In this document: in pieces, positions 1 through 64,000 of the stretch
How positions within the stretch are numbered: the first letter of the stretch is position 1
How the letters are laid out: each line of letters opens with the position of its first letter
NCBI GenBank assembly: GCA_004356455.1
Contig: SMWZ01000029.1
Span: 12,897-76,896 of the forward strand
Direction: 5' to 3'
From: Deltaproteobacteria bacterium
GTDB taxonomy: Bacteria > Myxococcota_A > UBA9160 > SZUA-336
DNA length: 64,000 nt
Translations under genes and position numbers: made by a program
The notes under the pieces: model-generated
Told to the model about the DNA's origin: nothing
The model's database searches: none
Seen by the model: only the letters and a program-made list of their open reading frames with translations

Positions 1-238
1 GCGCGTAACGCGCGAGGCCTACGGCGACCCCACGACCGAGGACGAGCGCTGGCTGGTGGTGGACCTCAAGCCGCTGAGAGCGTTCGAGCGCTCGGTCTTG
101 CTGGCCGAGATCAAATCAGAGCCGGTCCTCAAGAACCTGCCGCTGGTCCGCCAGTCGCGCCTCTCGGTGATGCCGGTCGAGCGGCCGCACTTCGAGCACA
201 TCCTGCGCATGGGAAAGACGCGCCTGCCGAGGCGCTGA
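1..238 (+). CDS. EVE (PUA-like) domain protein, C-terminal part; the 5' end lies outside the window
   Basis: Open frame from position 2. C-terminal motif ...ERWLVVDLKPLRAFERSVLL...LVRQSRLSVMPV...FEHIL is typical of EVE-domain proteins. Confidence 0.5.
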   Translation, partial: RVTREAYGDPTTEDERWLVVDLKPLRAFERSVLLAEIKSEPVLKNLPLVRQSRLSVMPVERPHFEHILRMGKTRLPRR

Positions 239-242
239 GCGC

Positions 243-905
243 TCAACGCGGGTTGAGCGCGCGGTAGAGCGAGAGCGTTCCGAAGAGCGTCATCTCGCGC
301 TGCGTCTCCTCCACCGACTCGAAGCCGGCCTCCTCCAGCAGTGGAATCAGCCGACCTTCGACGTTGTCGCTGGTGCTCTCGAAGCCGTCGAGCAGCTGCA
401 CGCTCAGGAATGCGAGACGCATGAGGGTGTTCTGCGCCTGGCCCCAGTCAGCAATGTGGAGCTCGCCGTCGGGTTTCAAGAGCTCCCGCAGCTTCGAGAA
501 GGTCCTCCGCTTGTCCACGCGACTCAGGTGATGCAGCACGAGACTCGAGACCACGCGATCGAAGGAGTTCGCGTCGAAGGGCGGTGCGAACGCCATGCCC
601 TGAAAGAGCTCGACCCGTACGCCCGCGCTGGCGATCTTCCGGCGCGCGATCTCGATCACCTCCGGGTCCGCATCCAGACCCACGACCTCCGCCTGGGGAC
701 AGGCGCGAGCGAGCATGACGGTGAGCGTGCCCGTCCCGCAGCCTAGGTCCAGCACGCGCTGATCGGGCTCGATCCCCGCTTGCTGCACCAGCAGACCCTT
801 GAACTTCTTCTCCTTCAGCGTTGCGCGCAGAACGGGATCGTAGAGCCGGGTCAGCCAGCGAAAGCCGAGCGCAGGTGTGAAGTCGGAGGACGAACCTTCA
901 CGCAT
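243..905 (-). CDS. class I SAM-dependent methyltransferase (UbiE/COQ5-like)
   Basis: 220 aa with the glycine-rich SAM-binding motif VLDLGCGTGTLTVMLA. Confidence 0.8.
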   Translation of the reverse strand: MREGSSSDFTPALGFRWLTRLYDPVLRATLKEKKFKGLLVQQAGIEPDQRVLDLGCGTGTLTVMLARACPQAEVVGLDADPEVIEIARRKIASAGVRVELFQGMAFAPPFDANSFDRVVSSLVLHHLSRVDKRRTFSKLRELLKPDGELHIADWGQAQNTLMRLAFLSVQLLDGFESTSDNVEGRLIPLLEEAGFESVEETQREMTLFGTLSLYRALNPR

Positions 906-1082
906 CGGTGGTGGTGATCCTGTTCATGATGTTCTGCTACGGAGCCTAGCCCTTCAGGCTGACTAGCATCGGAACCGATTGTAACTCTAGACCTTAGGCT
1001 AGAGGCCAGGGTCTGTGGGATACGCCCACGCGATCCGCTATAGTTGCGACGCCTCAGGGTCGACTGGAAACAGGAAGCCGAG

Positions 1083-1436
1083 ATGCGTAATCGAGTACTG
1101 GCGCTGCTGCTGATGATCTTCGTGCCGATCGCTCCCGCGATCTGCGAGGGATCGGCGCCTGAGCCGAAGGCAGCGGTACCACCCTGCCACGCGCATCCGG
1201 CGGCGGCGCCGGATGACCTAGGAGCAGACGACGACGCACAATGCTGCGCAGCGTGCGACGCCTACGTCTCGGGCAAGCTCTCTTCCGAGACGCTGCAGCA
1301 GGTTGCCCTGCTGGTGGCGCCAAGCCAGCTGCAGCTGCGTCTCCCGGCCTGGACCAGCCGTGCGAGCCATACACACCTATCCCCTCTGGACTCCAGCTCA
1401 GCCTACCTGAGACAGAGCTCACCACTCCAGATCTAG
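1083..1436 (+). CDS. small secreted Cys/His-containing protein upstream of the efflux operon (possible CzcI-like periplasmic metal-binding protein)
   Basis: ATG at 1083 with an AGGAAG Shine-Dalgarno 6 nt upstream. Signal-peptide-like N-terminus MRNRVLALLLMIFVPIAPAIC. Motifs CHAHP and CCAACDAY. Same strand and immediately 5' of the OMF-MFP-RND genes. Confidence 0.4.
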   Translation: MRNRVLALLLMIFVPIAPAICEGSAPEPKAAVPPCHAHPAAAPDDLGADDDAQCCAACDAYVSGKLSSETLQQVALLVAPSQLQLRLPAWTSRASHTHLSPLDSSSAYLRQSSPLQI

Positions 1437-1511
1437 AAAGCGGGAGATCCGCTGAACCCGTGCGCCCGCTTGCGGGCGCCGTGATCCCCTTTGCCTGATT
1501 CGGAGTGACAT

Positions 1512-2834
1512 ATGCAAGAAATTTTAGCCTGGAGTGCGCTGGGCGTACTCCAAATCGCCGTGACGCTCAGCGGCTCGCATGCGGCGCGGGCCGTCGAAAC
1601 GGAGCCCGGCCCGGACGCTCCGCTGGCCGCCTATTTCGAGCTCGCGCAGAGGCAAAGCCCGGCCGTCGAGGCCGCACGCCTGCGCTGGGAAGTCGCCCTC
1701 GAGCGCGTGCCACAGGCCGCTGGCTGGCCCGATCCGACGCTGCGCTACGGCTACTTCACGGACGAGGTGGAGACGGCCCTCGGTCCGCAGGAACATCGCA
1801 TCGGTCTGGCGCAGCGTTTCCCCTTCTTCGGGAAGCTCGGGCTGCGGGTCGACAGCGCGGAGCAGGCCGCCCTCAGCGCCTGGCACCGCTACCGCGAGAA
1901 ACGCCTCGCGGTCTTCGAGCACGTGGCCCACGCGTATTACGCCTACGCGTATCTGGCACGCGCGATCGAGGTCACGCATGAGAACCTGACGCTACTCGAG
2001 GGAGTCGAGAACGTCGTCCGTACGCGCTACGCGACGGGTCGCGCGCCCCAGTCCGACCTGCTGCGGGTGCAGGTGGAGGTCGGGACGCTCGAGGATCGCC
2101 TGCGCTCTTTCGAGGAGATGCGAGAGCCCTGGGCCAAGCGCCTGAATGCAGCCCTGGGGCGTGACGTCGACGTCCCCCTGCCCTGGCCCGTGCCCCTGCT
2201 CGATCCGCCGGACGCGCTACCGGATAACGCAACGGTTCTCGAGCACGTGCGAAGCAACAGCCCGGAGCTGCTGGCCCTGCGATTCGAGACTCGAGAGGCG
2301 GACCGCTCCCTGGCCCTGACCCGACGCGACCAGTTTCCGGATATCACCCTGGGGATCGAGAACATTCGAACGTCTCGCTCGGATCTCACGAATTTCAGTG
2401 ATTCTGGCCGCGATGCCTGGATTCTGAGTGTGTCGGTGCCGATCCCCGTTCAGCGGTCCAAGTACCGTGCAGCCATCCGTGAGGCCGACGCGCGGCACCG
2501 CGGCACGCTGGTGACGCAGAGGGATCGCGAGCTGCGGCTCTTAGCGGAGACGGAAGTGCTGCTGTTCGAGCAGCGCGATGCCGAGCGTCGCATCGAGCTC
2601 TATCGCAAGAGCCTTATCCCGCTGGGCCAGCAAGCCTTCAATGCCGCAAACACCAGCTTCGCGACGGGCGCCACGAGCTTCGTCGATACGCTCGATGCCG
2701 AGCGGGTCCTGCTGCAGTTTCAGCTCGAGCTGGCACGGGCGCGTGCGGACCGCGGCCGCGTGACCACCGCGATCCTGGCGCGAATGGGTATGACACCGGA
2801 GGGCGTCGAAGAGCCCGCGGCGGTGGCGCGATGA
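1512..2834 (+). CDS. TolC/CzcC-family outer membrane efflux protein (OMF) of the heavy-metal RND system
   Basis: 440 aa with a signal peptide. GGAG Shine-Dalgarno before ATG 1512. Stop codon overlaps the next start (ATGA). Confidence 0.75.
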   Translation: MQEILAWSALGVLQIAVTLSGSHAARAVETEPGPDAPLAAYFELAQRQSPAVEAARLRWEVALERVPQAAGWPDPTLRYGYFTDEVETALGPQEHRIGLAQRFPFFGKLGLRVDSAEQAALSAWHRYREKRLAVFEHVAHAYYAYAYLARAIEVTHENLTLLEGVENVVRTRYATGRAPQSDLLRVQVEVGTLEDRLRSFEEMREPWAKRLNAALGRDVDVPLPWPVPLLDPPDALPDNATVLEHVRSNSPELLALRFETREADRSLALTRRDQFPDITLGIENIRTSRSDLTNFSDSGRDAWILSVSVPIPVQRSKYRAAIREADARHRGTLVTQRDRELRLLAETEVLLFEQRDAERRIELYRKSLIPLGQQAFNAANTSFATGATSFVDTLDAERVLLQFQLELARARADRGRVTTAILARMGMTPEGVEEPAAVAR

Positions 2835-4159
2835 CCCGCTCACGCGCGCTTGTGGCGGCTCTGGTGCTCGTGCTCGTTGGCTATGCCGTGGGACACGGTT
2901 GCGGAACAGATCGCACCGGGGAGCTGCGCCTTTCAGAGCAGCCTGCGGCGGAGGGCCGGTGGACCTGCTCGATGCATCCACACATCCATGCCGACGAGCC
3001 CGGTCGCTGTCCGCTCTGTGGCATGGAGCTCGTCCCCGTGGAGATGCGGGCGGAGAACTCGGTCGCCGGGCTCGAGATGTCGTACGAGGCCATGAAGCGG
3101 GCCGAGATCCAGACCGTGCTGGTCGAGCGGCGCCCGGTGCACTTCGAGCTGCGCCTGGTCGGCAAGATCGAGCTCGATGAAACACGCGTACGTGAGATTA
3201 CGGCCTGGGTTCCGGGACGGCTGGAGCGTCTCTACGTCGACTTCACCGGCGTGAAGGTGCGTCGCGGGGATCCCCTCGTGCTGCTGTACAGCCCCGAGCT
3301 CGTGAGCGCACAGGAGGAGCTCTTGCAGGCTCGCCGCGCTGAACGCGCGCTCGAGGGCAGCCACTCGGAGCGCATGAGAAGAGGCACACAAGCTACACTC
3401 AAGGCAGCGCGCGAAAAGCTGCGACTGCTCGGGCTCTCCCCGGCACAGATCGCTGAGCTCGAAAAGCGAGGCAAGGCCGAGCATCTCAGCGTGATCGAGT
3501 CGCCCCTTGACGGGGTCGTCCTGCGCAAGCACGCGGTCGAGGGAGCGTACGTCGAGACCGGTAGTCCCATCTACACGGTCGCCGACCTCTCGATCGTATG
3601 GGCCAAGCTCGATGCCTACGAGAGCGACCTTCCCTGGATCGAGCTGGGCCAGGCGGTCACGTTCGAGAGTGACGCGTTTCCCGGCCGACGCTTCCAGGGT
3701 GAGGTCTCGTTCATCGACCCCGTGCTGGACCCACGCACGCGAACCGCCAAGGTCCGTGTGGAGGCCCCGAATCCCGATGGGCTGCTCAAGCCGGAGATGT
3801 TCGTGCATGCAAGCGTGCTTGCGAAAGTACGCGCGCAAGGCGCAGAGCCGCCGCTCGTGATCCCCGCGTCGGCGCCGCTGCTCACCGGACGCCGCGCCAT
3901 TGTCTACGTGCGCTCGCCCGTTAGCGAGCGACCCACCTTCGAGGGACGGGAGGTGGTGCTCGGCCCGCGCGCAGGAGACTTCTACGTGGTCGAGTCCGGC
4001 TTGCACGAGGGCGAACGGGTGGTGACACGGGGTGCCTTCAAGATCGATAGCGCGCTCCAGATCCAGGGTCGGCCGAGCATGATGCTGCCCGAGGGGGGCA
4101 CCCCGGGAGGTGGCGGGCAGCCGCATGGAGAGATGTCGCTGCCGGAGCCCAACCACTGA
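2831..4159 (+). CDS. efflux RND periplasmic adaptor (MFP, CusB/CzcB family) with an N-terminal heavy-metal-binding domain
   Basis: 442 aa. Motif W-T-C-S-M-H-P-H-I-H...GRCPLCGMELVPV matches the YHH/CxxC heavy-metal-binding domain. Biotinyl/lipoyl-like and beta-barrel MFP core. TGATG overlap with the next gene. Confidence 0.8.
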   Translation: MTRSRALVAALVLVLVGYAVGHGCGTDRTGELRLSEQPAAEGRWTCSMHPHIHADEPGRCPLCGMELVPVEMRAENSVAGLEMSYEAMKRAEIQTVLVERRPVHFELRLVGKIELDETRVREITAWVPGRLERLYVDFTGVKVRRGDPLVLLYSPELVSAQEELLQARRAERALEGSHSERMRRGTQATLKAAREKLRLLGLSPAQIAELEKRGKAEHLSVIESPLDGVVLRKHAVEGAYVETGSPIYTVADLSIVWAKLDAYESDLPWIELGQAVTFESDAFPGRRFQGEVSFIDPVLDPRTRTAKVRVEAPNPDGLLKPEMFVHASVLAKVRAQGAEPPLVIPASAPLLTGRRAIVYVRSPVSERPTFEGREVVLGPRAGDFYVVESGLHEGERVVTRGAFKIDSALQIQGRPSMMLPEGGTPGGGGQPHGEMSLPEPNH

Positions 4160-7100
4160 TGCCGGAGGGGGCGCAGAACCACGGGAGCTCGTGGATCGAT
4201 CGCTTGGTCCTCTTCTTTCTCAAGCGGAGGCTCGTTCCCATTCTGCTGCTCGGGGCGTTTCTCTTGTGGGGGGTGATGGTGGCCCCGTTCGATTGGGAGA
4301 TACCCGGTCTGCCGCGCGATCCGGTCCCCGTCGATGCGATCCCCGACATCGGCGAGAACCAGCAGATTGTCTTCACCGACTGGCCGGGCCGGAGCCCGCA
4401 GGACGTGGAGGACCAGATCACCTACCCCCTCACCGTAGCCCTGCTGGGGCTCCCGGGTGTGAAGAGCGTGCGCAGCTTCTCCATGTTCGGCTTCTCCTCG
4501 ATCTACGTGATCTTCGATGAGAGCGTGGAGTTCTACTGGTCCCGCTCCCGCATTCTCGAGAAGCTCTCGAGCCTGCCCTCGCAAACCCTGCCCGAGGGGG
4601 TGAATCCGGCGCTGGGCCCCGACGCAACCCCGCTGGGCCAGGTGTTCTGGTACACGCTCGAGGGCCGCGACCCGCAGGGCGATCCGACCGGAGGCTGGGA
4701 CCTGGAGGAGCTGCGCAGCATCCAGGACTGGCAGGTTCGTTACGCGCTTCAGAGCGTCGAGGGGGTGAGCGAGGTGGCCTCGGTGGGCGGCTTCGTGCGC
4801 GAGTATCAGATCGATGCGGACCCGGACGCGATGCACGCCTACGGCGTATCCCTGGCGCAGGTCATCCGCGCCGTGCAGCGTTCGAACGCCGACGTGGGCG
4901 CGCGCAGCATCGAGGTCAATCGAGTCGAGTACGCGATTCGGGGCGTGGGCTTCCTGCGCTCGGTGGAGGACATCGAGGAGACGGCGGTCGCGTTGCACAA
5001 CGACGTACCCGTCCGTATTCGGGACATCGCACACGTAGGCATCGGTCCAGCCCTCCGCCGCGGGGCGCTCGACAAGGGCGGCGCGGAGGCGGTGGGAGGT
5101 GTCGTCGTCGTGCGCTATGGCGCCAATCCTCTGGAAGTGATCGGGCGCCTGAAGGAGAAGATCGCGGAGATCTCGCCCGCTCTGCCGGAAAAGGTGCTCG
5201 CGGATGGGACGCGCTCCCGCGTCAGGATCATCCCGTTCTACGACCGGACGGGCCTCATTCACGAGACGCTGGGCACACTGGAGGAAGCGCTCCGACTCGA
5301 AATCCTGGTGGCCGTACTGGTGGTCCTGGTCTTGGTTCGAAACGTGCGCAGCTCAGGCCTGATCGCGGCGACACTCCCCCTCGCGGTGCTCATGGCCTTC
5401 ATCGGCATGAAGCTCTTCTCGGTCGACGCCAACATCATGGCTCTTTCGGGCATCGCCATTGCGATCGGAACCATGGTCGACATGGGCGTGATCGTGTGCG
5501 AGAACATCGTACGCCACTTACGCGAGTCGGAATCGAGCGAGGATCGGCTCGGCGTGATCTACCGTGCCACCTGCGAGGTGGGGGGCGCGGTAGTCACCGC
5601 CGTCGCCACCACCGTCGTGAGCTTCCTGCCTGTCTTCACGCTGCAGGCTGCGGAGGGCAAACTCTTCCGGCCGCTCGCCTTCACCAAGACCTTCGCCCTG
5701 CTGGCGGCCGTCGTAATCGCGCTCGCGCTGATCCCGACCGCGGCGCACCTGGTTTTTGGCCGCTGGAAGCCTTCTCGATCCCCACGCAGCTGGGGCGAGC
5801 TTCCGTTCCTCGCGCGTTGGCTGCCCGCTCGTCTGCGGCACATCGACGCGCCGATCGCAACGGTACTCGCGGTTCTGGCAGTGGGCGCGCTGCTGGTGTT
5901 CGAGTGGTCGCCCCTCGGTGCCGGGACCGGTGTGCTGCGCAATGTCCTCTTCGTATTGCTCCTGGTTGGCGGACTGCTCTGGGGAGTCCTCGTCTTTCAG
6001 CGCACCTACCCCCGACTCCTGCGCTGGTCTCTGGACCACAAGGGCGCCTTCCTCAGCATCCCGACAGGGATCTTATTTGTCGGGCTGCTCATCTGGTTGG
6101 GGTTCCCACGCGTCTTCGGCTGGCTCCCCGACGTCTTGGAGAAGAGCGCCCCGGGGCGCGCCATCGCCCGCAGCTTCCCCGGCCTCGGTCGCGAGTTCAT
6201 GCCACCTCTCGACGAGGGCAGCTTCCTCTACATGCCCAGCACGATGGCTCACGCTTCGATCGGAGAGGCACTCGACGTGCTCTCGAAGCTTGATATGGCG
6301 ATCGAGTCGATTCCCGAGATCGATATGGTCGTCGGCAAGCTGGGCCGTGTGGAGAGTGCTCTCGACCCCGCGCCCATCTCCATGATGGAGATCGTGGTGC
6401 AGTACAAGCCGGAGTACGGAACCAACGACTCTGGCAAGCGCGTTCGACAGTGGCGCTCGCACATTCGAAATTCGGACGACATCTGGAACGAGATTCTGAG
6501 CGCTGCCCGCCTGCTAGGCACCACCTCGGCTCCCAAGCTTCAGCCCATCGCGACGCGCCTGGTGATGCTGCAGACGGGGATGCGTGCTCCCATGGGACTC
6601 AAGCTCAAGGGGCCCGACCTCAGCTCGCTGGAGCGCGCGGGGGTCGAGGTGGAGCGTGTGCTAAAGTCGATACCGTCGATCAAGGCCTCCACGGTGATCG
6701 CCGATCGCACCGTGGGCAAACCCTACATCGAGCTCCGCATCGATCGCAAGGCGATCGGTCGCTACGGCCTTCACGTGCGCGACGTCCAGGACGTGATCGA
6801 GGTCGCGATCGGAGGCCGACCTCTGACGACCACGGTCGAGGGCCGCGAGCGCTATCCGGTACGCGTTCGCTATCCGCGCGAGCTGCGAGACCGGCTCGAA
6901 AGCCTGGGCGAGATCCTCGTCCCTACCCCGAGCGGCCCACAGGTGCCGCTCACGCAGCTTGTCGATATCGAGTACGTGCGGGGGCCTCAGGTGATCAAGA
7001 GCGAGGATACAGTTCTCGTGAGCTATGTGACCTTCGACATGCAGCCCGGCCAGGCCGAGGTCAACGTCGTGGAAGACGCACGCCGGGCACTCGAGAGTCA

Positions 7101-7764
7101 ACTCGCCTCCGGAGAGCTCAACCTCCCACAGGGGGTAAGCTATTCGTTCGCGGGCACATACGAGAATCAGATCCGCAGCGTCGAGCGGCTGCGCGTGGTC
7201 TTGCCCATCGCGCTGCTCATCATCGTTCTGATCCTCTATTTCCAGTTCAACTCTCTACCCGTAACTCTCATGGTCTTCTCGGGCATTCTAGTCGCGTGGG
7301 CCGGCGGCTTTATCCTGCTCTGGCTCTATGCCGCTCCCTGGTTCCTGGACGTCGGCTTCTTCGGCGCCAACCTGCGCGACGTCTTCCAGATGCATCCGAT
7401 CAACTTGAGCGTCGCCGTCTGGGTGGGCTTCATTGCGTTGTTCGGGATCGCGAGTGACAACGGCGTTCTCATCGCCACCTACCTGGAGCAGACTTTCAAC
7501 GAACAGCGACCGGACGATGTCGCACAGATCCGTCGCAGTGTGGTCATCGCGGGCGAGCGTCGGATCCGCCCGGCGCTGATCACCACCGCGACAACCGTGC
7601 TCGCCTTGCTCCCCGTGTTGACCTCCTCCGGGCGCGGGGCGGACATCATGATTCCGATGGCGGTCCCCATCTTTGGCGGGATGCTCTTCGCTCTGGTCAC
7701 GCTCTCGGTCGTGCCGGTGCTCTACTGCGGCCTGCGCGAGTTCGAGCTGCGGCAGCGAGGCTAG
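4159..7764 (+). CDS. CusA/CzcA-family heavy-metal efflux RND permease, unusually long (1201 aa)
   Basis: Typical HME-RND N-terminus and 12-TM architecture with translational coupling to the adaptor. About 150 extra residues around the TM6-TM7 linker, including 2-3 additional hydrophobic segments. Confidence 0.85.
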   Translation: MPEGAQNHGSSWIDRLVLFFLKRRLVPILLLGAFLLWGVMVAPFDWEIPGLPRDPVPVDAIPDIGENQQIVFTDWPGRSPQDVEDQITYPLTVALLGLPGVKSVRSFSMFGFSSIYVIFDESVEFYWSRSRILEKLSSLPSQTLPEGVNPALGPDATPLGQVFWYTLEGRDPQGDPTGGWDLEELRSIQDWQVRYALQSVEGVSEVASVGGFVREYQIDADPDAMHAYGVSLAQVIRAVQRSNADVGARSIEVNRVEYAIRGVGFLRSVEDIEETAVALHNDVPVRIRDIAHVGIGPALRRGALDKGGAEAVGGVVVVRYGANPLEVIGRLKEKIAEISPALPEKVLADGTRSRVRIIPFYDRTGLIHETLGTLEEALRLEILVAVLVVLVLVRNVRSSGLIAATLPLAVLMAFIGMKLFSVDANIMALSGIAIAIGTMVDMGVIVCENIVRHLRESESSEDRLGVIYRATCEVGGAVVTAVATTVVSFLPVFTLQAAEGKLFRPLAFTKTFALLAAVVIALALIPTAAHLVFGRWKPSRSPRSWGELPFLARWLPARLRHIDAPIATVLAVLAVGALLVFEWSPLGAGTGVLRNVLFVLLLVGGLLWGVLVFQRTYPRLLRWSLDHKGAFLSIPTGILFVGLLIWLGFPRVFGWLPDVLEKSAPGRAIARSFPGLGREFMPPLDEGSFLYMPSTMAHASIGEALDVLSKLDMAIESIPEIDMVVGKLGRVESALDPAPISMMEIVVQYKPEYGTNDSGKRVRQWRSHIRNSDDIWNEILSAARLLGTTSAPKLQPIATRLVMLQTGMRAPMGLKLKGPDLSSLERAGVEVERVLKSIPSIKASTVIADRTVGKPYIELRIDRKAIGRYGLHVRDVQDVIEVAIGGRPLTTTVEGRERYPVRVRYPRELRDRLESLGEILVPTPSGPQVPLTQLVDIEYVRGPQVIKSEDTVLVSYVTFDMQPGQAEVNVVEDARRALESQLASGELNLPQGVSYSFAGTYENQIRSVERLRVVLPIALLIIVLILYFQFNSLPVTLMVFSGILVAWAGGFILLWLYAAPWFLDVGFFGANLRDVFQMHPINLSVAVWVGFIALFGIASDNGVLIATYLEQTFNEQRPDDVAQIRRSVVIAGERRIRPALITTATTVLALLPVLTSSGRGADIMIPMAVPIFGGMLFALVTLSVVPVLYCGLREFELRQRG

Positions 7765-7822
7765 TGTCCTGTCCGGTGGGGCCCGCTTGAGCCCGCCCCA
7801 CGGCTCCGTGTAGGCTACGACC

Positions 7823-8650
7823 GTGAAGTTCGGGATCCACCTGCCCCAATTCGGTCGTATTGCCGGCCCCGAAGCGATCCAGCGTGCCGCGGTCCGGGCC
7901 GAGGAGCTTGGATTCGACGACGTCTGGGCGAGCGACCACCTCGCCGCGCCGGCGCAGGGCGCTTATGTGCCGTCGCATTTCTACGAGCCGATCATCACGC
8001 TCACCTGGGCGGCCGCGATCACCCAGCGGGTGGGAATCGGAACCTCGGTGCTCGTGCTTCCCTACCGCCATCCACTGCACCTGGCCAAGGAGCTCGCCAC
8101 GCTCGACCGCCTCAGCGGGGGGAGGCTCATCGCGGGTGCGGCTGCCGGCTGGCTGGAGGCCGAGTTCGAGGCGCTGGGCGTGCCTTTCTCCGAGCGCGGC
8201 TCCCGCACCGATGAGGCCCTCGACGTGCTTCGCGCCTGCTGGGAGCAGGACCCCGTCAACTTCGAGGGACCTCGGGTGCGGCTGAACAACCTGCGTGTCC
8301 GGCCCCAGCCGGGCCGCCGCATCCCCATCTGGATTGGCGGCGCGTCGGACGCAGCCTTACGCCGCGCTGTGCGCGCAGGCGACGGCTGGCATGGCACCTT
8401 CATGAGCCCCGAGGAGACTCAGCCCATTCTGAGTCGCCTGCGGGCCGAGCGTCCGGAGGAGGACTTCATCCTCTCCATGCGCGTGGCGTGGGACGGACTT
8501 TCCGACGAGAAGGACGATCTGCGCCGGCGTCTGGAACTCTTCCAGAAAATGGGGCTGCAGCATCTCCTGGCCTCTCCCAGCCAGCCCGAGCTCGATCACT
8601 GGCTTGCGTCGATGGAGGTGCTCGCCAAACTATTCTCCGAGTTCCGCTAA
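7823..8650 (+). CDS. LLM-class (luciferase-like) flavin/F420-dependent oxidoreductase
   Basis: 275 aa with a GTG start. TIM-barrel luciferase-like motifs (FDDVWASDH, IGTSVLVLPYRHP). Confidence 0.65.
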   Translation: MKFGIHLPQFGRIAGPEAIQRAAVRAEELGFDDVWASDHLAAPAQGAYVPSHFYEPIITLTWAAAITQRVGIGTSVLVLPYRHPLHLAKELATLDRLSGGRLIAGAAAGWLEAEFEALGVPFSERGSRTDEALDVLRACWEQDPVNFEGPRVRLNNLRVRPQPGRRIPIWIGGASDAALRRAVRAGDGWHGTFMSPEETQPILSRLRAERPEEDFILSMRVAWDGLSDEKDDLRRRLELFQKMGLQHLLASPSQPELDHWLASMEVLAKLFSEFR

Positions 8651-8679
8651 CGCGGACTCACAACGGAGGGAGTCAAAGC

Positions 8680-10176
8680 ATGGCGCTGAACCTAGGAACG
8701 ATCCTCGCGAGCTCGGCCCGCGAGCGGCCCGGCCATCCCCTGATCCGTTTGAACGAGCAGAGCTGGAGCTACGCGGAGGTGGACCGCGCCGCGCGAGGCA
8801 TCGCCAGCAGCCTGATCGAGCGCGGGCTCGGACCCGGCGACAAGGTGGCCTTGCTCGTGCCGAATGTTCCCGAGTTCACGCAGTCCTACTTCGGGATTCT
8901 GTACGCAGGCTGCACCGTGGTCCCGTTGAACGTGCTGCTCTCCGCGCCCGAGGTGACCTACCACGTGCAGGATTCCGAAGCCAAGCTCCTGATCGCACAT
9001 CCCCTCTTCAGCAACCCCGCCACCAAGGGCGCTGAGGGGGCCGGCGTCCCGCTGGTCTGGGCCGGGGGCGAGGTGCCGGGCGCACCCAGCCTGGTGGAGC
9101 TGGCGGAGGCCGCGCCGCTCGAGGCCATCCACCCCACACGGCCGGACGACACCGCCGTGATCCTGTACACCTCGGGCACGACAGGCAAGCCCAAGGGCGC
9201 GGAGCTGACGCACTCAAACCTGCTGCTGAACTGCGCCGCGGTCGTTCCCCGCCTCTTACCGATCCAGAGCGACGACGTCGCCATCGCAACGCTTCCGCTC
9301 TTTCACTCCTTCGGCCAGACCTGCATCCAGAACGCCATGATCTCCGAGGGCGCGGGCTTCACGCTGCTGCCGCGTTTCACGCCCGAGGATGCCCTCACCA
9401 TCCTGCAGCGGGACAAAGTCACGATCTTTGCGGGCGTACCCACCATGTACTTCGCGCTGCTCAACCATCCCGGGGCGGACGCCTTCGACCTCTCCTCGCT
9501 GCGCATCTGCATGACCGGCGGCGCGCCCATGCCGGTCGAGGTCATGCGTGCCTTCGAGGAGAAGTACGGCGTGCAGATCCTGGAGGGCTACGGCCTCTCG
9601 GAGACTTCCCCCGTGGCCAGCTTCAATCAGCTCGACAAGCCCCGTAAGCCGGGCTCGATCGGCTACCCCGTGTGGGGCGTGGAGCTGACGATCCTCGACG
9701 ACAAGGACCAACCCCTGCCCGAAGGTGAGAGAGGCGAGATTTGCATTCGCGGGCACAACATCATGAAGGGCTATCTCAAGCGGCCCGAGGCCACAAAGGA
9801 CGCTCTGCGCGGCGGCTGGTTTCACAGCGGCGATATCGGCGTACGGGACGAGGACGGCTGCTACTGGATCGTGGATCGCAAGAAGGACATGATCATCCGC
9901 GGCGGATTCAACGTGTACCCGCGCGAGGTGGAGGAGATCCTGTACGCACATCCGGCCATCGTCGAGGCGGCCGTATTCGGGGTTCCCCATCCGAGTCACG
10001 GCGAGGAGATCAAGGCCGTGGTCGTGCTCGCTCCCGGCCAGAGCCTGAGCGCCGACGAGCTCACCGCGTACACCAAGGAGCGTCTCGCAGCCTACAAGTA
10101 CCCACGCATCATCGAGTTCAGCGACGGCCTGCCCAAAGGACCGACGGGGAAGATCCTCAAACGCGAGCTGAAGTAG
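8680..10176 (+). CDS. long-chain fatty-acid--CoA ligase (AMP-binding enzyme family)
   Basis: ATG at 8680 gives MALNLGTILASSARERPGHPLIRL. AMP-binding motifs YTSGTTGKPKGA and GYGLSETS. The upstream part of ORF 8488 overlaps the previous gene and was trimmed. Confidence 0.85.
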   Translation: MALNLGTILASSARERPGHPLIRLNEQSWSYAEVDRAARGIASSLIERGLGPGDKVALLVPNVPEFTQSYFGILYAGCTVVPLNVLLSAPEVTYHVQDSEAKLLIAHPLFSNPATKGAEGAGVPLVWAGGEVPGAPSLVELAEAAPLEAIHPTRPDDTAVILYTSGTTGKPKGAELTHSNLLLNCAAVVPRLLPIQSDDVAIATLPLFHSFGQTCIQNAMISEGAGFTLLPRFTPEDALTILQRDKVTIFAGVPTMYFALLNHPGADAFDLSSLRICMTGGAPMPVEVMRAFEEKYGVQILEGYGLSETSPVASFNQLDKPRKPGSIGYPVWGVELTILDDKDQPLPEGERGEICIRGHNIMKGYLKRPEATKDALRGGWFHSGDIGVRDEDGCYWIVDRKKDMIIRGGFNVYPREVEEILYAHPAIVEAAVFGVPHPSHGEEIKAVVVLAPGQSLSADELTAYTKERLAAYKYPRIIEFSDGLPKGPTGKILKRELK

Positions 10177-10236
10177 TCTCAGCTTTGACCGCAACGGCCC
10201 CCGGGGGCAGCCGTCCTGCTAGGTTCGTAGCCGGGA

Positions 10237-10938
10237 CTAGCCTGATACTTGCTCGCGGCGAGCTTGGGCCTCGGCCAGCTGCTGAAAGCGTTCGCGGCCG
10301 ATGGAGACAAAGATCCCCTCCGCCTCCGCACAGAGCAGCTCGCCGGCGCAGAGACGACCCTCGACGAAGTTCTTGCGCCCAGTGCTACGCGCCACGCGCG
10401 CCTCGAAACGCAGATCGGTGCGCAGCGGCGTGGGCTGGCGGTACTTGACGACGAGCGTTCCGGTCATGCCAGGACGACCCGTGATCGATTGGGCGAAGCC
10501 CAGCACCTCATCGAACGCTGCGGCGATCGCCCCACCGTGTACGCAGCCCGGTGGGCCCTCGTAGGCCGAGCCGAAGTTCACGTTTCCGTAGACCTGATCC
10601 TCCTTCGCCCATAGCTCAATGGGCGGGGCCAGGGGGTTGCAGAGCCCGATCTGCGGGCTGAAGTCGAAGAACGCTCCCACGTCACCCGCGTTCGCGCTCT
10701 CTGCGAAGCCGGCCGGACGGTTGCGGCGCGGATGCCTCTCCAAGCGCTCTGCATAGCGCTCCAGCCCGTCCGCCGCCGTGCGCAGCTCCTCCTCGCTTGC
10801 ATCGCTCCTCACCAGATGTTCGATGACCCGGCGCATGGCCGCCGCCAGCCGACGGTTCTCCGCCCACTTGCCGGTGGCTTCCGCCTGGTTCGCATCCCAA
10901 TGCGTATAGTTCCGCCCGTCGTCTACGCTCTCGCTCAC
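10237..10938 (-). CDS. hotdog-fold thioesterase domain protein (PaaI family) with an N-terminal extension
   Basis: Motif GCVHGGAIAAAFDEVLG. GTG start overlaps the rpiB stop (GTGA). ORF trimmed from 11004. Confidence 0.6.
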   Translation of the reverse strand: MSESVDDGRNYTHWDANQAEATGKWAENRRLAAAMRRVIEHLVRSDASEEELRTAADGLERYAERLERHPRRNRPAGFAESANAGDVGAFFDFSPQIGLCNPLAPPIELWAKEDQVYGNVNFGSAYEGPPGCVHGGAIAAAFDEVLGFAQSITGRPGMTGTLVVKYRQPTPLRTDLRFEARVARSTGRKNFVEGRLCAGELLCAEAEGIFVSIGRERFQQLAEAQARREQVSG

Positions 10939-11369
10939 TCCAGCGACCTCACCTTCTTCATGCGTCGGGCGTGACGCCCGCCTTCGAAGTCCGTGTCCAG
11001 CCATATACGCACAAACTTGAGCAGATCTTCTTCGGGAAACTGCTGCGCGCCCAGACAGAGCACGTTCGAATTATTATGTCCGCGGGTCATTTCGGCCGTA
11101 CGCTCGCTGTAGACCACGGCAGCACGCACTCCGGGAATCCGATTTGCGACCATGCCCATCCCGATGCCGTTGCTGCAGACCAGGATGGCGCGGTCGCTCT
11201 TGCCCTCGGACACACTCCGCGCCGCGGGAATGGCGTAGTCCGGATAATCACACGACTCCGGCGAGTCGGTTCCCTCATCAGCCACCATGTGCCCGAGGGT
11301 ACGTAGCTCCTCGATCAGGCGAGTTTTGAACTCGAAGCCCGCATGGTCGGCGGCAACCGCGATCCGCAT
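10935..11369 (-). CDS. rpiB: ribose-5-phosphate isomerase B
   Basis: 144 aa. MRIAVAADHAGFEFK...VCSNGIGMGMVANR is diagnostic of RpiB/LacAB. Confidence 0.9.
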   Translation of the reverse strand: MRIAVAADHAGFEFKTRLIEELRTLGHMVADEGTDSPESCDYPDYAIPAARSVSEGKSDRAILVCSNGIGMGMVANRIPGVRAAVVYSERTAEMTRGHNNSNVLCLGAQQFPEEDLLKFVRIWLDTDFEGGRHARRMKKVRSLE

Positions 11370-11375
11370 TGCGAA

Positions 11376-12788
11376 TTACCAGCTTGTGGGCCAGTGCGGG
11401 TGCCAGGGGCGCTCGCGTTCGAAGGCGCGCGCCGCCTGCAACACGAGTTCGTCACGATGTCGCGCTGCAACGATCTGCATGCCGATGGGAAGCCCCGCGC
11501 GGGAGAGACCGGCGCGCACCGTGCCGGCCGGGTGCCACGAGAGGTTGAAGGGAATCGTGAACGAGGCAACGCCCCATGCCAGCTGCGGCCGGCCCTCCGT
11601 CTCTTTCGGGTAGGGACCTCGTGCGGGTGGCGGATCGAACGGCAGGGTGGGCGTGATCAGCAGGTCATACTCGTCGAAGATCTGCGCGCACCAGTTGTTG
11701 AGTTGCATACGCGAACGTTGCCCCTGGTCGAAGATCTCGGGCGTCATATTCCAGCCGGTCTTGATTCCACGTAGGAACATGCGGCCGAACTCGTGCTCGT
11801 GCTCAGGCAGAAGATGGTGCAGCTCAGCGGCCTTCTCGAACGCGCCCATCAAGCCCCACTCCCGTCCCAGGAGTGGCGGCCCCCCCTGAATCTCCTCCAC
11901 CCGGTGCCCCAGCTTCTCGAAGACCCGCGCCGCGTCATAGACCACCTCGGCGACATCGGACTGCACCACGGAGTAGCCAAGGTCCGGCGAGTAAGCGATG
12001 CGCAGGTTCCCGGGCGGTCCCCGGCGCACCGCGTCCAGGTAGGACAAGCCGGGATGCGGGAGGCTCTTCGGATCGTACGGGGACGGCCCCACGACCTGGT
12101 CCAGGAAGAGCGCCCCGTCCTCGACGGTCTTGGTCAACGGGCCGAAGCATGAAGTGTCCTCGTAGACCCAGCGCTCCATGGGACCCTTGGGCACGCGTCC
12201 GTGCGAGGGTTTGAGACCAAAGGCACCGGTGAAGCTGGCCGGTATACGGATCGAGCCCCCACCATCGCTGGACGTCACCAGCGGCAGCGTGCCCGAGACC
12301 AGGGCCGCCGACGAGCCTCCGCTCGAGCCGCCCGGGGTGAGCTCGAGATCCCAGGGGTTGCGGGTCACACCGTAGACGAGGTTCTTTGTGATCGCGGCGT
12401 ATCCGAACTCGGGCGAGTTCGTCTTACCCACGACGATCGCGCCCGCCGCCCGCAGCCGCCCGACCTGTGTGCAATCGCGATCGGCGACGTGGTCCTTGAA
12501 CGGCAGCGAGCCCTGAGAGGTGACCAGACCCTCGGCGTCCTGCAGGTCCTTGACGCCCAGGGGGACGCCCTCGAGCACCCGCGCCTCACCCCTCGCGATC
12601 CGCTCCTGCGCCGCACGGGCTTCGGACAAGAGCTTCTCACGGTCGTGCATGGCCACAACGGCGTTCAGGTCCGGGTTGGTCTCATCGATGCGCGCGAGAA
12701 CGGCTTCCATCAGCTCCACGGCCGATGCCTTCTTGGCCCGCAGGGCGTCGGTCAGCTCGATCAGACTGAGGTCGAGTAGCTCGTGCAT
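11376..12788 (-). CDS. amidase (amidase-signature family)
   Basis: 470 aa with the AS signature GGSSGGSSAALVSG and a Ser-cisSer-Lys context. Confidence 0.85.
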   Translation of the reverse strand: MHELLDLSLIELTDALRAKKASAVELMEAVLARIDETNPDLNAVVAMHDREKLLSEARAAQERIARGEARVLEGVPLGVKDLQDAEGLVTSQGSLPFKDHVADRDCTQVGRLRAAGAIVVGKTNSPEFGYAAITKNLVYGVTRNPWDLELTPGGSSGGSSAALVSGTLPLVTSSDGGGSIRIPASFTGAFGLKPSHGRVPKGPMERWVYEDTSCFGPLTKTVEDGALFLDQVVGPSPYDPKSLPHPGLSYLDAVRRGPPGNLRIAYSPDLGYSVVQSDVAEVVYDAARVFEKLGHRVEEIQGGPPLLGREWGLMGAFEKAAELHHLLPEHEHEFGRMFLRGIKTGWNMTPEIFDQGQRSRMQLNNWCAQIFDEYDLLITPTLPFDPPPARGPYPKETEGRPQLAWGVASFTIPFNLSWHPAGTVRAGLSRAGLPIGMQIVAARHRDELVLQAARAFERERPWHPHWPTSW

Positions 12789-12816
12789 GCGCGGTATGAT
12801 ATCAGCCCGACGCCAC

Positions 12817-14179
12817 CTAATCTATGTAGCCTTGCGCACGCAGCTGCTCCCGCGTTCTATCGTCGATGCTGAACTCATTCTCGGATTCGGCTCCGGGCCT
12901 GTACGAGGCGCCCTCCAGAATGAAGGCCAGAAGGCTCGCCTCCAGCTCGCGTACCGCTCGCTCCGCTTTACGCGCGTCGTATAGATTGAGCTTTTCCTCG
13001 GGATCCTCTGACAGGTCGTAGAGCTCGCTCCTCACGCGGCCGTCCTTGAAGTAGCTCCGGATAAGCTTGTGTTGGCCTACCTGGATGGACTTGCTGAAGA
13101 AATCGTAGCCCGCGTCGAACTCCACAGGATGCAGCTCAGCAAAGAGGGGTCGCCCATGTCCGGCAGGACTTTTCGAGGGACGCCCTTTCTGCCTGATGTA
13201 GGGCAGCAGACTGGTCCCCTGGAGCCCAGCGGGCGGCTCGAGCCCGACCAAGGTCGAGTACGGTCGGGAAGATGTCCAGCAGAGAGGCCGGCACCTCGAC
13301 AGTCTGGTCGGCCTCGATCACTCGCGGGTAGCGGAGGACGAGCGGAACCATCAGCGACTCTCGATAGAGCGTGCTCTTGTGACCGAAAGCGCCGTGCTCC
13401 CCTAGCTCCTCACCATGATCGGAGACGAGGATCACGAGCGTGGACTCCGCCCAGCCCGCGTCTTGCAGCGCGTCAAAGACCCTCTTCAGCTGGGCGTCCA
13501 CGAAATGGATCGCACTGTCATAGAACGCGAGTCGATAGCCAGGGTCTCCGGGACGCACGTCGTTCATGAACCTCCTGCTCTTGGACTTTCCTTGCGGGTC
13601 GAAGTAGTGCGCGAACAGGAAGAAGGAGGGAGGGACGAGCCCCCGGCTGACGTGGAAAGCGGTGCCACTCCAGCCAGAGCTGGGCGCGGTCCGCCTGCAA
13701 GTCCGCGCGCGTCGAGAAACGGCGATACAGATCGAAGCCCCACTCCCCCGACAAGAAGGGGTGTGCCACGAAGCCGGCCGTCGCGTAGCCGGCCCCCTTC
13801 AAGATCTCCGCCAGCGTCACCTCGGACTCGTCGAGTCTTACACTCCCCAGACGTCCTCCATGGTCGAGCTTGTGATAGGACGGATAGAGCGATGTGAACA
13901 GGGACATGTGTGCCGGCAGCGTCCAGGACGAAGGGCTGATCGCGTTGCGGAAGAGCGCCCCACGGGCCGCAAGCGCGTCGATGTGGGGCGACGTCTCGCG
14001 GCAAGGGTGGAGGCCAGGTTGGGTTGCTTCGCGTAGGCGAGTGTCAGCGCCGCGCCGAAGCGCACCTGCTCATCGTCGCTGGAGAGATACCTGAAGTACT
14101 GGCGCAGCGTCGCGCCGGAGGCGACGGAGGGCAGACTCAGTCCGAGGGAGACGACCAGTCCGATCAGAACGCGAGTCAT
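12817..14179 (-). pseudogene. sulfatase-like (alkaline-phosphatase superfamily) gene disrupted by at least 3 frameshifts
   Basis: Four consecutive minus-strand ORF fragments cover, in order, the signal peptide, the N-terminal core (…SPSSWTLPAHMSLFTSLYPSYH), the middle (…FFLFAHYFDP) and the C-terminal sulfatase regions in three different frames. The catalytic C/S-x-P-x-R motif is replaced by I-S-P-S-S. Confidence 0.6.
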
Positions 14180-14217
14180 GGTCCAGGGGAGGAACCCAGC
14201 GCGCTCGGATGCGGGTG

Positions 14218-15207
14218 TTAGGAGCGAGCGTAGATCTCCATCACCTCGTGCAGCAGCTCGATGGCCTCGGTCTTGGCCCGCTGAAAGGAGTTGCGTCCGA
14301 TGATGGAACCAAAGCCGCCGCCCTCGGCAATGGCCTGGGCCTCCTCGATGATCCCCTTGCGATCCTTGGCCGGACCGCCCGAGAAGATCACGATGCGACG
14401 GCCGTTGAAGGCGCTCTGCACCACGTGTCGGACGCGGTCGGCCAATGTATCGATGGGGATCCCCTGCTTCTCGTAGACCTTGCGCGCGGCATCCTGCTCG
14501 AGGTACGCCGAAGGCAGCTTGACCTTGATCAGGTGCGCCCCGAGCTGGGCCGCGATCTGCGCGCCGTAGGCCACCACGTCGATCGCGGTCTCGCCCTCCT
14601 TGGAGAGCGCGGCGCCGCGCGGGTAGGACCAGATCACAATCGCCAGGCCCGCGGCCTTGGCGTCCTCGGCCAGCTCGCGGAGCTGCTGGTACATCTCGTT
14701 GCGCAGGGCCGAGCCAGGGTAGATCGTGAAGCCGATGGCTGAGCAGCCGAGCCGCAGCGCGTCGCCCACGCTACCCGTCATGGCGGGACACGGGTCATCG
14801 CCGGAGTAGAGCGAGTCCGAGTTATTGAGCTTGAGGATCAGGGGGATGTCGCCAGCGAACTCAGCGGCGCCCGCCTCCAGAAACCCGAGCGGCGCGGCGT
14901 AGGCATTGCAGCCCGCCTCGATCGCGAGCTCGAAATGATAGCGGGGGTCGTAGGAGGGCGGGTTGGGGGCGAAGCTGCGGGCGGGGCCGTGCTCGAAGCC
15001 CTGATCGACCGGCAGGATCACCAGCTTGCCGGTCCCGCCCAGCCGGCCGTGCCCGAGCAGGTGGGCCAGGTTGGCCAGCGTGCCGGGGTTGTCGGACCTG
15101 TACCAGGAAAGAATCTCCTTCGTGCGCTTCGTGGTCACCACTGTTCCTCCGTTGCCCTCCGAGGGGGAGCGGGTCCAGCCGACCGGCAGTTTAGCCCATT
15201 GATGCAC
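14218..15207 (-). CDS. fbaB: class I fructose-bisphosphate aldolase (FbaB/DhnA type)
   Basis: 329 aa. GRLGGTGKLVILPVDQG and Schiff-base lysine region resemble E. coli FbaB. GTG start with a GAGGAG Shine-Dalgarno. Confidence 0.8.
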   Translation of the reverse strand: MHQWAKLPVGWTRSPSEGNGGTVVTTKRTKEILSWYRSDNPGTLANLAHLLGHGRLGGTGKLVILPVDQGFEHGPARSFAPNPPSYDPRYHFELAIEAGCNAYAAPLGFLEAGAAEFAGDIPLILKLNNSDSLYSGDDPCPAMTGSVGDALRLGCSAIGFTIYPGSALRNEMYQQLRELAEDAKAAGLAIVIWSYPRGAALSKEGETAIDVVAYGAQIAAQLGAHLIKVKLPSAYLEQDAARKVYEKQGIPIDTLADRVRHVVQSAFNGRRIVIFSGGPAKDRKGIIEEAQAIAEGGGFGSIIGRNSFQRAKTEAIELLHEVMEIYARS

Positions 15208-15256
15208 GGGTGACTCCTCGTGCCCCGTAGCCTTTCAGCCGTTAACCTTCCCGAGC

Positions 15257-16711
15257 ATGAGACGCCGCGGAGTACAGATCGTCTGCACCATCGGACCCGC
15301 AAGTCGCGAGCCTGAGGTGCTCGAGCGCCTGATCGACGCCGGTATGGGCGTGGCCCGGGTCAACTTCGCCCACGGCACGGAGGATCAGAATCGCGAGACC
15401 ATCCAGCGCATCCGGGCGGCCTCGCGCGCCAAAGACCAGCCCGTCGCCGTGCTTCAGGATCTGGCCGGGCCCAAGCTGCGCCTGGGCGAGCTCGAGGGGG
15501 ACCGGCTGCTTCTACACCAGGGCGACGAGCTCACGCTCGTCTGCGGCGCCGCCAAGGGGAACGCCCAGAGCCTGCCGGTGCCCGACCCCGATCTCGCTCA
15601 GGAGGTGCGGCCGGGGGGCCCGATTGTGATCGGTGACGGCGCGGTCGAGCTCGAGGTGCTGGAAGTCGACGCGCACAAGATCCGCGCGCGCGTCTTGATC
15701 GGGGGGGAGATCGCGAGCGGCAAGGGGATCAACGCGCCGGGAGGCCTGAGCGAGCGTCCTATCATCAACGAGCAAGATCGGGCGGACCTCAAGCTCGGGG
15801 CGGAGCTCGAGGTAGACCTCGTCGGCGTCTCCTACGTGCGCACGCCGGACGATCTGGCCAGCGTGCGCCGCGCCCTGCGGGCCCTGGGGCGTCCCGCGCC
15901 GCTGGTGGCCAAGATCGAGACAGCGCGCGCACTCGAGCACCTGGACGGAATCCTGGCCCGCACCGATGCGGTGATGGTGGCGCGAGGCGACCTCTCGCTG
16001 GAGATCCCCTACCAGCGAGTTCCGATCGAGCAGAAGCGCATCGTCCAGGCCGCCATCCGCGCCGGTCGTCCCGTGATCACGGCCACGCAGATGCTCCACT
16101 CGATGGTGAGCGCATCGCGTCCCACGCGCGCGGAGGCCACGGACGTGGCGAACGCGGTGCTGGATGGCACCGACGCGGTCATGCTCTCGGACGAGACCGC
16201 GGTGGGCACAGACCCGGTGCGCGTCTGCCGCACCATGGCACAGATCGTCGAGGAGACGCAGACCGCGTTCCCCGACTTCCCCGAGACCCCGCTCGATGGG
16301 ATGGCAGAGGAGCTGCGCGAGCTGGTCGTGTTCTCACGGGCGGCCGTGCGTACCGCCCGCGACGTGGGTGCCGCGGCCATCGTGACCTGGTCCCGCGGTG
16401 GCCTCGCGGCACGCTTGCTCTCGCGCCAGCGCCCGAGCGTCCCGATCCTGGCTCCGACACGTTTCGAGGACACCTGGCGACGCCTCGCGCTCCCGTACGG
16501 TGTGCGCCCCCTGCTCTGCCCTCACGGGCGGCTGCGACCGGAGCAGGTACAAGCCGCGCTGGGGAAGCTCGACGCGCAGGACCTCATGCTCGTAGTCGGA
16601 CACATTCCCGGTGAGCAGCGGCGTATGCCATGGATGGCACTGGTTCGGGTCTCCGATTCGGAGGGCTGGAATCGGGACCCGCGCGACGGCGGACCCTTTA
16701 GCGCGCCCTGA
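15257..16711 (+). CDS. pyk: pyruvate kinase
   Basis: 484 aa. N-terminus VQIVCTIGPAS and ...MVARGDLS motifs. Confidence 0.9.
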   Translation: MRRRGVQIVCTIGPASREPEVLERLIDAGMGVARVNFAHGTEDQNRETIQRIRAASRAKDQPVAVLQDLAGPKLRLGELEGDRLLLHQGDELTLVCGAAKGNAQSLPVPDPDLAQEVRPGGPIVIGDGAVELEVLEVDAHKIRARVLIGGEIASGKGINAPGGLSERPIINEQDRADLKLGAELEVDLVGVSYVRTPDDLASVRRALRALGRPAPLVAKIETARALEHLDGILARTDAVMVARGDLSLEIPYQRVPIEQKRIVQAAIRAGRPVITATQMLHSMVSASRPTRAEATDVANAVLDGTDAVMLSDETAVGTDPVRVCRTMAQIVEETQTAFPDFPETPLDGMAEELRELVVFSRAAVRTARDVGAAAIVTWSRGGLAARLLSRQRPSVPILAPTRFEDTWRRLALPYGVRPLLCPHGRLRPEQVQAALGKLDAQDLMLVVGHIPGEQRRMPWMALVRVSDSEGWNRDPRDGGPFSAP

Positions 16712-16779
16712 CCGCTGCCCATCTCTGATGCTCGACTCGGGAAACCGGTCAATGGACCGCCTAACCGGAGCCTGCTAGT

Positions 16780-18558
16780 GTGGAATTGATGCCTAGCAAG
16801 ACCCCCCGCGAGGCCGTCACACTCCTTAACGCCGACATCTCCCAGATGTCCAAGGTGGAGCAGCTCAAGAGCGAGAGCGAGGGCCTCTTCTACGTCGCAG
16901 GCCGGGAGAAGCACAGCTTCGCGGCCGAGCTCGACGCGCTGAGCGCGGAGCAGGCCGAGACGATCTCCAACGAGGCCAAGGAGATGTCGAAGCACTTCGG
17001 CATCTACAAGCAGCAGGAGCGCGAGGCGAGCGGGCGCAAGCGCGGCGACTACATCTTCATGGTACGCATGAAGCTCCCGGCCGGCGGCGAGCTCTCCCCG
17101 GAGCAGTGGCAGGCTCTCAACCAGGCTGCGGAGCGCTTCGCCAATAGCACCCTGCGCCTGACGACGCGGCAGGGGATCCAGTTCCACTACGTGTACGGGC
17201 GCAACCTCGGCAGGCTCATCCGCTTCATCAACCAGGAGTACCCGGATCGGGGCTACCAGATGCAGACGCTGGGCGCGTGTGGCGATATGAACCGCAACAC
17301 CATGTGCAGCCCGATCGACGATCTCGACCCTGAGCTGCCGCTCGACTCGCGCGAGCTCGCGTTCGAAATCGCGCGCGAGCTAGCGCCGCGAAGCTCCGCT
17401 TATTACCAGATCTTTCTCACGGATGACGAGGGCCGCACCGTCGCGCCGATGTCTACGGACGAGCCCATCTACGGCAAGCACTACCTGCCACGCAAGTTCA
17501 AGGTGGGCATCGCGCACCCGCGCGACAACTCGATCGATGTGCTCACACAGGACGTCGGCCTGGTGCCGATCGAGAACGGCGCTGTGCCGACGGAGTACGA
17601 TCTCTACAGCGGCGGCGGGCTGGGCGTCACCCACAACATGCCCCACACGCAGCAGCTGTTGGGTCTCTACCTGGGTCGCGTGCGGCGTGAACAGGTCGTG
17701 GAGACCGTAAAGGGCATCGTCATCATCCAGAAGGAGAACGGCGAGCGCAAGGACCGGCGTCAAGCCCGCTGGAAGTACACCATTCGACGACTCGGGCCCG
17801 ACGTCGTCAAGGTGATGCTGCGCGACCGCTTTGGGATCGAGATCAAGCTCGCACAGCCTCAGCCGCTGCCGCCCGTCCGGTTCTTCCATGGCTGGAACCG
17901 CGAGGCCGGCCCCGAGGAGCGTTACTTCCTGGGGGTTCCCGTCCTGAGCGGGCGTCTCAAGGACGAGGGCGACGTGCGGCTGCGCAGCGCGGTGACTCAG
18001 ATCGTGTCCGAGCTCGAGCTGGGCGTGCGCATCACACCCAACCAGGACCTCCTACTCTGCCACATCCCGGCGCAGCGGCGCGAGTGGGTGGATCGGACCC
18101 TGGCCGAGCACGGCGTACCTGCGGTGCAGCAGATCTCGCGTGTCCGGCGGCAGTCGTTCGCCTGCCCTGCCAAGCCCACCTGCGGTCTGGCCATGACCGA
18201 CGCCGAGAACGTGCTCCCTTCCTACATCGAGGCGCTCGAGCGGGAAGGGCTCGGAGACGTGGACCTGCTGCTACGCATGGCGGGCTGCCCCAACTCCTGC
18301 TCGCGGCCGCCGACGGCGGAGGTCGGGATCATCGGCTACGGCAAGAACGATCACATGATCCAGGTAGGGGGCTCTCGCGAGGGCGGACGGATCGGGAAGG
18401 TGTTGTACGAGCGCGTGCCTGAAGATCAGATGATCCCGGTGCTGATCGGAATTTTTCGCGCGGTGCGGGATCACAACTCCGAGGGGCTACCCACGGGCGA
18501 GTTCCTCGACCGCATGCCGCTGGAAGAGCTGCGGCAGCTCATCGGACGCTCCAAGTAG
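16780..18558 (+). CDS. nitrite/sulfite reductase hemoprotein (ferredoxin- or NADPH-type sulfite reductase beta-component-like)
   Basis: 592 aa. Siroheme/[4Fe-4S] cysteine motifs (…CPAKPTCGLA… and GCPNSCSRP). Confidence 0.8.
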   Translation: MELMPSKTPREAVTLLNADISQMSKVEQLKSESEGLFYVAGREKHSFAAELDALSAEQAETISNEAKEMSKHFGIYKQQEREASGRKRGDYIFMVRMKLPAGGELSPEQWQALNQAAERFANSTLRLTTRQGIQFHYVYGRNLGRLIRFINQEYPDRGYQMQTLGACGDMNRNTMCSPIDDLDPELPLDSRELAFEIARELAPRSSAYYQIFLTDDEGRTVAPMSTDEPIYGKHYLPRKFKVGIAHPRDNSIDVLTQDVGLVPIENGAVPTEYDLYSGGGLGVTHNMPHTQQLLGLYLGRVRREQVVETVKGIVIIQKENGERKDRRQARWKYTIRRLGPDVVKVMLRDRFGIEIKLAQPQPLPPVRFFHGWNREAGPEERYFLGVPVLSGRLKDEGDVRLRSAVTQIVSELELGVRITPNQDLLLCHIPAQRREWVDRTLAEHGVPAVQQISRVRRQSFACPAKPTCGLAMTDAENVLPSYIEALEREGLGDVDLLLRMAGCPNSCSRPPTAEVGIIGYGKNDHMIQVGGSREGGRIGKVLYERVPEDQMIPVLIGIFRAVRDHNSEGLPTGEFLDRMPLEELRQLIGRSK

Positions 18559-18568
18559 CCGGGTTGCT

Positions 18569-19333
18569 GTGGCGGATGTCCAGCTATCGGTCGAGTCGGG
18601 CATCGCGACGGTCCTGATCAACCGACCCGACGCGCTGAACTCACTCTCGTCCGCGGTGATGGAGCAGCTCGAAGAGGTCGTGGGTCGGATCGAGCGAGAC
18701 AACGATGTCGCGGCCGTAATCGTGACAGGAAGTGGGCGCGCCTTCGTGGCGGGCGCCGACATCGAGGAGATCTCGACCCTGGACCCCGAAAGCGGTACCG
18801 CGTTCGCGCGACGTGGGCAGCAGGTCTTCACCCACATCGAGCAGCTTGAGAAACCGGTCGTCGCTGCGGTCAACGGCTTTGCGCTGGGCGGCGGCTGTGA
18901 GCTGGCCATGGCCTGCCATCTCCGCATCGCCTCCACCAAGGCCAAGTTCGGCCAGCCCGAGGTGAAGCTCGGCATCGTGCCCGGCTTCGGGGGGACACAG
19001 CGCCTGCCGCGGCTGGTGGGACGAGGCATCGCGAACCAGCTGCTCTTGACGGGTGCGATCATTTCCGCGGAGGAGGCGCTGCGCATTGGGCTCGTAAACG
19101 AGGTGGTCGCCCCCGAAGATCTACTCGCGCGTGCGAAGGCCCTGCTCGAGGCGATACTCGCCAACGGGCCGCGCGCCATTAGAGCCTGCCTGGTCGCCGT
19201 GCGCGACGGTCTGGAGCTCGGGCAGGAGGCCGGCATCGAGCTCGAAGCGAAGCTCTTCTCGGCGCTGTGCGGAAGCGACGAAATGCGCGAGGGCACGCAG
19301 GCGTTCCTCGAAAAGCGTTCCCCGAAGTTCTAG
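18569..19333 (+). CDS. enoyl-CoA hydratase/isomerase family protein
   Basis: 254 aa crotonase fold (AFVAGADI, ALGGGCELAMACH). Confidence 0.85.
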   Translation: MADVQLSVESGIATVLINRPDALNSLSSAVMEQLEEVVGRIERDNDVAAVIVTGSGRAFVAGADIEEISTLDPESGTAFARRGQQVFTHIEQLEKPVVAAVNGFALGGGCELAMACHLRIASTKAKFGQPEVKLGIVPGFGGTQRLPRLVGRGIANQLLLTGAIISAEEALRIGLVNEVVAPEDLLARAKALLEAILANGPRAIRACLVAVRDGLELGQEAGIELEAKLFSALCGSDEMREGTQAFLEKRSPKF

Positions 19334-19393
19334 TCTCAGCCCGCGTTCATCTCCCCATGGTCACGCCCCCCAAAGTAAAGGAGAGGCCAGACC

Positions 19394-20707
19394 ATGAGTC
19401 AGGAACCGAGGGAGCGCTGGAGCGGCCGGACCGGGTTCGTGCTGGCGGCGATCGGCTCCGCCGTAGGCCTGGGGAATATGTGGCGGTTCTCGTACCTGAC
19501 CGCCGAGTACGGGGGCGCCGCCTTCGTCCTGCTCTACATCGCGTTCACGATCCTGATCGGAATCCCCATCCTGCTGGCCGAGCTGGCCATAGGACGGGGC
19601 GCGGCGCGCAGCCCGATCAGCGCGCTCGATCATTTCGGGGGAGGTGCCTGGAAGGCTGGCGGGATCTGGTTTGTCGCCTCCGGCTTCTTGATCCTGTCTT
19701 ATTACTCGGTGATCGCGGGCTGGACGCTCCGCTATACGCTGAACGCACTCATCGGCGGCTTCGAGCCCGACACCGGCGCGCACTTCGACGCCGTCAGCCA
19801 GGGAACGGGCGCCGTCGTTGGGCACCTCGTGTTCATGGGAGCCACGAGCCTGATCGTCTCGCGCGGGATCAAGGCCGGCATCGAGCGCACCTCGCTCGTC
19901 CTGATGCCGCTCCTCTTCGCCCTGGTCTGTGGACTCGCGATCTACGCCTACACGCTCGAGGGTGGCCGGGAAGGCTACGCTTTCTACCTGGAGACCGACT
20001 TCAGCAAGATCCTGGACGCTCAGGTCTTCAGCACGGCGGCGGGTCAGGCCTTCTTCAGTCTTAGCCTGGGGATGGGGGCGATGATGACCTACGCCAGCTA
20101 CGTCTCGCCCCAGCAGCACCTGCCAAACGAGTCGTTGGTGATCGGAGGTGCGGACTTCGTTATCGCCTTCGTGGCCGGGCTGGTGGTCTTTCCCCTGATC
20201 TTCGCGCTCGGACTCTCCGCCGACGTGAGCGAGAGCACCTTAGGCGCGCTGTTCATCACGCTGCCCAAGGCCTTTGCGATGATGGGTCTGGCGGGACAGG
20301 CCGTGGGCTTTCTCTTCTTCGCCGCGCTCGTCATCGGCGCTCTCACCTCCGCCATCTCTCTGCTGGAGGTGGTGGTCGCTTCGGCCATAGACACGCTCGG
20401 CTGGTCGCGGCTCCGATCGACGCTCGTCTTCGGCGGCGCGATCGCACTCCTGGGCATTCCCCCGGCCCTGAACATCAACATCCTGGACTGGATGGACAAG
20501 CTCGCGGGCCAGCTCTTTCTGGTGGCCGGTGGACTCCTGCTCGCGATCTTCGTGGGCTGGGTAATGAAGGACCCCTTCAGCGAGGTGCGCAAGGGAGCCG
20601 AGCACGTGGCCTGGTTTCCGCTCTGGCGCTTCCTGCTGCGCTACCCGATTCCGCTGGTGCTGGCCGTGGTGCTCTACTTCTCGGTGAGGAAGCTCTTCTT
20701 CGACTAG
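19394..20707 (+). CDS. sodium-dependent transporter (neurotransmitter:sodium symporter/SNF family)
   Basis: 437 aa. N-terminal GLGNMWRFSYL motif and 11-12 TM. Confidence 0.85.
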   Translation: MSQEPRERWSGRTGFVLAAIGSAVGLGNMWRFSYLTAEYGGAAFVLLYIAFTILIGIPILLAELAIGRGAARSPISALDHFGGGAWKAGGIWFVASGFLILSYYSVIAGWTLRYTLNALIGGFEPDTGAHFDAVSQGTGAVVGHLVFMGATSLIVSRGIKAGIERTSLVLMPLLFALVCGLAIYAYTLEGGREGYAFYLETDFSKILDAQVFSTAAGQAFFSLSLGMGAMMTYASYVSPQQHLPNESLVIGGADFVIAFVAGLVVFPLIFALGLSADVSESTLGALFITLPKAFAMMGLAGQAVGFLFFAALVIGALTSAISLLEVVVASAIDTLGWSRLRSTLVFGGAIALLGIPPALNINILDWMDKLAGQLFLVAGGLLLAIFVGWVMKDPFSEVRKGAEHVAWFPLWRFLLRYPIPLVLAVVLYFSVRKLFFD

Positions 20708-20831
20708 CGCGGTATCGGCGAGCTGTGCTCGCCTGCGCGCACTTCGCTCGGCTGCGCCTCGCTGCGCGGCCTTCGGCCTTGCAGCGCTGGGACTCTCGTG
20801 CTGGCGGCGTGCAGTGCTCGCCGATATGGCG

Positions 20832-22379
20832 CTAGAGCAGCGCCTCGATCAAGTGGGGACCGGGTTCAGCAAGTGCCCGCTCCAGGCTGCGCACGACCGC
20901 GTCTGCACTCTCGACCCGCTCGGACGGCACGCCGAGCGCCGTACCAAGTCCCACCCAATCGATGCTCGGGTTGGAGAGGTCGGTCAGCGCTAGGGCCTGC
21001 GCGCCGGGCTCGGGCACGCCGGCCCGACCGAGCTCAATGCGCAGGATCCGATACTGACGATTCGCACAGATCAGTGTTGTGACGTCGAGGCCCTCGCGTG
21101 CCTGCGTCCACAGCGACTGCAACGTGTACATCCCACTGCCGTCCGCCTGGAAGGCAAGCACGGGACGCTCGGGGCAGGCCAGCGCCGCTCCGGTCGCACA
21201 GGGCAGGCCCTGGCCGATCGCGCCGCCCGTGAGGCTCATATAGGTGTGGGGAGGACAGTGGGCGGAGGCCAGGAAGTAGGGCAGGCCCGAGGTCGCGGCC
21301 TCATCCATCACGATCAAGCCTTCCGGCTGGACAGCGGCAATGGCCGCGCCGAGTGTCGCGGGCGTCAGCTCTCCCGTGGGTCGCCCGGGCGTTACCCACT
21401 CGGCTCCGCCTGGCTCGCTCGCCGCCGCGATCGCGGCGGCCAGGTCTTCCAGCGCGAGGGCCACGTCCTCTTCGGGCTCGGCTAGCCTGTGGCTTATACA
21501 GTCGTCAGGAACGAGTCGACTGGGCGTCTCGGGATAGCCGAAGAACGCCACCGGCTCGCTCACTCCCGCTAGGATCAAGTTCCGCACCGACCCGAGCAGC
21601 TCTATGACCTGCTCGGGGAAGTAGGGTAGACGCTCGAGCACCGGTAGTCCCGCGCCGCGCTCCATGCGCGCGGGGAAGGTCTCACAGAAGAGTCGACACC
21701 CCGTCCGCTCCGCGATGCGCGCGGCCGCGCGCTGAGCCCGCTCGCGCAAGCCACGCGCACCCAGCAGTAGCAGCGTGGGCTCCCCGCTCCGCACCACGCG
21801 CGCAACAGACTCGATGCGCGTGCCGTCCACAGAGGCCGGCGGCTGCAGACTGAGTGCCGAGGCCGGACCGGACGCCTCGCCCCAAGCGACATCGGAGGGC
21901 ACGACCAGCGTCGCGACACTCCCGGGCAGACGCGACGCCGCCGCAATTGCCTCCGCTCCGTCCCGTGCCAGATCGCCCGCGCTCTTCGCTATGCGAAGCC
22001 AGCTCGAAACAGGACGCGCGAGCGACTCGATGTCGGATGCCAGGGGCGGATCGGCGTGTACGTGCCAGCTCGCATGGTCCCCCACCAGATTGACCACGGG
22101 CGAGTGCGCGCGCCGGGCATTGTGCAGGTTGGCGATGCCGTTTGCAAAGCCCGGTCCCAGATGCAGCAGGGTGAGGGCCGGCTTGTCGCACATGCGACCG
22201 TAGCCGTCGGCGGCTCCGGTACACACACCCTCGAACAGACCCAGCACCCCGCGCACACCGGATACCTCATCCAGAGCCGCCACCAAGTGCATCTCGGTCG
22301 TGCCCGGATTGGCGAAGCAGACCTCGACGCCCAGTGCGGCCGCCGTGCGGATCAGGCTTTCGGCGCCGGTCATCTGCAC
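20832..22379 (-). CDS. thiamine-pyrophosphate-dependent enzyme (acetolactate synthase/benzoylformate decarboxylase-like)
   Basis: 515 aa. N-terminal TPP-enzyme Pyr domain and C-terminal TPP-binding GDG...N motif. Confidence 0.75.
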   Translation of the reverse strand: MQMTGAESLIRTAAALGVEVCFANPGTTEMHLVAALDEVSGVRGVLGLFEGVCTGAADGYGRMCDKPALTLLHLGPGFANGIANLHNARRAHSPVVNLVGDHASWHVHADPPLASDIESLARPVSSWLRIAKSAGDLARDGAEAIAAASRLPGSVATLVVPSDVAWGEASGPASALSLQPPASVDGTRIESVARVVRSGEPTLLLLGARGLRERAQRAAARIAERTGCRLFCETFPARMERGAGLPVLERLPYFPEQVIELLGSVRNLILAGVSEPVAFFGYPETPSRLVPDDCISHRLAEPEEDVALALEDLAAAIAAASEPGGAEWVTPGRPTGELTPATLGAAIAAVQPEGLIVMDEAATSGLPYFLASAHCPPHTYMSLTGGAIGQGLPCATGAALACPERPVLAFQADGSGMYTLQSLWTQAREGLDVTTLICANRQYRILRIELGRAGVPEPGAQALALTDLSNPSIDWVGLGTALGVPSERVESADAVVRSLERALAEPGPHLIEALL

Positions 22380-22469
22380 ATCACCTCCACGTCACCGCGG
22401 GCGCAGCTACCACCCGCGGCGGCGGCAACAGCCTACATGGTAAGCTTTTGCTTGCAGGAGCCCATACCG

Positions 22470-22928
22470 ATGGCCGAGGAACTCGTTCCCATCGCCAGCT
22501 TTAGCCGGCCCGTCGACGCCGAGCTGGCCAAGAGCAAGCTCGAAGCAGGAGGCATACGCAGCTTCGTCGAGGGCGGAACCATCGCGCGCATCAACCCCGT
22601 CCTGATGGGCGGAGGCGAGACGAAGCTTCTAGTGCGAGCGGCGGACCGGGTGCGCTCCCTGGCCATTCTCGAGGAAGACCCAACGGACGCGCATGCGGCT
22701 CTGCGCGAGGTCTTCACGGACCTGGACCACGATGGCTGTCCGCGCTGCGGCTCCACCGAGATCCAACCTCAGGGCTACTCGACCTGGACCTTCGTGATAG
22801 CCTTGGTGCTGGTCGGCCTGCTGCTGCGCGTGCCCATGCCGCTCTTCGTGTTGGCCGTGCCCTTCATCTTCATCCGCCGTCGGAGATTCCGCTGCTCCGA
22901 GTGCGAGCAGCGTTGGTGGGGCCGCTAG
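22470..22928 (+). CDS. DUF2007 (putative signal-transducing) domain protein with a C-terminal Zn-ribbon and TM segment
   Basis: ATG at 22470. ASFSRPVDAELAKSKLEAGGI. CPRCGS...TM...CSECEQRWW. Confidence 0.6.
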   Translation: MAEELVPIASFSRPVDAELAKSKLEAGGIRSFVEGGTIARINPVLMGGGETKLLVRAADRVRSLAILEEDPTDAHAALREVFTDLDHDGCPRCGSTEIQPQGYSTWTFVIALVLVGLLLRVPMPLFVLAVPFIFIRRRRFRCSECEQRWWGR

Positions 22929-22931
22929 CCT

Positions 22932-23411
22932 ATGAGCACGTACACGGAGCCGCTGGTCGCGCTCGCCCGATTCGCCTCCCCTGTCGAGGCCCATCTGGCG
23001 AAAGGGCGGCTCGAGGTTGCCGGGATCTCGAGCGTTGTCAGCAACGAGGCTTCGATCGGGGAGGTGGAGCTCCTGGTCGCGAGCTCGGCGGTTGACGAAG
23101 CCATCGCGGTGCTGGGTGGCACACGCGCCGTACGCGCGCTGCGTTCAAGCCGCGCCCCCGAGGAGACGGCGCTTTGTCTGATCTGCCGCTCCTCCTTCCT
23201 GATACCAGAAGAGGGGTCGGCTGTGTGGCGGATCTTCCGCGGCTTGATGCTCTCGGTGTTGCCGCTGCCCTCGGAGTGGTTCCATAGCCGGACGGTCCGG
23301 TGCGGGGTCTGCGGCCATCGCTGGAAGGAGGAGAGGAGCTCACGAGATGCCTCGCACGGTGTCCTTGCTTCCGAGCAGTACGGAGATCGCCTGCGCGGTC
23401 GGCGCCGCTGA
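22932..23411 (+). CDS. DUF2007 domain protein with Zn-ribbon-like C-terminus; tandem paralog of the preceding gene
   Basis: LARFASPVEAHLAKGRLEVAGIS. CLICRS...hydrophobic stretch...CGVCGHRWKE. The 3' end overlaps the next gene by ~65 nt. Confidence 0.5.
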   Translation: MSTYTEPLVALARFASPVEAHLAKGRLEVAGISSVVSNEASIGEVELLVASSAVDEAIAVLGGTRAVRALRSSRAPEETALCLICRSSFLIPEEGSAVWRIFRGLMLSVLPLPSEWFHSRTVRCGVCGHRWKEERSSRDASHGVLASEQYGDRLRGRRR

Positions 23412-24264
23412 TAGCCTCATCGGACGTTCGCACGAGTGCGATTTCCCGGCGGGGGTTGCGGCTCTGCCCGTGCTGACCGCACCCCGCATCGACGTAGAGG
23501 CCGCCAGTGGCGCGATCGATCGGGAGGTGAAGCAGCTGGTCGAGCAAGGCCTCTCGCTCTACCACGTGGACGCCGAAAGGCTGCGCGAGCTCGCCCCGGA
23601 GGTGATCCTGACGCAGACGCTGTGCGAGGTGTGCGCGGTAACGCCCCAGGATCTGGCGCGGGCGGTGGGGAGCTGGACAGGTGTCCCGCCCACGATCGTG
23701 TCACTGGCTCCGAACCGGCTCGAGGATGTCTGGGCCGACGTACTACGCGTGGGGCAGGCCCTCGGGCACGAGCAGCGCGCCCAGAGGTTCGTGGCCGAGC
23801 TGCGCCGACGCGTTGAGCAGCTCACAGGACGGGCGGAGAAGCTCACGCCCCGTCCCCGGGTCGCGTGCATCGAGTGGATCGAGCCGCTCATGGCAGCGGG
23901 CCACTGGATGCCGGAGCTGGTCGCGCGCGCCGGAGGCGAGAACCTCTTCGGCCGCGCCGGCGAGCCCTCTCCGTGGCTGGGCTGGGAGGAGCTGCGCGAG
24001 GCCGACCCTGACGTGCTGCTGCTTCTGCCCTGCGGCTTCGGCATCGAGCGGACGCGCCACGAGCTGGGGCCACTCGTCGCCCAGACAGGCTGGGCGGGGC
24101 TGCGCGCCGTGCGCGCCGGCCGCGTCTACCTGCTCGAGGGCAACCATTACTTCAATCGGCCGGGCCCGCGCCTGGTCGAGTCCCTCGAAATCCTGTGTGA
24201 GGTGCTGCATCCCGAGCACTTCGAGTCGGGTCATCGCAACAGCGGCTGGTCCCCGTTAAACTAA
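23347..24264 (+). CDS. BtuF/FecB-type periplasmic-binding-protein fold protein (cobalamin/iron-siderophore binding family); orphan, with no obvious signal peptide
   Basis: 305 aa. RTVSLLPSSTEIACAVGAADSLIGRS is typical of class III SBPs. No permease or ATPase genes are adjacent. Confidence 0.6.
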   Translation: MPRTVSLLPSSTEIACAVGAADSLIGRSHECDFPAGVAALPVLTAPRIDVEAASGAIDREVKQLVEQGLSLYHVDAERLRELAPEVILTQTLCEVCAVTPQDLARAVGSWTGVPPTIVSLAPNRLEDVWADVLRVGQALGHEQRAQRFVAELRRRVEQLTGRAEKLTPRPRVACIEWIEPLMAAGHWMPELVARAGGENLFGRAGEPSPWLGWEELREADPDVLLLLPCGFGIERTRHELGPLVAQTGWAGLRAVRAGRVYLLEGNHYFNRPGPRLVESLEILCEVLHPEHFESGHRNSGWSPLN

Positions 24265-24277
24265 ATAAGGAGGTTCC

Positions 24278-24889
24278 ATGCTACGGCTGCACACCGCCCA
24301 AACCCCCAACGGCCACAAGGCCTCGATCGCGCTCGAGGAGCTCGGCCTCGATTACGAGGTCCGGCGCGTCCAGCTCGACCAGGGCGATCAGTTGAAGGAA
24401 GAGTTCCTGGCGCTGAATCCCAATCACAAGATTCCCGTGCTGGAGGACGGAGACCTCGTGATCTGGGAATCGGGTGCGATCCTGCTGCACCTGGCCGAGA
24501 AGCATGGAAAGCTGCTGCCGCGGGATCCGCGCGGCCGCACCGCCGCCATTCAGTATGCCTTCTTTCAGACGGGCGGGATCGGACCCAACCTGGGTCGCCT
24601 CGGGTCCCAGCTGCGCCGTCCCGAGGCGGAACGCAATCAGGAGATGGTGGAGATCTTCTCGGGCGAGGTGGCTCGGCTGCTGGGCGTGCTCGATCGCATC
24701 CTCGCCGATGGGCGGCCCTACCTGGCCGGCGAGTACTCGATCGGCGACATCATGCACTATCCATGGCTACACCCCATGCTCGCCCTCAAGGCGCCCCCAC
24801 TGATGAAGCGCCCGCGCGTCGTTAGCTGGCTCGAGCGCATCGCCAAGCACCCCGCCGTCGAGCGCGGTATGGCCATCCCGGAGTCTTAG
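24278..24889 (+). CDS. glutathione S-transferase
   Basis: 203 aa. N-terminal thioredoxin-like fold with NPNHKIPVLEDGD...ESGAIL. Confidence 0.85.
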   Translation: MLRLHTAQTPNGHKASIALEELGLDYEVRRVQLDQGDQLKEEFLALNPNHKIPVLEDGDLVIWESGAILLHLAEKHGKLLPRDPRGRTAAIQYAFFQTGGIGPNLGRLGSQLRRPEAERNQEMVEIFSGEVARLLGVLDRILADGRPYLAGEYSIGDIMHYPWLHPMLALKAPPLMKRPRVVSWLERIAKHPAVERGMAIPES

Positions 24890-24899
24890 ACCGTCTGCC

Positions 24900-25861
24900 C
24901 TAGAAGCACGATACGCCAGTGTCTCCCCCACATGTACCTTTCGGCCTGAGACCGCATTCGAGGGTATACGCCGGATCAACGAACCCGGCCACGCGGTTGA
25001 TCAGACTCGCATCCGTGGCGCTGTAGAAGCCATTGATCGGCGGAGCCACCTCGTCGCGTTCCGAGACGCAGTCGAAGCGGATGAAGGCTGCGCAGCCGTT
25101 GACGGCCGCCGCGTCCGTTGCGCTATGGATGCAGTCGCCGTCAAAGTCCCCACACAGGCACTCGCACGGAATTCCCGAGAAGGCGCTCCTCACGAGCAGG
25201 AGTGTGTTGGGGAAGAACACGCACGGGTCCTCAGCATCGGGAAGCGTGTCGCCGTCCGTATCTACCGGCTCGGGCGCAGGAGCGAAGTCCAGATCGGTCA
25301 TGTGGGCACTGGACTCTCCGAGAAGTCGCCATCTTGGTCCCTGCGGCAGGATCACGCGCTGATAGATCTCGCGGCCTCCACCGCCTCACGTGACAAACAG
25401 TGCCCCCATCACTAGGACGAACTCCGAGTCCACCGAACCTCACCGAGCGTATGGTGTGTCCGGGGACCTCCACCGGGACCTCGCGCAAAGCGTCCCCGCG
25501 GCTCAGGACCGAGGCATCTCCGGGATCCAGTAGCACGACCTCGAAGAGCGGATCGAAGACCTCTCCCGAGTGGGAGAAGATGGTCGCCAGATAGAGCTTT
25601 CCATCCGGCCCGAAGCCCAGGCCCCCACCCGCAGCCGGAGTTGAAAGCGATCCCGACCAGACCCTGGTCCGCAATCGGAACCCCGACGAGCGTACCCGAT
25701 GCGTTCTCCTGATCCACGATCAAGAGCGCGCCCACCGGCACCGTCCGGCCGGTCACCTCGAACGGAGCGGATGAGCCATACATCGTAGCCGCTACTGTGT
25801 CGCCCTCGACAACCAAAAGTGTCGCCGAAAAGACCCCACAGAGACGGGCGCTTGTCACCAC
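24900..25861 (-). pseudogene. beta-propeller (NHL/lactonase-like) plus thrombospondin-type-3 Ca-binding repeat protein gene disrupted by about 2 frameshifts
   Basis: Three minus-strand fragments in different frames: …VGVPIADQGLVGIAFNSG / GLGFGPDGKLYLATIFSHSG… / DTDGDTLPDAEDPC… Frame breaks fall in G-runs. Confidence 0.4.
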
Positions 25862-26528
25862 CCATCGGTCTCCCGAGCAACAGACAGAGCTACACTCGGA
25901 TACACCATCGCCCGGCTTCTAATAAGCCCCATGGACAGGTAAGACCAATCAAAAGCCCTTCCAAAGCTACGGATAACCCGTGATCCCATCCAATCGGCCT
26001 TAGGGCAAATCACGCAGGCAGCGCAGCGCCCAACGGCCGGAGTTGCTGATCCTTCATGGAATGCGACCGCTTCCCATCAAGTGGAATTCGTTCTAACGCG
26101 TTCAATCCGAAGTCGAGGGGGCGCGTAGCTAAGGTTCACTACTGACAATCCACTTCGAGAAGTACTGGGAGCCACCCCCGTAGGCGTGGCCCAGGCCAGG
26201 CGCGTGCCCTCGATCTAGTGTCTTGTTATGGAAGCTCGCTCGCATTCTCGGCGGCCATGCCGCGCGCCCGATACCCTACTGGCTGTTTGGGAGGGCCCGA
26301 TTTAGCTGATATGAGCGCTAGGCTCCCCGTAGATGGCGAACGTGAGCAGAAGTAGCGCGAGAGAAGGATCGCGGCAAAGTACCGCAACGACTTTTCCTGG
26401 AGAATCGTCTTCGAGTGCCTGTGGGGGGGGCCGGCGGCTGGCTCGCGATGAGCGTGCTGGCACTGAAAGGCGCGGCGCCTTACGCGGTGGCGTGCCTGGT
26501 AAACCGGTAGCTGGCTTACGCGCTCTAC

Positions 26529-27242
26529 ATGCCACTGCACGAGGCGACGCATGGCAACGCGAGCGGGCGTCATGGGCACCTGCGCTGGGTCGACGATTGC
26601 GTAGGCTGGCTCAGCTCCATTCCGCTGATGTTCAGCTATCGCGGTCATCAGTACTCGCATATGAAGCACCACGCTCACACGAGCGATCCGCTGCGGGACA
26701 CCGACATCTTCATCGGGGGGCCACTCGCGGAGCTCCCCGGCAAGTACCTCATCTTCGCCTGGCTGCAGCTGCTGCTTCCGGTCCTGAAGCTGCTACCGCG
26801 CGGCCAACGCCTTCTGTCCACTCCCATGCGCAGGGTCTTCGAGTCGGGTTACGAAATCCGCTTCTTTCGACGCCAGCAAAGGATCTCTCTGCTGCCGTTG
26901 GTCGGGCTCAGCCTGGCGGGGTTTTTCTGGGAGGCGCTTCTGCTCTGGTATCTGCCCTCGCGCATCGGCCTGTTCGTGATGTTCTTGGTGTTCGCATGGC
27001 TGCCGCACCATCCCCAGCACGAGAGGGGCCGCTACCGGGACACCCGCATCACGCTCTTTCCCGGTAGTACCCTTCTGATTCGCGGCCACGACCCTCACCT
27101 GCTGCACCACATGTTCCCGCGAGTGCACACTAGCGCCTGCCAAAGCTATTTCGCGAGATTCGGCCCACCCTTGAGCAGCAAGGCGCATGCATCGAGGGTC
27201 CCCTCGCCGGGGCCCGGAGCCCCCAAGATACTGCTGCGGTAG
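26529..27242 (+). CDS. fatty-acid desaturase / beta-carotene ketolase (CrtW)-like di-iron membrane protein. Apparently 5'-disrupted: an in-frame TAG lies 7 codons upstream of the ATG and a TM-like segment precedes it.
   Basis: Three histidine boxes (HEATHG, HMKHHAH, HLLHHMFP). The same frame upstream reads …GGAGGWLAMSVLALKGAAPYAVACLVNR*LAYALYMPLHEATHG. The N-terminal TM helices expected before His box 1 are missing. Confidence 0.55.
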   Translation: MPLHEATHGNASGRHGHLRWVDDCVGWLSSIPLMFSYRGHQYSHMKHHAHTSDPLRDTDIFIGGPLAELPGKYLIFAWLQLLLPVLKLLPRGQRLLSTPMRRVFESGYEIRFFRRQQRISLLPLVGLSLAGFFWEALLLWYLPSRIGLFVMFLVFAWLPHHPQHERGRYRDTRITLFPGSTLLIRGHDPHLLHHMFPRVHTSACQSYFARFGPPLSSKAHASRVPSPGPGAPKILLR

Positions 27243-27247
27243 CCGGG

Positions 27248-27275
27248 TTGGCCCCACTCAGATCTCTGTTATAAT
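27248..27275 (+). promoter_or_regulatory. sigma70-type promoter with extended -10 (TTGGCC -N16- TGtTATAAT) driving the RRM gene through a ~230-nt leader
   Basis: Perfect TATAAT at 27270-27275 preceded by TG. It sits in the only low-GC stretch of an otherwise ~70% GC region, upstream of the RRM gene. Confidence 0.45.
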
Positions 27276-27512
27276 CTCTGGCTGAACCGCAAGCCTGATC
27301 GGCAAAGGATCCAGGGCTGTTTTGGATTCATTCCTATGGGCCTCCAGGCTCAACCCTATTGTCCTCCTCCCAATCAAGTCTGCGTTCTCCTCTCAGGCCC
27401 GAAAAGCTGAGAGGGACATCTATTGCTTGGAATCGCGTCTTCGGATGGCCCGAGTCGGATTTCGGCAAATGTCGCGTCTCACGCATCGATAGAGGCGCGA
27501 CGGGGAAATGAA

Positions 27513-27818
<306 letters not shown>

Positions 27819-27821
27819 GCG

Positions 27822-28103
27822 ATGCAAGCCGCGCGCTACGCCAAGCTGGGACAGAAATGGACCTGCTATTCCTGCGATCGAAAGTTCTACGATCTGCAGA
27901 AAGCAGAGGCCATTTGCCCTAACTGCAAAGCGGATCAAGCGGCACGCCCGCCGGAACAGGAGACCGTGCCCAAGAAGCCGGTCCGGAAGTCGACGCGGGC
28001 TAGGAAGTCGACGAGGGCCAAGACCTCTACGGCAGCCAAGACCTCTACGGCAGCCAAGGCCTCTACGGCAGCCAAGACCTCTACGGCAGCCAAGGCCTCT
28101 TAG
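27822..28103 (+). CDS. small Zn-ribbon protein of the FYDL-motif family (TIGR02300-like) with a basic K-S/T-A tandem-repeat tail
   Basis: [11 protein letters not shown]…ICPNCK. The tail (KSTRAR/KTSTAAK)x6 is encoded by 18-bp tandem repeats. The gene starts 4 nt after the RRM gene stop. Confidence 0.6.
27987..28100 (+). repeat. 18-bp tandem repeat (~6.3 copies; gccaagacctctacggca consensus) inside the Zn-ribbon gene
   Basis: Direct repeats visible in the sequence. In-frame and without spacers, so not CRISPR. Confidence 0.9.
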
Positions 28104-28125
28104 ACAAGCTTCGGGACCGCCCGCC

Positions 28126-28899
28126 CTACTTGCCCTGCCAGCGGGGCGGGCGCTTCTCGACGAATGCGCGCGGGCCCTCGCGGAAGTCCTCGCTATGGAT
28201 CATTGCGCCAAGTGAGTCATAGCGAGAGTTGATTGCTTCCTCGAGCGAGGCGTGATTAAGCCCGCCCATGGCGGCCTGCTTGCTGCCTCGCACCGAGAGC
28301 GGCGCACAGGCAAGGATATCGTCCGCCCAGCGACGCGCCGCGCTCATGAGCTCAGCGCGCGGTACCACCTCGTTTACGATACCGAGCTCGCGCGCCTCGA
28401 CCGCACTCACGCGGCGCCCGGTGAGAATGATGCCCATGGCCCGCTTGAGAGGAATCTGCCGCGGCAGCCGATGCAGGCCCCCGGCCAGCGCCGCCAGACC
28501 AACGCGGGGCTCCGGTAGGGCGAACACGGCCTCCTCCGCGGCCACGATCAGGTCGCAGGCGAGCGCGATCTCGAATCCGCCGCCCATGGCTACGCCGTTA
28601 ACAGCAGCGATGACCGGCTTGGTGTTGTCGAAGCGGTGGGTCAGGCCGGCGAAGCCAGAGTCCGGGAGCTCAAACTTTCCCCCGGCCGCGGTGTACTTGA
28701 GGTCGTTCCCCGCGCAGAACGCCTTATTACCGGCGCCCGTGATAATGGCAACCCAGAGCTCCGCATCCGCGACGAACTCATCGAATATCTTGGCCAATTC
28801 CTGGTTGGCCGGCGGGTGCAGGCTGTTCCTCACCTCGGGCCGGTTTAGGGTGACGATCAAGATATGACCCTCTCGCTCCAGCTTGCAGAACTCGGGCAT
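28126..28899 (-). CDS. enoyl-CoA hydratase/isomerase family protein
   Basis: 257 aa crotonase fold (AFCAGNDL, AMGGGFEIALACD). Confidence 0.85.
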   Translation of the reverse strand: MPEFCKLEREGHILIVTLNRPEVRNSLHPPANQELAKIFDEFVADAELWVAIITGAGNKAFCAGNDLKYTAAGGKFELPDSGFAGLTHRFDNTKPVIAAVNGVAMGGGFEIALACDLIVAAEEAVFALPEPRVGLAALAGGLHRLPRQIPLKRAMGIILTGRRVSAVEARELGIVNEVVPRAELMSAARRWADDILACAPLSVRGSKQAAMGGLNHASLEEAINSRYDSLGAMIHSEDFREGPRAFVEKRPPRWQGK

Positions 28900-28963
28900 G
28901 ACCTCGCTCTCCCCTGGTAAGCTCGGGCAGCATACACGTTCTGGGAGCTAAGGGAGTGAAGGA

Positions 28964-29734
28964 ATGAGCGAGCTGTTTTCGGTCAAGGGCAAAGTCGTCC
29001 TGGTGACGGGGGGATCCCGTGGAATCGGTCTAATGATCGCGCGGGGCTTCGTCGAGGCGGGCGCCAAGGTCTATATCTCGTCGCGCAAAAAGCAGGTCTG
29101 CGATGAGGTTGCACGGGAGCTCTCCGAGCTGGGGAACTGTATCTCGGTCCCAGCCGATCTCTCCAGCGAGGCCGGCGTCGAGCAGCTGGCGGGCGAGATC
29201 GCGGGTCGTGAATCCTCGCTGCACGTGCTGGTGAACAATGCGGGCGCCAACTGGGGAGCGCCGTTTGCAGACTACCCGGCCTCAGCCTTCGACAAGCTCT
29301 TCGCCCTGAACGTCAAGGCGGTCTTTCTGCTCACGCGTGAGCTCGTACCACTGCTCGAGCAGGCCGCGCGGCCCGGCGATCCCGCGCGCGTGATCAACGT
29401 TGGCTCGGCCGACGGCGTCCGGCCACCAGCGCTCGAGGTCTACGCCTACGGCGCCAGCAAGGCAGCCCTGCACCATCTCACCCGTCACCTGGCGCGCAAG
29501 CTTGCACGGCAGCTCATCACCGTGAACGCCGTCGCGCCCGGCCCCTTCGAGAGCAAGATGATGGAGGCCACGCTGGAGAAGCTGCGCGAGCAAGTGATCG
29601 CGGCCGTTCCGCTCAGACGGATCGGGGAGCCCGAGGACATGGCCGGCATCGCGATCTACCTCGCGTCCCGGGCGGGCGCCTACGTGACGGGCACGGTCAT
29701 CTCCGTGGACGGGGGCATGGCCACCTGTGGCTAG
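28964..29734 (+). CDS. SDR-family oxidoreductase
   Basis: TGGSRGIG Rossmann motif and YxxxK catalytic dyad (YGASKAAL). Confidence 0.85.
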   Translation: MSELFSVKGKVVLVTGGSRGIGLMIARGFVEAGAKVYISSRKKQVCDEVARELSELGNCISVPADLSSEAGVEQLAGEIAGRESSLHVLVNNAGANWGAPFADYPASAFDKLFALNVKAVFLLTRELVPLLEQAARPGDPARVINVGSADGVRPPALEVYAYGASKAALHHLTRHLARKLARQLITVNAVAPGPFESKMMEATLEKLREQVIAAVPLRRIGEPEDMAGIAIYLASRAGAYVTGTVISVDGGMATCG

Positions 29735-31056
29735 ACAACGCCCGGCTCTGCCGCTGGCAGTCTCAAGAAGCCAAGCACCCCGATCGCGATCAGGTAGAGC
29801 GCAATGAAGGTCTCGAAGGCCAGATCGTAGCTGCCCCGGCGGTCGAAGACGTAGCCGGCGAAGGGCACGCCCAGCATCTGGATCGGAAGCATGCAGGGAC
29901 TCATCAGTCCCATGACACGACCGAAGGCAAAGCGGCCGAAGGCGGCCCCGATAAGCGCTCCCCAGAGCGGGATGAGCCCGCCCATGCCCAACCCAAAAAA
30001 GGCGGACGCCACAAGCAACGAGCTATAGCCGCTCGCCTTCAGGACCAGACCGACCCCGAGCGCCTGCAGCCCGCTGGCCAGCCAGAAACCCACGCGCTTG
30101 TCCCCATGATCCGTAAGCCAGCCGAAGAGCAGCTTCCCGATCACGCCCATGCCGGCCATGCAGGAGAGCACATACGCCGCCGCTTCCGACGAGATGCCGA
30201 GGTCCGTCGCGTGCGGGATGATGTGTGTCAGGATCGCCCCCATCGCGCAGAAGTTCAACGCGACCGCGATGGAGATGATCCAGAAGTTGGCATCGCGGAA
30301 TGTGTGTCGAGCGGACCAGTTGAAGGAGGCCGCATGGTCAATGATCTGACCCCCGGGGGCCAGTGGGAGCGTTGGCTCGAGCGGCTCCAGCGAGCCTGCG
30401 CAGTCGCGCACACCCTCGCTCCCGTCCGGCTCGAGCCCGAGGTCCTCGGGCCGATCGACGATCGTGAGCCACACGATGGGCAGCACGACGACCAAAGTCA
30501 CACCTGCGAAGAGAACGAAGGTGAGACGCCAGCCGTAGCTCGCGATGAGCTGAGTCGCGACCGGGGCCATGACCAGGCCCGAAGCGGAGATGCCCATGGT
30601 GGCGATCCCCAGCGCGATGCCCCTGCGCCGGATGAACCAGTTGGCGACGAGCGTCGACCCCGAGAGACCCCCGAGCATGGCGGCACCGACGGCCAGTATG
30701 GTCCCCAGGATGAAGTGGAAGTGCCAGAGCTCACTGACCTGCGAGATCAGCAAGAACCCGGCGCCCATGAGAACGGCGCCCAGCGCCATGATGTTTCGGA
30801 TGGAGCCCCGGTCGAGGGCGCGTCCGAGAAAGGGCGCGAAGATACCCGTGACCAGCTGCATCACCGTGAGTCCGATCGAGACCCCGAGACGCGATCCTCC
30901 GAAGTCCGCTTCGAGCGCTTTGAAGAAGGCGCCGTAAGCGTAGAAGATGAACCCCACCGAGACGAAGTGTGTGAGGGAGGTGACGAGAACGATTCTCCAG
31001 CCCGTGAACACGGACGCCAGCTTCGCATGAGCCCACCGGCTGTCAAGTGACCTCAT
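29731..31056 (-). CDS. MFS transporter
   Basis: 441 aa with 12 predicted TM and MFS loop motifs. The annotated start overlaps the divergent neighbour, so the true start is probably internal. Confidence 0.75.
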   Translation of the reverse strand: MRSLDSRWAHAKLASVFTGWRIVLVTSLTHFVSVGFIFYAYGAFFKALEADFGGSRLGVSIGLTVMQLVTGIFAPFLGRALDRGSIRNIMALGAVLMGAGFLLISQVSELWHFHFILGTILAVGAAMLGGLSGSTLVANWFIRRRGIALGIATMGISASGLVMAPVATQLIASYGWRLTFVLFAGVTLVVVLPIVWLTIVDRPEDLGLEPDGSEGVRDCAGSLEPLEPTLPLAPGGQIIDHAASFNWSARHTFRDANFWIISIAVALNFCAMGAILTHIIPHATDLGISSEAAAYVLSCMAGMGVIGKLLFGWLTDHGDKRVGFWLASGLQALGVGLVLKASGYSSLLVASAFFGLGMGGLIPLWGALIGAAFGRFAFGRVMGLMSPCMLPIQMLGVPFAGYVFDRRGSYDLAFETFIALYLIAIGVLGFLRLPAAEPGVV

Positions 31057-32300
31057 CCAGCACCGCGTTCAACCAAGCGGTCCAGCGAAATCTTCGACGC
31101 AACTACCTGGTACAGCTCGCGCACGGCTTGTTCGGGCAGACGGGGTTCCGCCTGATTCAGGCGCCCACCTTCATCCCAGCGTATGTCTATACGCTCTCGG
31201 GATCCGAGCTGATGGTGGGCGTGGCCCGTGCGTGTCAGGCGCTGGGTCAAGCGCTAACACCGGTGCTGGGGGCGACTCTGGTGGAGCATCGGCGGCGTGT
31301 GCTCTCGCTAGCGCTCGTAGTGGGCGCGCTCATGCGCCTGCAGGTGCTGGGAATCGCCTTGGCCGGGATTCTCCTCTCCGCAACCTGGAACCTGGTTGCG
31401 CTGTGCCTGCTGCTGGGGCTCTTCGGTTTCTTCCTCGGCATTCAGGGCGTGGTCTTCAATTTTCTGCGTGCGAAGACGATTCCGCCCGAGCAACGCGGCC
31501 TGCTGGCGGGTCTGCGAAATGCGCTCGCCGGTGTCTGTGCCAGCGCGGTGGCCTATCTGGGTGGGCGCTACCTGATCGAGCCCGAGGTGCTCGGGAACGG
31601 CTACGCGGCGGTATTCGGGGTTGCCTTCCTGCTCACGGCGTTGGGACTCTCGATGCTCGCGCTGGTGCGCGAGCCCGATTCTCCCGAGGTGCGCGAGCGA
31701 TCCGGTGTGATGGCGCGGCTGCGCGACCTGCCCGCGCTGATGCGCTCGGACCGCAATTTCACCATGTACTTCCTGGCGCGTGCGCTCGGAAGCATGGGAC
31801 GCATGGCGCTGCCCTACTACGTGCTCTTCGCCGGCACCCGGGTCGAGCTGACGGGGGGCACGCTCGGCATCCTGACCGCGGCATTTCTCATCGGACAGAC
31901 CGGCATCAACCTGATCTGGGGCATCCTCGCCGACCGACGCGGCTTCCGCATCGTCTTCAACGCGTCGCTCCTGGTCTGGATCCTGGCGGTCTTGCTGCTG
32001 ATGCAGACCACGGATCTGCTGCCGCTCAGTTTTGCCTTCGTGGCGCTGGGCACGGGCGTGGGAGGGTTCATGCTGGCGGCGCAGAACCTGGTGTTGGAGT
32101 TCGGGTCGCTCAAGAACCTCCCCATGCGCATCGCGGTTGCCAACTCCGTCAGCGAGCTCACGACGATCGTGGGGCCGCTCCTGGGCGGTGTGCTTGTAAT
32201 GAGCGTGTCGTATCTACCGGTATTCTGGATCGCGATCGTGTTCAAGTGCGCCGCGATCGTGATCATGACTCGCTACGTGTCCGAGCCGCGGCACCGTTGA
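31047..32300 (+). CDS. MFS transporter
   Basis: 417 aa with 12 TM. Divergent from the previous MFS gene. Start uncertain. Confidence 0.75.
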   Translation: MTSSSTAFNQAVQRNLRRNYLVQLAHGLFGQTGFRLIQAPTFIPAYVYTLSGSELMVGVARACQALGQALTPVLGATLVEHRRRVLSLALVVGALMRLQVLGIALAGILLSATWNLVALCLLLGLFGFFLGIQGVVFNFLRAKTIPPEQRGLLAGLRNALAGVCASAVAYLGGRYLIEPEVLGNGYAAVFGVAFLLTALGLSMLALVREPDSPEVRERSGVMARLRDLPALMRSDRNFTMYFLARALGSMGRMALPYYVLFAGTRVELTGGTLGILTAAFLIGQTGINLIWGILADRRGFRIVFNASLLVWILAVLLLMQTTDLLPLSFAFVALGTGVGGFMLAAQNLVLEFGSLKNLPMRIAVANSVSELTTIVGPLLGGVLVMSVSYLPVFWIAIVFKCAAIVIMTRYVSEPRHR

Positions 32301-32308
32301 GATGCCGG

Positions 32309-33091
32309 CTAAATTCCACCCTCGTACTCACGACCGCGCACGCACCGGTAGGGGCGCCGTCCCGACGTCCCCCCGCCCTCGATATAGGCGCAAGCCGCAC
32401 TCGCAAAGTGGGCCGAGATGGCTCGCCGAAAAGACCGCGAACGGTTTCGTCCGGACCCGTGTAGCAGGAGTGGATGGAAGAACACCGAATCTCCCGGCTG
32501 CATCTCCAGATGGAGCCGGTCCGGGTGCCTGCCCACGCCGGCCGCACCAAAATAGGCGAGGTTGAGGTGCTCCCAGTCAGGATTCTCGTGTTTGAGAAGC
32601 TCCCCACGATGCGAGCCCGGGACGACGACGAGGCAGCCGTTCTCCTTCGTGATCCGTTGCAGCGCGGTCCAAATCGCTACGATTTTGTTGGCCGGACGGA
32701 AGGGAAAGTAGAGCAGGTCCTGGTGCAGGGGGTGGCGGCCGTCCACGTTGGGCGGCTTGTTGATGAGCATGGTGTGGATCGATTTAATATCGGGACCCAC
32801 GAAGTCCTCGACCCAGTCCAACAGCCTGTCGTGGAGCGCGTAGCTGTAGAGGACGGGATCGTTCTCGAAGTCCTGAAGCTTGGCGATGGCCTCGGCTGGC
32901 GATTTCGGATTGATGACACCCTTCGCGACCATCACGTCGCGCATCACGAGCATATGCTCGGCGGGCTCAACCTCACCGTTGACGATGGCCTCAAAGCGCT
33001 CGAGCCAGACCGCCAGCTCGTCCTGCCCGAACAGGCGGGGCACCACGAGATACCCCTGCTTCTGGTAGAATTGCGCCTGCTCCGGAGTCAC
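32309..33091 (-). CDS. phytanoyl-CoA dioxygenase (PhyH) family Fe(II)/2-oxoglutarate oxygenase
   Basis: 260 aa. N-terminal FYQKQGYLVV and HxD…H facial triad. Confidence 0.8.
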   Translation of the reverse strand: MTPEQAQFYQKQGYLVVPRLFGQDELAVWLERFEAIVNGEVEPAEHMLVMRDVMVAKGVINPKSPAEAIAKLQDFENDPVLYSYALHDRLLDWVEDFVGPDIKSIHTMLINKPPNVDGRHPLHQDLLYFPFRPANKIVAIWTALQRITKENGCLVVVPGSHRGELLKHENPDWEHLNLAYFGAAGVGRHPDRLHLEMQPGDSVFFHPLLLHGSGRNRSRSFRRAISAHFASAACAYIEGGGTSGRRPYRCVRGREYEGGI

Positions 33092-33128
33092 GTCTCTATT
33101 CTAGCGTGGCGGGGAGACAATCCTAACC

Positions 33129-34475
<1,347 letters not shown>

Positions 34476-34481
34476 ACAAAA

Positions 34482-34510
34482 GGCCAGCGCCGACCGCGTC
34501 GGCGACGGCC
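34482..34510. terminator. GC-rich hairpin between convergent genes (GGCCAGCGCCGAC-CGC-GTCGGCGACGGCC); likely a bidirectional terminator
   Basis: Near-perfect inverted repeat followed by a T-containing tract. Lies between the stop codons of the GH1 gene and the repeat-protein gene. Confidence 0.45.
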
Positions 34511-34546
34511 TTCCGTCTCTGCGGGCGTCAGCCTCGGAGCTAAAAT

Positions 34547-35296
34547 CTACCTGCGACCGCCGCGCTGTCCTCGGCTGCCTCGATGTCCCTGGCGGTCGCT
34601 GCGCTGGTCCGCGCGGTCGTTGCGCCGGTCCACGCGGTCGCTGCGCCGGTCCACGCGGTCGTTGCGCCGGTCCACGCGGTCGCTGCGCCGGTCCGCGCGT
34701 CGATCCGTTACGTCGCTGCGCCGGTCCTGGCGTCGCTCGGCACGCTCGCCGTGCCGGTCCTGACGTCGCTCGGCCCGCTCGCTGCGCCGCTCCTGGCGTT
34801 GCTCGGCCCGCTGCCTGCGCCGCTCGGCCCGCTCACCATCTTGACCCTGGCGCTCGCCCGCGTGCTCGCCCCGTCGGTCCAGCTGGTTATCGATGCGCTC
34901 GCCCTTGCGATCCAGGCGCCGGTCGATGCGGTCGCCCTTGTTGTCCAGGCGCTGGTCGATGCGATCGCCTCTGCGATCCAGACGCTCTTGGATACGGTCG
35001 CCTTTCCGGTCCAGGCGTTCGGCCAGACCGTGCCTACCCGCTTCCTCAGCTCGCTCCGACAGGCGATCGAAGTGCTCATCCATGCGCTCGCCCTTACGAT
35101 CCAGGCGCTCGTTCACGCGGTCGCCCCTGCGATCCAGGCGTTCATCGATGCGATCACCCTGGCGATCGAGACGCTGCTCGATGCGGTCGCCCTTGCGGTC
35201 GAGCCGATCTTCAAGCTCCGCCTCGGCCAGGGCGGGGCCCGTGGCCAAACCCAAACCCGTAGCCATCACAACCGAATACAGACCTAGCCTGCTCAT
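34547..35296 (-). CDS. secreted, extremely charged tandem-repeat protein (11-mer LDRKGDRIxxR repeats, then ERAERRQDR and 7-mer DRVDRRN repeats)
   Basis: Signal peptide MSRLGLYSVVMATGLGLATGPALA. About 16 copies of an 11-residue repeat encoded by 33-bp DNA repeats. The C-terminus has 21-bp repeats. The plus-strand ORFs over this region are repeat artefacts. Confidence 0.65.
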   Translation of the reverse strand: MSRLGLYSVVMATGLGLATGPALAEAELEDRLDRKGDRIEQRLDRQGDRIDERLDRRGDRVNERLDRKGERMDEHFDRLSERAEEAGRHGLAERLDRKGDRIQERLDRRGDRIDQRLDNKGDRIDRRLDRKGERIDNQLDRRGEHAGERQGQDGERAERRRQRAEQRQERRSERAERRQDRHGERAERRQDRRSDVTDRRADRRSDRVDRRNDRVDRRSDRVDRRNDRADQRSDRQGHRGSRGQRGGRR

Positions 35297-35521
35297 TTCT
35301 GAAATCTCCTCAGAGACGGTGCCTATGGCCCCCCCCGTTCACCCGTCAAACCGGCGAGCGTCCCAACGGTTTCGTTGGCGGGCCGAGCTGCCTAGGAGCT
35401 GCCGGTTCGGCCAGGCGCTGCCAGCGGCCGTCCGTTCGCGCGTTATCGGCCACCCGCCCGCGCCGCTGAAGCGCCCTCTCTTCTTACGCGTAACTTTCTC
35501 TGGAGAGCTGATCGCCCAGCC

Positions 35522-35854
35522 TCAGGCGCGTCGGGCCTTCCACTGGTAGCGCGTAAGCGGGATCCAACCCCGTCGGTCGCAGCGCACCCCCTCGCGCTCG
35601 AGCAGGCGCAGCTGCAAGCCCTCCCATCCCGGAAGCGCGCGCGGGCTGACCTGCCCCCTGGCGTTGATCACCCTCTGCCACGGGACGCGGCTGCCGTGGG
35701 GCAGCGCGTGCAGCGCGTAGCCCACGAGCCTGGCGTGCCTGGGAAAGCCCGCCAGCCGGGCCACCTGACCGTAGGTCGCCACCCGGCCGCGCGGAATACG
35801 CTTTACGACCACGTAGATCCCGGCGTAGCTGCTTTTGGATCCCCCTCTCGTCAC
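35522..35854 (-). CDS. alkyltransferase-like (ATL) protein: MGMT-fold DNA-binding protein lacking the catalytic cysteine
   Basis: 110 aa MGMT C-terminal fold (YGQVARLAGFP…). The active-site PCHRV is replaced by PWQRV (Cys to Trp), as in ATL proteins. Confidence 0.7.
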   Translation of the reverse strand: MTRGGSKSSYAGIYVVVKRIPRGRVATYGQVARLAGFPRHARLVGYALHALPHGSRVPWQRVINARGQVSPRALPGWEGLQLRLLEREGVRCDRRGWIPLTRYQWKARRA

Positions 35855-35889
35855 GCGGCAATCTTATCCGAGCGCATCTCAGTCTAAAC

Positions 35890-37038
35890 TTGACTAATTT
35901 GTCCAGTTTGGTAGACAGCCAACCCATGGGTCAGATCAGCGAAGCCGACGTGCTCGAGGCGCTGCGCCCGATCGAGGATCCTGACTTCCATCGCTCGATC
36001 GTCGACCTGGGCTTCGTCAAGAACGTCCAGCTCGACGGAGGGCGCGTGTCCTTCGCGATCGAGCTCACGACGCCGGCCTGTCCCGTGAAGGAGCAGTTCA
36101 AGCAAGCCGCCGAGCGGGCGGTGTCCGCCCTCGCGGGCGTGAACGAGGTCGAGGTCACCATGACCGCGAACACGCGCGGCTCGAGGCCCAGCTCGGGCAA
36201 CGGCGGCAAGCCAGAGATCCTGAAGAGCGTCCGCAACGTGATCGCAGTCGCCAGCGGTAAAGGGGGCGTAGGCAAGTCGACCGTGGCCGTCAACCTCGCC
36301 CTCGCGCTCCAGCAGCTCGGCGCCCGGGTGGGGGTTCTCGACTGCGATATCTATGGCCCCTCGATTCCCCTCATGCTCCACGTCTCGGGTGAGCCGCGCG
36401 TGACGCCCGAGCGAAAGCTCGTGCCCAAGGAAAGCTACGGGCTCGAGCTGATGTCGATCGGGTTCCTGGCTGGCGAGGACGCGCCCGTGATCTGGCGCGG
36501 ACCGATGGTGCACGGCATTATTCGTCAGTTCCTCTCCGACGTGCTGTGGGGCGAGCTCGACTATCTGGTGCTCGACCTGCCTCCGGGCACGGGCGACGCC
36601 GCGCTTACACTCACACAGACCGCTCCCCTCTCGGGCGCGATCATTGTGACCACCCCCCAAGAGGTGGCGCTGATCGACGCGCGCAAGGGGCTCAAGATGT
36701 TCCAGCGCGTCAACGTGCCGGTGCTCGGGATCGTCGAGAACATGAGCTACTTCATCTGCTCCGGCTGCCAGCAGCGCCACACGCTCTTCGGCGAGGGCGG
36801 AGTCGAGCGTACCGCTGAGGATCTGGGCGTACCGCTGCTGGTGAAGATTCCGCTGCAGCCCGACGTCGTCGCTGCGGGGGACAAGGGCAATCCCACCGTG
36901 CTCTCGGCACCCGGCTCGCCCGCGGGCGAGGCCTTTATCGAGCTGGCCGGCACCGTGGCACGCAAGCTCTCGCTCCTGACCGCGGAGGCCCCGCCACTCC
37001 TCGACGGCAACATCGAGTGGGTGAACACGCCGGGATGA
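35890..37038 (+). CDS. apbC: Mrp/NBP35-family iron-sulfur cluster carrier ATPase (ApbC) with an N-terminal DUF59/FeS-assembly domain
   Basis: Walker A motif GKGGVGKST. The CxxC motif (CSGCQQ) near the C-terminus. N-terminal MIP18-like domain. Confidence 0.85.
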   Translation: MTNLSSLVDSQPMGQISEADVLEALRPIEDPDFHRSIVDLGFVKNVQLDGGRVSFAIELTTPACPVKEQFKQAAERAVSALAGVNEVEVTMTANTRGSRPSSGNGGKPEILKSVRNVIAVASGKGGVGKSTVAVNLALALQQLGARVGVLDCDIYGPSIPLMLHVSGEPRVTPERKLVPKESYGLELMSIGFLAGEDAPVIWRGPMVHGIIRQFLSDVLWGELDYLVLDLPPGTGDAALTLTQTAPLSGAIIVTTPQEVALIDARKGLKMFQRVNVPVLGIVENMSYFICSGCQQRHTLFGEGGVERTAEDLGVPLLVKIPLQPDVVAAGDKGNPTVLSAPGSPAGEAFIELAGTVARKLSLLTAEAPPLLDGNIEWVNTPG

Positions 37039-37358
37039 AGATCGTCCGCTGGGACGCCGCCGCACACCGATTCTCCCCCGAGAAGATGCAGAAGGTCGGA
37101 CTCTTCTCCTCGGAGCGATTCTTCCTCGACCTCTACTGCCTCGAGCCCGGACAGTCACAGAAGCCGCACGCGCACGATGGCTCCGACAAGGTCTACCTGG
37201 TGGTGGAGGGACGCGGTCGCTTCCGGGTGGCCGGGGAGGAGCAGAGCCTCGGCGCGGGCGAGGGCGTGATGGCCGGCGCGGGGGACGTTCACGGCATCGC
37301 GAACGACTCCGAGGAGCGGCTGGTGGTGCTTACGCTCATGGCTCCACCTCCGCAGTAA
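37035..37358 (+). CDS. cupin-domain protein
   Basis: Cupin motifs (HAHDGSDKVYLVVEG…GDVHGIAN). ATGA overlap with the apbC stop. Confidence 0.65.
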   Translation: MKIVRWDAAAHRFSPEKMQKVGLFSSERFFLDLYCLEPGQSQKPHAHDGSDKVYLVVEGRGRFRVAGEEQSLGAGEGVMAGAGDVHGIANDSEERLVVLTLMAPPPQ

Positions 37359-38568
37359 GGAGCGCCCGACCCTCCGAGTCCCGCGGCGGCTCGATGCCCA
37401 GGAGCCACGTCACGGTGGGCGCCACGTCGATGGCACGCACTGGACCGAGCTTGGTCCCAGGCGCCACACCTCGTCCCATCGCGTAGAAGATTCCGCCCAT
37501 CTCGGGCTCGTCTGGCGCATAGCCATGCCCGCCCTGCACCCGCCCGAGACGACGCAGCACCCGCTGCATCAAGGACGCGCGCTGGAAGCCGTACGGCGGC
37601 CGCGTGAGCACCACAATGTCGGCGCTACGCTGGGGGTGGTAGGCGCGCAGCTCCGGCGGGAGCTCTTCGCTGGCGTAGGCCCGGACATTCTCGGTCTGCG
37701 ACAGCACCGAGAGCGCCCGCTCGCGTTGACCTCGATCGCGGAGCAGTAGATACGCCGTGCCCCCCGCGTGGATGACGCGGGTCCGGATTCCCTCGGCCGC
37801 CAGCAGGCCCTTGACGTCGATGCTCCGGCTCACCTCCGCCATGCCATGATCGCTCACGACCAGTAGCGTGGTCCGAGCCCAGGCCCTGCGCGCGTCCAGG
37901 CCCTCGAGCAGCCGTGTGAGCTCGCGATCTTGCCACGCGAGCTGCCTGGAGACGCTGCGATCATCCGGACCGCGCTCGTGGCCGGCGGCGTCGCAGCCGT
38001 GCCACCAGGAGAGGATGAGGCGGGGCCTCTCCGGCTCGGGCAGGTCCAGCCAGGCCAGCACCTGATCCACCTTCTCACTTTCGGGCACGCCGCTGTCGAA
38101 CGGTGACTTGCGATAGCTCGCCCCGGTCCCGTTCCAGTCGTTCTCCGAGCCCACCCAGAAGAAGACCGCCGCACGCACCCCCTGCCGCTCAGCCGCCACC
38201 CACAGCGGCTCGGCCTCGATCCAGCTGGCATCGTTGGAGTAGTGGAAGGTCCCACGTTCGCGATCGTGGAAGCTGTTCCCGACGATGCCGTGGCGATCGG
38301 CGTAGGTCCCGGTCGCCAGCGCGACGTGATTGGGAAAGGTGTTGGCCGGAAACACCGGCACCAGCCGCTCCGCGCGCACGCCCTCGCTCGCCATGCGCTC
38401 CAGCGCCGGCAGCGAAGTGCGCTCGGGGAAATCGTGGCGCGTACCGTCCCACGAGAGCAGGATCACGACGGGGTCAGGGGCTCCTGTGGAGCTCGGCAGG
38501 ACCAGCGCGGGCAACGCTGAGCAAAGTACCAGCCTCGGGAGTTTCGCTATGATGTCTTTAATTCGCAT
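37336..38568 (-). CDS. ectonucleotide pyrophosphatase/phosphodiesterase (NPP, alkaline-phosphatase superfamily) with a signal peptide
   Basis: ILLSWDGTRHDF…FPNHVALATGTYADRHGIVGN. Start taken at MRIKDIIAKLPRLVLC… Overlaps the cupin gene 3' end by ~20 nt. Confidence 0.75.
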   Translation of the reverse strand: MRIKDIIAKLPRLVLCSALPALVLPSSTGAPDPVVILLSWDGTRHDFPERTSLPALERMASEGVRAERLVPVFPANTFPNHVALATGTYADRHGIVGNSFHDRERGTFHYSNDASWIEAEPLWVAAERQGVRAAVFFWVGSENDWNGTGASYRKSPFDSGVPESEKVDQVLAWLDLPEPERPRLILSWWHGCDAAGHERGPDDRSVSRQLAWQDRELTRLLEGLDARRAWARTTLLVVSDHGMAEVSRSIDVKGLLAAEGIRTRVIHAGGTAYLLLRDRGQRERALSVLSQTENVRAYASEELPPELRAYHPQRSADIVVLTRPPYGFQRASLMQRVLRRLGRVQGGHGYAPDEPEMGGIFYAMGRGVAPGTKLGPVRAIDVAPTVTWLLGIEPPRDSEGRALLTAEVEP

Positions 38569-38598
38569 GAGCAGAGAACGGCTCGAGCGAGGGGACGA

Positions 38599-39093
38599 AT
38601 GAGGATTCAATACTTTAAAACTCGTGCGAGGGCCATCATCGCGGCCGCAGTGCTAGTTGGCATGGTCCCGACGTTCGCTGGAGGTTGCTTCGGCACCTTC
38701 CAGCTGACCGAGAAAGTCTACGATTTTAACAGGACGATCTCTCACGATAAGTGGATCCAATGGTTCGCTTTTCTGGTCTTCGCCATCGTCCCGATCTACC
38801 TGATCTCGTTCGGGGTTGATCTGGTCTTGGCCAACTCGGTGGAGTTCTGGGGCGGACGCAACCCGATCACGGCCTATGGCCCAAATGGCGAGATCCTGAC
38901 GGCCACCCCTGTCTCCGACGGGATGGTTCGGCTCGAGATCACAGACGCGAAGGGAAGTAAGCATACCCTCCTGCTCGTGCGTGAAGCCGAGAGCATTGCC
39001 GCCTTCAGCACGTCGGGCAGCGTGCTGGCGAGGGTCGCGGATGTGAACGGAAAGCCCGCCATCGTGGGAGGTCTTCTCGCCCGAGAGCCTTAG
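38599..39093 (+). CDS. DUF3332-family lipoprotein/membrane protein
   Basis: Lipobox FAGGC. Conserved LTEKVYDFNRTISHDKW…EFWGGRNP. Confidence 0.6.
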   Translation: MRIQYFKTRARAIIAAAVLVGMVPTFAGGCFGTFQLTEKVYDFNRTISHDKWIQWFAFLVFAIVPIYLISFGVDLVLANSVEFWGGRNPITAYGPNGEILTATPVSDGMVRLEITDAKGSKHTLLLVREAESIAAFSTSGSVLARVADVNGKPAIVGGLLAREP

Positions 39094-39098
39094 CCAAG

Positions 39099-39761
39099 AT
39101 GCGCAGGTCCATCCTGGCCATCTGCTTCCTGGTCGGAGTCTCGTGTAGTCCGGCAGCGACGGGGCACGCGACCAGGGACGAGCTCGTGGCCGCCTTCGTG
39201 GCCGCGCTCAACGCCGACGACCTGGACCAGCTCGAGCGAACGCTGCATCCCGCTTGTCGCGCGCTGATCAGCGGGCCCACTCAAGCCTACTACGAGGACC
39301 TGCTCGAGAAGGATCTGTCGTACACGATCCCGGCGGAGCATGTCGTGACCTACAGCAGCGTGCCGGAGGACCAAGCCCTGCCCTTTGCCCGGCAGTTCGA
39401 CTATCCAGCCCGGCCCACGGACAGCATGACCCTCCAGTTCAAGAGCGATCAGTACTCCTTGGTCTCCATCATCAGATGGATCCGGCAGGATGAGCTCGGC
39501 TGGCACCTCGTGCTCCCGCACCCGAAGGAGGGCACCCTGGCGCTCCTCGCGGAGCAGCGCGTCCGCAAGCAGGAGCTGGAGGTGAGAGCAGAGGAGCTGC
39601 TGCAGAGCATGGCGCCCGAGCTGCGCTCGAAGATCGAGGAGCAGCTGAGAGCGGGTCAGATGCTGGATGCCATAGACGAGTACTCAACCGCAACGGGCGA
39701 GTCGACGGAGATGGCCGTTTCGGTGGTGCAAAGCATCAAGGCAACCGAGGGTTCAAAGTAG
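39099..39761 (+). CDS. hypothetical lipoprotein
   Basis: 220 aa with signal peptide and lipobox LVGVSC. No recognisable domain. Confidence 0.5.
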   Translation: MRRSILAICFLVGVSCSPAATGHATRDELVAAFVAALNADDLDQLERTLHPACRALISGPTQAYYEDLLEKDLSYTIPAEHVVTYSSVPEDQALPFARQFDYPARPTDSMTLQFKSDQYSLVSIIRWIRQDELGWHLVLPHPKEGTLALLAEQRVRKQELEVRAEELLQSMAPELRSKIEEQLRAGQMLDAIDEYSTATGESTEMAVSVVQSIKATEGSK

Positions 39762-39779
39762 GCGAGACGACTGACACGC

Positions 39780-40142
39780 ATGGATGTGAACAAGTACCGA
39801 GATCTCTGCGCTCGACCTGATGTGCTTCGACGGGGTGAGCTGGAAGAGACCGTGAGTGCGTTACGCAGGCTCAGGTCGCCGGACGCTCGCTTGGTGGAGG
39901 AGATCTTGGAACAGCCGCCCATCGAGAAGCCCGTCATTCACGCGGCGGGCTCGGAGGCCGACTTCTTCTTTGTGACCCTGGACACCGATGTCGTTGAGTC
40001 CATCGTGGATCAGCTCTTTGAGGCCGAGGCGGCGGCCGTACCCAACGGAGGCGAGACCACGCCTGAGGCCACCCGATTCGCCGAGCTCGTAGACCTCTGG
40101 AATGACTGTCAGGAATACCTCGATAACGGAGGCGCCGCCTAG
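39780..40142 (+). CDS. hypothetical acidic protein
   Basis: 120 aa ORF with good codon usage. No recognisable domain. Confidence 0.4.
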   Translation: MDVNKYRDLCARPDVLRRGELEETVSALRRLRSPDARLVEEILEQPPIEKPVIHAAGSEADFFFVTLDTDVVESIVDQLFEAEAAAVPNGGETTPEATRFAELVDLWNDCQEYLDNGGAA

Positions 40143-40143
40143 G

Positions 40144-40542
40144 ATGGATTGCATTCGCTGCGCGGGTCGCATGCAGAAGCGTCCCGTCCGGGGTGTGCTC
40201 TTGGACTACTGTGCACCCTGCGACGCGATCTGGCTGGACGAGGGGGAGCTCGAGGCGCTGCTCAGCCGGCGCTCGAGAACTCGAGCCGAGCTCCAAGCGC
40301 AGGAGCAGGCCGAGGCCTCTCGGGAGAGCTCGCGGGCCGTGTCGGTCCTGGAGCTCTGCCCCCGCTGCCAGGGACGGCTCTCCGTGACCTATATCCGTGC
40401 CATACCTGTAGACCAATGCAGTCGCTGCCGCGGGATGTACTTCGACCAGGGCGAGCTGCCCGCGATTCTGCGGGCCCTTCGGCGCGGTCCGCTGGCCCGA
40501 CTCTGGATGCGTCTGCGCGGCTCGCGCGCAGCCGGGGCTTGA
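40144..40542 (+). CDS. tandem zf-TFIIB-type Zn-ribbon protein
   Basis: Two copies of C-x2-C…C-x2-C followed by WLDxGEL/YFDQGEL (MDCIRCAG…CAPCDAIWLDEGELEALL and CPRCQG…CSRCRGMYFDQGELPAIL). Confidence 0.6.
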   Translation: MDCIRCAGRMQKRPVRGVLLDYCAPCDAIWLDEGELEALLSRRSRTRAELQAQEQAEASRESSRAVSVLELCPRCQGRLSVTYIRAIPVDQCSRCRGMYFDQGELPAILRALRRGPLARLWMRLRGSRAAGA

Positions 40543-40549
40543 GGACCGG

Positions 40550-41122
40550 ATGCGCAGCGCCCACCCCTTCCGATGGCTCTCCGACGCCTCACAGCGTCGA
40601 GCCCTCCCGCTGCTGATCGTACTCGCGCTGATCGGTTCGGGCGTGATGACCTGGCTGGATTATCCCTTGAGGACCGCCGCAGCGCCTTTCGGAATCGGCT
40701 CCTTCGAGCTGGCGAAGACGCTCGCACAGTCACAGAGCGTGCTCACATCGTGGGATCCGTCGGCCCGCATCTACGCCGGCCTTAGCCTCGGCATCGACTA
40801 CCTCTACCTGGTGTTGTACTCGGCCTCGATCGCGCTGGCGTGCGTGCGCCTGGCGCGCGCACTGCAGCACCGAAGCGCACGCCTCGCAGCCATAGGCATC
40901 GCATTGGCCTGGGCACAACCCGTGGCGGCTGGACTGGATGCCATCGAGAACTACGCGCTTATCCGGCTCCTACTCGGCTCGCTCGCGGCCGCGTGGCCCC
41001 TGCTCGCCTGGGCCTGCGCGCTGCCCAAGTTCACACTCGTAGCCGCGGGTCTGCTCTACGTGCTGCTCGCCGGCGTCTACGCGCTGGTCGTGCGCTCAAG
41101 TACCGCCACAGGAGGTTCTTAG
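40550..41122 (+). CDS. hypothetical integral membrane protein (4-5 TM)
   Basis: 190 aa with hydrophobic segments. No recognisable domain. Confidence 0.45.
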   Translation: MRSAHPFRWLSDASQRRALPLLIVLALIGSGVMTWLDYPLRTAAAPFGIGSFELAKTLAQSQSVLTSWDPSARIYAGLSLGIDYLYLVLYSASIALACVRLARALQHRSARLAAIGIALAWAQPVAAGLDAIENYALIRLLLGSLAAAWPLLAWACALPKFTLVAAGLLYVLLAGVYALVVRSSTATGGS

Positions 41123-41692
41123 CTACTTCACGCGCTCGACGTAGCGCAGCTGGCCCGGATCCACGCGGATCCGATCGCCTGGCTCGAGAAAGGTGGGCAC
41201 CTGGATGGTCATACCGTTGTCCAGGGTGGCGGGCTTGTTGGACTTCGCCGCGGTCTGACCCTTGATTACGGGCTCCGTGTCCTTGATCCCGATCTCCACC
41301 GTCTTCGGAAGCTGCAGGCCGATCGGCCGACCGTCGAGCACCTCGACGATCAGGCGCACGCCCTCGGTGAGCCAGGGTGAGGCGCCCGCGAAGATGTCGG
41401 CCCCGAGGGTGATCTGATCGTAGGTCTGGGTATCCATGAAGACACCCCCGTCCCCCTCTCGATAGAGGTAGTCCATCTCCCGCGCCTCGACGATGGCGCG
41501 CTCCACAGAATCGTTGGTGGAGAACTTGACCGCACGCTGGGTCCCGTCGAGCAGGTTCCTGAGCTTCGTCTGGACGAAGCCACGCTTGTTGCCCGGCGTG
41601 CGATGCTCGAACTCCAGGACCCGATACGGCACGCCTTCGTAGATGATGCTCGTTCCCCTGCGCAACGCGGTGGCCTGGATATCGCCCGCCAT
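41123..41692 (-). CDS. efp: elongation factor P
   Basis: 189 aa. KPGKG-like loop (TPGNKRGF). Three OB domains. Confidence 0.9.
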   Translation of the reverse strand: MAGDIQATALRRGTSIIYEGVPYRVLEFEHRTPGNKRGFVQTKLRNLLDGTQRAVKFSTNDSVERAIVEAREMDYLYREGDGGVFMDTQTYDQITLGADIFAGASPWLTEGVRLIVEVLDGRPIGLQLPKTVEIGIKDTEPVIKGQTAAKSNKPATLDNGMTIQVPTFLEPGDRIRVDPGQLRYVERVK

Positions 41693-43131
41693 TATTTCTC
41701 CTCGAGCTTGCGGAGACGTGCCAGGAGGCGGTCCCAGATGCCCCCGAAGCCTCCGTTCGACATGATCAGGGCAAGGTCGCTGCCCGAGCGCTCGCGAACG
41801 AGATGCTCGATGATCTCGTCCACCTCCAGTATATGCTCAGCCGCGATCCCGCGCGCGCGCAGACCCTCAACCACCTTCTCGGGCCGCATGCGTTCGCCCT
41901 GGGGGATCTGATCGGGGCGGAAGACGCCTGCGATCACCACCCGGTCCGCGCCGGCCAGGGCTTCCACGAACTCATCTTCAAAGAAGCGTCGGCGGCTGGT
42001 ATACGTGCGCGGCTCAAAGACGGCCCAGAGCATCCGCTCGGGAAAGCGCGAACGCATCGCGGCGACCGTCTCGCTCACGGCGGTGGGATGATGAGCGAAG
42101 TCGTCCATCACCATAAAGCCACCTACCTCGCCGCGAATCTGCTGGCGTCTCCGCACTCCGCGGAAGTCCTTCAAAGCCTCACCCGCCGCTTCGACATCCA
42201 CTCCGAGCCCGTGGCAGAGCGCTACCGCGCCGAGCATGTTCTCGACGTTGTAGCGGCCGAAGAGGGGGGCGCGAATGCGGGCCATGCGCTTGTCCCCCCG
42301 CCACACCGTACACTGCGTGCCCTCGGGGTCGAAAGCGACATCGCTCACGCGCCACAAGGCCGGCTCCTTGAAGCCGTAGCCCTCCACGGGCGCGGCCACG
42401 TCGGCCACGATCTGGCTCACCGCCGGTATGTCTGTGGCGGCCACGATCTGACCGTCCTCGGGAATGCTGCGTACGAGCTCGCGGAAGGCGTCCTGGATCT
42501 GGTCGATCGAGTCGTAGATGTCAGCGTGGTCGAACTCACAAGAGGTCAAGAGCAGGCTGCGGGCATCGTAATGCAGAAACTTGGGGGTCTTATCGAAGAA
42601 CGCGGTATCGTATTCATCCCCTTCGACGACGAAGTGATCGCCCTCGCCCAGGCGAAAGCTCCCGTTCAGGTTCTCGGCGACACCTCCGACGAGGATGCTG
42701 GGATCGTGGCCCGCGTGCACCAGAATCCAGCCCGCGATGCTGGTGCAGGTGGTCTTCCCGTGCGTTCCGGAGATCACGACGCTGTGTTTTCCGCCCATGA
42801 AGAACTGGTGAACAGCGTCCGGGAAGGAGAGGTAAGGGATGCCGGCTTCGAGAGCCGCGCGGGCTTCGGGGTTGTCGTGGTGCACGGCGTTCCCGATCAC
42901 GACCAGGTCCGGGCGCTCCCGCAGCAGGTGGTCGGCCGCAAAGCCCTTCTCGACCGTGATCCCCGAGTCGCGCAGCAGATCGCTCATGGGAGGGTAGGTG
43001 TCCATGTCGCTCCCCGTCACGCGGAAGCCACGGTCGGCCAGCATGCACGCGAGCGTGCCCATGCCGGTACCAGCGACAGCGACCAGGTGGACGTGCCGGA
43101 TCCCCTCGATGGGCGGCAGATCACGCGGCAT
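41692..43131 (-). CDS. mpl: UDP-N-acetylmuramate:L-alanyl-gamma-D-glutamyl-meso-diaminopimelate ligase (murein peptide ligase)
   Basis: Motifs YPPMS, GTHGKTT, DEYDTAFFDK and MSNGGFGG match Mpl rather than MurC. Confidence 0.8.
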   Translation of the reverse strand: MPRDLPPIEGIRHVHLVAVAGTGMGTLACMLADRGFRVTGSDMDTYPPMSDLLRDSGITVEKGFAADHLLRERPDLVVIGNAVHHDNPEARAALEAGIPYLSFPDAVHQFFMGGKHSVVISGTHGKTTCTSIAGWILVHAGHDPSILVGGVAENLNGSFRLGEGDHFVVEGDEYDTAFFDKTPKFLHYDARSLLLTSCEFDHADIYDSIDQIQDAFRELVRSIPEDGQIVAATDIPAVSQIVADVAAPVEGYGFKEPALWRVSDVAFDPEGTQCTVWRGDKRMARIRAPLFGRYNVENMLGAVALCHGLGVDVEAAGEALKDFRGVRRRQQIRGEVGGFMVMDDFAHHPTAVSETVAAMRSRFPERMLWAVFEPRTYTSRRRFFEDEFVEALAGADRVVIAGVFRPDQIPQGERMRPEKVVEGLRARGIAAEHILEVDEIIEHLVRERSGSDLALIMSNGGFGGIWDRLLARLRKLEEK

Positions 43132-44251
43132 CGAACGCCTCCCAGATGAAATCGTGAATCCGAGGTCGAAGCTCGAAGCGGCTGCGCTTGGCCACGAGGT
43201 GAACGCGGTTCGAGAGCACCACGATGATGGTTCCGTTCACGAGATCGATCCACAGGCTCGTGCCACTGAACCCCGTGTGACCGATGGAGCGGCGGGGAAA
43301 ATGGCTCCCCGAGGTGGACCGTCCCGCTGTGGGCGTATCCCAGCCCAGCGCCCAGTCGCTGCCCTTGGGAATCTCCTGCCGGCGGAAGAACTCCTGCGCC
43401 AGCTGCTGCTGAAAGACCGAGCTCTCGCCGCGTTCGGCTGCCAGCATCTCCTCGGCGAAACGCATGACGTCCGCTGCGGTCGAGAAGAGTCCAGCATGTC
43501 CGGCCACGCCGCCCATCGCCCAGGCGTTCCCATCGTGCACCTCTCCCCAGAGCACCTTCTCGCGCCAGGGGCATTGCTCCGTCGCAGCATAGCGAGCGCG
43601 CTCACCTCGAAAGGGCACGGGATTGAAGTGCGTGTCCGATAGTGCCAGAGGCTCGTAGATGCGACGCTGGCAGAAGGAGTCGAGTGGCTCGCCCGCCGCC
43701 TCCGCCGCCACCTCGCCCAGAACGATCAACCCGAGATCGCCGTAGACCGAAGCTTCCCCGGGATCATGCACGGGCGCGCTGCGCAGGATGCGGCTTACGA
43801 TCCCCTCACGGCCCGCCTCGGTCGCGAGCCATACCCCGCCCCGACGCCGTTCTCGCTCGAGCAGATCTTCGTAGTAGGCGCGCCAGGGTCGCAGACCGGA
43901 GCTGTGAGTCAGCAGGTGGCGCAGGGTGATCTCCGATTTGTCGCGCTCGCCGAAGGCCGGCAGCACGTCCACCACGGGCTGATCCAGCGAGAGCTTCCCA
44001 TCGGCCACGAGCAGCATGACCGCGGGCGTGGTGGCCATCACCTTGGTGAGGGAAGCGAGATCGTAAATGGTATTGGGGCGCGTCTCGTGCCGCTCCGGAC
44101 TGAGGCAGGCTGCGCCGAAGACGCCCTCGTAGCGCAGCGCGTCTCCACGACGGGCGACGACCGTAGCGCCGGGGATCTCGCCCTTCTCCATCGCTTTCTC
44201 GAGCGCGCGATCCACGCGTCCGAGCTTCCTGCGCACGGCAGCCAGCTTCAA
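43121..44251 (-). CDS. class C beta-lactamase-related serine hydrolase
   Basis: S-x-x-K motif (ASLTK), YxN and HTG-like motifs. Overlaps the mpl start by 11 nt. Confidence 0.75.
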   Translation of the reverse strand: MKLAAVRRKLGRVDRALEKAMEKGEIPGATVVARRGDALRYEGVFGAACLSPERHETRPNTIYDLASLTKVMATTPAVMLLVADGKLSLDQPVVDVLPAFGERDKSEITLRHLLTHSSGLRPWRAYYEDLLERERRRGGVWLATEAGREGIVSRILRSAPVHDPGEASVYGDLGLIVLGEVAAEAAGEPLDSFCQRRIYEPLALSDTHFNPVPFRGERARYAATEQCPWREKVLWGEVHDGNAWAMGGVAGHAGLFSTAADVMRFAEEMLAAERGESSVFQQQLAQEFFRRQEIPKGSDWALGWDTPTAGRSTSGSHFPRRSIGHTGFSGTSLWIDLVNGTIIVVLSNRVHLVAKRSRFELRPRIHDFIWEAFDAA

Positions 44252-45180
44252 TCTCTGCCCTCCACGACCGGCTCGAGCGGCGTCAACGTTCCTCGGTCGC
44301 CGTCGAGCTCAGCCCGGACGCCGAACCCGAGCGAGCGGGGGTCCAAGGTGTGCCCGAACGGAAGGTCCTCCACGACCGGACCCTTCACCTCGGATACGAG
44401 TACCTCCCTGAGCACATCCTCGACGCTGGTCTCAGGGTAGCGCTCGGACTCGCAGGACACGAACTGCCCCAGCGCAACACCCGCGGCGTCGCGCAGCTTG
44501 CCGGCCTCGCGCAGCTGGACCAGCAGGCGATCGATCGCGTAGGGCTGCTCGCAGATCTCCTCCAGGAAGAGGATCGCACCGCGCGTATCGATCTCCCACG
44601 GGGTGCCCAGGCTCCCCGCGACGAGTACCAGCCCTCCTCCGACGAGCGGACCCGCAACTCGGCCGCCCACGAGCCCCGCACCCTTGAGCGGCTCGAGCGC
44701 CGACGCCTCACCCCGAACCAGCGCGAGCAGCTGCGCACGCGCACCCGGGGTGAGGTCAGGCTGCTCCAACATAGGACCGTGCACCGAGGCCAGCCCGGCG
44801 CGGCGCCTGAGATAGAGCAGGAGGGAAGTCGCGTCGCTGTAGCCCACGACGAGCTTGCGCCCGCGGCGCAGCTCGGACGGGTCGAGGCGGCTCAGGATCC
44901 GCGGAAGCCCATAGCCACCGCGCGCCAGTACGATTCCACGCACGTCGGGTGCCCGCCACAGCTCGAGCAGATCCTCCAGCCGCTGCTCGTCCGTACCGGC
45001 CAGATAGCCGTGCCGGGCGCGCAGATGGCGGCCGCAGCGAACCACGTAGCCCGCATCCTCGAGCCAGCGGATCCCCACATCCAGAGTCTTCTCGTCGACC
45101 GGACCGGCGGGCGCACAGACACCGACGGTCGAGCCGGGCGTGAGTGGACGTGGGAGGAGCAGAGACGGCTCCTCTGCCAT
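44248..45180 (-). CDS. ldcA: LD-carboxypeptidase (muramoyltetrapeptide carboxypeptidase, S66 family)
   Basis: Motifs GVCAPAGPV…, GYSDATSL and the Ser/Glu/His triad context. Confidence 0.8.
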   Translation of the reverse strand: MAEEPSLLLPRPLTPGSTVGVCAPAGPVDEKTLDVGIRWLEDAGYVVRCGRHLRARHGYLAGTDEQRLEDLLELWRAPDVRGIVLARGGYGLPRILSRLDPSELRRGRKLVVGYSDATSLLLYLRRRAGLASVHGPMLEQPDLTPGARAQLLALVRGEASALEPLKGAGLVGGRVAGPLVGGGLVLVAGSLGTPWEIDTRGAILFLEEICEQPYAIDRLLVQLREAGKLRDAAGVALGQFVSCESERYPETSVEDVLREVLVSEVKGPVVEDLPFGHTLDPRSLGFGVRAELDGDRGTLTPLEPVVEGRD

Positions 45181-46604
45181 CAGAAGAGAGGCTCCTCGGG
45201 GTCGAAGCCGGCTGTGACGGGTGGCACGTCCTCGCGGGCGGACAGATCGCTGAAACGCGTATAGCGGCCCTCGAACTGGAGCCTGACCGTACCGATCGGG
45301 CCGTTCCGCTGCTTTGCGATGTTCACCTCGGCGATGCCCAGGTCCGGGGTGTTCTCATCGTAGACCTCGTCGCGGTAGATAAACATCACGACGTCGGCGT
45401 CTTGTTCAATGGCACCGGACTCGCGCAGGTCCGCCAGCATGGGCCGCTTGTTGGGCCGCATCTCGGGCCCGCGGTTGAGCTGCGAGAGGGCAATCACGGG
45501 GAGGTTGAGCTCTTTAGCCAGGAGCTTCAGCGAGCGACTGATCTCGGCCACCTCTTGCTCGCGCCGCTCATCCCGCTTCCGACCCTGTATCAGCTGGATG
45601 TAATCGACGATGATGAGCGTGAGCTTCTCCTCGCGATCGAGCCGTCGGGCCTTGGCGGCGATATCGCTCACCGTCAGCAGCGCGCTGTCATCGACGAAGA
45701 TACGGGCGTCCTCGAGCTGACTGGCCGCACGCGTGAGGGCGCGCATATCGCGGTCTCCCAGAACGCCTCCGCGAAAGCGGGAGAAGTCGACCTCGGCCTC
45801 ACTCATCAGCAAGCGCACCACGAGCTGCCGCCTGGTCATCTCGAGCGAGAAGATCCCCACGCACCCGCCCTGATCGCGCGCGTGGTTGCGGGAGATGTTG
45901 AGGGCCAGCGCGGTCTTGCCCATGCTGGGGCGCGACGCGATCACGGCCAGGTCGCCGCCCTGCAGCCCGCCGATCTTCTGGTCCAGATCGTGGAAGCCCA
46001 TGCGCACGCCAGTGACCTCGCCGGATTGCACCTTCTCGATGTACTCGAAGGCGCCCTGGAGCTCGGCCTTCACGCCCGAGAAGCCGCTCTCCGCATGGCC
46101 CATCGAGATCTGCAGCACCTCGAGCTCCGCCTCCTCGATCAGATCGGCCACCGAGGTCGAGCCCTCGTATCCGCGTGAGGCGATCCGCTCACAGGTGCGG
46201 ATGAGCGACCGCGCCAGCGCTTTCTCGCGCACGATGTCCGCATGATGCTCGACGTGGGCGGCCGTGGGGGTCGCATCCACCAGGCCCCCCAGAAACCCGA
46301 CGCCCCCCACCTCATCCAACACGCCCTGTTCCTCGAGAAAGCTACGCAGGGTAATCAGGGTGATCGCCTGCTGCTTGCTCGCCAGGCTCAGACAGGCGTC
46401 GTAGAGAATGCGGTGGCGCGGTAGGTCGAAGGAGCTGGCATTGACCTTGTCCTCGATCTTGAACAGCGAGTTGTGATCCAGCAGGATCGCGCCGAGAACC
46501 GCGCGCTCCGCCTCGTGGTCCACGGGAATCGCCCTCAGGCTCTCTTTGGTCTCGACCGGCTGCGCCAAGCTACCCCCCCACAAGAATCGGCGCGCTGTAC
46601 GCAA
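45180..46604 (-). CDS. dnaB: replicative DNA helicase DnaB
   Basis: EAERAVLGAILLD N-terminal domain. Walker A motif GSRPSMGKT. Confidence 0.9.
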   Translation of the reverse strand: MRTARRFLWGGSLAQPVETKESLRAIPVDHEAERAVLGAILLDHNSLFKIEDKVNASSFDLPRHRILYDACLSLASKQQAITLITLRSFLEEQGVLDEVGGVGFLGGLVDATPTAAHVEHHADIVREKALARSLIRTCERIASRGYEGSTSVADLIEEAELEVLQISMGHAESGFSGVKAELQGAFEYIEKVQSGEVTGVRMGFHDLDQKIGGLQGGDLAVIASRPSMGKTALALNISRNHARDQGGCVGIFSLEMTRRQLVVRLLMSEAEVDFSRFRGGVLGDRDMRALTRAASQLEDARIFVDDSALLTVSDIAAKARRLDREEKLTLIIVDYIQLIQGRKRDERREQEVAEISRSLKLLAKELNLPVIALSQLNRGPEMRPNKRPMLADLRESGAIEQDADVVMFIYRDEVYDENTPDLGIAEVNIAKQRNGPIGTVRLQFEGRYTRFSDLSAREDVPPVTAGFDPEEPLF

Positions 46605-46611
46605 GGCGATT

Positions 46612-47064
46612 CTAGTCTGAAGCGACCACCTTCACACGAATCTGGGTACTGACCTCACGGTGCAGCTTGAGGGTGACCTTGTACTCCCCCAGCTGCTTGA
46701 TGGGCTCACTCAGCTCGATCTTGCGGCGATCCAGCTCGATGCCCTGCTCACCCAGGCGTCCCGCGATGTCAGCGTTCGTGATCGAACCGAAGAGCTTCCC
46801 CTCCGCACCCACCAGCACCTGGAATTCGAGCTCGGTCTGCTCCAGACGCTTCGCTACGAGCTCGTGCCCGCCGACCTCCTTGCGGATCTTCTCCTCGATC
46901 ACCCGCCGCTTGTGCTCCAGCTCGCGCACGCGCCCCTTCGTGGCGAGCATGGCTTTTCCCTGCGGAAGCAGGTAGTTGCGGGCGTAGCCGGGGCGCACCC
47001 GCACGACCTCGCCGGCGTTGCCGAGGGTCGAGATGTCTTCGGTCAGGATCACCTCTACGGCCAT
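46612..47064 (-). CDS. rplI: 50S ribosomal protein L9
   Basis: MAVEVILTEDISTLGNAGEVVRVRPGYARNYLLPQG. Confidence 0.9.
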   Translation of the reverse strand: MAVEVILTEDISTLGNAGEVVRVRPGYARNYLLPQGKAMLATKGRVRELEHKRRVIEEKIRKEVGGHELVAKRLEQTELEFQVLVGAEGKLFGSITNADIAGRLGEQGIELDRRKIELSEPIKQLGEYKVTLKLHREVSTQIRVKVVASD

Positions 47065-47077
47065 CGAACGCTCTCCC

Positions 47078-47353
47078 TCAGCTGTGCTGAGACGTGAACG
47101 GCATGAGCGCGAGCTGGCGTGCGCGCTTGATCGCCACCGTCAGCCCGCGCTGATGGCGCGCGCAGTTCCCACTGATGCGACGCGGAATAATCTTGTGCCG
47201 CTCGGTGACGAAGATCCGCAGGGTCCTTGCATCCTTGTAGTCGATGCTCATTTCCTTGTCCGCACAGAAACGGCAGACCTTCTGGCGCAAAAAAGTTTTG
47301 CGCCCCGAGCGCTTCCGCTTGCGCATCGGCCGTTTGACGACGATCTCGACCAT
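47078..47353 (-). CDS. rpsR: 30S ribosomal protein S18
   Basis: [35 protein letters not shown]. Confidence 0.9.
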
Positions 47354-47361
47354 ACATCCCC

Positions 47362-47964
47362 CTAGCCCTTCGCCTCTGCGTCATCCCCCGCGGTAGCCTC
47401 CGGGATAGGCTTCTCAGCCTGCCCTGCGACAGTCTCGAGTTCCTCGGAGCCTGCGTCCTCACGGTTAGCGTCGCTGTCCTGGTCCTCGGCTCCCAGCTCG
47501 CCTGCGTCCAGCTGCCCGTCCACGCTGCCCGCCTGCTCGCCGGCCGCAGCCTCGGCAGCCTGGGCGGCCTCACTCGCCGCGCGTTCGGCCTCCAGGAGCT
47601 CCCGCTCCTCGCGGCGGCGCGCCTGCTCCGCCTCGTACTCTCGAGCCTGCGTGACGCGGGCTTCGATGTCCTTCACGTTATCGTTCGCCAGAACTGTGAG
47701 GAAACGCAGCACGTCGACGTCGAGCCGCAGCTGCCGCTCCATCTCGGGCACGAAGGCTCCGTCTCCCAGGAAACTGAGCTGGAAATAGTGCCCCTTCTGG
47801 AACTTTTGGATCTCGTAGGCGAGCTTGCGCTTGCCCCAGTCGTCGCGAAGCAGATGCGTTCCCCCGCCTTCGGAGACGAAGCTATCCACTTTGGCGTGGA
47901 TCTCCCCCTCACGCTCGCGCGTGGCATCTGGCTGAATGATGTAGATGAGGTCGTACTCACGCAC
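47362..47964 (-). CDS. rpsF: 30S ribosomal protein S6 with a long acidic C-terminal extension
   Basis: [12 protein letters not shown]…[13 protein letters not shown] start chosen. About 90-aa Glu/Ala/Asp-rich tail. Confidence 0.8.
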
Positions 47965-48282
47965 CGACGTTCCCCTTGGTCTGCGGGCCCCCACCCAAGC
48001 GGGGACCGAGGCACGATGAAGCAGGGCCAGAGTTTAGCAAACTTGCGTTGGCCGCGCGCAGAGCTTCTCGACGACTCCAGCTGCCTACGGCGGCGGCCAA
48101 CCCGAGCCGAGGCACGCCGGCCCCTGCTTGAGCGCCCGCGAAATCCCTTAAAGAGGGCGCTTGTTCGTCCTTCCCGCAGGGATCACCGACTACTCATTGT
48201 CCCGTCATTACAGGTCGCTGTGTGGAGTTACGCATCCTGACTCGCGCAGCATCACGGTCAGGCAGCCTGGCGCCTCGTCCGA

Positions 48283-50316
48283 TTACACCAATAGAGGTGC
48301 GATCACGACCGCGACGATCGCCATCAACTTGATCAGGATGTTGAGGGACGGACCCGCCGTGTCCTTGAAAGGATCGCCCACGGTGTCACCCACGACCGCG
48401 GCCTTGTGGGCCTCGCTACCCTTGCCGCCGTGCTCACCGGCCTCGATTACCTTCTTGGCGTTGTCCCAGGCACCACCCGCGTTAGACATGAAGAGCGCGA
48501 GCAGCACGCCCGAAACGGTGACTCCGGCCAAGAGGCCGCCCAAGGCTTCCTTGCCGATGAAGCCGGTGACGACGGGGACGGTGACGGCGAGCAGCCCCGG
48601 CACGATCATTCTGCGAATGGCCGCGCTGGTGGAGATGTCGACGCAGCGCCGGTAGTCGGCCTTGGCGGTGCCCTCCATCAGGCCGGGGATCTCCCTAAAC
48701 TGTCGGCGGACCTCCTCGATCATCTCGCCCGCGGCGTCACCCACGGCCTTCATGGCCATCGAGCTGAACAGAAACGGGATCATCCCCCCGACGAAGACGC
48801 CCGCCATGACGATCGGGTTCAGCAGGTCGAGCCGTTCCAGCTGGGCCTGCGTACGGAACGCGCTGAAGAGCGCTAGGGCGGTGAGCGCCGCGGAGCCGAT
48901 GGCGAATCCCTTGCCGATAGCGGCGGTGGTGTTGCCGACGGCATCGAGCTGATCGGTGCGCGCGCGTACCTCGGGCGGGAGGTGGCTCATCTCGGCGATG
49001 CCGCCCGCGTTGTCGGCGATCGGACCGTAGGCGTCGACCGCGAGCTGGACGCCCACGGTGCACAGCATGCCAAGGCCGGCCATGGCAATACCGTAGAGGC
49101 CCGCCAGCTCGTGCGCGCCCACCAGCGCGCCAGCGATCACCATGATCGGGATCGTCGTCGACTGCATGCCGATGCCGAGGCCCGCGATGATGTTCGTGGC
49201 CGTGCCCGTTAGCGAGCTGGCCGCGATCGCGTTGACGGGTCCACGTCCGCTGGCGGTGTAGTACTCGGTCGCGAGGGCGATACCGACGCCGCCGGAGAGA
49301 CCCAGCACCATGGCGCCGAGAATGTTCAGGGCCCCCTGGTCCGCGAAGTAGTCGATCGCGAAATAGGCCACAGGGAGCATGAGGATCGCCGAGCCGAAGA
49401 CTCCGAGGTTGAGAGCCACCTGCGGGTTTCCGTCCTCCGAGGTCCGCACCAGGAAGGTCGCGAGAATCGAGACGACGATGCCGAGTCCGGCCAGCACCAG
49501 TGGCAGCACCACGTAGTTGAGGGGCTCCGCTGCGCCGAGGCTCGTGGCGTAGGGCACACCCAGGATCATGGCCCCGATGATCGCGCCCACATAGGACTCG
49601 AAGAGATCCGCACCCATCCCGGCCACGTCGCCCACGTTGTCGCCCACCGCGTCGGCGATAGAGGCGGGGTTGCGGGGATCGTCCTCGGGAATGCCCGCCT
49701 CGAGCTTCCCAACCAGATCCGCGCCGATGTCCGCCGCCTTGGTATAGATCCCCCCGCCTACGCGCGCAAAGAGCGCGATGGAGCTGGCGCCCAGGCTGAA
49801 GCCCGAGAGTATCGCGAGCACCTTGCCCGTGACACTGGTCACGTCGCTACCAATGGTGTTGACGTAGATCAGAAAGAGGCCCGAGAGCCCGAGCACGCCG
49901 AGCCCGACCACGCACATGCCCATGACGCTGCCGCCGGTGAACGCCACGTCGAGCGCCCTGGCGATCGAGTGGCGAGCGGCGGCGGCGGTGCGCACGTTCG
50001 CAAGCGTCGCAACACGCATGCCGAAAAAGCCCGCCAGCCCGGAGCAAACCGCGCCGACCATGAAGGAGACTGCGACCAGCGAGGTCCCGCGCGGGAGGTT
50101 GACCGCGGCGAGCAGTCCAGCAACGACCAGCACAAAGATCGCCAGGACCCGGTACTCGCGATTCAGGAAGGCCATGGCACCCTCACGGATATAGCCCGCG
50201 ATCTCGATCATCTCGTCCGTTCCGGCATCGGCTCGCGCTACGACGCGTGCCCGCCAGAAGGCAAAGATCAAAGCCAGAACTCCGGCCGCTGCCACTGCGA
50301 TCAGCGGTTCATTCAT
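48283..50316 (-). CDS. hppA: membrane-bound H+/Na+-translocating pyrophosphatase
   Basis: 677 aa with 15-16 TM. Motifs GDNVGD, DVGADLVGK and [14 protein letters not shown]. Confidence 0.9.
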
Positions 50317-50912
50317 GCCCTCCCCTCCTCTTCTTCTTGGCCGAGAGGCGGGAGACCATTGAACCGGTTCATCGCCTCGTCGATTCCGTCTTCCAGTATC
50401 GTGTCCAGAGCCTCGACGGCTCGATCAACTGTTTCCGAAAGTCGCTGCTTCTCATCACCGCGAACGGGTGCAAGCACGTGGTCTGCGGCCTGGCGCTGGC
50501 CCGCCGGCCGCCCCACCCCAATGCGGACACGCGGGAAACTTCCGGTGCCGACATGGTCTATGACGGACTCGACTCCCAGGTGTCCGCCCGAGCCGCCACG
50601 CGGCCGGATGCGAACATACCCTCGGGATAGATCGATGTCGTCGAAAACCAGAATGATGTCCTCGCCCTCGAGCGGGAGGTAGCGCACGGCCTCCCGTACG
50701 GCTTCGCCCGAGAGGTTCATGTACGTCTCGGGCTTCAAGAGCCCAATGTCCTCGCCGTACACGCGGCCCCTGCGAAACGAACCCTGGAACTTCCTGTTCT
50801 CCCCAGCCATATGGTGTCGCTCCGCAAACCGGTCGCAAACGAGAAAGCCCGCGTTATGCGGAGTCCCCCGATACCGGGTTCCGGGGTTCCCGAGGCCGAC
50901 AATCAGACGCAT
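50313..50912 (-). CDS. pth: peptidyl-tRNA hydrolase
   Basis: [11 protein letters not shown]…TPHNAGF. Confidence 0.9.
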
Positions 50913-50926
50913 CCCATGGGGCGCGC

Positions 50927-51607
50927 CTACTTGGCCGGCTTGGCAGCGCCCGCCTCCTCTTCAGTGGGCGCAGGCGTCGCCCCCTCCTCCGTCGCTGCCG
51001 CTGCCGCTTCTTCGCCCTCCGCGGGCGCCTCGGGCTCGGCGACTGCCTCCACGCGCGGTGCGCTCACCTGAGCCACTGTCAAGGAGCCGTCCGCGAGCGC
51101 TTCCACATCCTTGGGCAATTCGATGTCCCGCAGGTGGATAGTGTCTCCGATCTCCAGGTTCGACACGTCGATGGAGATCTTGTCGGGGATGGAGAACGGC
51201 AGACAGCTGACATCGATCTCCATGGCCGGCGTCTCGAAGATGCCTCCCTGCTGCTCGACCCCGCGGGGCCTGCCCTCAAAGTGGAACGGGACCGAGACGT
51301 GCAGCTTCTTCTTGGCGTCTACGGCGTAGACATCACAGTGCAGCAAGCGCTGCGATACCGGATCCCGTTGGACCTCCTTGAGCAGCGCCAGCTTGCCCTT
51401 GACCTCTTTCGGCCCTCTCAGGTCGAGCAAGGTGTTGGCCCCCGTACGCAGCACGCGCTCCAGACTCCGCCCGTCGATCACCAGCGACAGGGCCTCGACG
51501 CCAGTCCCGTACAGGACGGCGGGAACCGCACCCTGCGCGCGGAGCTTGCGCAGCGCCGACCGGCCGGCTGCCTCACGTACGCTGACTTCGAGCTTGAGCC
51601 TCTGCAC
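50927..51607 (-). CDS. rplY: 50S ribosomal protein L25/general stress protein Ctc
   Basis: Ctc-form L25 with an Ala/Glu-rich C-terminal tail. Confidence 0.85.
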   Translation of the reverse strand: MQRLKLEVSVREAAGRSALRKLRAQGAVPAVLYGTGVEALSLVIDGRSLERVLRTGANTLLDLRGPKEVKGKLALLKEVQRDPVSQRLLHCDVYAVDAKKKLHVSVPFHFEGRPRGVEQQGGIFETPAMEIDVSCLPFSIPDKISIDVSNLEIGDTIHLRDIELPKDVEALADGSLTVAQVSAPRVEAVAEPEAPAEGEEAAAAATEEGATPAPTEEEAGAAKPAK

Positions 51608-51631
51608 GCTTCGTCTCCCCAGAACCTGCCC

Positions 51632-52579
51632 TTATACGAAGAGCGAGCTCACCGATTCTTCATTGTGAATGCGCCGGATCGCCTCACCCAGGAGAGGCGA
51701 GACCGTCGTTACCGCGAAGCGCTCACTGGTCTCCGCCTCGGGCCGCAGCGGAATCGTGTCCGTGATCACGACCTTGTCCAGGAGGGACTCCTCGATCTCC
51801 TTTACCGCCTGCCCTGAGAGCACAGGGTGCGAGATCGCGGCCATGACACGGGTGGCACCCCCCTCCATGACCGCCCGCGCGGTCTTCGTCAGCGATCCGG
51901 CCGTGTCCACAATGTCGTCCACAATGACGGCGGTCCGATCCTTGACATCACCGACGATCCGCATCACTTCCGCCACATTGGGTTTCTCACGCCGCTTGTC
52001 GGCGATCGCAAGCTCCGCATTCAGCCGCTTCGCGAACGCGCGGGCGCGCTCCACGCCTCCCGCATCCGGCGAGATCACCGTCACCGGCTCGCCGATGGGA
52101 ATGAGCTTGCGCACCTCGTCCAGCAGGACCGGCATGGCGAAGAGGTTGTCCACCGGGATGTTGAAGAAGCCCTGGATCTGTCCCGCGTGCAGGTCCAGGC
52201 ACAGCACCCGACTCGCCCCTGCGGTGGTGATGAGGTCGGCCATGAGCTTGGCGGTGATCGGCGAGCGGGGCTTCACCTTGCGGTCCTGCCGCCCGTAACC
52301 GTAGTAAGGAATCACGGCGGTGATGCGCTTGGCGGAGGCGCGACGGAGCGTGTCCAGCAGAATCAGCAACTCCATGATGTTGGTGTTGGCCGGGGCGCAG
52401 GTCGATTGGATCACGAACACGTCCATGCCCCGAACGTTCTCTCCGAGCTCGACGCTGGTCTCGCCGTCGCTGAAGTGCTTCACCTCGGCCTGACCGAGCT
52501 CGACGTCCAGGTAGTCACAGATCGCCTGGGCCATACGTGCGTTCGCATTCCCCGTGAAGATCTTGACGGTTCGGGTCAT
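51632..52579 (-). CDS. prs: ribose-phosphate pyrophosphokinase
   Basis: MTRTVKIFTGNAN…PYYGYGRQDRK…VDDIVDTAG. The ORF was trimmed because its upstream extension runs over the tRNA. Confidence 0.9.
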   Translation of the reverse strand: MTRTVKIFTGNANARMAQAICDYLDVELGQAEVKHFSDGETSVELGENVRGMDVFVIQSTCAPANTNIMELLILLDTLRRASAKRITAVIPYYGYGRQDRKVKPRSPITAKLMADLITTAGASRVLCLDLHAGQIQGFFNIPVDNLFAMPVLLDEVRKLIPIGEPVTVISPDAGGVERARAFAKRLNAELAIADKRREKPNVAEVMRIVGDVKDRTAVIVDDIVDTAGSLTKTARAVMEGGATRVMAAISHPVLSGQAVKEIEESLLDKVVITDTIPLRPEAETSERFAVTTVSPLLGEAIRRIHNEESVSSLFV

Positions 52580-52627
52580 GGCTGCCTCGTTTGCCCTCCC
52601 CCACCTCCCCGCGTCGGCCTGCCTGAG

Positions 52628-52702
52628 CTTGCCGGCCTGGCTGGGGCGGCAGGATTCGAACCTGCGAATGACGGGTCCAAAGCCCGTTGCCTTACCACTT
52701 GG
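52628..52702 (-). tRNA. tRNA-Gln (anticodon UUG), CCA encoded
   Basis: Cloverleaf derived by hand. Perfect 7-bp acceptor stem UGGGGCG/CGCCCCA. Anticodon loop CUUUGGA. T-arm GGTTCGAATCC. Discriminator G plus CCA. Close to E. coli tRNA-Gln. Confidence 0.85.
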
Positions 52703-53573
52703 CGACGCCCCATCCCCAGTTACCGGAGTCACTCCCGGGGGAGCTCACCACTCTTGTCTCCACTCCTCGAGGCAGCTTAACGATCGCTGCCCCCCGCTCC
52801 GTTGCCGCCCGATCCGGAAACCCCCCGTACACCGTGGGTCCGCTGCCGCTCATCCCCGTGACCGTCGCGCCCGCGCGCTCCAATGCGCGCCGCGCGGCCC
52901 CGATCTCCGGGTGGCGCCGCGCCACGGCTGTCTCGAGGTCATTGAGCGGCGAGGAGATCACCCCGGAAGGCCCCAGGAGCGACGCGATACTAGATCCATC
53001 CCGCGGGAGCGTCAATTCGGCGGAGGCCGCCCGGTAGGCAGCGGCCGTAGCGATCGGGAAGGGCAGCAGCAGCAGCAGCCACCATAGCTCCGGAACCCCC
53101 GGGATGGGCTCGAGCCGCTCTCCCACGCCCCGCCCCGTGGCGGGGCGGGGATCCAGGAAGAAGGGGACGTCCGCCCCGAGCTGGAGCGCCAGCCCCTGTC
53201 GGGTCGCGGCGTCCAGCGACTTCCCGGAGAGCTCTTCGACCGCCAGGATCAGAGCGGCGGCATCAGAGGAGCCCCCTCCCAGGCCAGCGGCGATGGGGAT
53301 CCGCTTCTCCAGGCGGATCTTCAGCGCGGGCTCGAGTCCGGTGGCCTGGCAGGCCAGCTCGGCGCCACGCCCAGCCAGGTTCCGGCGATCGGTCGGGAGT
53401 AGGGCCCCCCGCACGTCCAGCTGTATGCCCGGCGTCTCGCTGCACTCCACCGCGATCTCGTCGAAGAGGCGCAGCGGCAGAAACACGGTCTCGATCTCAT
53501 GGTAGCCATCGGCGCGGCGCGCGAGGATGCGCAGCCCCAGGTTGAGCTTGGCCGGCGCCCGGAGCGAGAGCAT
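52692..53573 (-). CDS. ispE: 4-(cytidine 5'-diphospho)-2-C-methyl-D-erythritol kinase
   Basis: GHMP kinase motif PIAAGLGGGSSDAAA. APAKLNL N-terminus. The ORF 3' end overlaps the tRNA 5' end by ~10 nt. Confidence 0.85.
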   Translation of the reverse strand: MLSLRAPAKLNLGLRILARRADGYHEIETVFLPLRLFDEIAVECSETPGIQLDVRGALLPTDRRNLAGRGAELACQATGLEPALKIRLEKRIPIAAGLGGGSSDAAALILAVEELSGKSLDAATRQGLALQLGADVPFFLDPRPATGRGVGERLEPIPGVPELWWLLLLLPFPIATAAAYRAASAELTLPRDGSSIASLLGPSGVISSPLNDLETAVARRHPEIGAARRALERAGATVTGMSGSGPTVYGGFPDRAATERGAAIVKLPRGVETRVVSSPGSDSGNWGWGVAKW

Positions 53574-53741
53574 CTAGTGTTCTATTCCGGGAGTTCCAAC
53601 GCAATTCTTGCAGCCGAGGCAGCGCGCTCGCAAGGCGCGAGAGCGAGGCAAATCCGTAGCTTCAGCGAGCGCGTGCAACGCTACGAGCGTGGCTGCAGCA
53701 GCCGCCGAAAATGCGAGCGAACTTCCGGAACAGGACACTAG
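53574..53741. mobile_element. MITE-like element copy 1 (168 bp) with ~24-bp imperfect terminal inverted repeats CTAGTGTTCTATTCCGGGAGTTCC … GAACTTCCGGAACAGGACACTAG
   Basis: The termini are reverse complements of each other. The whole element is ~85% identical to the first ~110 bp (and terminal inverted repeats) of the reverse complement of copy 2. Non-coding, and abuts the ispE start codon. Confidence 0.65.
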
Positions 53742-53744
53742 CCG

Positions 53745-54077
53745 CTAGCGCTCTTTTTCGTGGCTCTCGACGTAGCGCAGGCGGAGATCGTGCAGCACGC
53801 TCTCCAGCAGATGCAGCTCCTCGGGCTCCAGGTTTCCCTGGGTCTTCACGTGCAGCATCTCCAGGATATCAATGGTCTGGCGCGCCAGCTCCAGGTTGGG
53901 GGCGGGCGCCTCACCACCCTCCGCGCTCGGCACCAAGCCCAGGTGGACGGCGGCCGAGGTGGAGAGGGACAGCACGAAGGCCCCGAACGTCATTGACTCC
54001 GGTGGCGCGGCCGAGGCCGACTCCTGTGGATCCCCCACCAGCTGGAAGCCGCGCTCGCTCTCCTCCTCGGATCCCAC
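53745..54077 (-). CDS. DUF1844 domain protein
   Basis: 110 aa. Conserved FGAFVLSLSTSAAVHLG core. Confidence 0.6.
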   Translation of the reverse strand: MGSEEESERGFQLVGDPQESASAAPPESMTFGAFVLSLSTSAAVHLGLVPSAEGGEAPAPNLELARQTIDILEMLHVKTQGNLEPEELHLLESVLHDLRLRYVESHEKER

Positions 54078-54698
54078 CTACGTAACGTCGGCCCGGGTCG
54101 GATCCTCGCCTGTGCGGTCGAGCTCCCGCAGCAGGCGGCGCGCCACCACCAGGCGTTGGACCGTGGTCACGGTCGCTCCGAGCGCGACGCCCCACAGCGC
54201 CAGCTCGAGCCAGCCCGTGAGCGAACCCAGAATGATCAAAACCATGCGCTCGCCGCGCTCCATGAAGCCGATACTGAAATGAGCCAGGTGCCGTTCGGCC
54301 CGGGCGCGGGTGTAGCTCGTCATGACCGATCCGGTCAGCGCCCAGCACACCAGCAGCACGCCAAAGGCATCTCCGCTCAGCGCCATGCCGAGGGCCATGC
54401 CGCTGAACACGAAGAGATCGGCCAGGCGGTCCATCGAGGAATCGAAGAAGCCACCACTGGTACCGGAACAGCCCTGGGAACGCGCCACGACCCCGTCGAT
54501 CAAGTCGAAGAAGCCTGCCACCCCGAGCGCCAGGCCGGCCCAGACCAGATGACCCGTGGCAAACAGAGCGGCTGCCAGCAGGGACACACTCACCCCCAGC
54601 AGGGTGAGCGTGTCGGGGCGAACCCGAATCCGCGAGACAAAAGGGAACACGCCCAGCACAACGCGGTCGAAGTCGGCCCCGAGTCGAGCCTTGATCAC
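54078..54698 (-). CDS. pgsA: CDP-alcohol phosphatidyltransferase (phosphatidylglycerophosphate synthase-like)
   Basis: D-G-x2-A-R…G-x3-D-x3-D motif (DLIDGVVARSQG…FFDSSMDRLAD). GTG start chosen to avoid overlap with the upstream small gene. Confidence 0.7.
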   Translation of the reverse strand: MIKARLGADFDRVVLGVFPFVSRIRVRPDTLTLLGVSVSLLAAALFATGHLVWAGLALGVAGFFDLIDGVVARSQGCSGTSGGFFDSSMDRLADLFVFSGMALGMALSGDAFGVLLVCWALTGSVMTSYTRARAERHLAHFSIGFMERGERMVLIILGSLTGWLELALWGVALGATVTTVQRLVVARRLLRELDRTGEDPTRADVT

Positions 54699-54708
54699 GT
54701 TGTTGGCC

Positions 54709-54981
54709 TCAGGCCTCGGGTTCGATCGGAACGACCGGCGGCGGCGGCGGCGGCGGCTCGTTCGGCTCCAGCAGCGCCCGCTCGATGCGCTTGGAGCGGT
54801 TGCGCTGCTCGTCCTCGAGCTCCTCCCGCAGACGCGCGAGCTCGTCGTCGTCCGCTTGGTGCACGTTCGAGGCAAGGTCGGGAAGCGCTTGCACAGACGC
54901 CTCGAGCGCCTTGCGTGAAAGCTGGCCCTGGCGCAACTCCCGCTCCTGAAGGCGCTTATCCAGCGCTTTCGCAGCCGTCAT
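54709..54981 (-). CDS. small coiled-coil protein with a poly-Pro C-terminus
   Basis: 90 aa (MTAAKALDKRLQERELRQG…EPPPPPPPVVPIEPEA). Its stop is a few nt upstream of the pgsA start. Confidence 0.35.
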   Translation of the reverse strand: MTAAKALDKRLQERELRQGQLSRKALEASVQALPDLASNVHQADDDELARLREELEDEQRNRSKRIERALLEPNEPPPPPPPVVPIEPEA

Positions 54982-55085
54982 ATTCACTCCTTTCGGCCCG
55001 ATCCCCGGGTGGCGGGCGAAAGAGTCTAACAACGGCTACCGCCTCATGCCCGTCTGCGTTGACAACCCCACCCGCCTGGCTTAAG

Positions 55086-55928
55086 TTGATAAAACCGTTG
55101 ATAGATCAACTACTTAGGGAAAAACACCGACACTGGGGGGTGATCTTCGTGCTGGGGCTGATCGTGGCCGCGGGCTGCGCGAGCGCGCCTCCGGACGAGG
55201 AGATTCCGTCGGCCGAGAGCTACTACCGGCGCGGGCTGGAGCTGCTCGAGGGCCAGCGCGTCTTCCTTTTCTTTCACGATGTGAACTATCCACGCGCGAT
55301 CGAGTATTTCCAGGAGGTGATCGACAACTATCCCTACAGCGACTACGCCACGCTGGCGGAGCTGAAGCTCGCGGACGTGCACTTCCAGCAGGGACATTAC
55401 GAGGAGGCGGCGAGCTACTACCAGGACTTCGTCGAGCTCCACCCCACGCATCCCCAGGTCCCCTACTCCATCTTCCGCCACGGGATGTGCTCTTTCGAGG
55501 AGATCGGCGACGTCGGTCGGGACCAAACGCCGACGCTGGACGCACTGGCGCAGTTTCGTGTGCTGCTCGACCGCTATCCCAACTCGGAGCACGCGGACGA
55601 TGCGCGCGTACGGCTCGGCCAGGCCATCGACCAGCTGGCCCGCCACGACATCGAGGTCGGCGACTTCTACTACCGCCGCGGGGACTATTATGCGGCCTCG
55701 CGACGTTACCGCCAGGCGCTGGAGATGTATCCGGATCACAGCGAGCGCGTAACGACCCTGGTTCGTCTGGGCCGTTCGCTGATGGGTCTGCAGCTGTACG
55801 CCGAGGCCGAGCGAATCTACCAGCAAGCGCTGGACGCGCGTCCCCCGGGCGGGCTTCGGAATAACGACCGGAAAGAGCTCAGGGAGTTCGGCGAGGACCT
55901 CTGGAACGCCCGCAAGGAAGCCAGCTGA
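55086..55928 (+). CDS. bamD: outer membrane protein assembly factor BamD (TPR lipoprotein)
   Basis: Lipobox VAAGC. TPR repeats (YYRRGLELLEG…, FQQGHYEEAASYYQDF…, YYRRGDYYAASRRYRQALEMYP). Start ambiguous: TTG 55086/55098 or GTG 55140. Confidence 0.7.
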   Translation: MIKPLIDQLLREKHRHWGVIFVLGLIVAAGCASAPPDEEIPSAESYYRRGLELLEGQRVFLFFHDVNYPRAIEYFQEVIDNYPYSDYATLAELKLADVHFQQGHYEEAASYYQDFVELHPTHPQVPYSIFRHGMCSFEEIGDVGRDQTPTLDALAQFRVLLDRYPNSEHADDARVRLGQAIDQLARHDIEVGDFYYRRGDYYAASRRYRQALEMYPDHSERVTTLVRLGRSLMGLQLYAEAERIYQQALDARPPGGLRNNDRKELREFGEDLWNARKEAS

Positions 55929-55932
55929 GCGC

Positions 55933-56277
55933 CTAGTATCCTGTTCCGGAAGTTCGCTCGCATGCTCGGCGACCGCTGCATCCGCGCTTGCGGCGTTGCA
56001 CGCGCTTGCCGAAGTGAGCCTGGATTTCTCACCGGGTTGCCGTAGCGAGGGTGCCAAGTGTGCGTCAGATCGGGCCGCGCGCAGGCCGAGGCACCGGAAA
56101 CGTATTGGACAATAGGTTGAGGAGCCGAGGCCGAGCATGGGCCGAGATGGCGTGCAATGGGCGGCCGCAGTAGGCCACCGGGCGAGATATCCAGGCTAGG
56201 GATTCGCCGCGCTCGCGCGCCTTGATAGCGCGGCGCGTCGGCCGCGAGAACTGCGTCGGAACTCCCGGAACAGAACA

Positions 56278-56281
<4 letters not shown>
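55933..56281. mobile_element. MITE-like element copy 2 (349 bp), inverted relative to copy 1, with the same ~24-bp terminal inverted repeats (CTAGTATCCTGTTCCGGAAGTTC … GGAACTCCCGGAACAGAACACTAG)
   Basis: Termini and the first ~110 bp align with the reverse complement of copy 1. The right-hand terminal inverted repeat contains the alaS stop codon (CTAG). About 180 bp of extra internal sequence. Confidence 0.65.
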
Positions 56282-58893
<2,612 letters not shown>

Positions 58894-58943
58894 CGCGAGA
58901 GAGGATACCAGCAGCCCGGCCTGCCGCTAATCAGTAGCCCGGC

Positions 58944-60116
58944 TCAGAAGCGATCGACCTTGAGGCTCGGGTCCTCGGTGATGTTGATCTCTGAGTCCTC
59001 GGACGACTTCTCGAAGTCCTCCCAGGTGCCGTCCGAGGTGGCGGAGATGCCCTTGAAACGCAGCGCGAAGTCGTCCGGGTTCGAGACGTAGCGCAGGCAG
59101 TCCTCGTACTTGACGAGTCCGCGCTTGAGCAGCGACATCAGCGATTGGTCGAAGGTCTGCATACTGTAGGTCGTGAACCCCTTCGCGATCGCGTCGGGGA
59201 TTTCCTTGTTACGCTCCGGGTCCGCAATGCACTCGCGGATGCGCGCGGTCGAGACCATGATCTCGACCGCCGGAACCCGGCCCTTGCCATCGGCTCGCGG
59301 AACCAGGCGCTGGCTCACGATCCCCGAAATGATGCTCGCGAGCTGGTGCCGGACCTGGACCTGCTGATGGGGCGGGAAGGCCGAGACGATGCGGGTGATG
59401 GTCTCGGCGGCGTCGATCGTATGCAGGGTGGACATCACCAGGTGCCCGGTCTCGGCCGCCGTCATGGCGGTCTCGATGGTCTCGTAATCGCGCATCTCAC
59501 CCACCAGGATCACGTCGGGATCCTGGCGCAGGGCTGCGCGCAGGGCGCGCGCGAAGCCCGTGGTGTCCACACCGATCTCGCGCTGATTGATGATCGAGCG
59601 CTTGTCGCGGATGAGGAACTCGATGGGATCCTCGATCGTCATGATGTGGCAGGTCTTGTGGGTGTTGATGTAGTCGATCATGGCGGCCAGTGTCGTCGAC
59701 TTGCCGGATCCGGTCGTGCCTGTCACCAGAATCAGCCCCCGGGGCTCCAGGGCGATCCGCTCCAAAATCTTGGGCAGCTCCAGCTGTTGAAGGGTCCTCA
59801 CGCCGAAGGGGATCACGCGGAAGACGATCCCGATCGTGCCCCGCTGCCTGAAGGCGTTGACGCGAAAGCGACCGACCCCGGCGATGGAGTAGGCCAGGTC
59901 CACCTCGTGGAACTTGTCGAAGTGAGCCTTCTGGACGGGGGTCATGATGGCGGCGAGCATGCGCTCCAGCTGCTCGCCCGTCAGTCGTTTGCTCTTGAGC
60001 GGTACCAGCGCCCCATCGATGCGGAACAGGGGCGGCAGACCCGCCTTGAGGTGGATATCCGATGCCTCGCCTGTGACCGCAGGCCTCAGAATGTCGTTGA
60101 GCTTCACATCCGCCAT
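58944..60116 (-). CDS. pilT: type IV pilus retraction ATPase PilT (twitching motility protein) with a ~40-aa C-terminal extension
   Basis: ASDIHL, Walker A motif GTTGSGKSTT, His box, AIRNLIRE-like motif. Start taken at MADVKLND. Confidence 0.85.
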   Translation of the reverse strand: MADVKLNDILRPAVTGEASDIHLKAGLPPLFRIDGALVPLKSKRLTGEQLERMLAAIMTPVQKAHFDKFHEVDLAYSIAGVGRFRVNAFRQRGTIGIVFRVIPFGVRTLQQLELPKILERIALEPRGLILVTGTTGSGKSTTLAAMIDYINTHKTCHIMTIEDPIEFLIRDKRSIINQREIGVDTTGFARALRAALRQDPDVILVGEMRDYETIETAMTAAETGHLVMSTLHTIDAAETITRIVSAFPPHQQVQVRHQLASIISGIVSQRLVPRADGKGRVPAVEIMVSTARIRECIADPERNKEIPDAIAKGFTTYSMQTFDQSLMSLLKRGLVKYEDCLRYVSNPDDFALRFKGISATSDGTWEDFEKSSEDSEINITEDPSLKVDRF

Positions 60117-60295
60117 CTGCTCTCCTGCCGACGCAGTCGGAGCTTGCGGGTGGATCGACCCAACTGACTGATTTCTTGATGTATCGGGCCAAGTCCCGAG
60201 GCCCAAAATCTCCGGACGAAATCCGGCACAGAAAGGAATGTGGCCCGGGCGCCAGGAACAGGTGTTCAGATACGGACCGCCCTGGGACCCCTTGC

Positions 60296-61348
<1,053 letters not shown>

Positions 61349-61359
61349 TTCGTTCTCTC

Positions 61360-61959
61360 CTAAGTGTCCGGGGTAAAGTTGGGTGGTTGAGCTTCCGCCC
61401 TCTGGAGGGGAAGACGGGCCAGGGGTACGTAGCAAGCACCGGTGGGGGAGAGCCGACTCTCATAGAGTACGACTTCCTCGACGAAAAAAGGCTTTGCGTC
61501 GGGACAGGCAACTGCGCTGAACGCTAGCGGGGCGGGCTGACGCAGGCGTCCCAGCGTGAGATGGGTGCGGAAGGGCCGCCGCTCCCGCTCTACGCCGATC
61601 CGGGCCGCGGCCGCGTCCAGCTTGCGCGCCAGCCGTGCGAGCTCGGGGCCTCCGGCCTGAACACCGAGCCAGACCACCCGTGCGCGGCGCGCGTTGGGGA
61701 AGGCGCCCAGCCCTCCGAGCATCACCTCGAACCCACCCACGCGCTCGAGCTTGGCGGTCGAGGCGGCGATCAGCTTGGGAATACGATCGGGCTCGACGTC
61801 GCCCAGGAACTTGAGCGTCAGGTGCAGGTTCTCCGCGGGCACCCAGCGCACGCCATCGGGCGCCCCCTGGCGCAGCTGCGCCATGACCTGCGCGGCCTGG
61901 GCACGCGCGTGCGGCGCCAGATCCACGGCCAGGAAGCTACGTAGGGGGTCCGCGCTCAC
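61360..61959 (-). CDS. thpR: RNA 2',3'-cyclic phosphodiesterase (2H family, ThpR/LigT)
   Basis: Two H-x-T-x motifs (HLTLKF, HLTLGR). Confidence 0.8.
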
Positions 61960-63260
61960 GAACCACCTCCCCCCGTGCCGCGCAGGCGCGGAAAGGTCTC
62001 CTGCCCGATCTCGAGCCCGAGCAGTCGGCGCCGGACCCAGTCCAGGGCCAGCTGGCTGGCCAGGAGCTTGTTACGGGTACGGTCGCGCATGAGCTGGTAA
62101 CGACGGACCACAGTCCCTTCTGCATCGGAGAGCGCGACGCACACCGTACCCACAGGCTTCTCCGGGCTGCCGCCGCCAGGTCCCGCGATGCCGGTCGTGG
62201 CCAGCCCGAGGTCGGTGCCCGCGCGCCGTCGCACCCCCTCCGCCATCTGCTGGGCCACGGGCTCCGAGACGGCGCCGTGCGCCTTAAGGTCCGCGGCCGA
62301 CACACCGAGCTCGCGCACCTTAGACTCGTCGGCGTAGCTCACCACGGCCTCGACCAGATACTGCGAGCTGCCCGGAACGTCGGTGATGCGACTGGTCAAG
62401 AGCCCGCCCGTGCAGGACTCGGCCACGGCCAGGGTAAGGTGCCGCTCGCGCAGCAGCTCGCCCACGATCTCCTCGAGCGGGCGCTCTCCCTCGCCCAGCA
62501 CAAGCTCGCCGAGCTTCGCGTGGATGCGGTCGACTACGTCGCGCAGCTTCTTCTCCGCCTCGGCCTCATCGGCCGCACGCACAAGCACCCGCACCAGATT
62601 GTCCGGGAACTGCGTGCGAAATCCGAGCGTCACGTCGGGATCGCTGCGCGCCAGATCCCGCAGCTCGTGATCGAGCGTAGACTCCCCGAGGCCGAAGGTG
62701 CGCAGCAGCAGCGCCCTCACCACGCCTCCGCGGCCGAGCTGCGCCTCGATGCGCGGCAGGATCTCCTCGTCGGTCATGCGCTGGAGCTCGCGCGGAACCC
62801 CGGGCGTGAAGAAGAGCAGCGCGCCCTCCGCCTGTAGCATGAATCCGGGCGCGGTGCCGAGCGGGTTGGGGAGCACCTCGGCACCCTCCGGGAAATCCGC
62901 CTGCTTGGCGTTGTTCGCGGCCATCTCGCGCCCGAGCGAGTGGAAGAAGGCGCGGATCTCCTTGAGCACCACCGCGTCGCGCAGCAGGCGTCGGCCGAAC
63001 GCGCGCGCAGCAACCTCGGTGGTGATGTCGTCGCGGGTTGGCCCCAGGCCCCCCGAGACCAGCACGACGCGCGCGCGGGACGCGGCCTCGCGTAGCACCT
63101 CCTCGATCGCGGCCGGGTCGTCCGGCACGGACACGTGGCGGGCGCTCTCCAGATCCAGCCGCAGCAAGCGGTCGGAGAAGAACGACTTGTTCGAGTCGAC
63201 GATCTCGCCCCGCAAGAGCTCATCGCCGATCGTGACGATCCACGCGTCCGCTCGCGTCAC
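61956..63260 (-). CDS. cinA: competence/damage-inducible protein CinA (MocF/MoeA-like N-domain plus CinA C-domain)
   Basis: IVTIGDELLRGEIVDSN N-terminus. C-terminal CinA domain. 4-nt overlaps with both neighbours. Confidence 0.85.
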   Translation of the reverse strand: MTRADAWIVTIGDELLRGEIVDSNKSFFSDRLLRLDLESARHVSVPDDPAAIEEVLREAASRARVVLVSGGLGPTRDDITTEVAARAFGRRLLRDAVVLKEIRAFFHSLGREMAANNAKQADFPEGAEVLPNPLGTAPGFMLQAEGALLFFTPGVPRELQRMTDEEILPRIEAQLGRGGVVRALLLRTFGLGESTLDHELRDLARSDPDVTLGFRTQFPDNLVRVLVRAADEAEAEKKLRDVVDRIHAKLGELVLGEGERPLEEIVGELLRERHLTLAVAESCTGGLLTSRITDVPGSSQYLVEAVVSYADESKVRELGVSAADLKAHGAVSEPVAQQMAEGVRRRAGTDLGLATTGIAGPGGGSPEKPVGTVCVALSDAEGTVVRRYQLMRDRTRNKLLASQLALDWVRRRLLGLEIGQETFPRLRGTGGGGS

Positions 63261-63721
63261 CCGAGCCCCCCCGGCAGGACCACACGCCAGAGCAGCTGTC
63301 CCACGACGTTGGCGTAGAGGCCCGCCACCAGGTCGTCGGTCATCACGCCCAGCCCACCGGGCAGGGACTCGGCGGCGCGCGCGGGGGGAGGCTTGGTGAT
63401 GTCGAACACACGAAACAGCAGAAAAGCCACCACCACCACATCGAGTCGACAGGGCAGAAACGCCAGCGACAGCAGCATCCCCGCGACCTCGTCAATCGTG
63501 ATCCGGCCATCGTCGTGCTGGCCAAAGAGGCGCTCGGCGCGCCCGGCCGCCCACACGCCCAGGACCGCGATGCCGCCCACGACCGCCACGTAGGTCGCCC
63601 CGCCCAGGCCCGCTAGCGGCAGGTAGAGAAGCAGCCCCACACCCGAGCCTACCGTGCCCGGAGCGATGGGCGAGTAGCCGGAGCCGGCTCCGGTGGCCAC
63701 GAAGAGAACCAATTTTCTCAT
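63257..63721 (-). CDS. pgpA: phosphatidylglycerophosphatase A
   Basis: FVATGAGSGYSPIAPGTVGS…ITIDEVAGM conserved PgpA motifs. Confidence 0.85.
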   Translation of the reverse strand: MRKLVLFVATGAGSGYSPIAPGTVGSGVGLLLYLPLAGLGGATYVAVVGGIAVLGVWAAGRAERLFGQHDDGRITIDEVAGMLLSLAFLPCRLDVVVVAFLLFRVFDITKPPPARAAESLPGGLGVMTDDLVAGLYANVVGQLLWRVVLPGGLG

Positions 63722-63938
63722 TAGATTTCAGGGGTTTCCGCCGATTCCGCCGGTTGTTCCGAGCCTAGGTCCCCTCTCCCCCGCCTGTCAAGAAAGCGAA
63801 AAAAAACCGAAAAAGCTAGCCCGGCCGCGCGCGCGGTGCCCAGCGTCCACGACCGGGCTGAGCCTTCTCAAGCCGCCCCCTGCAGCAGCCGATGCGCGTC
63901 GCGAGGGACCTTTACGCCCGGGTGTAGCTGCATGACTG

Positions 63939-64000
63939 AGGCAAGCCTCGAGCAGGAGACCGCGTCTCCGCTGCTCCTCGAGCTGGCACGCGCGCTGCGC
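63939..64000 (+). CDS. start of an unidentified CDS running off the window
   Basis: ATG at 63939 followed by open frame MTEASLEQETASPLLLELARAL…, divergent from pgpA. Confidence 0.25.

Follow-up and report, generated by a model that had tools for sequence, protein, structure and literature searches.

The minus-strand open reading frame at positions 34547-35296 of the window, by which we mean the whole 64-kb stretch of DNA that was analysed, encodes a 249-residue precursor whose core (residues 25-149) is, as judged by homology, a member of a large uncurated family of exported proteins built from 11-residue repeats. Phmmer connected the window protein to this family with E-values down to 7e-35, and the family, for which a first search returned 155 matches, extends over at least 411 species genomes and 715 clusters at 50% identity (E <= 1e-3). 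An initial annotation made from the letters alone had found no homolog class; that statement now gives way to a large, well-defined family whose architecture is fixed and whose genes have a conserved ECF-type promoter. It was correct in so far as no curated family recognises the protein, searches of Pfam, NCBIfam and PDB having returned sub-threshold matches only. The explanation that we favour overall, and favour tentatively, is that of an ECF-controlled periplasmic hairpin that would serve as a stress effector and bind its partners by electrostatics.

The coding strand was decided from family comparison, since GC content by codon position fails to separate the sense and antisense ORFs. In fact, GC3 is higher in the codon-aligned antisense ORF (34583-35287, plus strand; 0.85) than in the sense ORF (0.78), and public gene calls at the locus are all on the plus strand, where they give antisense products of 234 or 245 aa. 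These two observations are what speaks for the antisense ORF as the real gene, or for neither strand being coding, a reading whose probability we regard as practically negligible. Against it, the antisense product is a low-complexity A/V/P sequence, and in 80 homologous loci (GC 46-78%), which comprise the top matches of a canonical query, with a bias toward marine Gammaproteobacteria, the sense frame is the only one open in all 80, whereas the codon-aligned antisense frame is interrupted by stops in 37. Moreover, the signal peptide, Shine-Dalgarno sequence, promoter motif and terminator all match the minus strand, to which every feature coordinate given below refers. We therefore consider the minus-strand ORF, as the initial annotation had chosen it, to be the real gene on the evidence of the ORF list and its homologs, and the public annotation to be on the wrong strand. 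The stop codon lies at 34547-34549, and direct reading places a Shine-Dalgarno GAGGAG at 35306-35311, 9 nt 5' of the ATG; a similar site precedes the chosen start in 77 of the 79 family members for which a start could be chosen. About 50 nt past the stop codon, at 34474-34495, a consensus scan matched the pattern of a terminator-like hairpin with a T-run. A GH1 beta-glucosidase gene and an MGMT-like gene lie next to the window gene. An exact-sequence look-up in a clustered protein collection retrieved neither the sense nor the antisense product, a codon-position substitution test between strains had just 4 variable sites in the core to work with, and an Rfam scan of the region gave a chance-level match only.

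The precursor begins with MSRLGLYSVVMATGLGLATGPALA, followed after the cleavage site by EAELED. Residues 1-24 (35225-35296) read as a signal peptide, with R3 in the n-region, a hydrophobic core and an A-L-A cleavage motif, and the same layout of a K/R n-region, h-region and AxA is found in 77 of the 79 family members that have an assigned start (scores were low for L015 and L042, and L052 yielded no start). Sec export is intolerant of positive charge immediately after the cleavage site, and the acidic early mature region EAELED fits this intolerance. By its N-terminus, then, the mature protein is evidently Sec-exported, which upholds the clean signal peptide of the initial annotation, and its sequence is compatible with either a periplasmic or an extracellular location. 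The share of D/E/R/K, previously put at more than 60%, is 55% for the precursor and reaches the earlier figure only in the mature protein (60.4%). Gly makes up 9.6% of the residues, the single Pro is inside the signal peptide, and hydrophobic residues account for 17% of the core and 4% of the tail.

An 11-residue periodicity had been noted from the start, and it is confirmed by a lag-11 identity of 0.52 in the core versus a shuffle maximum of 0.26. The earlier count of about 16 LDRxGDRIxxR copies was too high; there are 8 canonical and 2 degenerate units, arranged as 4+1, a 19-residue linker and 4+1. The N arm (residues 25-86; 35039-35224) comprises a partial unit, four LDRxGDRIxxR 11-mers and a degenerate FDRLSERAEEA, with a net charge of about -2. 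It is followed by a hairpin turn, A-G-R (residues 86-88; 35033-35041), that contains the conserved linker residue Gly87. The C arm (residues 89-149; 34850-35032) consists of HGLAER, four further LDRxGDRIxxR 11-mers and a degenerate LDRRGEHAGER, and carries a net charge of about +4. At the DNA level, TRF found both of the tandem repeat periods that had been reported, with 33-bp arrays at 34680-34822, 34890-35017 and 35063-35203, and a 21-bp array at 34592-34699 (5.1 copies, 91% matches) that was also detected with a 42-bp period.

The family as a whole has this layout: the signal peptide leads directly into an N arm of 11-mers, and a Gly-containing linker of fixed length (19 residues) connects this arm to the C arm. 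The consensus of 572 family units is L-D-(R/N)-(K/R)-G-D-R-I-(D/E/N)-x-R, in which G5 is conserved in 100%, R7 in 98% and D2 in 97% of units, and the preference for D over E and for R over K is maintained across the family. The repeat cores on either side of the linker are a fixed 30 residues apart (residues 65 and 95 in the window protein), and 69 of 76 proteins have Gly as the linker residue. Arm lengths span 22 to 88 residues but co-vary (r = 0.61), N minus C being 0 or -11 residues for 67 of the 76 proteins, and some members adopt multi-hairpin forms; by the same metric the window arms are 55 (N) and 66 (C) residues long. In 75 of 76 proteins the C arm exceeds the N arm in basicity; repeat position 10 is R in the former and E/D in the latter. 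Most members are strongly positive overall (median +11). Carriers were found among the Gamma-, Zeta- and Deltaproteobacteria, Nitrospirota, Nitrospinota, Myxococcota and other phyla, and are mostly permanently submerged marine-sediment bacteria, with iron oxidisers included.

AlphaFold2 modelled the mature core with a pLDDT of 92.3 and a pTM of 0.67 as two helices (residues 2-61 and 65-124 of the model) separated by a turn, and in the full-length model a helix at residues 20-85 is followed by the same break at residues 86-88. The prediction for the core is thus an antiparallel hairpin of two 60-residue helices, approximately 9 nm long. Since 11 residues make exactly three helical turns, residues at the same repeat position would line up straight along the helix. 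A narrow seam is made of L1 and I8, the only hydrophobic positions, together with the invariant G5, and in the model this seam probably pairs the two arms into the hairpin. The remaining positions form an Asp stripe (D9, D2, D6) and an Arg stripe (R3, R7, R11 and K/R4). Correspondingly, like-charge pairs at i+3/i+4 are enriched in both core (z = +6.2) and tail (z = +5.4), with a family median of +6.45 and z >= +4.6 in all 79 family proteins, and opposite-charge pairs at the same spacings are depleted (tail z = -3.2); an E4K4 control behaves oppositely, with +8.6 for attractive and -8.6 for like-charge pairs. AlphaFold2 is prone to drawing periodic charged sequences as long helices. The conserved seam, matched arm lengths and fixed linker point to a folded hairpin. 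Foldseek, which the initial annotation had proposed as a check, returned no PDB match with E < 1 for either model. We also observed that D and G, which are poor helix formers, are the most conserved residues of the unit, and this counts against a helical fold.

Appended to the family core of the window protein is a lineage-specific tail of 100 residues with a charge of +15. Its first part (residues 150-196; 34709-34849), supported by the 33-bp TRF period at 34680-34822 and by comparison of register, consists of xxERAERRQDR 11-mers, which are canonical units with their core residues swapped (I to A, L to Q). The second (residues 197-240; 34577-34708), where TRF found the 21-bp/42-bp period at 34592-34699, is made of DRVDRR(N/S) 7-mers with a 14-residue super-period (lag-14 identity 0.67), and the protein ends in a basic Gly/Arg tip, SRGQRGGRR (residues 241-249; 34550-34576; read directly from the sequence), where AlphaFold2 pLDDT falls below 50 for residues 243-249. 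R/H/G-rich C-terminal tips occur in other family members as well, and a search with the tail alone against 5.8 billion proteins gave no match. The 7-mers of the initial annotation are therefore real, and its 9-mer ERAERRQDR proves to be the core of an 11-mer, (H/R)(G/S)ERAERRQDR, with a 33-bp period. What had been described as a decay of the array into 9- and 7-residue repeats is better seen as a lineage-specific addition than as the gradual degeneration of one array. Copy number does differ between strains, as had been suspected, with the variation confined to this C-terminal tail: alleles of 249 and 260 aa exist, the latter, common to four independent assemblies, having one extra HGERAERRQDR unit, and the number and sequence of the 7-mers differ among alleles L091, L092, L095 and L096. 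A long, near-purely charged tail that AlphaFold2 draws as a helix is reminiscent of ER/K single alpha-helix (SAH) domains. However, SAH domains are defined by an enrichment of oppositely charged pairs at i, i+4, which are the very pairs depleted in the tail, and the charge-pair test rules out this assignment. Like-charge stripes would destabilise an isolated helix, and the tail may therefore be disordered without counter-ions.

Upstream of the family genes we found a conserved promoter-like motif. The form GTCAAC(C/G)-N15-CGTT, with exactly this spacer, occurs at 69 of 75 loci versus a shuffle maximum of 7, and the relaxed pattern AAC[C/G]-N15-[C/G]GT[T/C] is found within 100 nt (34-92 nt) 5' of the start at 76 of the 80 loci, with a background of 0.01 per 70 nt. 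At the window gene the canonical GTCAACC/CGTT form is absent, and a strict matrix built from exact GTCAAC/CGTT sites gave nothing nearby. There is, instead, a candidate ECF-type promoter AACC-N15-GGTT at 35349-35371 (-35 AACC at 35371-35368, -10 GGTT at 35352-35349), 52 nt 5' of the ATG. This candidate is short, diverged and palindromic, and its significance of approximately 0.002-0.01 is a posteriori because the motif was recognised after the strict matrix had missed it. AACC-N15-SGTY has 4 matches in the 64-kb window counting both strands, two of which are the gene's own palindromic site, and the AACC..GGTT variant is common to L031 and L033. Loss of the promoter at the window gene was considered and rejected, the relaxed pattern recovering the window site together with four exception loci as lineage variants. 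Scans for sigma-54 and sigma-70 promoters upstream of the window gene found nothing.

At roughly 29 of 76 loci (~38%) the repeat gene is the first in an operon that continues with an ECF sigma factor, a DUF3619 protein, a small secreted protein and a DUF3106 protein. The culturable Microbulbifer epialgicus DSM 18651 (L054) is among the carriers with the repeat gene in such an operon. No second promoter motif was found between the repeat and sigma genes in 27 of the 28 intervals checked, and at L017 the sigma gene is preceded by the same motif. The operon sigma factor, of the PRK09047 type, matches NF006550 with 212 bits and the DUF3106 assignment is supported at 1e-25; the DUF3619 match is weak, just under the Pfam cut-off. 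A tblastn search of the 64-kb window with the operon proteins revealed no ECF sigma, DUF3619 or DUF3106 gene, and the window gene thus appears to be unlinked to a sigma gene and to retain the variant candidate promoter AACC-N15-GGTT. A literature search on DUF3619/DUF3106, the promoter motif and the ECF group found nothing. Comparable arrangements are autoregulated ECF sigma/anti-sigma operons with a co-transcribed periplasmic protein, such as sigE-cseA of Streptomyces. The likeness is in a conserved AAC/CGT-type promoter ahead of an operon in which, here, the sigma gene is accompanied by a single-pass membrane protein and secreted proteins; the partner domains differ, those seen here being the uncharacterised DUF3619 and DUF3106.

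The nearest functional parallel is with CpxP, Spy and ZraP (PF07813). CpxP and Spy are exported, charged helical hairpins under an envelope-stress regulator, and the family protein is likewise predicted to be a small, exported, highly charged, all-alpha helical hairpin with a promoter under an envelope-stress regulator and a gene that is often beside it. The parallel is one of logic and not of sequence or fold: the LTXXQ motif, a Pfam match (E <= 1) and a Foldseek match to these proteins are absent, a helical hairpin as such is a generic fold, a straight hendecad rod with charge stripes would replace their curved cradle dimer, and the regulator would be an ECF sigma factor in place of a two-component system. 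In the mechanism that we tentatively favour, an envelope-signalling ECF sigma factor would switch on the repeat gene via the AAC[C/G]-N15-[C/G]GT[T/C] promoter, and the hairpin would act in the periplasm upon stress induction, its basic C arm and tail binding anionic envelope material or client proteins in a manner that resembles the logic of CpxP or Spy in the Cpx response. Polyphosphate, eDNA and metal, which the initial annotation put forward as ligands, are hypothetical candidates. The window copy has in addition gained its tail of de-hydrophobised 11-mers and 7-mers.

CpxP sets the activity of CpxA, and CseA that of sigma-E in Streptomyces, and by analogy the hairpin might be a signalling component, a periplasmic ligand or negative-feedback partner of a DUF3619 anti-sigma factor or of DUF3106, with no protective role of its own. 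The position of the gene at the head of an autoregulated sigma operon, the absence of an internal promoter motif there, the near-general occurrence of the promoter in the family and the periplasmic or secreted parts of the partner proteins all accord with this reading. We consider it unlikely though credible, as the gene is unlinked to the sigma operon in most genomes, the window included, and arms that vary from 22 to 88 residues, along with multi-hairpin forms, are atypical of a specific protein-protein interface. The charge stripes invite another explanation, namely a self-assembling or surface-templating rod. Both Asp stripes of the hairpin would lie on one face and both Arg stripes on the other, and rods would either stack through a 'charge zipper' into sheets or filaments or attach to surfaces of periodic charge, such as minerals, LPS arrays and glycan strands. 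Straight like-charge stripes in every family protein scored, the conserved preference for D and R, the iron oxidisers and sediment bacteria among the carriers, and a two-face geometry suggested by the symmetry of the antiparallel pair are all consistent with such a rod. The strongly positive charge of most members disfavours self-stacking, and we rate the probability of this account as low. Its ECF-controlled version, a previously unrecognised class of periplasmic charge-stripe rods whose all-Asp and all-Arg faces let them either polymerise through charge zippers or settle in register on envelope or mineral surfaces with periodic charge, is in our judgement unlikely; were it true, the outcome would be a stress-induced electrostatic layer in which the strain-variable basic tail tunes the reach or valency of the rods.

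Tandem 11-residue repeats, straight stripes of side chains and extreme hydrophilicity are also shared with group 3 LEA proteins, alpha-synuclein, perilipin and type I antifreeze proteins. For the 11-mers of plant group 3 LEA proteins a role of the stripes in handling ions or water has been proposed, and a periplasmic desiccation or osmotic protectant whose Asp/Arg stripes sequester ions or hold water would suit the periodicity, the Gly content, the charge stripes and the inferred induction by a stress sigma factor. However, LEA proteins reside in the cytosol and are disordered in the hydrated state, whereas the conserved hydrophobic seam, matched arms and fixed linker indicate a folded hairpin here, one equipped with a signal peptide and ECF sigma regulation. 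There is no sequence-family match to the 11-mer proteins, LEA_4 (PF02987) being absent among the Pfam matches at E <= 1, and the submerged habitat of most carriers also argues against desiccation; we find this account rather improbable. More improbable again is a membrane or lipid binder acting through amphipathic 11/22-mer helices as in apolipoproteins A-I, A-IV and E (PF01442), with which the protein has tandem 11-residue helical periodicity and a wealth of D/E/R/K in common. PF01442 is the only family detected by HMM, scoring 25.7 bits for the full length and 34.6 for the core, and is the top Pfam match in 40 of 40 members (best E 3.5e-11), and ApoA-IV is the only PDB sequence match (E = 0.05). 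Every one of these Pfam scores is far below the gathering cut-off of 90 bits, and the match follows periodicity and composition. The hydrophobic face covers 2 of 11 residues here versus about 5 of 11 in apolipoproteins, an invariant Gly per unit stands in place of Pro punctuation, and the architecture is that of a bacterial secreted hairpin of fixed design. Thus, of the apolipoprotein-type amphipathic helices suggested in the initial annotation, a weak family resemblance persists and a broad lipid-binding face does not.

These findings reveal a large family, spread across at least 411 species, that curated libraries have missed and one of whose members gene callers placed on the wrong strand at the window locus. 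The gene is an example of a high-GC repeat gene that defeats both gene calling by GC3 and assembly from short reads. Its product has an unusual protein design, in which straight like-charge stripes run along a predicted hendecad hairpin with strictly conserved D, G and R, and this raises the question of which ligands the stripes might bind. We infer that the family protein may be the principal product that an uncharacterised envelope-signalling ECF system delivers to the periplasm, and as the ECF sigma/DUF3619/DUF3106 operon now has a conserved promoter motif and a target gene, the system is directly testable in culturable carriers.

The strand of the repeat gene could not be read from codon-position GC, which is no discriminator between strands at this locus: the codon-aligned antisense ORF (34583-35287, plus strand) has a GC3 of 0.85 versus 0.78 for the sense ORF (34547-35296, minus strand, 249 residues in the ORF list), and every frame of the region holds long ORFs in a window of 66% G+C. 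Public gene callers chose the antisense ORF in all public assemblies of the locus, as a low-complexity Ala/Val/Pro product of 234 or 245 aa (34583-35287 on the plus strand in the window, 3568-4272 in assembly L081, and likewise in L093-L099), and the sense protein is consequently missing from protein databases for this lineage. What decides the strand is the family. The sense product gave 155 homolog matches (best E-value 7e-35), and its frame is open in all 80 homologous loci (46-78% G+C), whereas stops break the aligned antisense frame in 37 of them. The signal peptide, the promoter motif and a GAGGAG ribosome-binding site (35306-35311, minus strand, 9 nt 5' of the ATG) are consistent with the minus strand only, and a pattern scan placed a terminator-like hairpin with a T-run on that strand approximately 50 nt 3' of the stop codon. 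Judged by this conservation the minus strand carries the real gene, as the initial annotation had chosen, the public annotation is wrong, and the antisense ORF is unlikely to be the actual gene.

Long ORFs (373-424 aa) also lie antisense to or overlapping genuine genes at 35884-37158 (minus strand), 32474-33595 (plus strand) and other places in the window, the overlapped genes including Mrp/ApbC (35890-37038) and the GH1 beta-glucosidase (33129-34475). As such overlapping ORFs are typical of 66% G+C DNA, ORF length alone is no coding evidence here. The proteins flanking the repeat gene are identical to Myxococcales/Deltaproteobacteria MAG entries (e.g. TDJ02206.1 and TDJ02208.1).

The protein starts with a signal peptide (residues 1-24, MSRLGLYSVVMATGLGLATGPALA, followed by EAELED) and continues with four LDRxGDRIxxR 11-mers (residues 32-75), a degenerate unit with an 8-residue insert (residues 76-94, FDRLSERAEEAGRHGLAER), four further canonical units plus one degenerate (residues 95-149), 11-mers of the xxERAERRQDR type (residues 150-196) and DRVDRR(N/S) 7-mers (residues 197-240) that give way to the tip SRGQRGGRR. 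Lag-11 identity in the core (mature residues 25-149) is 0.52, where shuffled sequences reach 0.26 at most; in the final stretch of the tail (residues 150-249) the lag-7 and lag-14 identities are 0.62 and 0.67, and TRF detected DNA arrays of 33 bp and 21 bp matching the protein repeats. The observation made in the initial annotation is largely real but was miscounted, with about 16 11-mer units where there are 8 canonical and 2 degenerate ones, a 9-mer ERAERRQDR that is actually part of an 11-mer, and a D/E/R/K content given as more than 60% that comes to 55% for the precursor and 60% once the signal peptide is removed; its interpretation was partly right.

No curated library claims the repeat protein. 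An NCBIfam search returned no match, and Pfam gave sub-threshold matches only, with PF01442 (Apolipoprotein) scoring 25.7-34.6 bits for the window protein versus a 90-bit cut-off and matching 40 of 40 family members weakly; sequence and profile searches of the PDB returned ApoA-IV alone (E = 0.05). Nevertheless the family is extensive. With one genome scanned per species, at least 411 carriers emerged. Most are Gammaproteobacteria of marine sediments (Woeseiaceae and Acidiferrobacterales among them), with others in the Zetaproteobacteria, Nitrospirota, Nitrospinota, Deltaproteobacteria, Myxococcota and Planctomycetota, and an exhaustive HMMER search (E <= 1e-3) yielded 715 clusters at 50% identity. 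Members share a plan that begins with a Sec signal peptide and its AxA cleavage motif (77 of the 79 members for which a start could be assigned), followed by two arms of 11-mers, N and C, with a fixed linker between them. Across the linker the flanking repeat cores are 30 residues apart, 69 of 76 proteins have Gly as the linker residue, and the consensus over 572 units is L(95%)-D(97%)-R/N-K/R-G(100%)-D(80%)-R(98%)-I/V-D/E/N-x-R(87%). Two or three hairpin units were seen in some members, and similar 11-mers of the form h-D-x-x-G-D-x-h-x-x-x (e.g. VDRAGDFIEER, IDQVGDKVDET) occur in unrelated-looking large proteins of 387-1444 aa (both observations taken together from loci L012, L020, L031 and L058 and protein entries P0151, P0153, P0192 and P0234), so the hendecad motif may be a more general building block.

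The repeat protein is predicted to be exported and to fold as a hairpin. AlphaFold2 modelled the mature core as a pair of helices, 60 residues each, that meet in a three-residue turn where the linker Gly lies (pLDDT 92.3, pTM 0.67), and the full-length model keeps this break while the second helix runs on through the tail. The hairpin is supported independently of the predictor by the matching and differentiation of the arms: arm lengths run from 22 to 88 residues, yet 67 of 76 proteins have an N arm that equals the C arm or is 11 residues shorter (r = 0.61). Position 10 of the repeat is E/D in N arms and R in C arms, and 75 of 76 proteins have a C arm more basic than the N arm. Foldseek found no specific relative, returning only generic long hairpins, all at E > 1. 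On an 11/3 helix L1, G5 and I8 cluster within ±33 degrees, a narrow seam suited to close two-helix packing and not to a lipid-binding face.

The surface charges are arranged in an unusual manner. Like-charge i+3/i+4 pairs are enriched (z = +5.4 in the tail, +6.2 in the core) and oppositely charged pairs depleted (z = -3.2 and -3.6, respectively), which places straight Asp and Arg stripes on each helix; an E4K4 control gave the reverse pattern. The like-charge enrichment held in 79 of 79 family proteins tested (median z +6.45, minimum +4.6). The Asp stripe (D9, D2, D6) spans 65-131 degrees and the Arg stripe (R3, R7, R11, K/R4) 196-295 degrees. If the two helices pair antiparallel, symmetry would bring the two Asp stripes together on one side of the hairpin and the two Arg stripes together on the opposite side. 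That surface positions so strictly favour D over E and R over K suggests a functional role for the stripes. An ER/K single alpha-helix was also considered for the tail and rejected, the charge-pair test being opposite to expectation.

A regulatory link is visible across the family. GTCAAC(C/G)-N15-CGTT precedes the repeat gene in 69 of 75 loci (shuffle maximum 7) with an invariant spacer, 34-92 nt from the ATG (median 47); AAC/CGT is a signature of ECF sigma promoters. In about 29 of the 76 loci with enough downstream sequence, four same-strand genes follow at a median gap of 100 nt, encoding an ECF sigma factor (NCBIfam NF006550, 212 bits), a ~118-aa single-pass membrane protein that matches DUF3619 weakly and below threshold, a small secreted protein in which the motif PSLEFLEFLGEWET.DG.W occurs, and a protein that matches DUF3106 at E = 1e-25. 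This gene set is conserved at L050 (8515-10210), L054 (8453-10070), L022, L024, L058, L039 and other loci, and our literature search on DUF3619, DUF3106 and the four-gene operon found nothing. No second motif was detected between repeat and sigma genes in 27 of 28 intervals checked, and in L017, where the gene order is reversed, each of the two genes has its own copy. These features are most simply read as an autoregulated ECF operon (promoter GTCAACC-N15-CGTT) with the repeat protein as its first gene and universal regulon member. Strong motif copies also precede genes for a 172-aa secreted protein (L017, 4041-4559, minus strand; 23.8 bits) and a 116-aa Gly-zipper lipoprotein (L077, 9269-9619, minus strand; 21.1 bits), candidate members that would fit an envelope regulon. 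At 15 Woeseiaceae loci (e.g. L014 8464-9924, L016 8619-10025) a membrane protein of ~470-490 aa replaces the sigma operon, and the repeat genes there keep the ECF-type promoter.

The window gene itself is flanked by the convergent GH1 beta-glucosidase and an MGMT-like gene, with no sigma, DUF3619 or DUF3106 gene within the 64 kb, and the strict promoter matrix found no site near it. That matrix proved too strict and missed lineage variants: four apparent exceptions carry AACC-N15-GGTT (L031, Myxococcota; L033, Deltaproteobacteria) or AACC-N15-CGTC (L034 and L073, both Deltaproteobacteria) at the same position. A candidate promoter AACC-N15-GGTT lies at 35371-35349 (minus strand), 52 nt 5' of the window ATG; the pattern has 4 matches on both strands of the 64 kb, 2 of which are this palindromic site. 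Since the relaxed motif is positive in 76 of 80 loci (versus a background of ~0.01 per 70 nt) and a variant site is present here, the window gene probably still belongs to the regulon, an assignment based on a short motif recognised after the fact. A perfect palindrome, CCAACGAAACCGTTGG (35363-35378), overlaps the -35 part of the candidate promoter and could be an operator or a by-product of AAC/GTT self-complementarity in the motif.

By the family metric the tail of the window protein measures 89 residues, the longest of 77 members analysed (next 48, median 4.5), and no tail homologs were found among 5.8 billion proteins. The core is nearly neutral (-1), and the whole positive excess (+15) resides in residues 150-249. 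Aligned with the canonical GDRIEQRLDRK, the tail 11-mer GERAERRQDRH has A in place of I and Q in place of L at the seam positions, so that at the sequence level the tail looks like a de-hydrophobised copy of the canonical repeat. Copy number had been predicted to be hypervariable, which held for the tail and not for the core, where only four sites vary among 17 sequences. Among assemblies with an identical beta-glucosidase protein we found a 249-aa allele (window, L081, L094), another of 249 aa with different 7-mers (L096), and one of 260 aa, shared by four independent assemblies (L095, L097, L098, L099), which carries one more HGERAERRQDR unit and whose 7-mer array is both shorter and different; partial contigs have more (L091) or fewer (L092) 7-mers. 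Of nine short-read contigs, eight stop within the 33-bp/21-bp repeats of the tail (L082 and L084-L090, gene positions 554-653) and one scaffold has an N-gap there (L093), so allele lengths from metagenome assemblies need long-read confirmation.

As to function, we propose that the repeat protein acts in the periplasm as the effector of an ECF system for envelope signalling. It would bind client proteins or anionic components of the envelope through its C arm and tail, both basic, and would be alike in logic but not in ancestry to CpxP and Spy. Rival readings would make it a feedback ligand of an anti-sigma factor, a LEA-like ion-sequestering hydrophilin, or a self-assembling or surface-templating charge-zipper rod, while an apolipoprotein-like lipid-binding role, despite the weak PF01442 matches, is unlikely given the narrow L1/G5/I8 seam. 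The family is new and well defined and of a familiar general kind, the exported helical-hairpin stress protein; its charge design is unusual, its link to a regulator has newly come into view, and the polymorphic tail is specific to one lineage.

Follow-up and report, generated by a model that had tools for sequence, protein, structure and literature searches.

Insertion sequences of the IS630/Tc1/mariner superfamily, such as IS630 of Shigella sonnei and ISY100, transpose by cut-and-paste with a DDE transposase that carries N-terminal helix-turn-helix domains. Their target is a TA, which they duplicate, and IS630 favours CTAG sites (PMC2170065; PMC2577343 Table 1), where it enters at the central TA and duplicates these 2 bp (PMC2577343 Table 1; PMC2170065, citing Tenzen and Ohtsubo 1991). 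The transposition chemistry that we infer for the elements described here is taken from this group, whose members are autonomous, whereas the elements in our window (the whole 64-kb stretch of DNA analysed) appear to encode nothing. The Correia/NEMIS elements of Neisseria resemble the window MITEs in their size (~100-155 bp), ~24-bp terminal inverted repeats (TIRs), TA termini, and mostly intergenic location; they are cotranscribed as long hairpins, and their size variants differ by an internal block (PMC2229807). They have no sequence relationship to MITE-A, our label for the 168-bp element family studied here, and no matching IS ends are reported for them (PMC2229807), whereas MITE-A has a matching IS. 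The textbook bacterial IS630-type MITE is RUP of Streptococcus pneumoniae (107 bp, 9-bp TIRs; PMC2229807 Table 1), which is paired with IS630-Spn1 and, like MITE-A, is short and noncoding, has TIRs similar to the ends of an IS from the IS630 family, targets TA, and is presumably moved by a transposase acting in trans (PMC2229807). However, RUP and MITE-A are unrelated in sequence and in host phylum; MITE-A is 168 bp long with ~24-bp TIRs in a strict CTAG context. Whereas RUP shares a genome with its partner IS, the putative partner of MITE-A was detected solely in other MAGs and within the metagenome of this organism. Nested MITEs (one MITE inside another) are common in plant genomes and have been reported in some bacteria. 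The present case is similar in that one TA-targeting MITE sits inside another and the composite persists; it differs in that the composite itself appears to have been copied to a new locus and in that MITE-A/MITE-B hybrid elements exist.

A preliminary description of this DNA had proposed two homologous elements in opposite orientation, each bounded by CTAG and inverted repeats, and both proposals hold. The 23-nt TIR CTAGTGTYCTRTTCCGGRAGTTC has exactly four matches in the 64-kb window and none in 100 dinucleotide shuffles, and these matches, together with CTAG, mark each boundary of both copies. A repeat finder returned two reverse-complement blocks of 87 nt each, pairing 53660-53746 with 55928-56014 (85%) and 53574-53660 with 56195-56281 (84%). 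The second copy had been described as the reverse complement of the first over the first ~110 bp and both termini; the orientation is correct, and the homology extends over the whole 168 bp of copy 1. Once a central ~181 bp (56016-56196) is removed, copy 2 is exactly 168 bp long and has 84% identity to copy 1. The comparison rests on the repeat-finder blocks and on an alignment with this insert taken out; a MAFFT alignment of the copies misplaced one half owing to the central insertion and was not used. Both elements are short (168 and 349 bp), apparently noncoding, and bounded by 23-nt TIRs, and the six-frame ORFs over the region mostly run through from the flanks or are spurious in DNA of 66% G+C.

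Table. Mobile elements, their ends, and adjoining genes in the window (window coordinates).
Feature	Position	Strand	Description
ispE (GHMP kinase, 293 aa)	52692..53573	-	ATG directly adjoins MITE-A copy 1
MITE-A copy 1	53574..53741	+	168 bp CTAG to CTAG, between ispE start codon and DUF1844 stop codon; element proper 53577-53738
Duplicated TA of copy 1	53575-53576 and 53739-53740		
TIR of copy 1, ispE-proximal	53574..53596	+	Match to CTAGTGTYCTRTTCCGGRAGTTC
TIR of copy 1, DUF1844-proximal	53719..53741	-	Match to CTAGTGTYCTRTTCCGGRAGTTC
DUF1844 gene (110 aa)	53745..54077	-	Stop codon 3 nt from copy 1
bamD (259 aa, lipoprotein)	55149..55928	+	TGA stop 4 nt before copy 2
MITE-A copy 2	55933..56281	- (opposite to copy 1)	349-bp composite, 168-bp MITE-A split by MITE-B, between convergent bamD and alaS
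TIR of copy 2, bamD-proximal	55933..55955	+	CTAGTGTYCTRTTCCGGRAGTTC with 1 mismatch
TIR of copy 2, alaS-proximal	56259..56281	-	Match to CTAGTGTYCTRTTCCGGRAGTTC
MITE-B	56018..56196	+	179 bp, nested second MITE family at central TA of MITE-A
MITE-B TIRs (24 nt)			GCCTGGATTTCTCACCGGGTTGCC and GCCTGGATATCTCGCCCGGTGGCC
Expected ends of a MITE-B partner element			GCCTGGATWTCTCACCSGGT
MITE-B flanks	56016-56017 and 56197-56198		GA (mutated TA) and TA, respectively
alaS (871 aa)	56278..58893	-	Stop codon in terminal CTAG of copy 2
Expected ends of a cognate IS630-family element			CTAGTGTCCTGTTCCGGAAGTTC

Further copies are present at unrelated loci and in other genomes. A TIR scan of a species-representative genome collection, which does not include the window's own genome, recovered paired elements of 168-233 bp at unrelated loci, with 5 copies in the Myxococcota MAG JB083 and ~15 loci in the "Deltaproteobacteria" MAG CSMAG_3071. 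The CSMAG_3071 copies are 93-97% identical to one another, and copy 1 is 83-86% identical to the 168-bp copies among them. Overall, dispersed copies occur in at least four MAGs, and the same metagenomes contain others at additional loci; across loci and genomes the copies retain the same 168-bp length and an interior that is 83-97% identical. The copies in this lineage give no sign of recent activity: they are 84-91% identical, and one of them, at L077, has mutated termini (CTGG/CGAG).

Relatives provide the corresponding empty sites. In the closest of them (L068, 94-95% DNA identity to the window), the site of copy 2 is a single CTAG without an element, reading GACAGCTAGCCCGAGAGCAG, so that one CTAG is common to the stop codons of bamD and alaS; the filled site, by comparison, reads CTAG...CTAG. 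The site is likewise empty in L069 and L070. Both copies are absent, with unchanged gene order, from L069 and L070/L071 (~70% BamD identity), and the alignments break exactly at 53573/53751 and near 55912/56283; the ispE-DUF1844 spacer of L069 and L070 is 0-6 nt. Next to the CTAG, L068 and the window differ by a 7-nt indel; comparison with the outgroup L069 (TGAGCGCGTTAG) points to a loss of these bases on the L068 branch. No direct repeat was found outside CTAG at the MITE-A junctions, which agrees with the published behaviour of IS630, where the TA inside a target CTAG is duplicated.

An IS630-family element with matching inverted repeats, which the preliminary description had asked for, exists in complete form in other genomes, with ends identical over 23-25 nt. 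The element at L007:4069-5230 (1162 bp, CTAGTGTCCTGTTCCG at both ends) encodes a 362-aa protein matching the NCBIfam IS630 transposase (NF033545, transpos_IS630; E=4.8e-82) and Pfam DDE_3. Its ends match the MITE TIR over 23/23 nt, and the stop codon of its transposase is the TAG of the terminal CTAG. In a second source, the NC_groundwater MAG, seven contig ends carry IS630-type element ends with perfect 25-nt TIRs, which match the MITE TIR over 24/24 nt (CTAGTGTCCTGTTCCGGAAGTTCG; DUF1844-proximal TIR of copy 1). The TIR encodes the C-terminal residues -RTSGTGH of the transposase; this protein has >8000 homologues, and among the best 120, the exact terminus -RTSGTGH is present in 50, while most of the rest carry a close variant of it. 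The IS subgroup with MITE-A-like ends thus appears to be widespread; its transposase shares no more than 68% identity with annotated plasmid genes of the IS630 family. Searching the 64-kb window by tblastn returned no IS630-type transposase homologue, as the preliminary description had stated. Another ~194 kb of contigs with matching G+C, most of them from samples that contain this genome, likewise yielded no cognate transposase. One IS630 copy does occur in the same metagenome (L093), with one TIR mismatch and 60% G+C flanks, adjoining another transposase, and it may come from a different host. Unpaired MITE-A ends in CSMAG_3071 and JB083 adjoin ordinary host genes only and no transposase; L007 is the only place where a full transposase lies near a TIR match. 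Beyond the ~24-nt ends, the MITE-A interior is unlike that of the IS, and "derived from" IS630 would properly mean "shares ends with" IS630.

The extra ~180 bp inside copy 2, for which the preliminary description had suggested a structured RNA, turned out to be a nested second MITE with its own TIRs, TA flanks, and dispersed copies. This MITE-B is unrelated to the MITE-A family. A metagenome scan yielded 21 MITE-B stretches, mostly in samples holding this genome and in DNA of matching G+C (0.645-0.663), and the stand-alone elements include 179-bp copies (96% identical) and variants of 239-242 bp, flanked by TA...TA. No partner transposase was found beside unpaired MITE-B ends, only further subfamilies of MITE-B TIRs. 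A second composite (L077:7328-7675) is 93.7% identical to copy 2; MITE-B sits at the same point in both, next to the same mutated GA, but the outer flanks differ. Because a 94%-identical composite thus occurs at a second locus, the 349-bp composite probably moved as a unit; we found no paper describing a nested MITE composite copied to a new locus in Myxococcota. Hybrids that combine a MITE-A end with a MITE-B end were seen at no fewer than two loci; their mobility, if any, would require two different transposases to cooperate on one element. The genome harbours at least three CTAG-bounded MITE families.

Based on what was directly observed, namely homology, dispersal, empty sites, CTAG/TA junctions, TIR identity with complete IS630 elements, and nesting, we conclude, with a probability of about 0.9, that both elements are nonautonomous MITEs that inserted at CTAG and whose ends are those of an IS630-family insertion sequence; the dispersal, the empty sites, the junctions, and the matching complete elements all support this IS630-type reading. 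We propose that an IS630-type DDE transposase, supplied in trans, would bind the ~24-bp TIRs, excise the element, and insert it at the TA of CTAG, which would be duplicated; the element proper, with G...C at its ends, would rebuild CTAG on both sides. Where the target CTAG contains the TAG stop of a gene, as in alaS, the stop would be kept and the coding sequence left intact. Copy 2 would later have taken up MITE-B (179 bp, TA-targeting) at the TA of its central loop, and the 349-bp composite would then have been copied to at least one other locus via the outer MITE-A ends. The elements may still be mobile at present, and they could influence expression of ispE, bamD, or alaS.

The positions relative to the genes also stand as first described. 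Copy 1 abuts the ispE ATG, and orthologues use the same start; the terminal CTAG of copy 2 supplies the alaS stop, whose TAG is the reverse complement of bases 56278-56280 (CTA). The copies lie exactly at gene boundaries because CTAG is rare in this 66% G+C genome and often falls at gene ends. A coding-like ORF stops at the MITE-A end in ~6/15 copies versus 12/55 CTAG sites in the window, numbers too small to claim an association with stop codons beyond that of CTAG itself. The pair was also said to bracket the DUF1844–pgsA–bamD block; it does so by position, but this has no visible consequence for the block, as element-free relatives share its gene order and orientation. Inversion or relocation of the block by the inverted pair was rejected, since synteny with relatives is intact.

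Very stable long hairpins (copy 1, -84 kcal/mol, z = -6.4; copy 2, -191 kcal/mol, z = -6.9) and location exactly at gene boundaries would also suit structured RNAs or regulatory sites kept by host selection (for example a terminator, an attenuator, or an sRNA) in place of mobile DNA, and the preliminary description had allowed that the terminal repeats might be a regulatory site of orthologous intergenic regions. However, a hairpin is the automatic outcome of inverted repeats, the orthologous spacers of relatives are 0-21 nt long and element-free, and copies in other genomes adjoin unrelated genes. No relevant match to an Rfam covariance model was found at E<=1 in 53300-56600 (the only match, at E=0.32, was a chance lncRNA), and a consensus scan revealed no promoter-like (sigma-70-type) site in the region and no terminator-like site within the elements. 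The empty sites largely refute the structured-RNA explanation, which we consider very improbable and dropped when none of 59 predicted pairs showed compensatory changes among 9 copies. We see equally little chance that the elements belong to another class of short repeat, whether REP/BIME mobilised by the IS200/IS605-like RAYT enzyme or ERIC-like, and match IS630 by coincidence. Palindromic intergenic repeats of these kinds are frequent, and the DNA searched from this genome yielded no IS630 transposase; yet an identity of 23-25 nt to complete IS630 ends is far beyond chance, the same end bases encode the transposase C-terminus and stop codon in complete IS630 elements, and TA/CTAG junctions are the IS630 signature. 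REPs are shorter, at 20-40 nt, and they are not known to make a TA duplication. Finally, in-place deletion of the interior of a full-length IS630 element at each locus would account for the matching ends but is exceedingly improbable, because independent deletions would not converge on a shared 168-bp length and interior (83-97%) at different loci and in different genomes, the interior is unrelated to that of the IS, and the composite recurs at a second locus with an identical nesting junction.

Returning to the IS630-type MITEs, it seems unlikely that they are more than neutral passengers, either through a CTAG-rebuilding "safe-harbour" strategy or through co-option of their hairpins. If they were, stop codons of essential genes could serve MITEs as landing sites in high-G+C genomes. 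The copy 1 hairpin could act in RNA processing or in decoupling DUF1844 from ispE, a pair that shows translational coupling in relatives, and the copy 2 hairpin could terminate transcription in both directions between bamD and alaS.

The elements belong to a well-documented, ordinary kind of bacterial mobile DNA, and they leave the current understanding of transposition unchanged. In this genome, the spacers around ispE and alaS owe their unusual length to MITE repeats and not to regulatory RNAs. The repeats also explain the shared 24-nt sequence at which contigs of related MAGs break, and filled versus empty sites can serve as strain markers for this population. The locus is a clean natural example of stop-preserving, IS630-type CTAG targeting in an uncultured high-G+C Myxococcota lineage, and of MITE-in-MITE nesting probably followed by movement of the composite.

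The proposal that the CTAG-bounded MITE-A family is IS630-derived is supported by its CTAG/TA junctions, dispersed copies, empty sites, and IS630-type insertion sequences (IS) with the same ends. The terminal inverted repeat (TIR) motif CTAGTGTYCTRTTCCGGRAGTTC matches the 64-kb window four times, as two convergent pairs (53574/53741 and 55933/56281), and 0 of 100 shuffled sequences. With a repeat finder, two 87-nt blocks of copy 2 align with copy 1 in reverse complement (84-85% identity); the blocks are joined at the center of copy 1 (53660) and separated by 181 bp in copy 2. When 56016-56196 is removed, copy 2 is exactly 168 bp long and has 84% identity to copy 1. Homology therefore spans the full length, on both sides of an insertion. 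The preliminary description, which read the sequence of the region accurately and recognized two homologous elements in inverse orientation, understated its extent as the first ~110 bp and both termini: all 168 bp align. Both copies lie exactly at gene boundaries, as described there (see the table).

IS630 duplicates 2 bp at the TA of CTAG (PMC2577343 Table 1; PMC2170065, which cites Tenzen and Ohtsubo 1991), and an IS630-family transposase alone suffices for cut-and-paste transposition into TA (PMC2170065). Neither the window, as first reported, nor some 194 kb of additional G+C-matched contigs from a metagenome scan yielded an IS630-type transposase; the search for one with matching inverted repeats succeeded in two other MAGs. 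On the Binataceae contig L007, a 362-aa ORF adjoins an unpaired TIR match, and one end of the IS630-type element there equals the MITE-A TIR over 23 nt. The protein scores 276 against NCBIfam transpos_IS630 (cut-off 100; E=4.8e-82) and also matches Pfam DDE_3 and several helix-turn-helix domains. The TIR itself supplies the final codons of the ORF, ACT TCC GGA ACA GGA CAC TAG (T S G T G H stop). At E<=1e-30, >8000 homologues are present in the protein database, one annotated as Polyangiaceae, and 50 of the 120 best end exactly in -RTSGTGH, with close variants in most others; these ends thus define a widespread IS630 subgroup.

The matches in NC_groundwater_1023 are the two ends of one such IS. 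All seven (L020, L028, L031, L033, L039, L053, and L054) lie <140 nt from a contig end; thus, the assembly is broken within an IS630 element present in multiple copies. The transposase start follows one end (MVGLGRPKAKLVVAPSERE...), and the other end carries the last 45 transposase residues (71% identity to L007); both have a perfect 25-nt TIR, CTAGTGTCCTGTTCCGGAAGTTCGT, with seven different flanks, each preceded by C-TA. MITE-A has 24 nt in common with these ends and no similarity to the IS beyond them. A complete 1164-bp element of the subgroup, whose ends (CTAGTGTCCTGTTCCTGAA...) differ from the MITE-A TIR by one mismatch, is present at L093:958-2121 (JGI 3300009102 Ga0114948_10071017; also SMUY01113191.1), in the same metagenome as the window genome, but in a 60% G+C flank beside another transposase gene, and its host may differ.

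The search for further copies placed MITE-A at loci with differing flanks in several MAGs. An exact-pattern TIR scan of one genome per prokaryotic species matched 61 stretches, of which several tens, spread over unrelated phyla, are expected by chance (our estimate from the pattern information content); the remainder are concentrated in a small number of high-G+C MAGs. With BLAST and mismatch-tolerant scanning, CSMAG_3071 is seen to have paired ends around 168-bp elements (83-86% identity to copy 1; 93-97% among themselves), and JB083 a 198-233-bp subfamily. The flanks differ in every case, nearly all copies have CTAG at both termini, and no direct repeats were found outside the terminal CTAG.

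Locations and occurrence of MITE-A, related elements, and adjoining gene ends
Feature	Location	Extent	Description
ispE (GHMP kinase, 293 aa) ATG	window, 53571-53573		directly adjoins copy 1 CTAG
MITE-A copy 1	window, 53574-53741	168 bp	between ispE and DUF1844
MITE-A copy 2	window, 55933-56281	349 bp	between convergent bamD and alaS
alaS stop TAG	window, 56278-56280		reverse complement of these bases
Second whole composite	L077:7328-7675		93.7% identity over 349 nt
IS630-type element	L007:4069-5230	1162 bp	CTAGTGTCCTGTTCCG at both ends; 28-nt arms, 86% complementary
MITE-A ends	"Deltaproteobacteria" CSMAG_3071	about 15 contigs	
MITE-A ends	Myxococcota JB083	5 copies on 4 contigs	
MITE-A ends	"Deltaproteobacteria" NC_groundwater_1023	7 contigs	all matches 117-139 nt from contig end
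MITE-A ends	other MAGs	single contigs	including Myxococcota (L013, unpaired end), Binataceae (L007), and labelled-Spirochaetaceae (L056) MAGs

Comparison with relatives revealed the empty sites. The alaS protein of the window is unchanged in five other assemblies (ENA; NCBI GCA_004356505.1; JGI 3300024516 and 3300009102), and both elements are present in all five and in GCA_027295425.1 (99.5% DNA identity to the window); in two of the five (L065 and L066, JGI), the gene finder did not call ispE downstream of copy 1, with spacing unchanged, which may stem from either a sequence difference or a gene-calling artefact. The contig L068 (Logan SRR31656002; 92% BamD identity, flanking DNA 94-95% identical) lacks the 349-bp element; its sequence there is ...GAAGACAGCTAGCCCGAGAGCAG..., in which one palindromic CTAG contains the overlapping stop codons of bamD and alaS. 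L069 and L070/L071 (about 70% BamD identity) lack both copies: bamD and alaS are 5 and 21 nt apart, ispE starts 6 nt from the DUF1844 stop codon (CATGAGAGCTCA) or immediately next to it (CATTCA), and DNA alignments with the window are interrupted exactly at 53573/53751 and close to 55912/56283. L068 and the window also differ by a 7-nt indel adjoining the CTAG, apparently a deletion in the L068 lineage, since the outgroup L069 (TGAGCGCGTTAG) resembles the inferred pre-insertion sequence of the window (TGAGCGCCTAG). Genomes that carry and genomes that lack the elements agree in the order and orientation of prs-ispE-DUF1844-pgsA-orf90 / bamD / alaS, indicating that the inverted pair has caused no rearrangement of the block between its copies.

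The insert in copy 2, earlier suggested as ~180 bp that could carry a structured RNA, is instead a second MITE family (MITE-B, 179 bp), not an RNA gene, because it has its own inverted ends and dispersed, TA-flanked copies. The repeat finder gives 24-25-nt ends, GCCTGGATTTCTCACCGGGTTGCC and GCCTGGATATCTCGCCCGGTGGCC, and the TIR has two matches vs none in shuffles. MITE-B interrupts copy 2 where copy 1 reads GAAGC-TA-CGG, with flanks GA and TA. A metagenome scan with its TIR matched 21 stretches, most from samples of the window genome (Ga0209980 and Ga0114948) or SMUX01/SMUY01 metagenome records, with a G+C of 0.645-0.663 vs 0.66 for the window. Stand-alone 179-bp copies (L073 and L081/L090; 96% identity to the insert) and 239-242-bp variants (L080 and L085/L088/L089) are flanked by TA...TA or one mutated TA. 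MITE-B ends also occur on different interiors (L075:6997, L082:1241, L083:1158, L079:156, and L087:9416-9471, the last a 56-bp mini-element); none of these five adjoins a transposase, and no transposase partner for MITE-B was found.

Both copies fold into long hairpins whose stability far exceeds that of shuffles (z = -6.4 and -6.9) and is owed to the inverted repeats. Compensatory changes affect 0 of 59 consensus pairs in nine aligned copies, the elements have no Rfam match, and we found no promoter-like sites in the region and no terminator-like sites within the elements. Copy 1 separates ispE and DUF1844 by 171 nt vs 0-6 nt in relatives, so that the insertion has displaced the original ribosome-binding region and whatever translational coupling existed.

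In the L077 composite, both the insertion point of MITE-B and its GA flank are those of copy 2, and the surroundings differ, which argues that nesting happened once and that the composite was later copied through its MITE-A ends. Hybrids with one MITE-A and one MITE-B end (L078:8634-8734, 101 bp, with L076 the same locus; L086:5601-5825, 225 bp) have the same A/B junction sequence and CTAG/TAG flanks; they are not simple deletion products of the window composite, because MITE-B lies in the opposite orientation.

CTAG is 3.7-fold rarer than expected in the window (55 observed vs 201 expected), and TA is 1.8-fold under-represented (1018 vs 1852). Since 12 of the 55 CTAG sites are the stop of a coding-like ORF, and about 6 of 15 MITE-A copies end at such a stop (our tally), the gene-end position is largely what CTAG targeting predicts. 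Close CTAG pairs (946-999, 10219/10237, 16775/16793, and 63765/63816) are possible signs of additional small elements. In a third CTAG-bounded MITE-like element (20704-20835; 132 bp; 30-nt inverted ends, CTAGCGCGGTATCGGCGAGC...), each terminal CTAG coincides with the stop of one of the long convergent ORFs that flank it; three related ends occur in metagenome contig L073 (2371, 2457, and 11979).

MITE-A copies in the window lineage share 84-91% identity, a divergence that gives no sign of recent activity. Like RUP/IS630-Spn1 of pneumococcus (PMC2229807), MITE-A is short, with the borrowed ends and TA targeting of an IS630-family IS, and it resembles Correia elements in size and hairpin form. 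MITE-A is thus not a new kind of element; its novelty lies in the details, namely the sequence family and the lineage that hosts it, strict CTAG rebuilding at stop codons, and a nested composite that is mobile.
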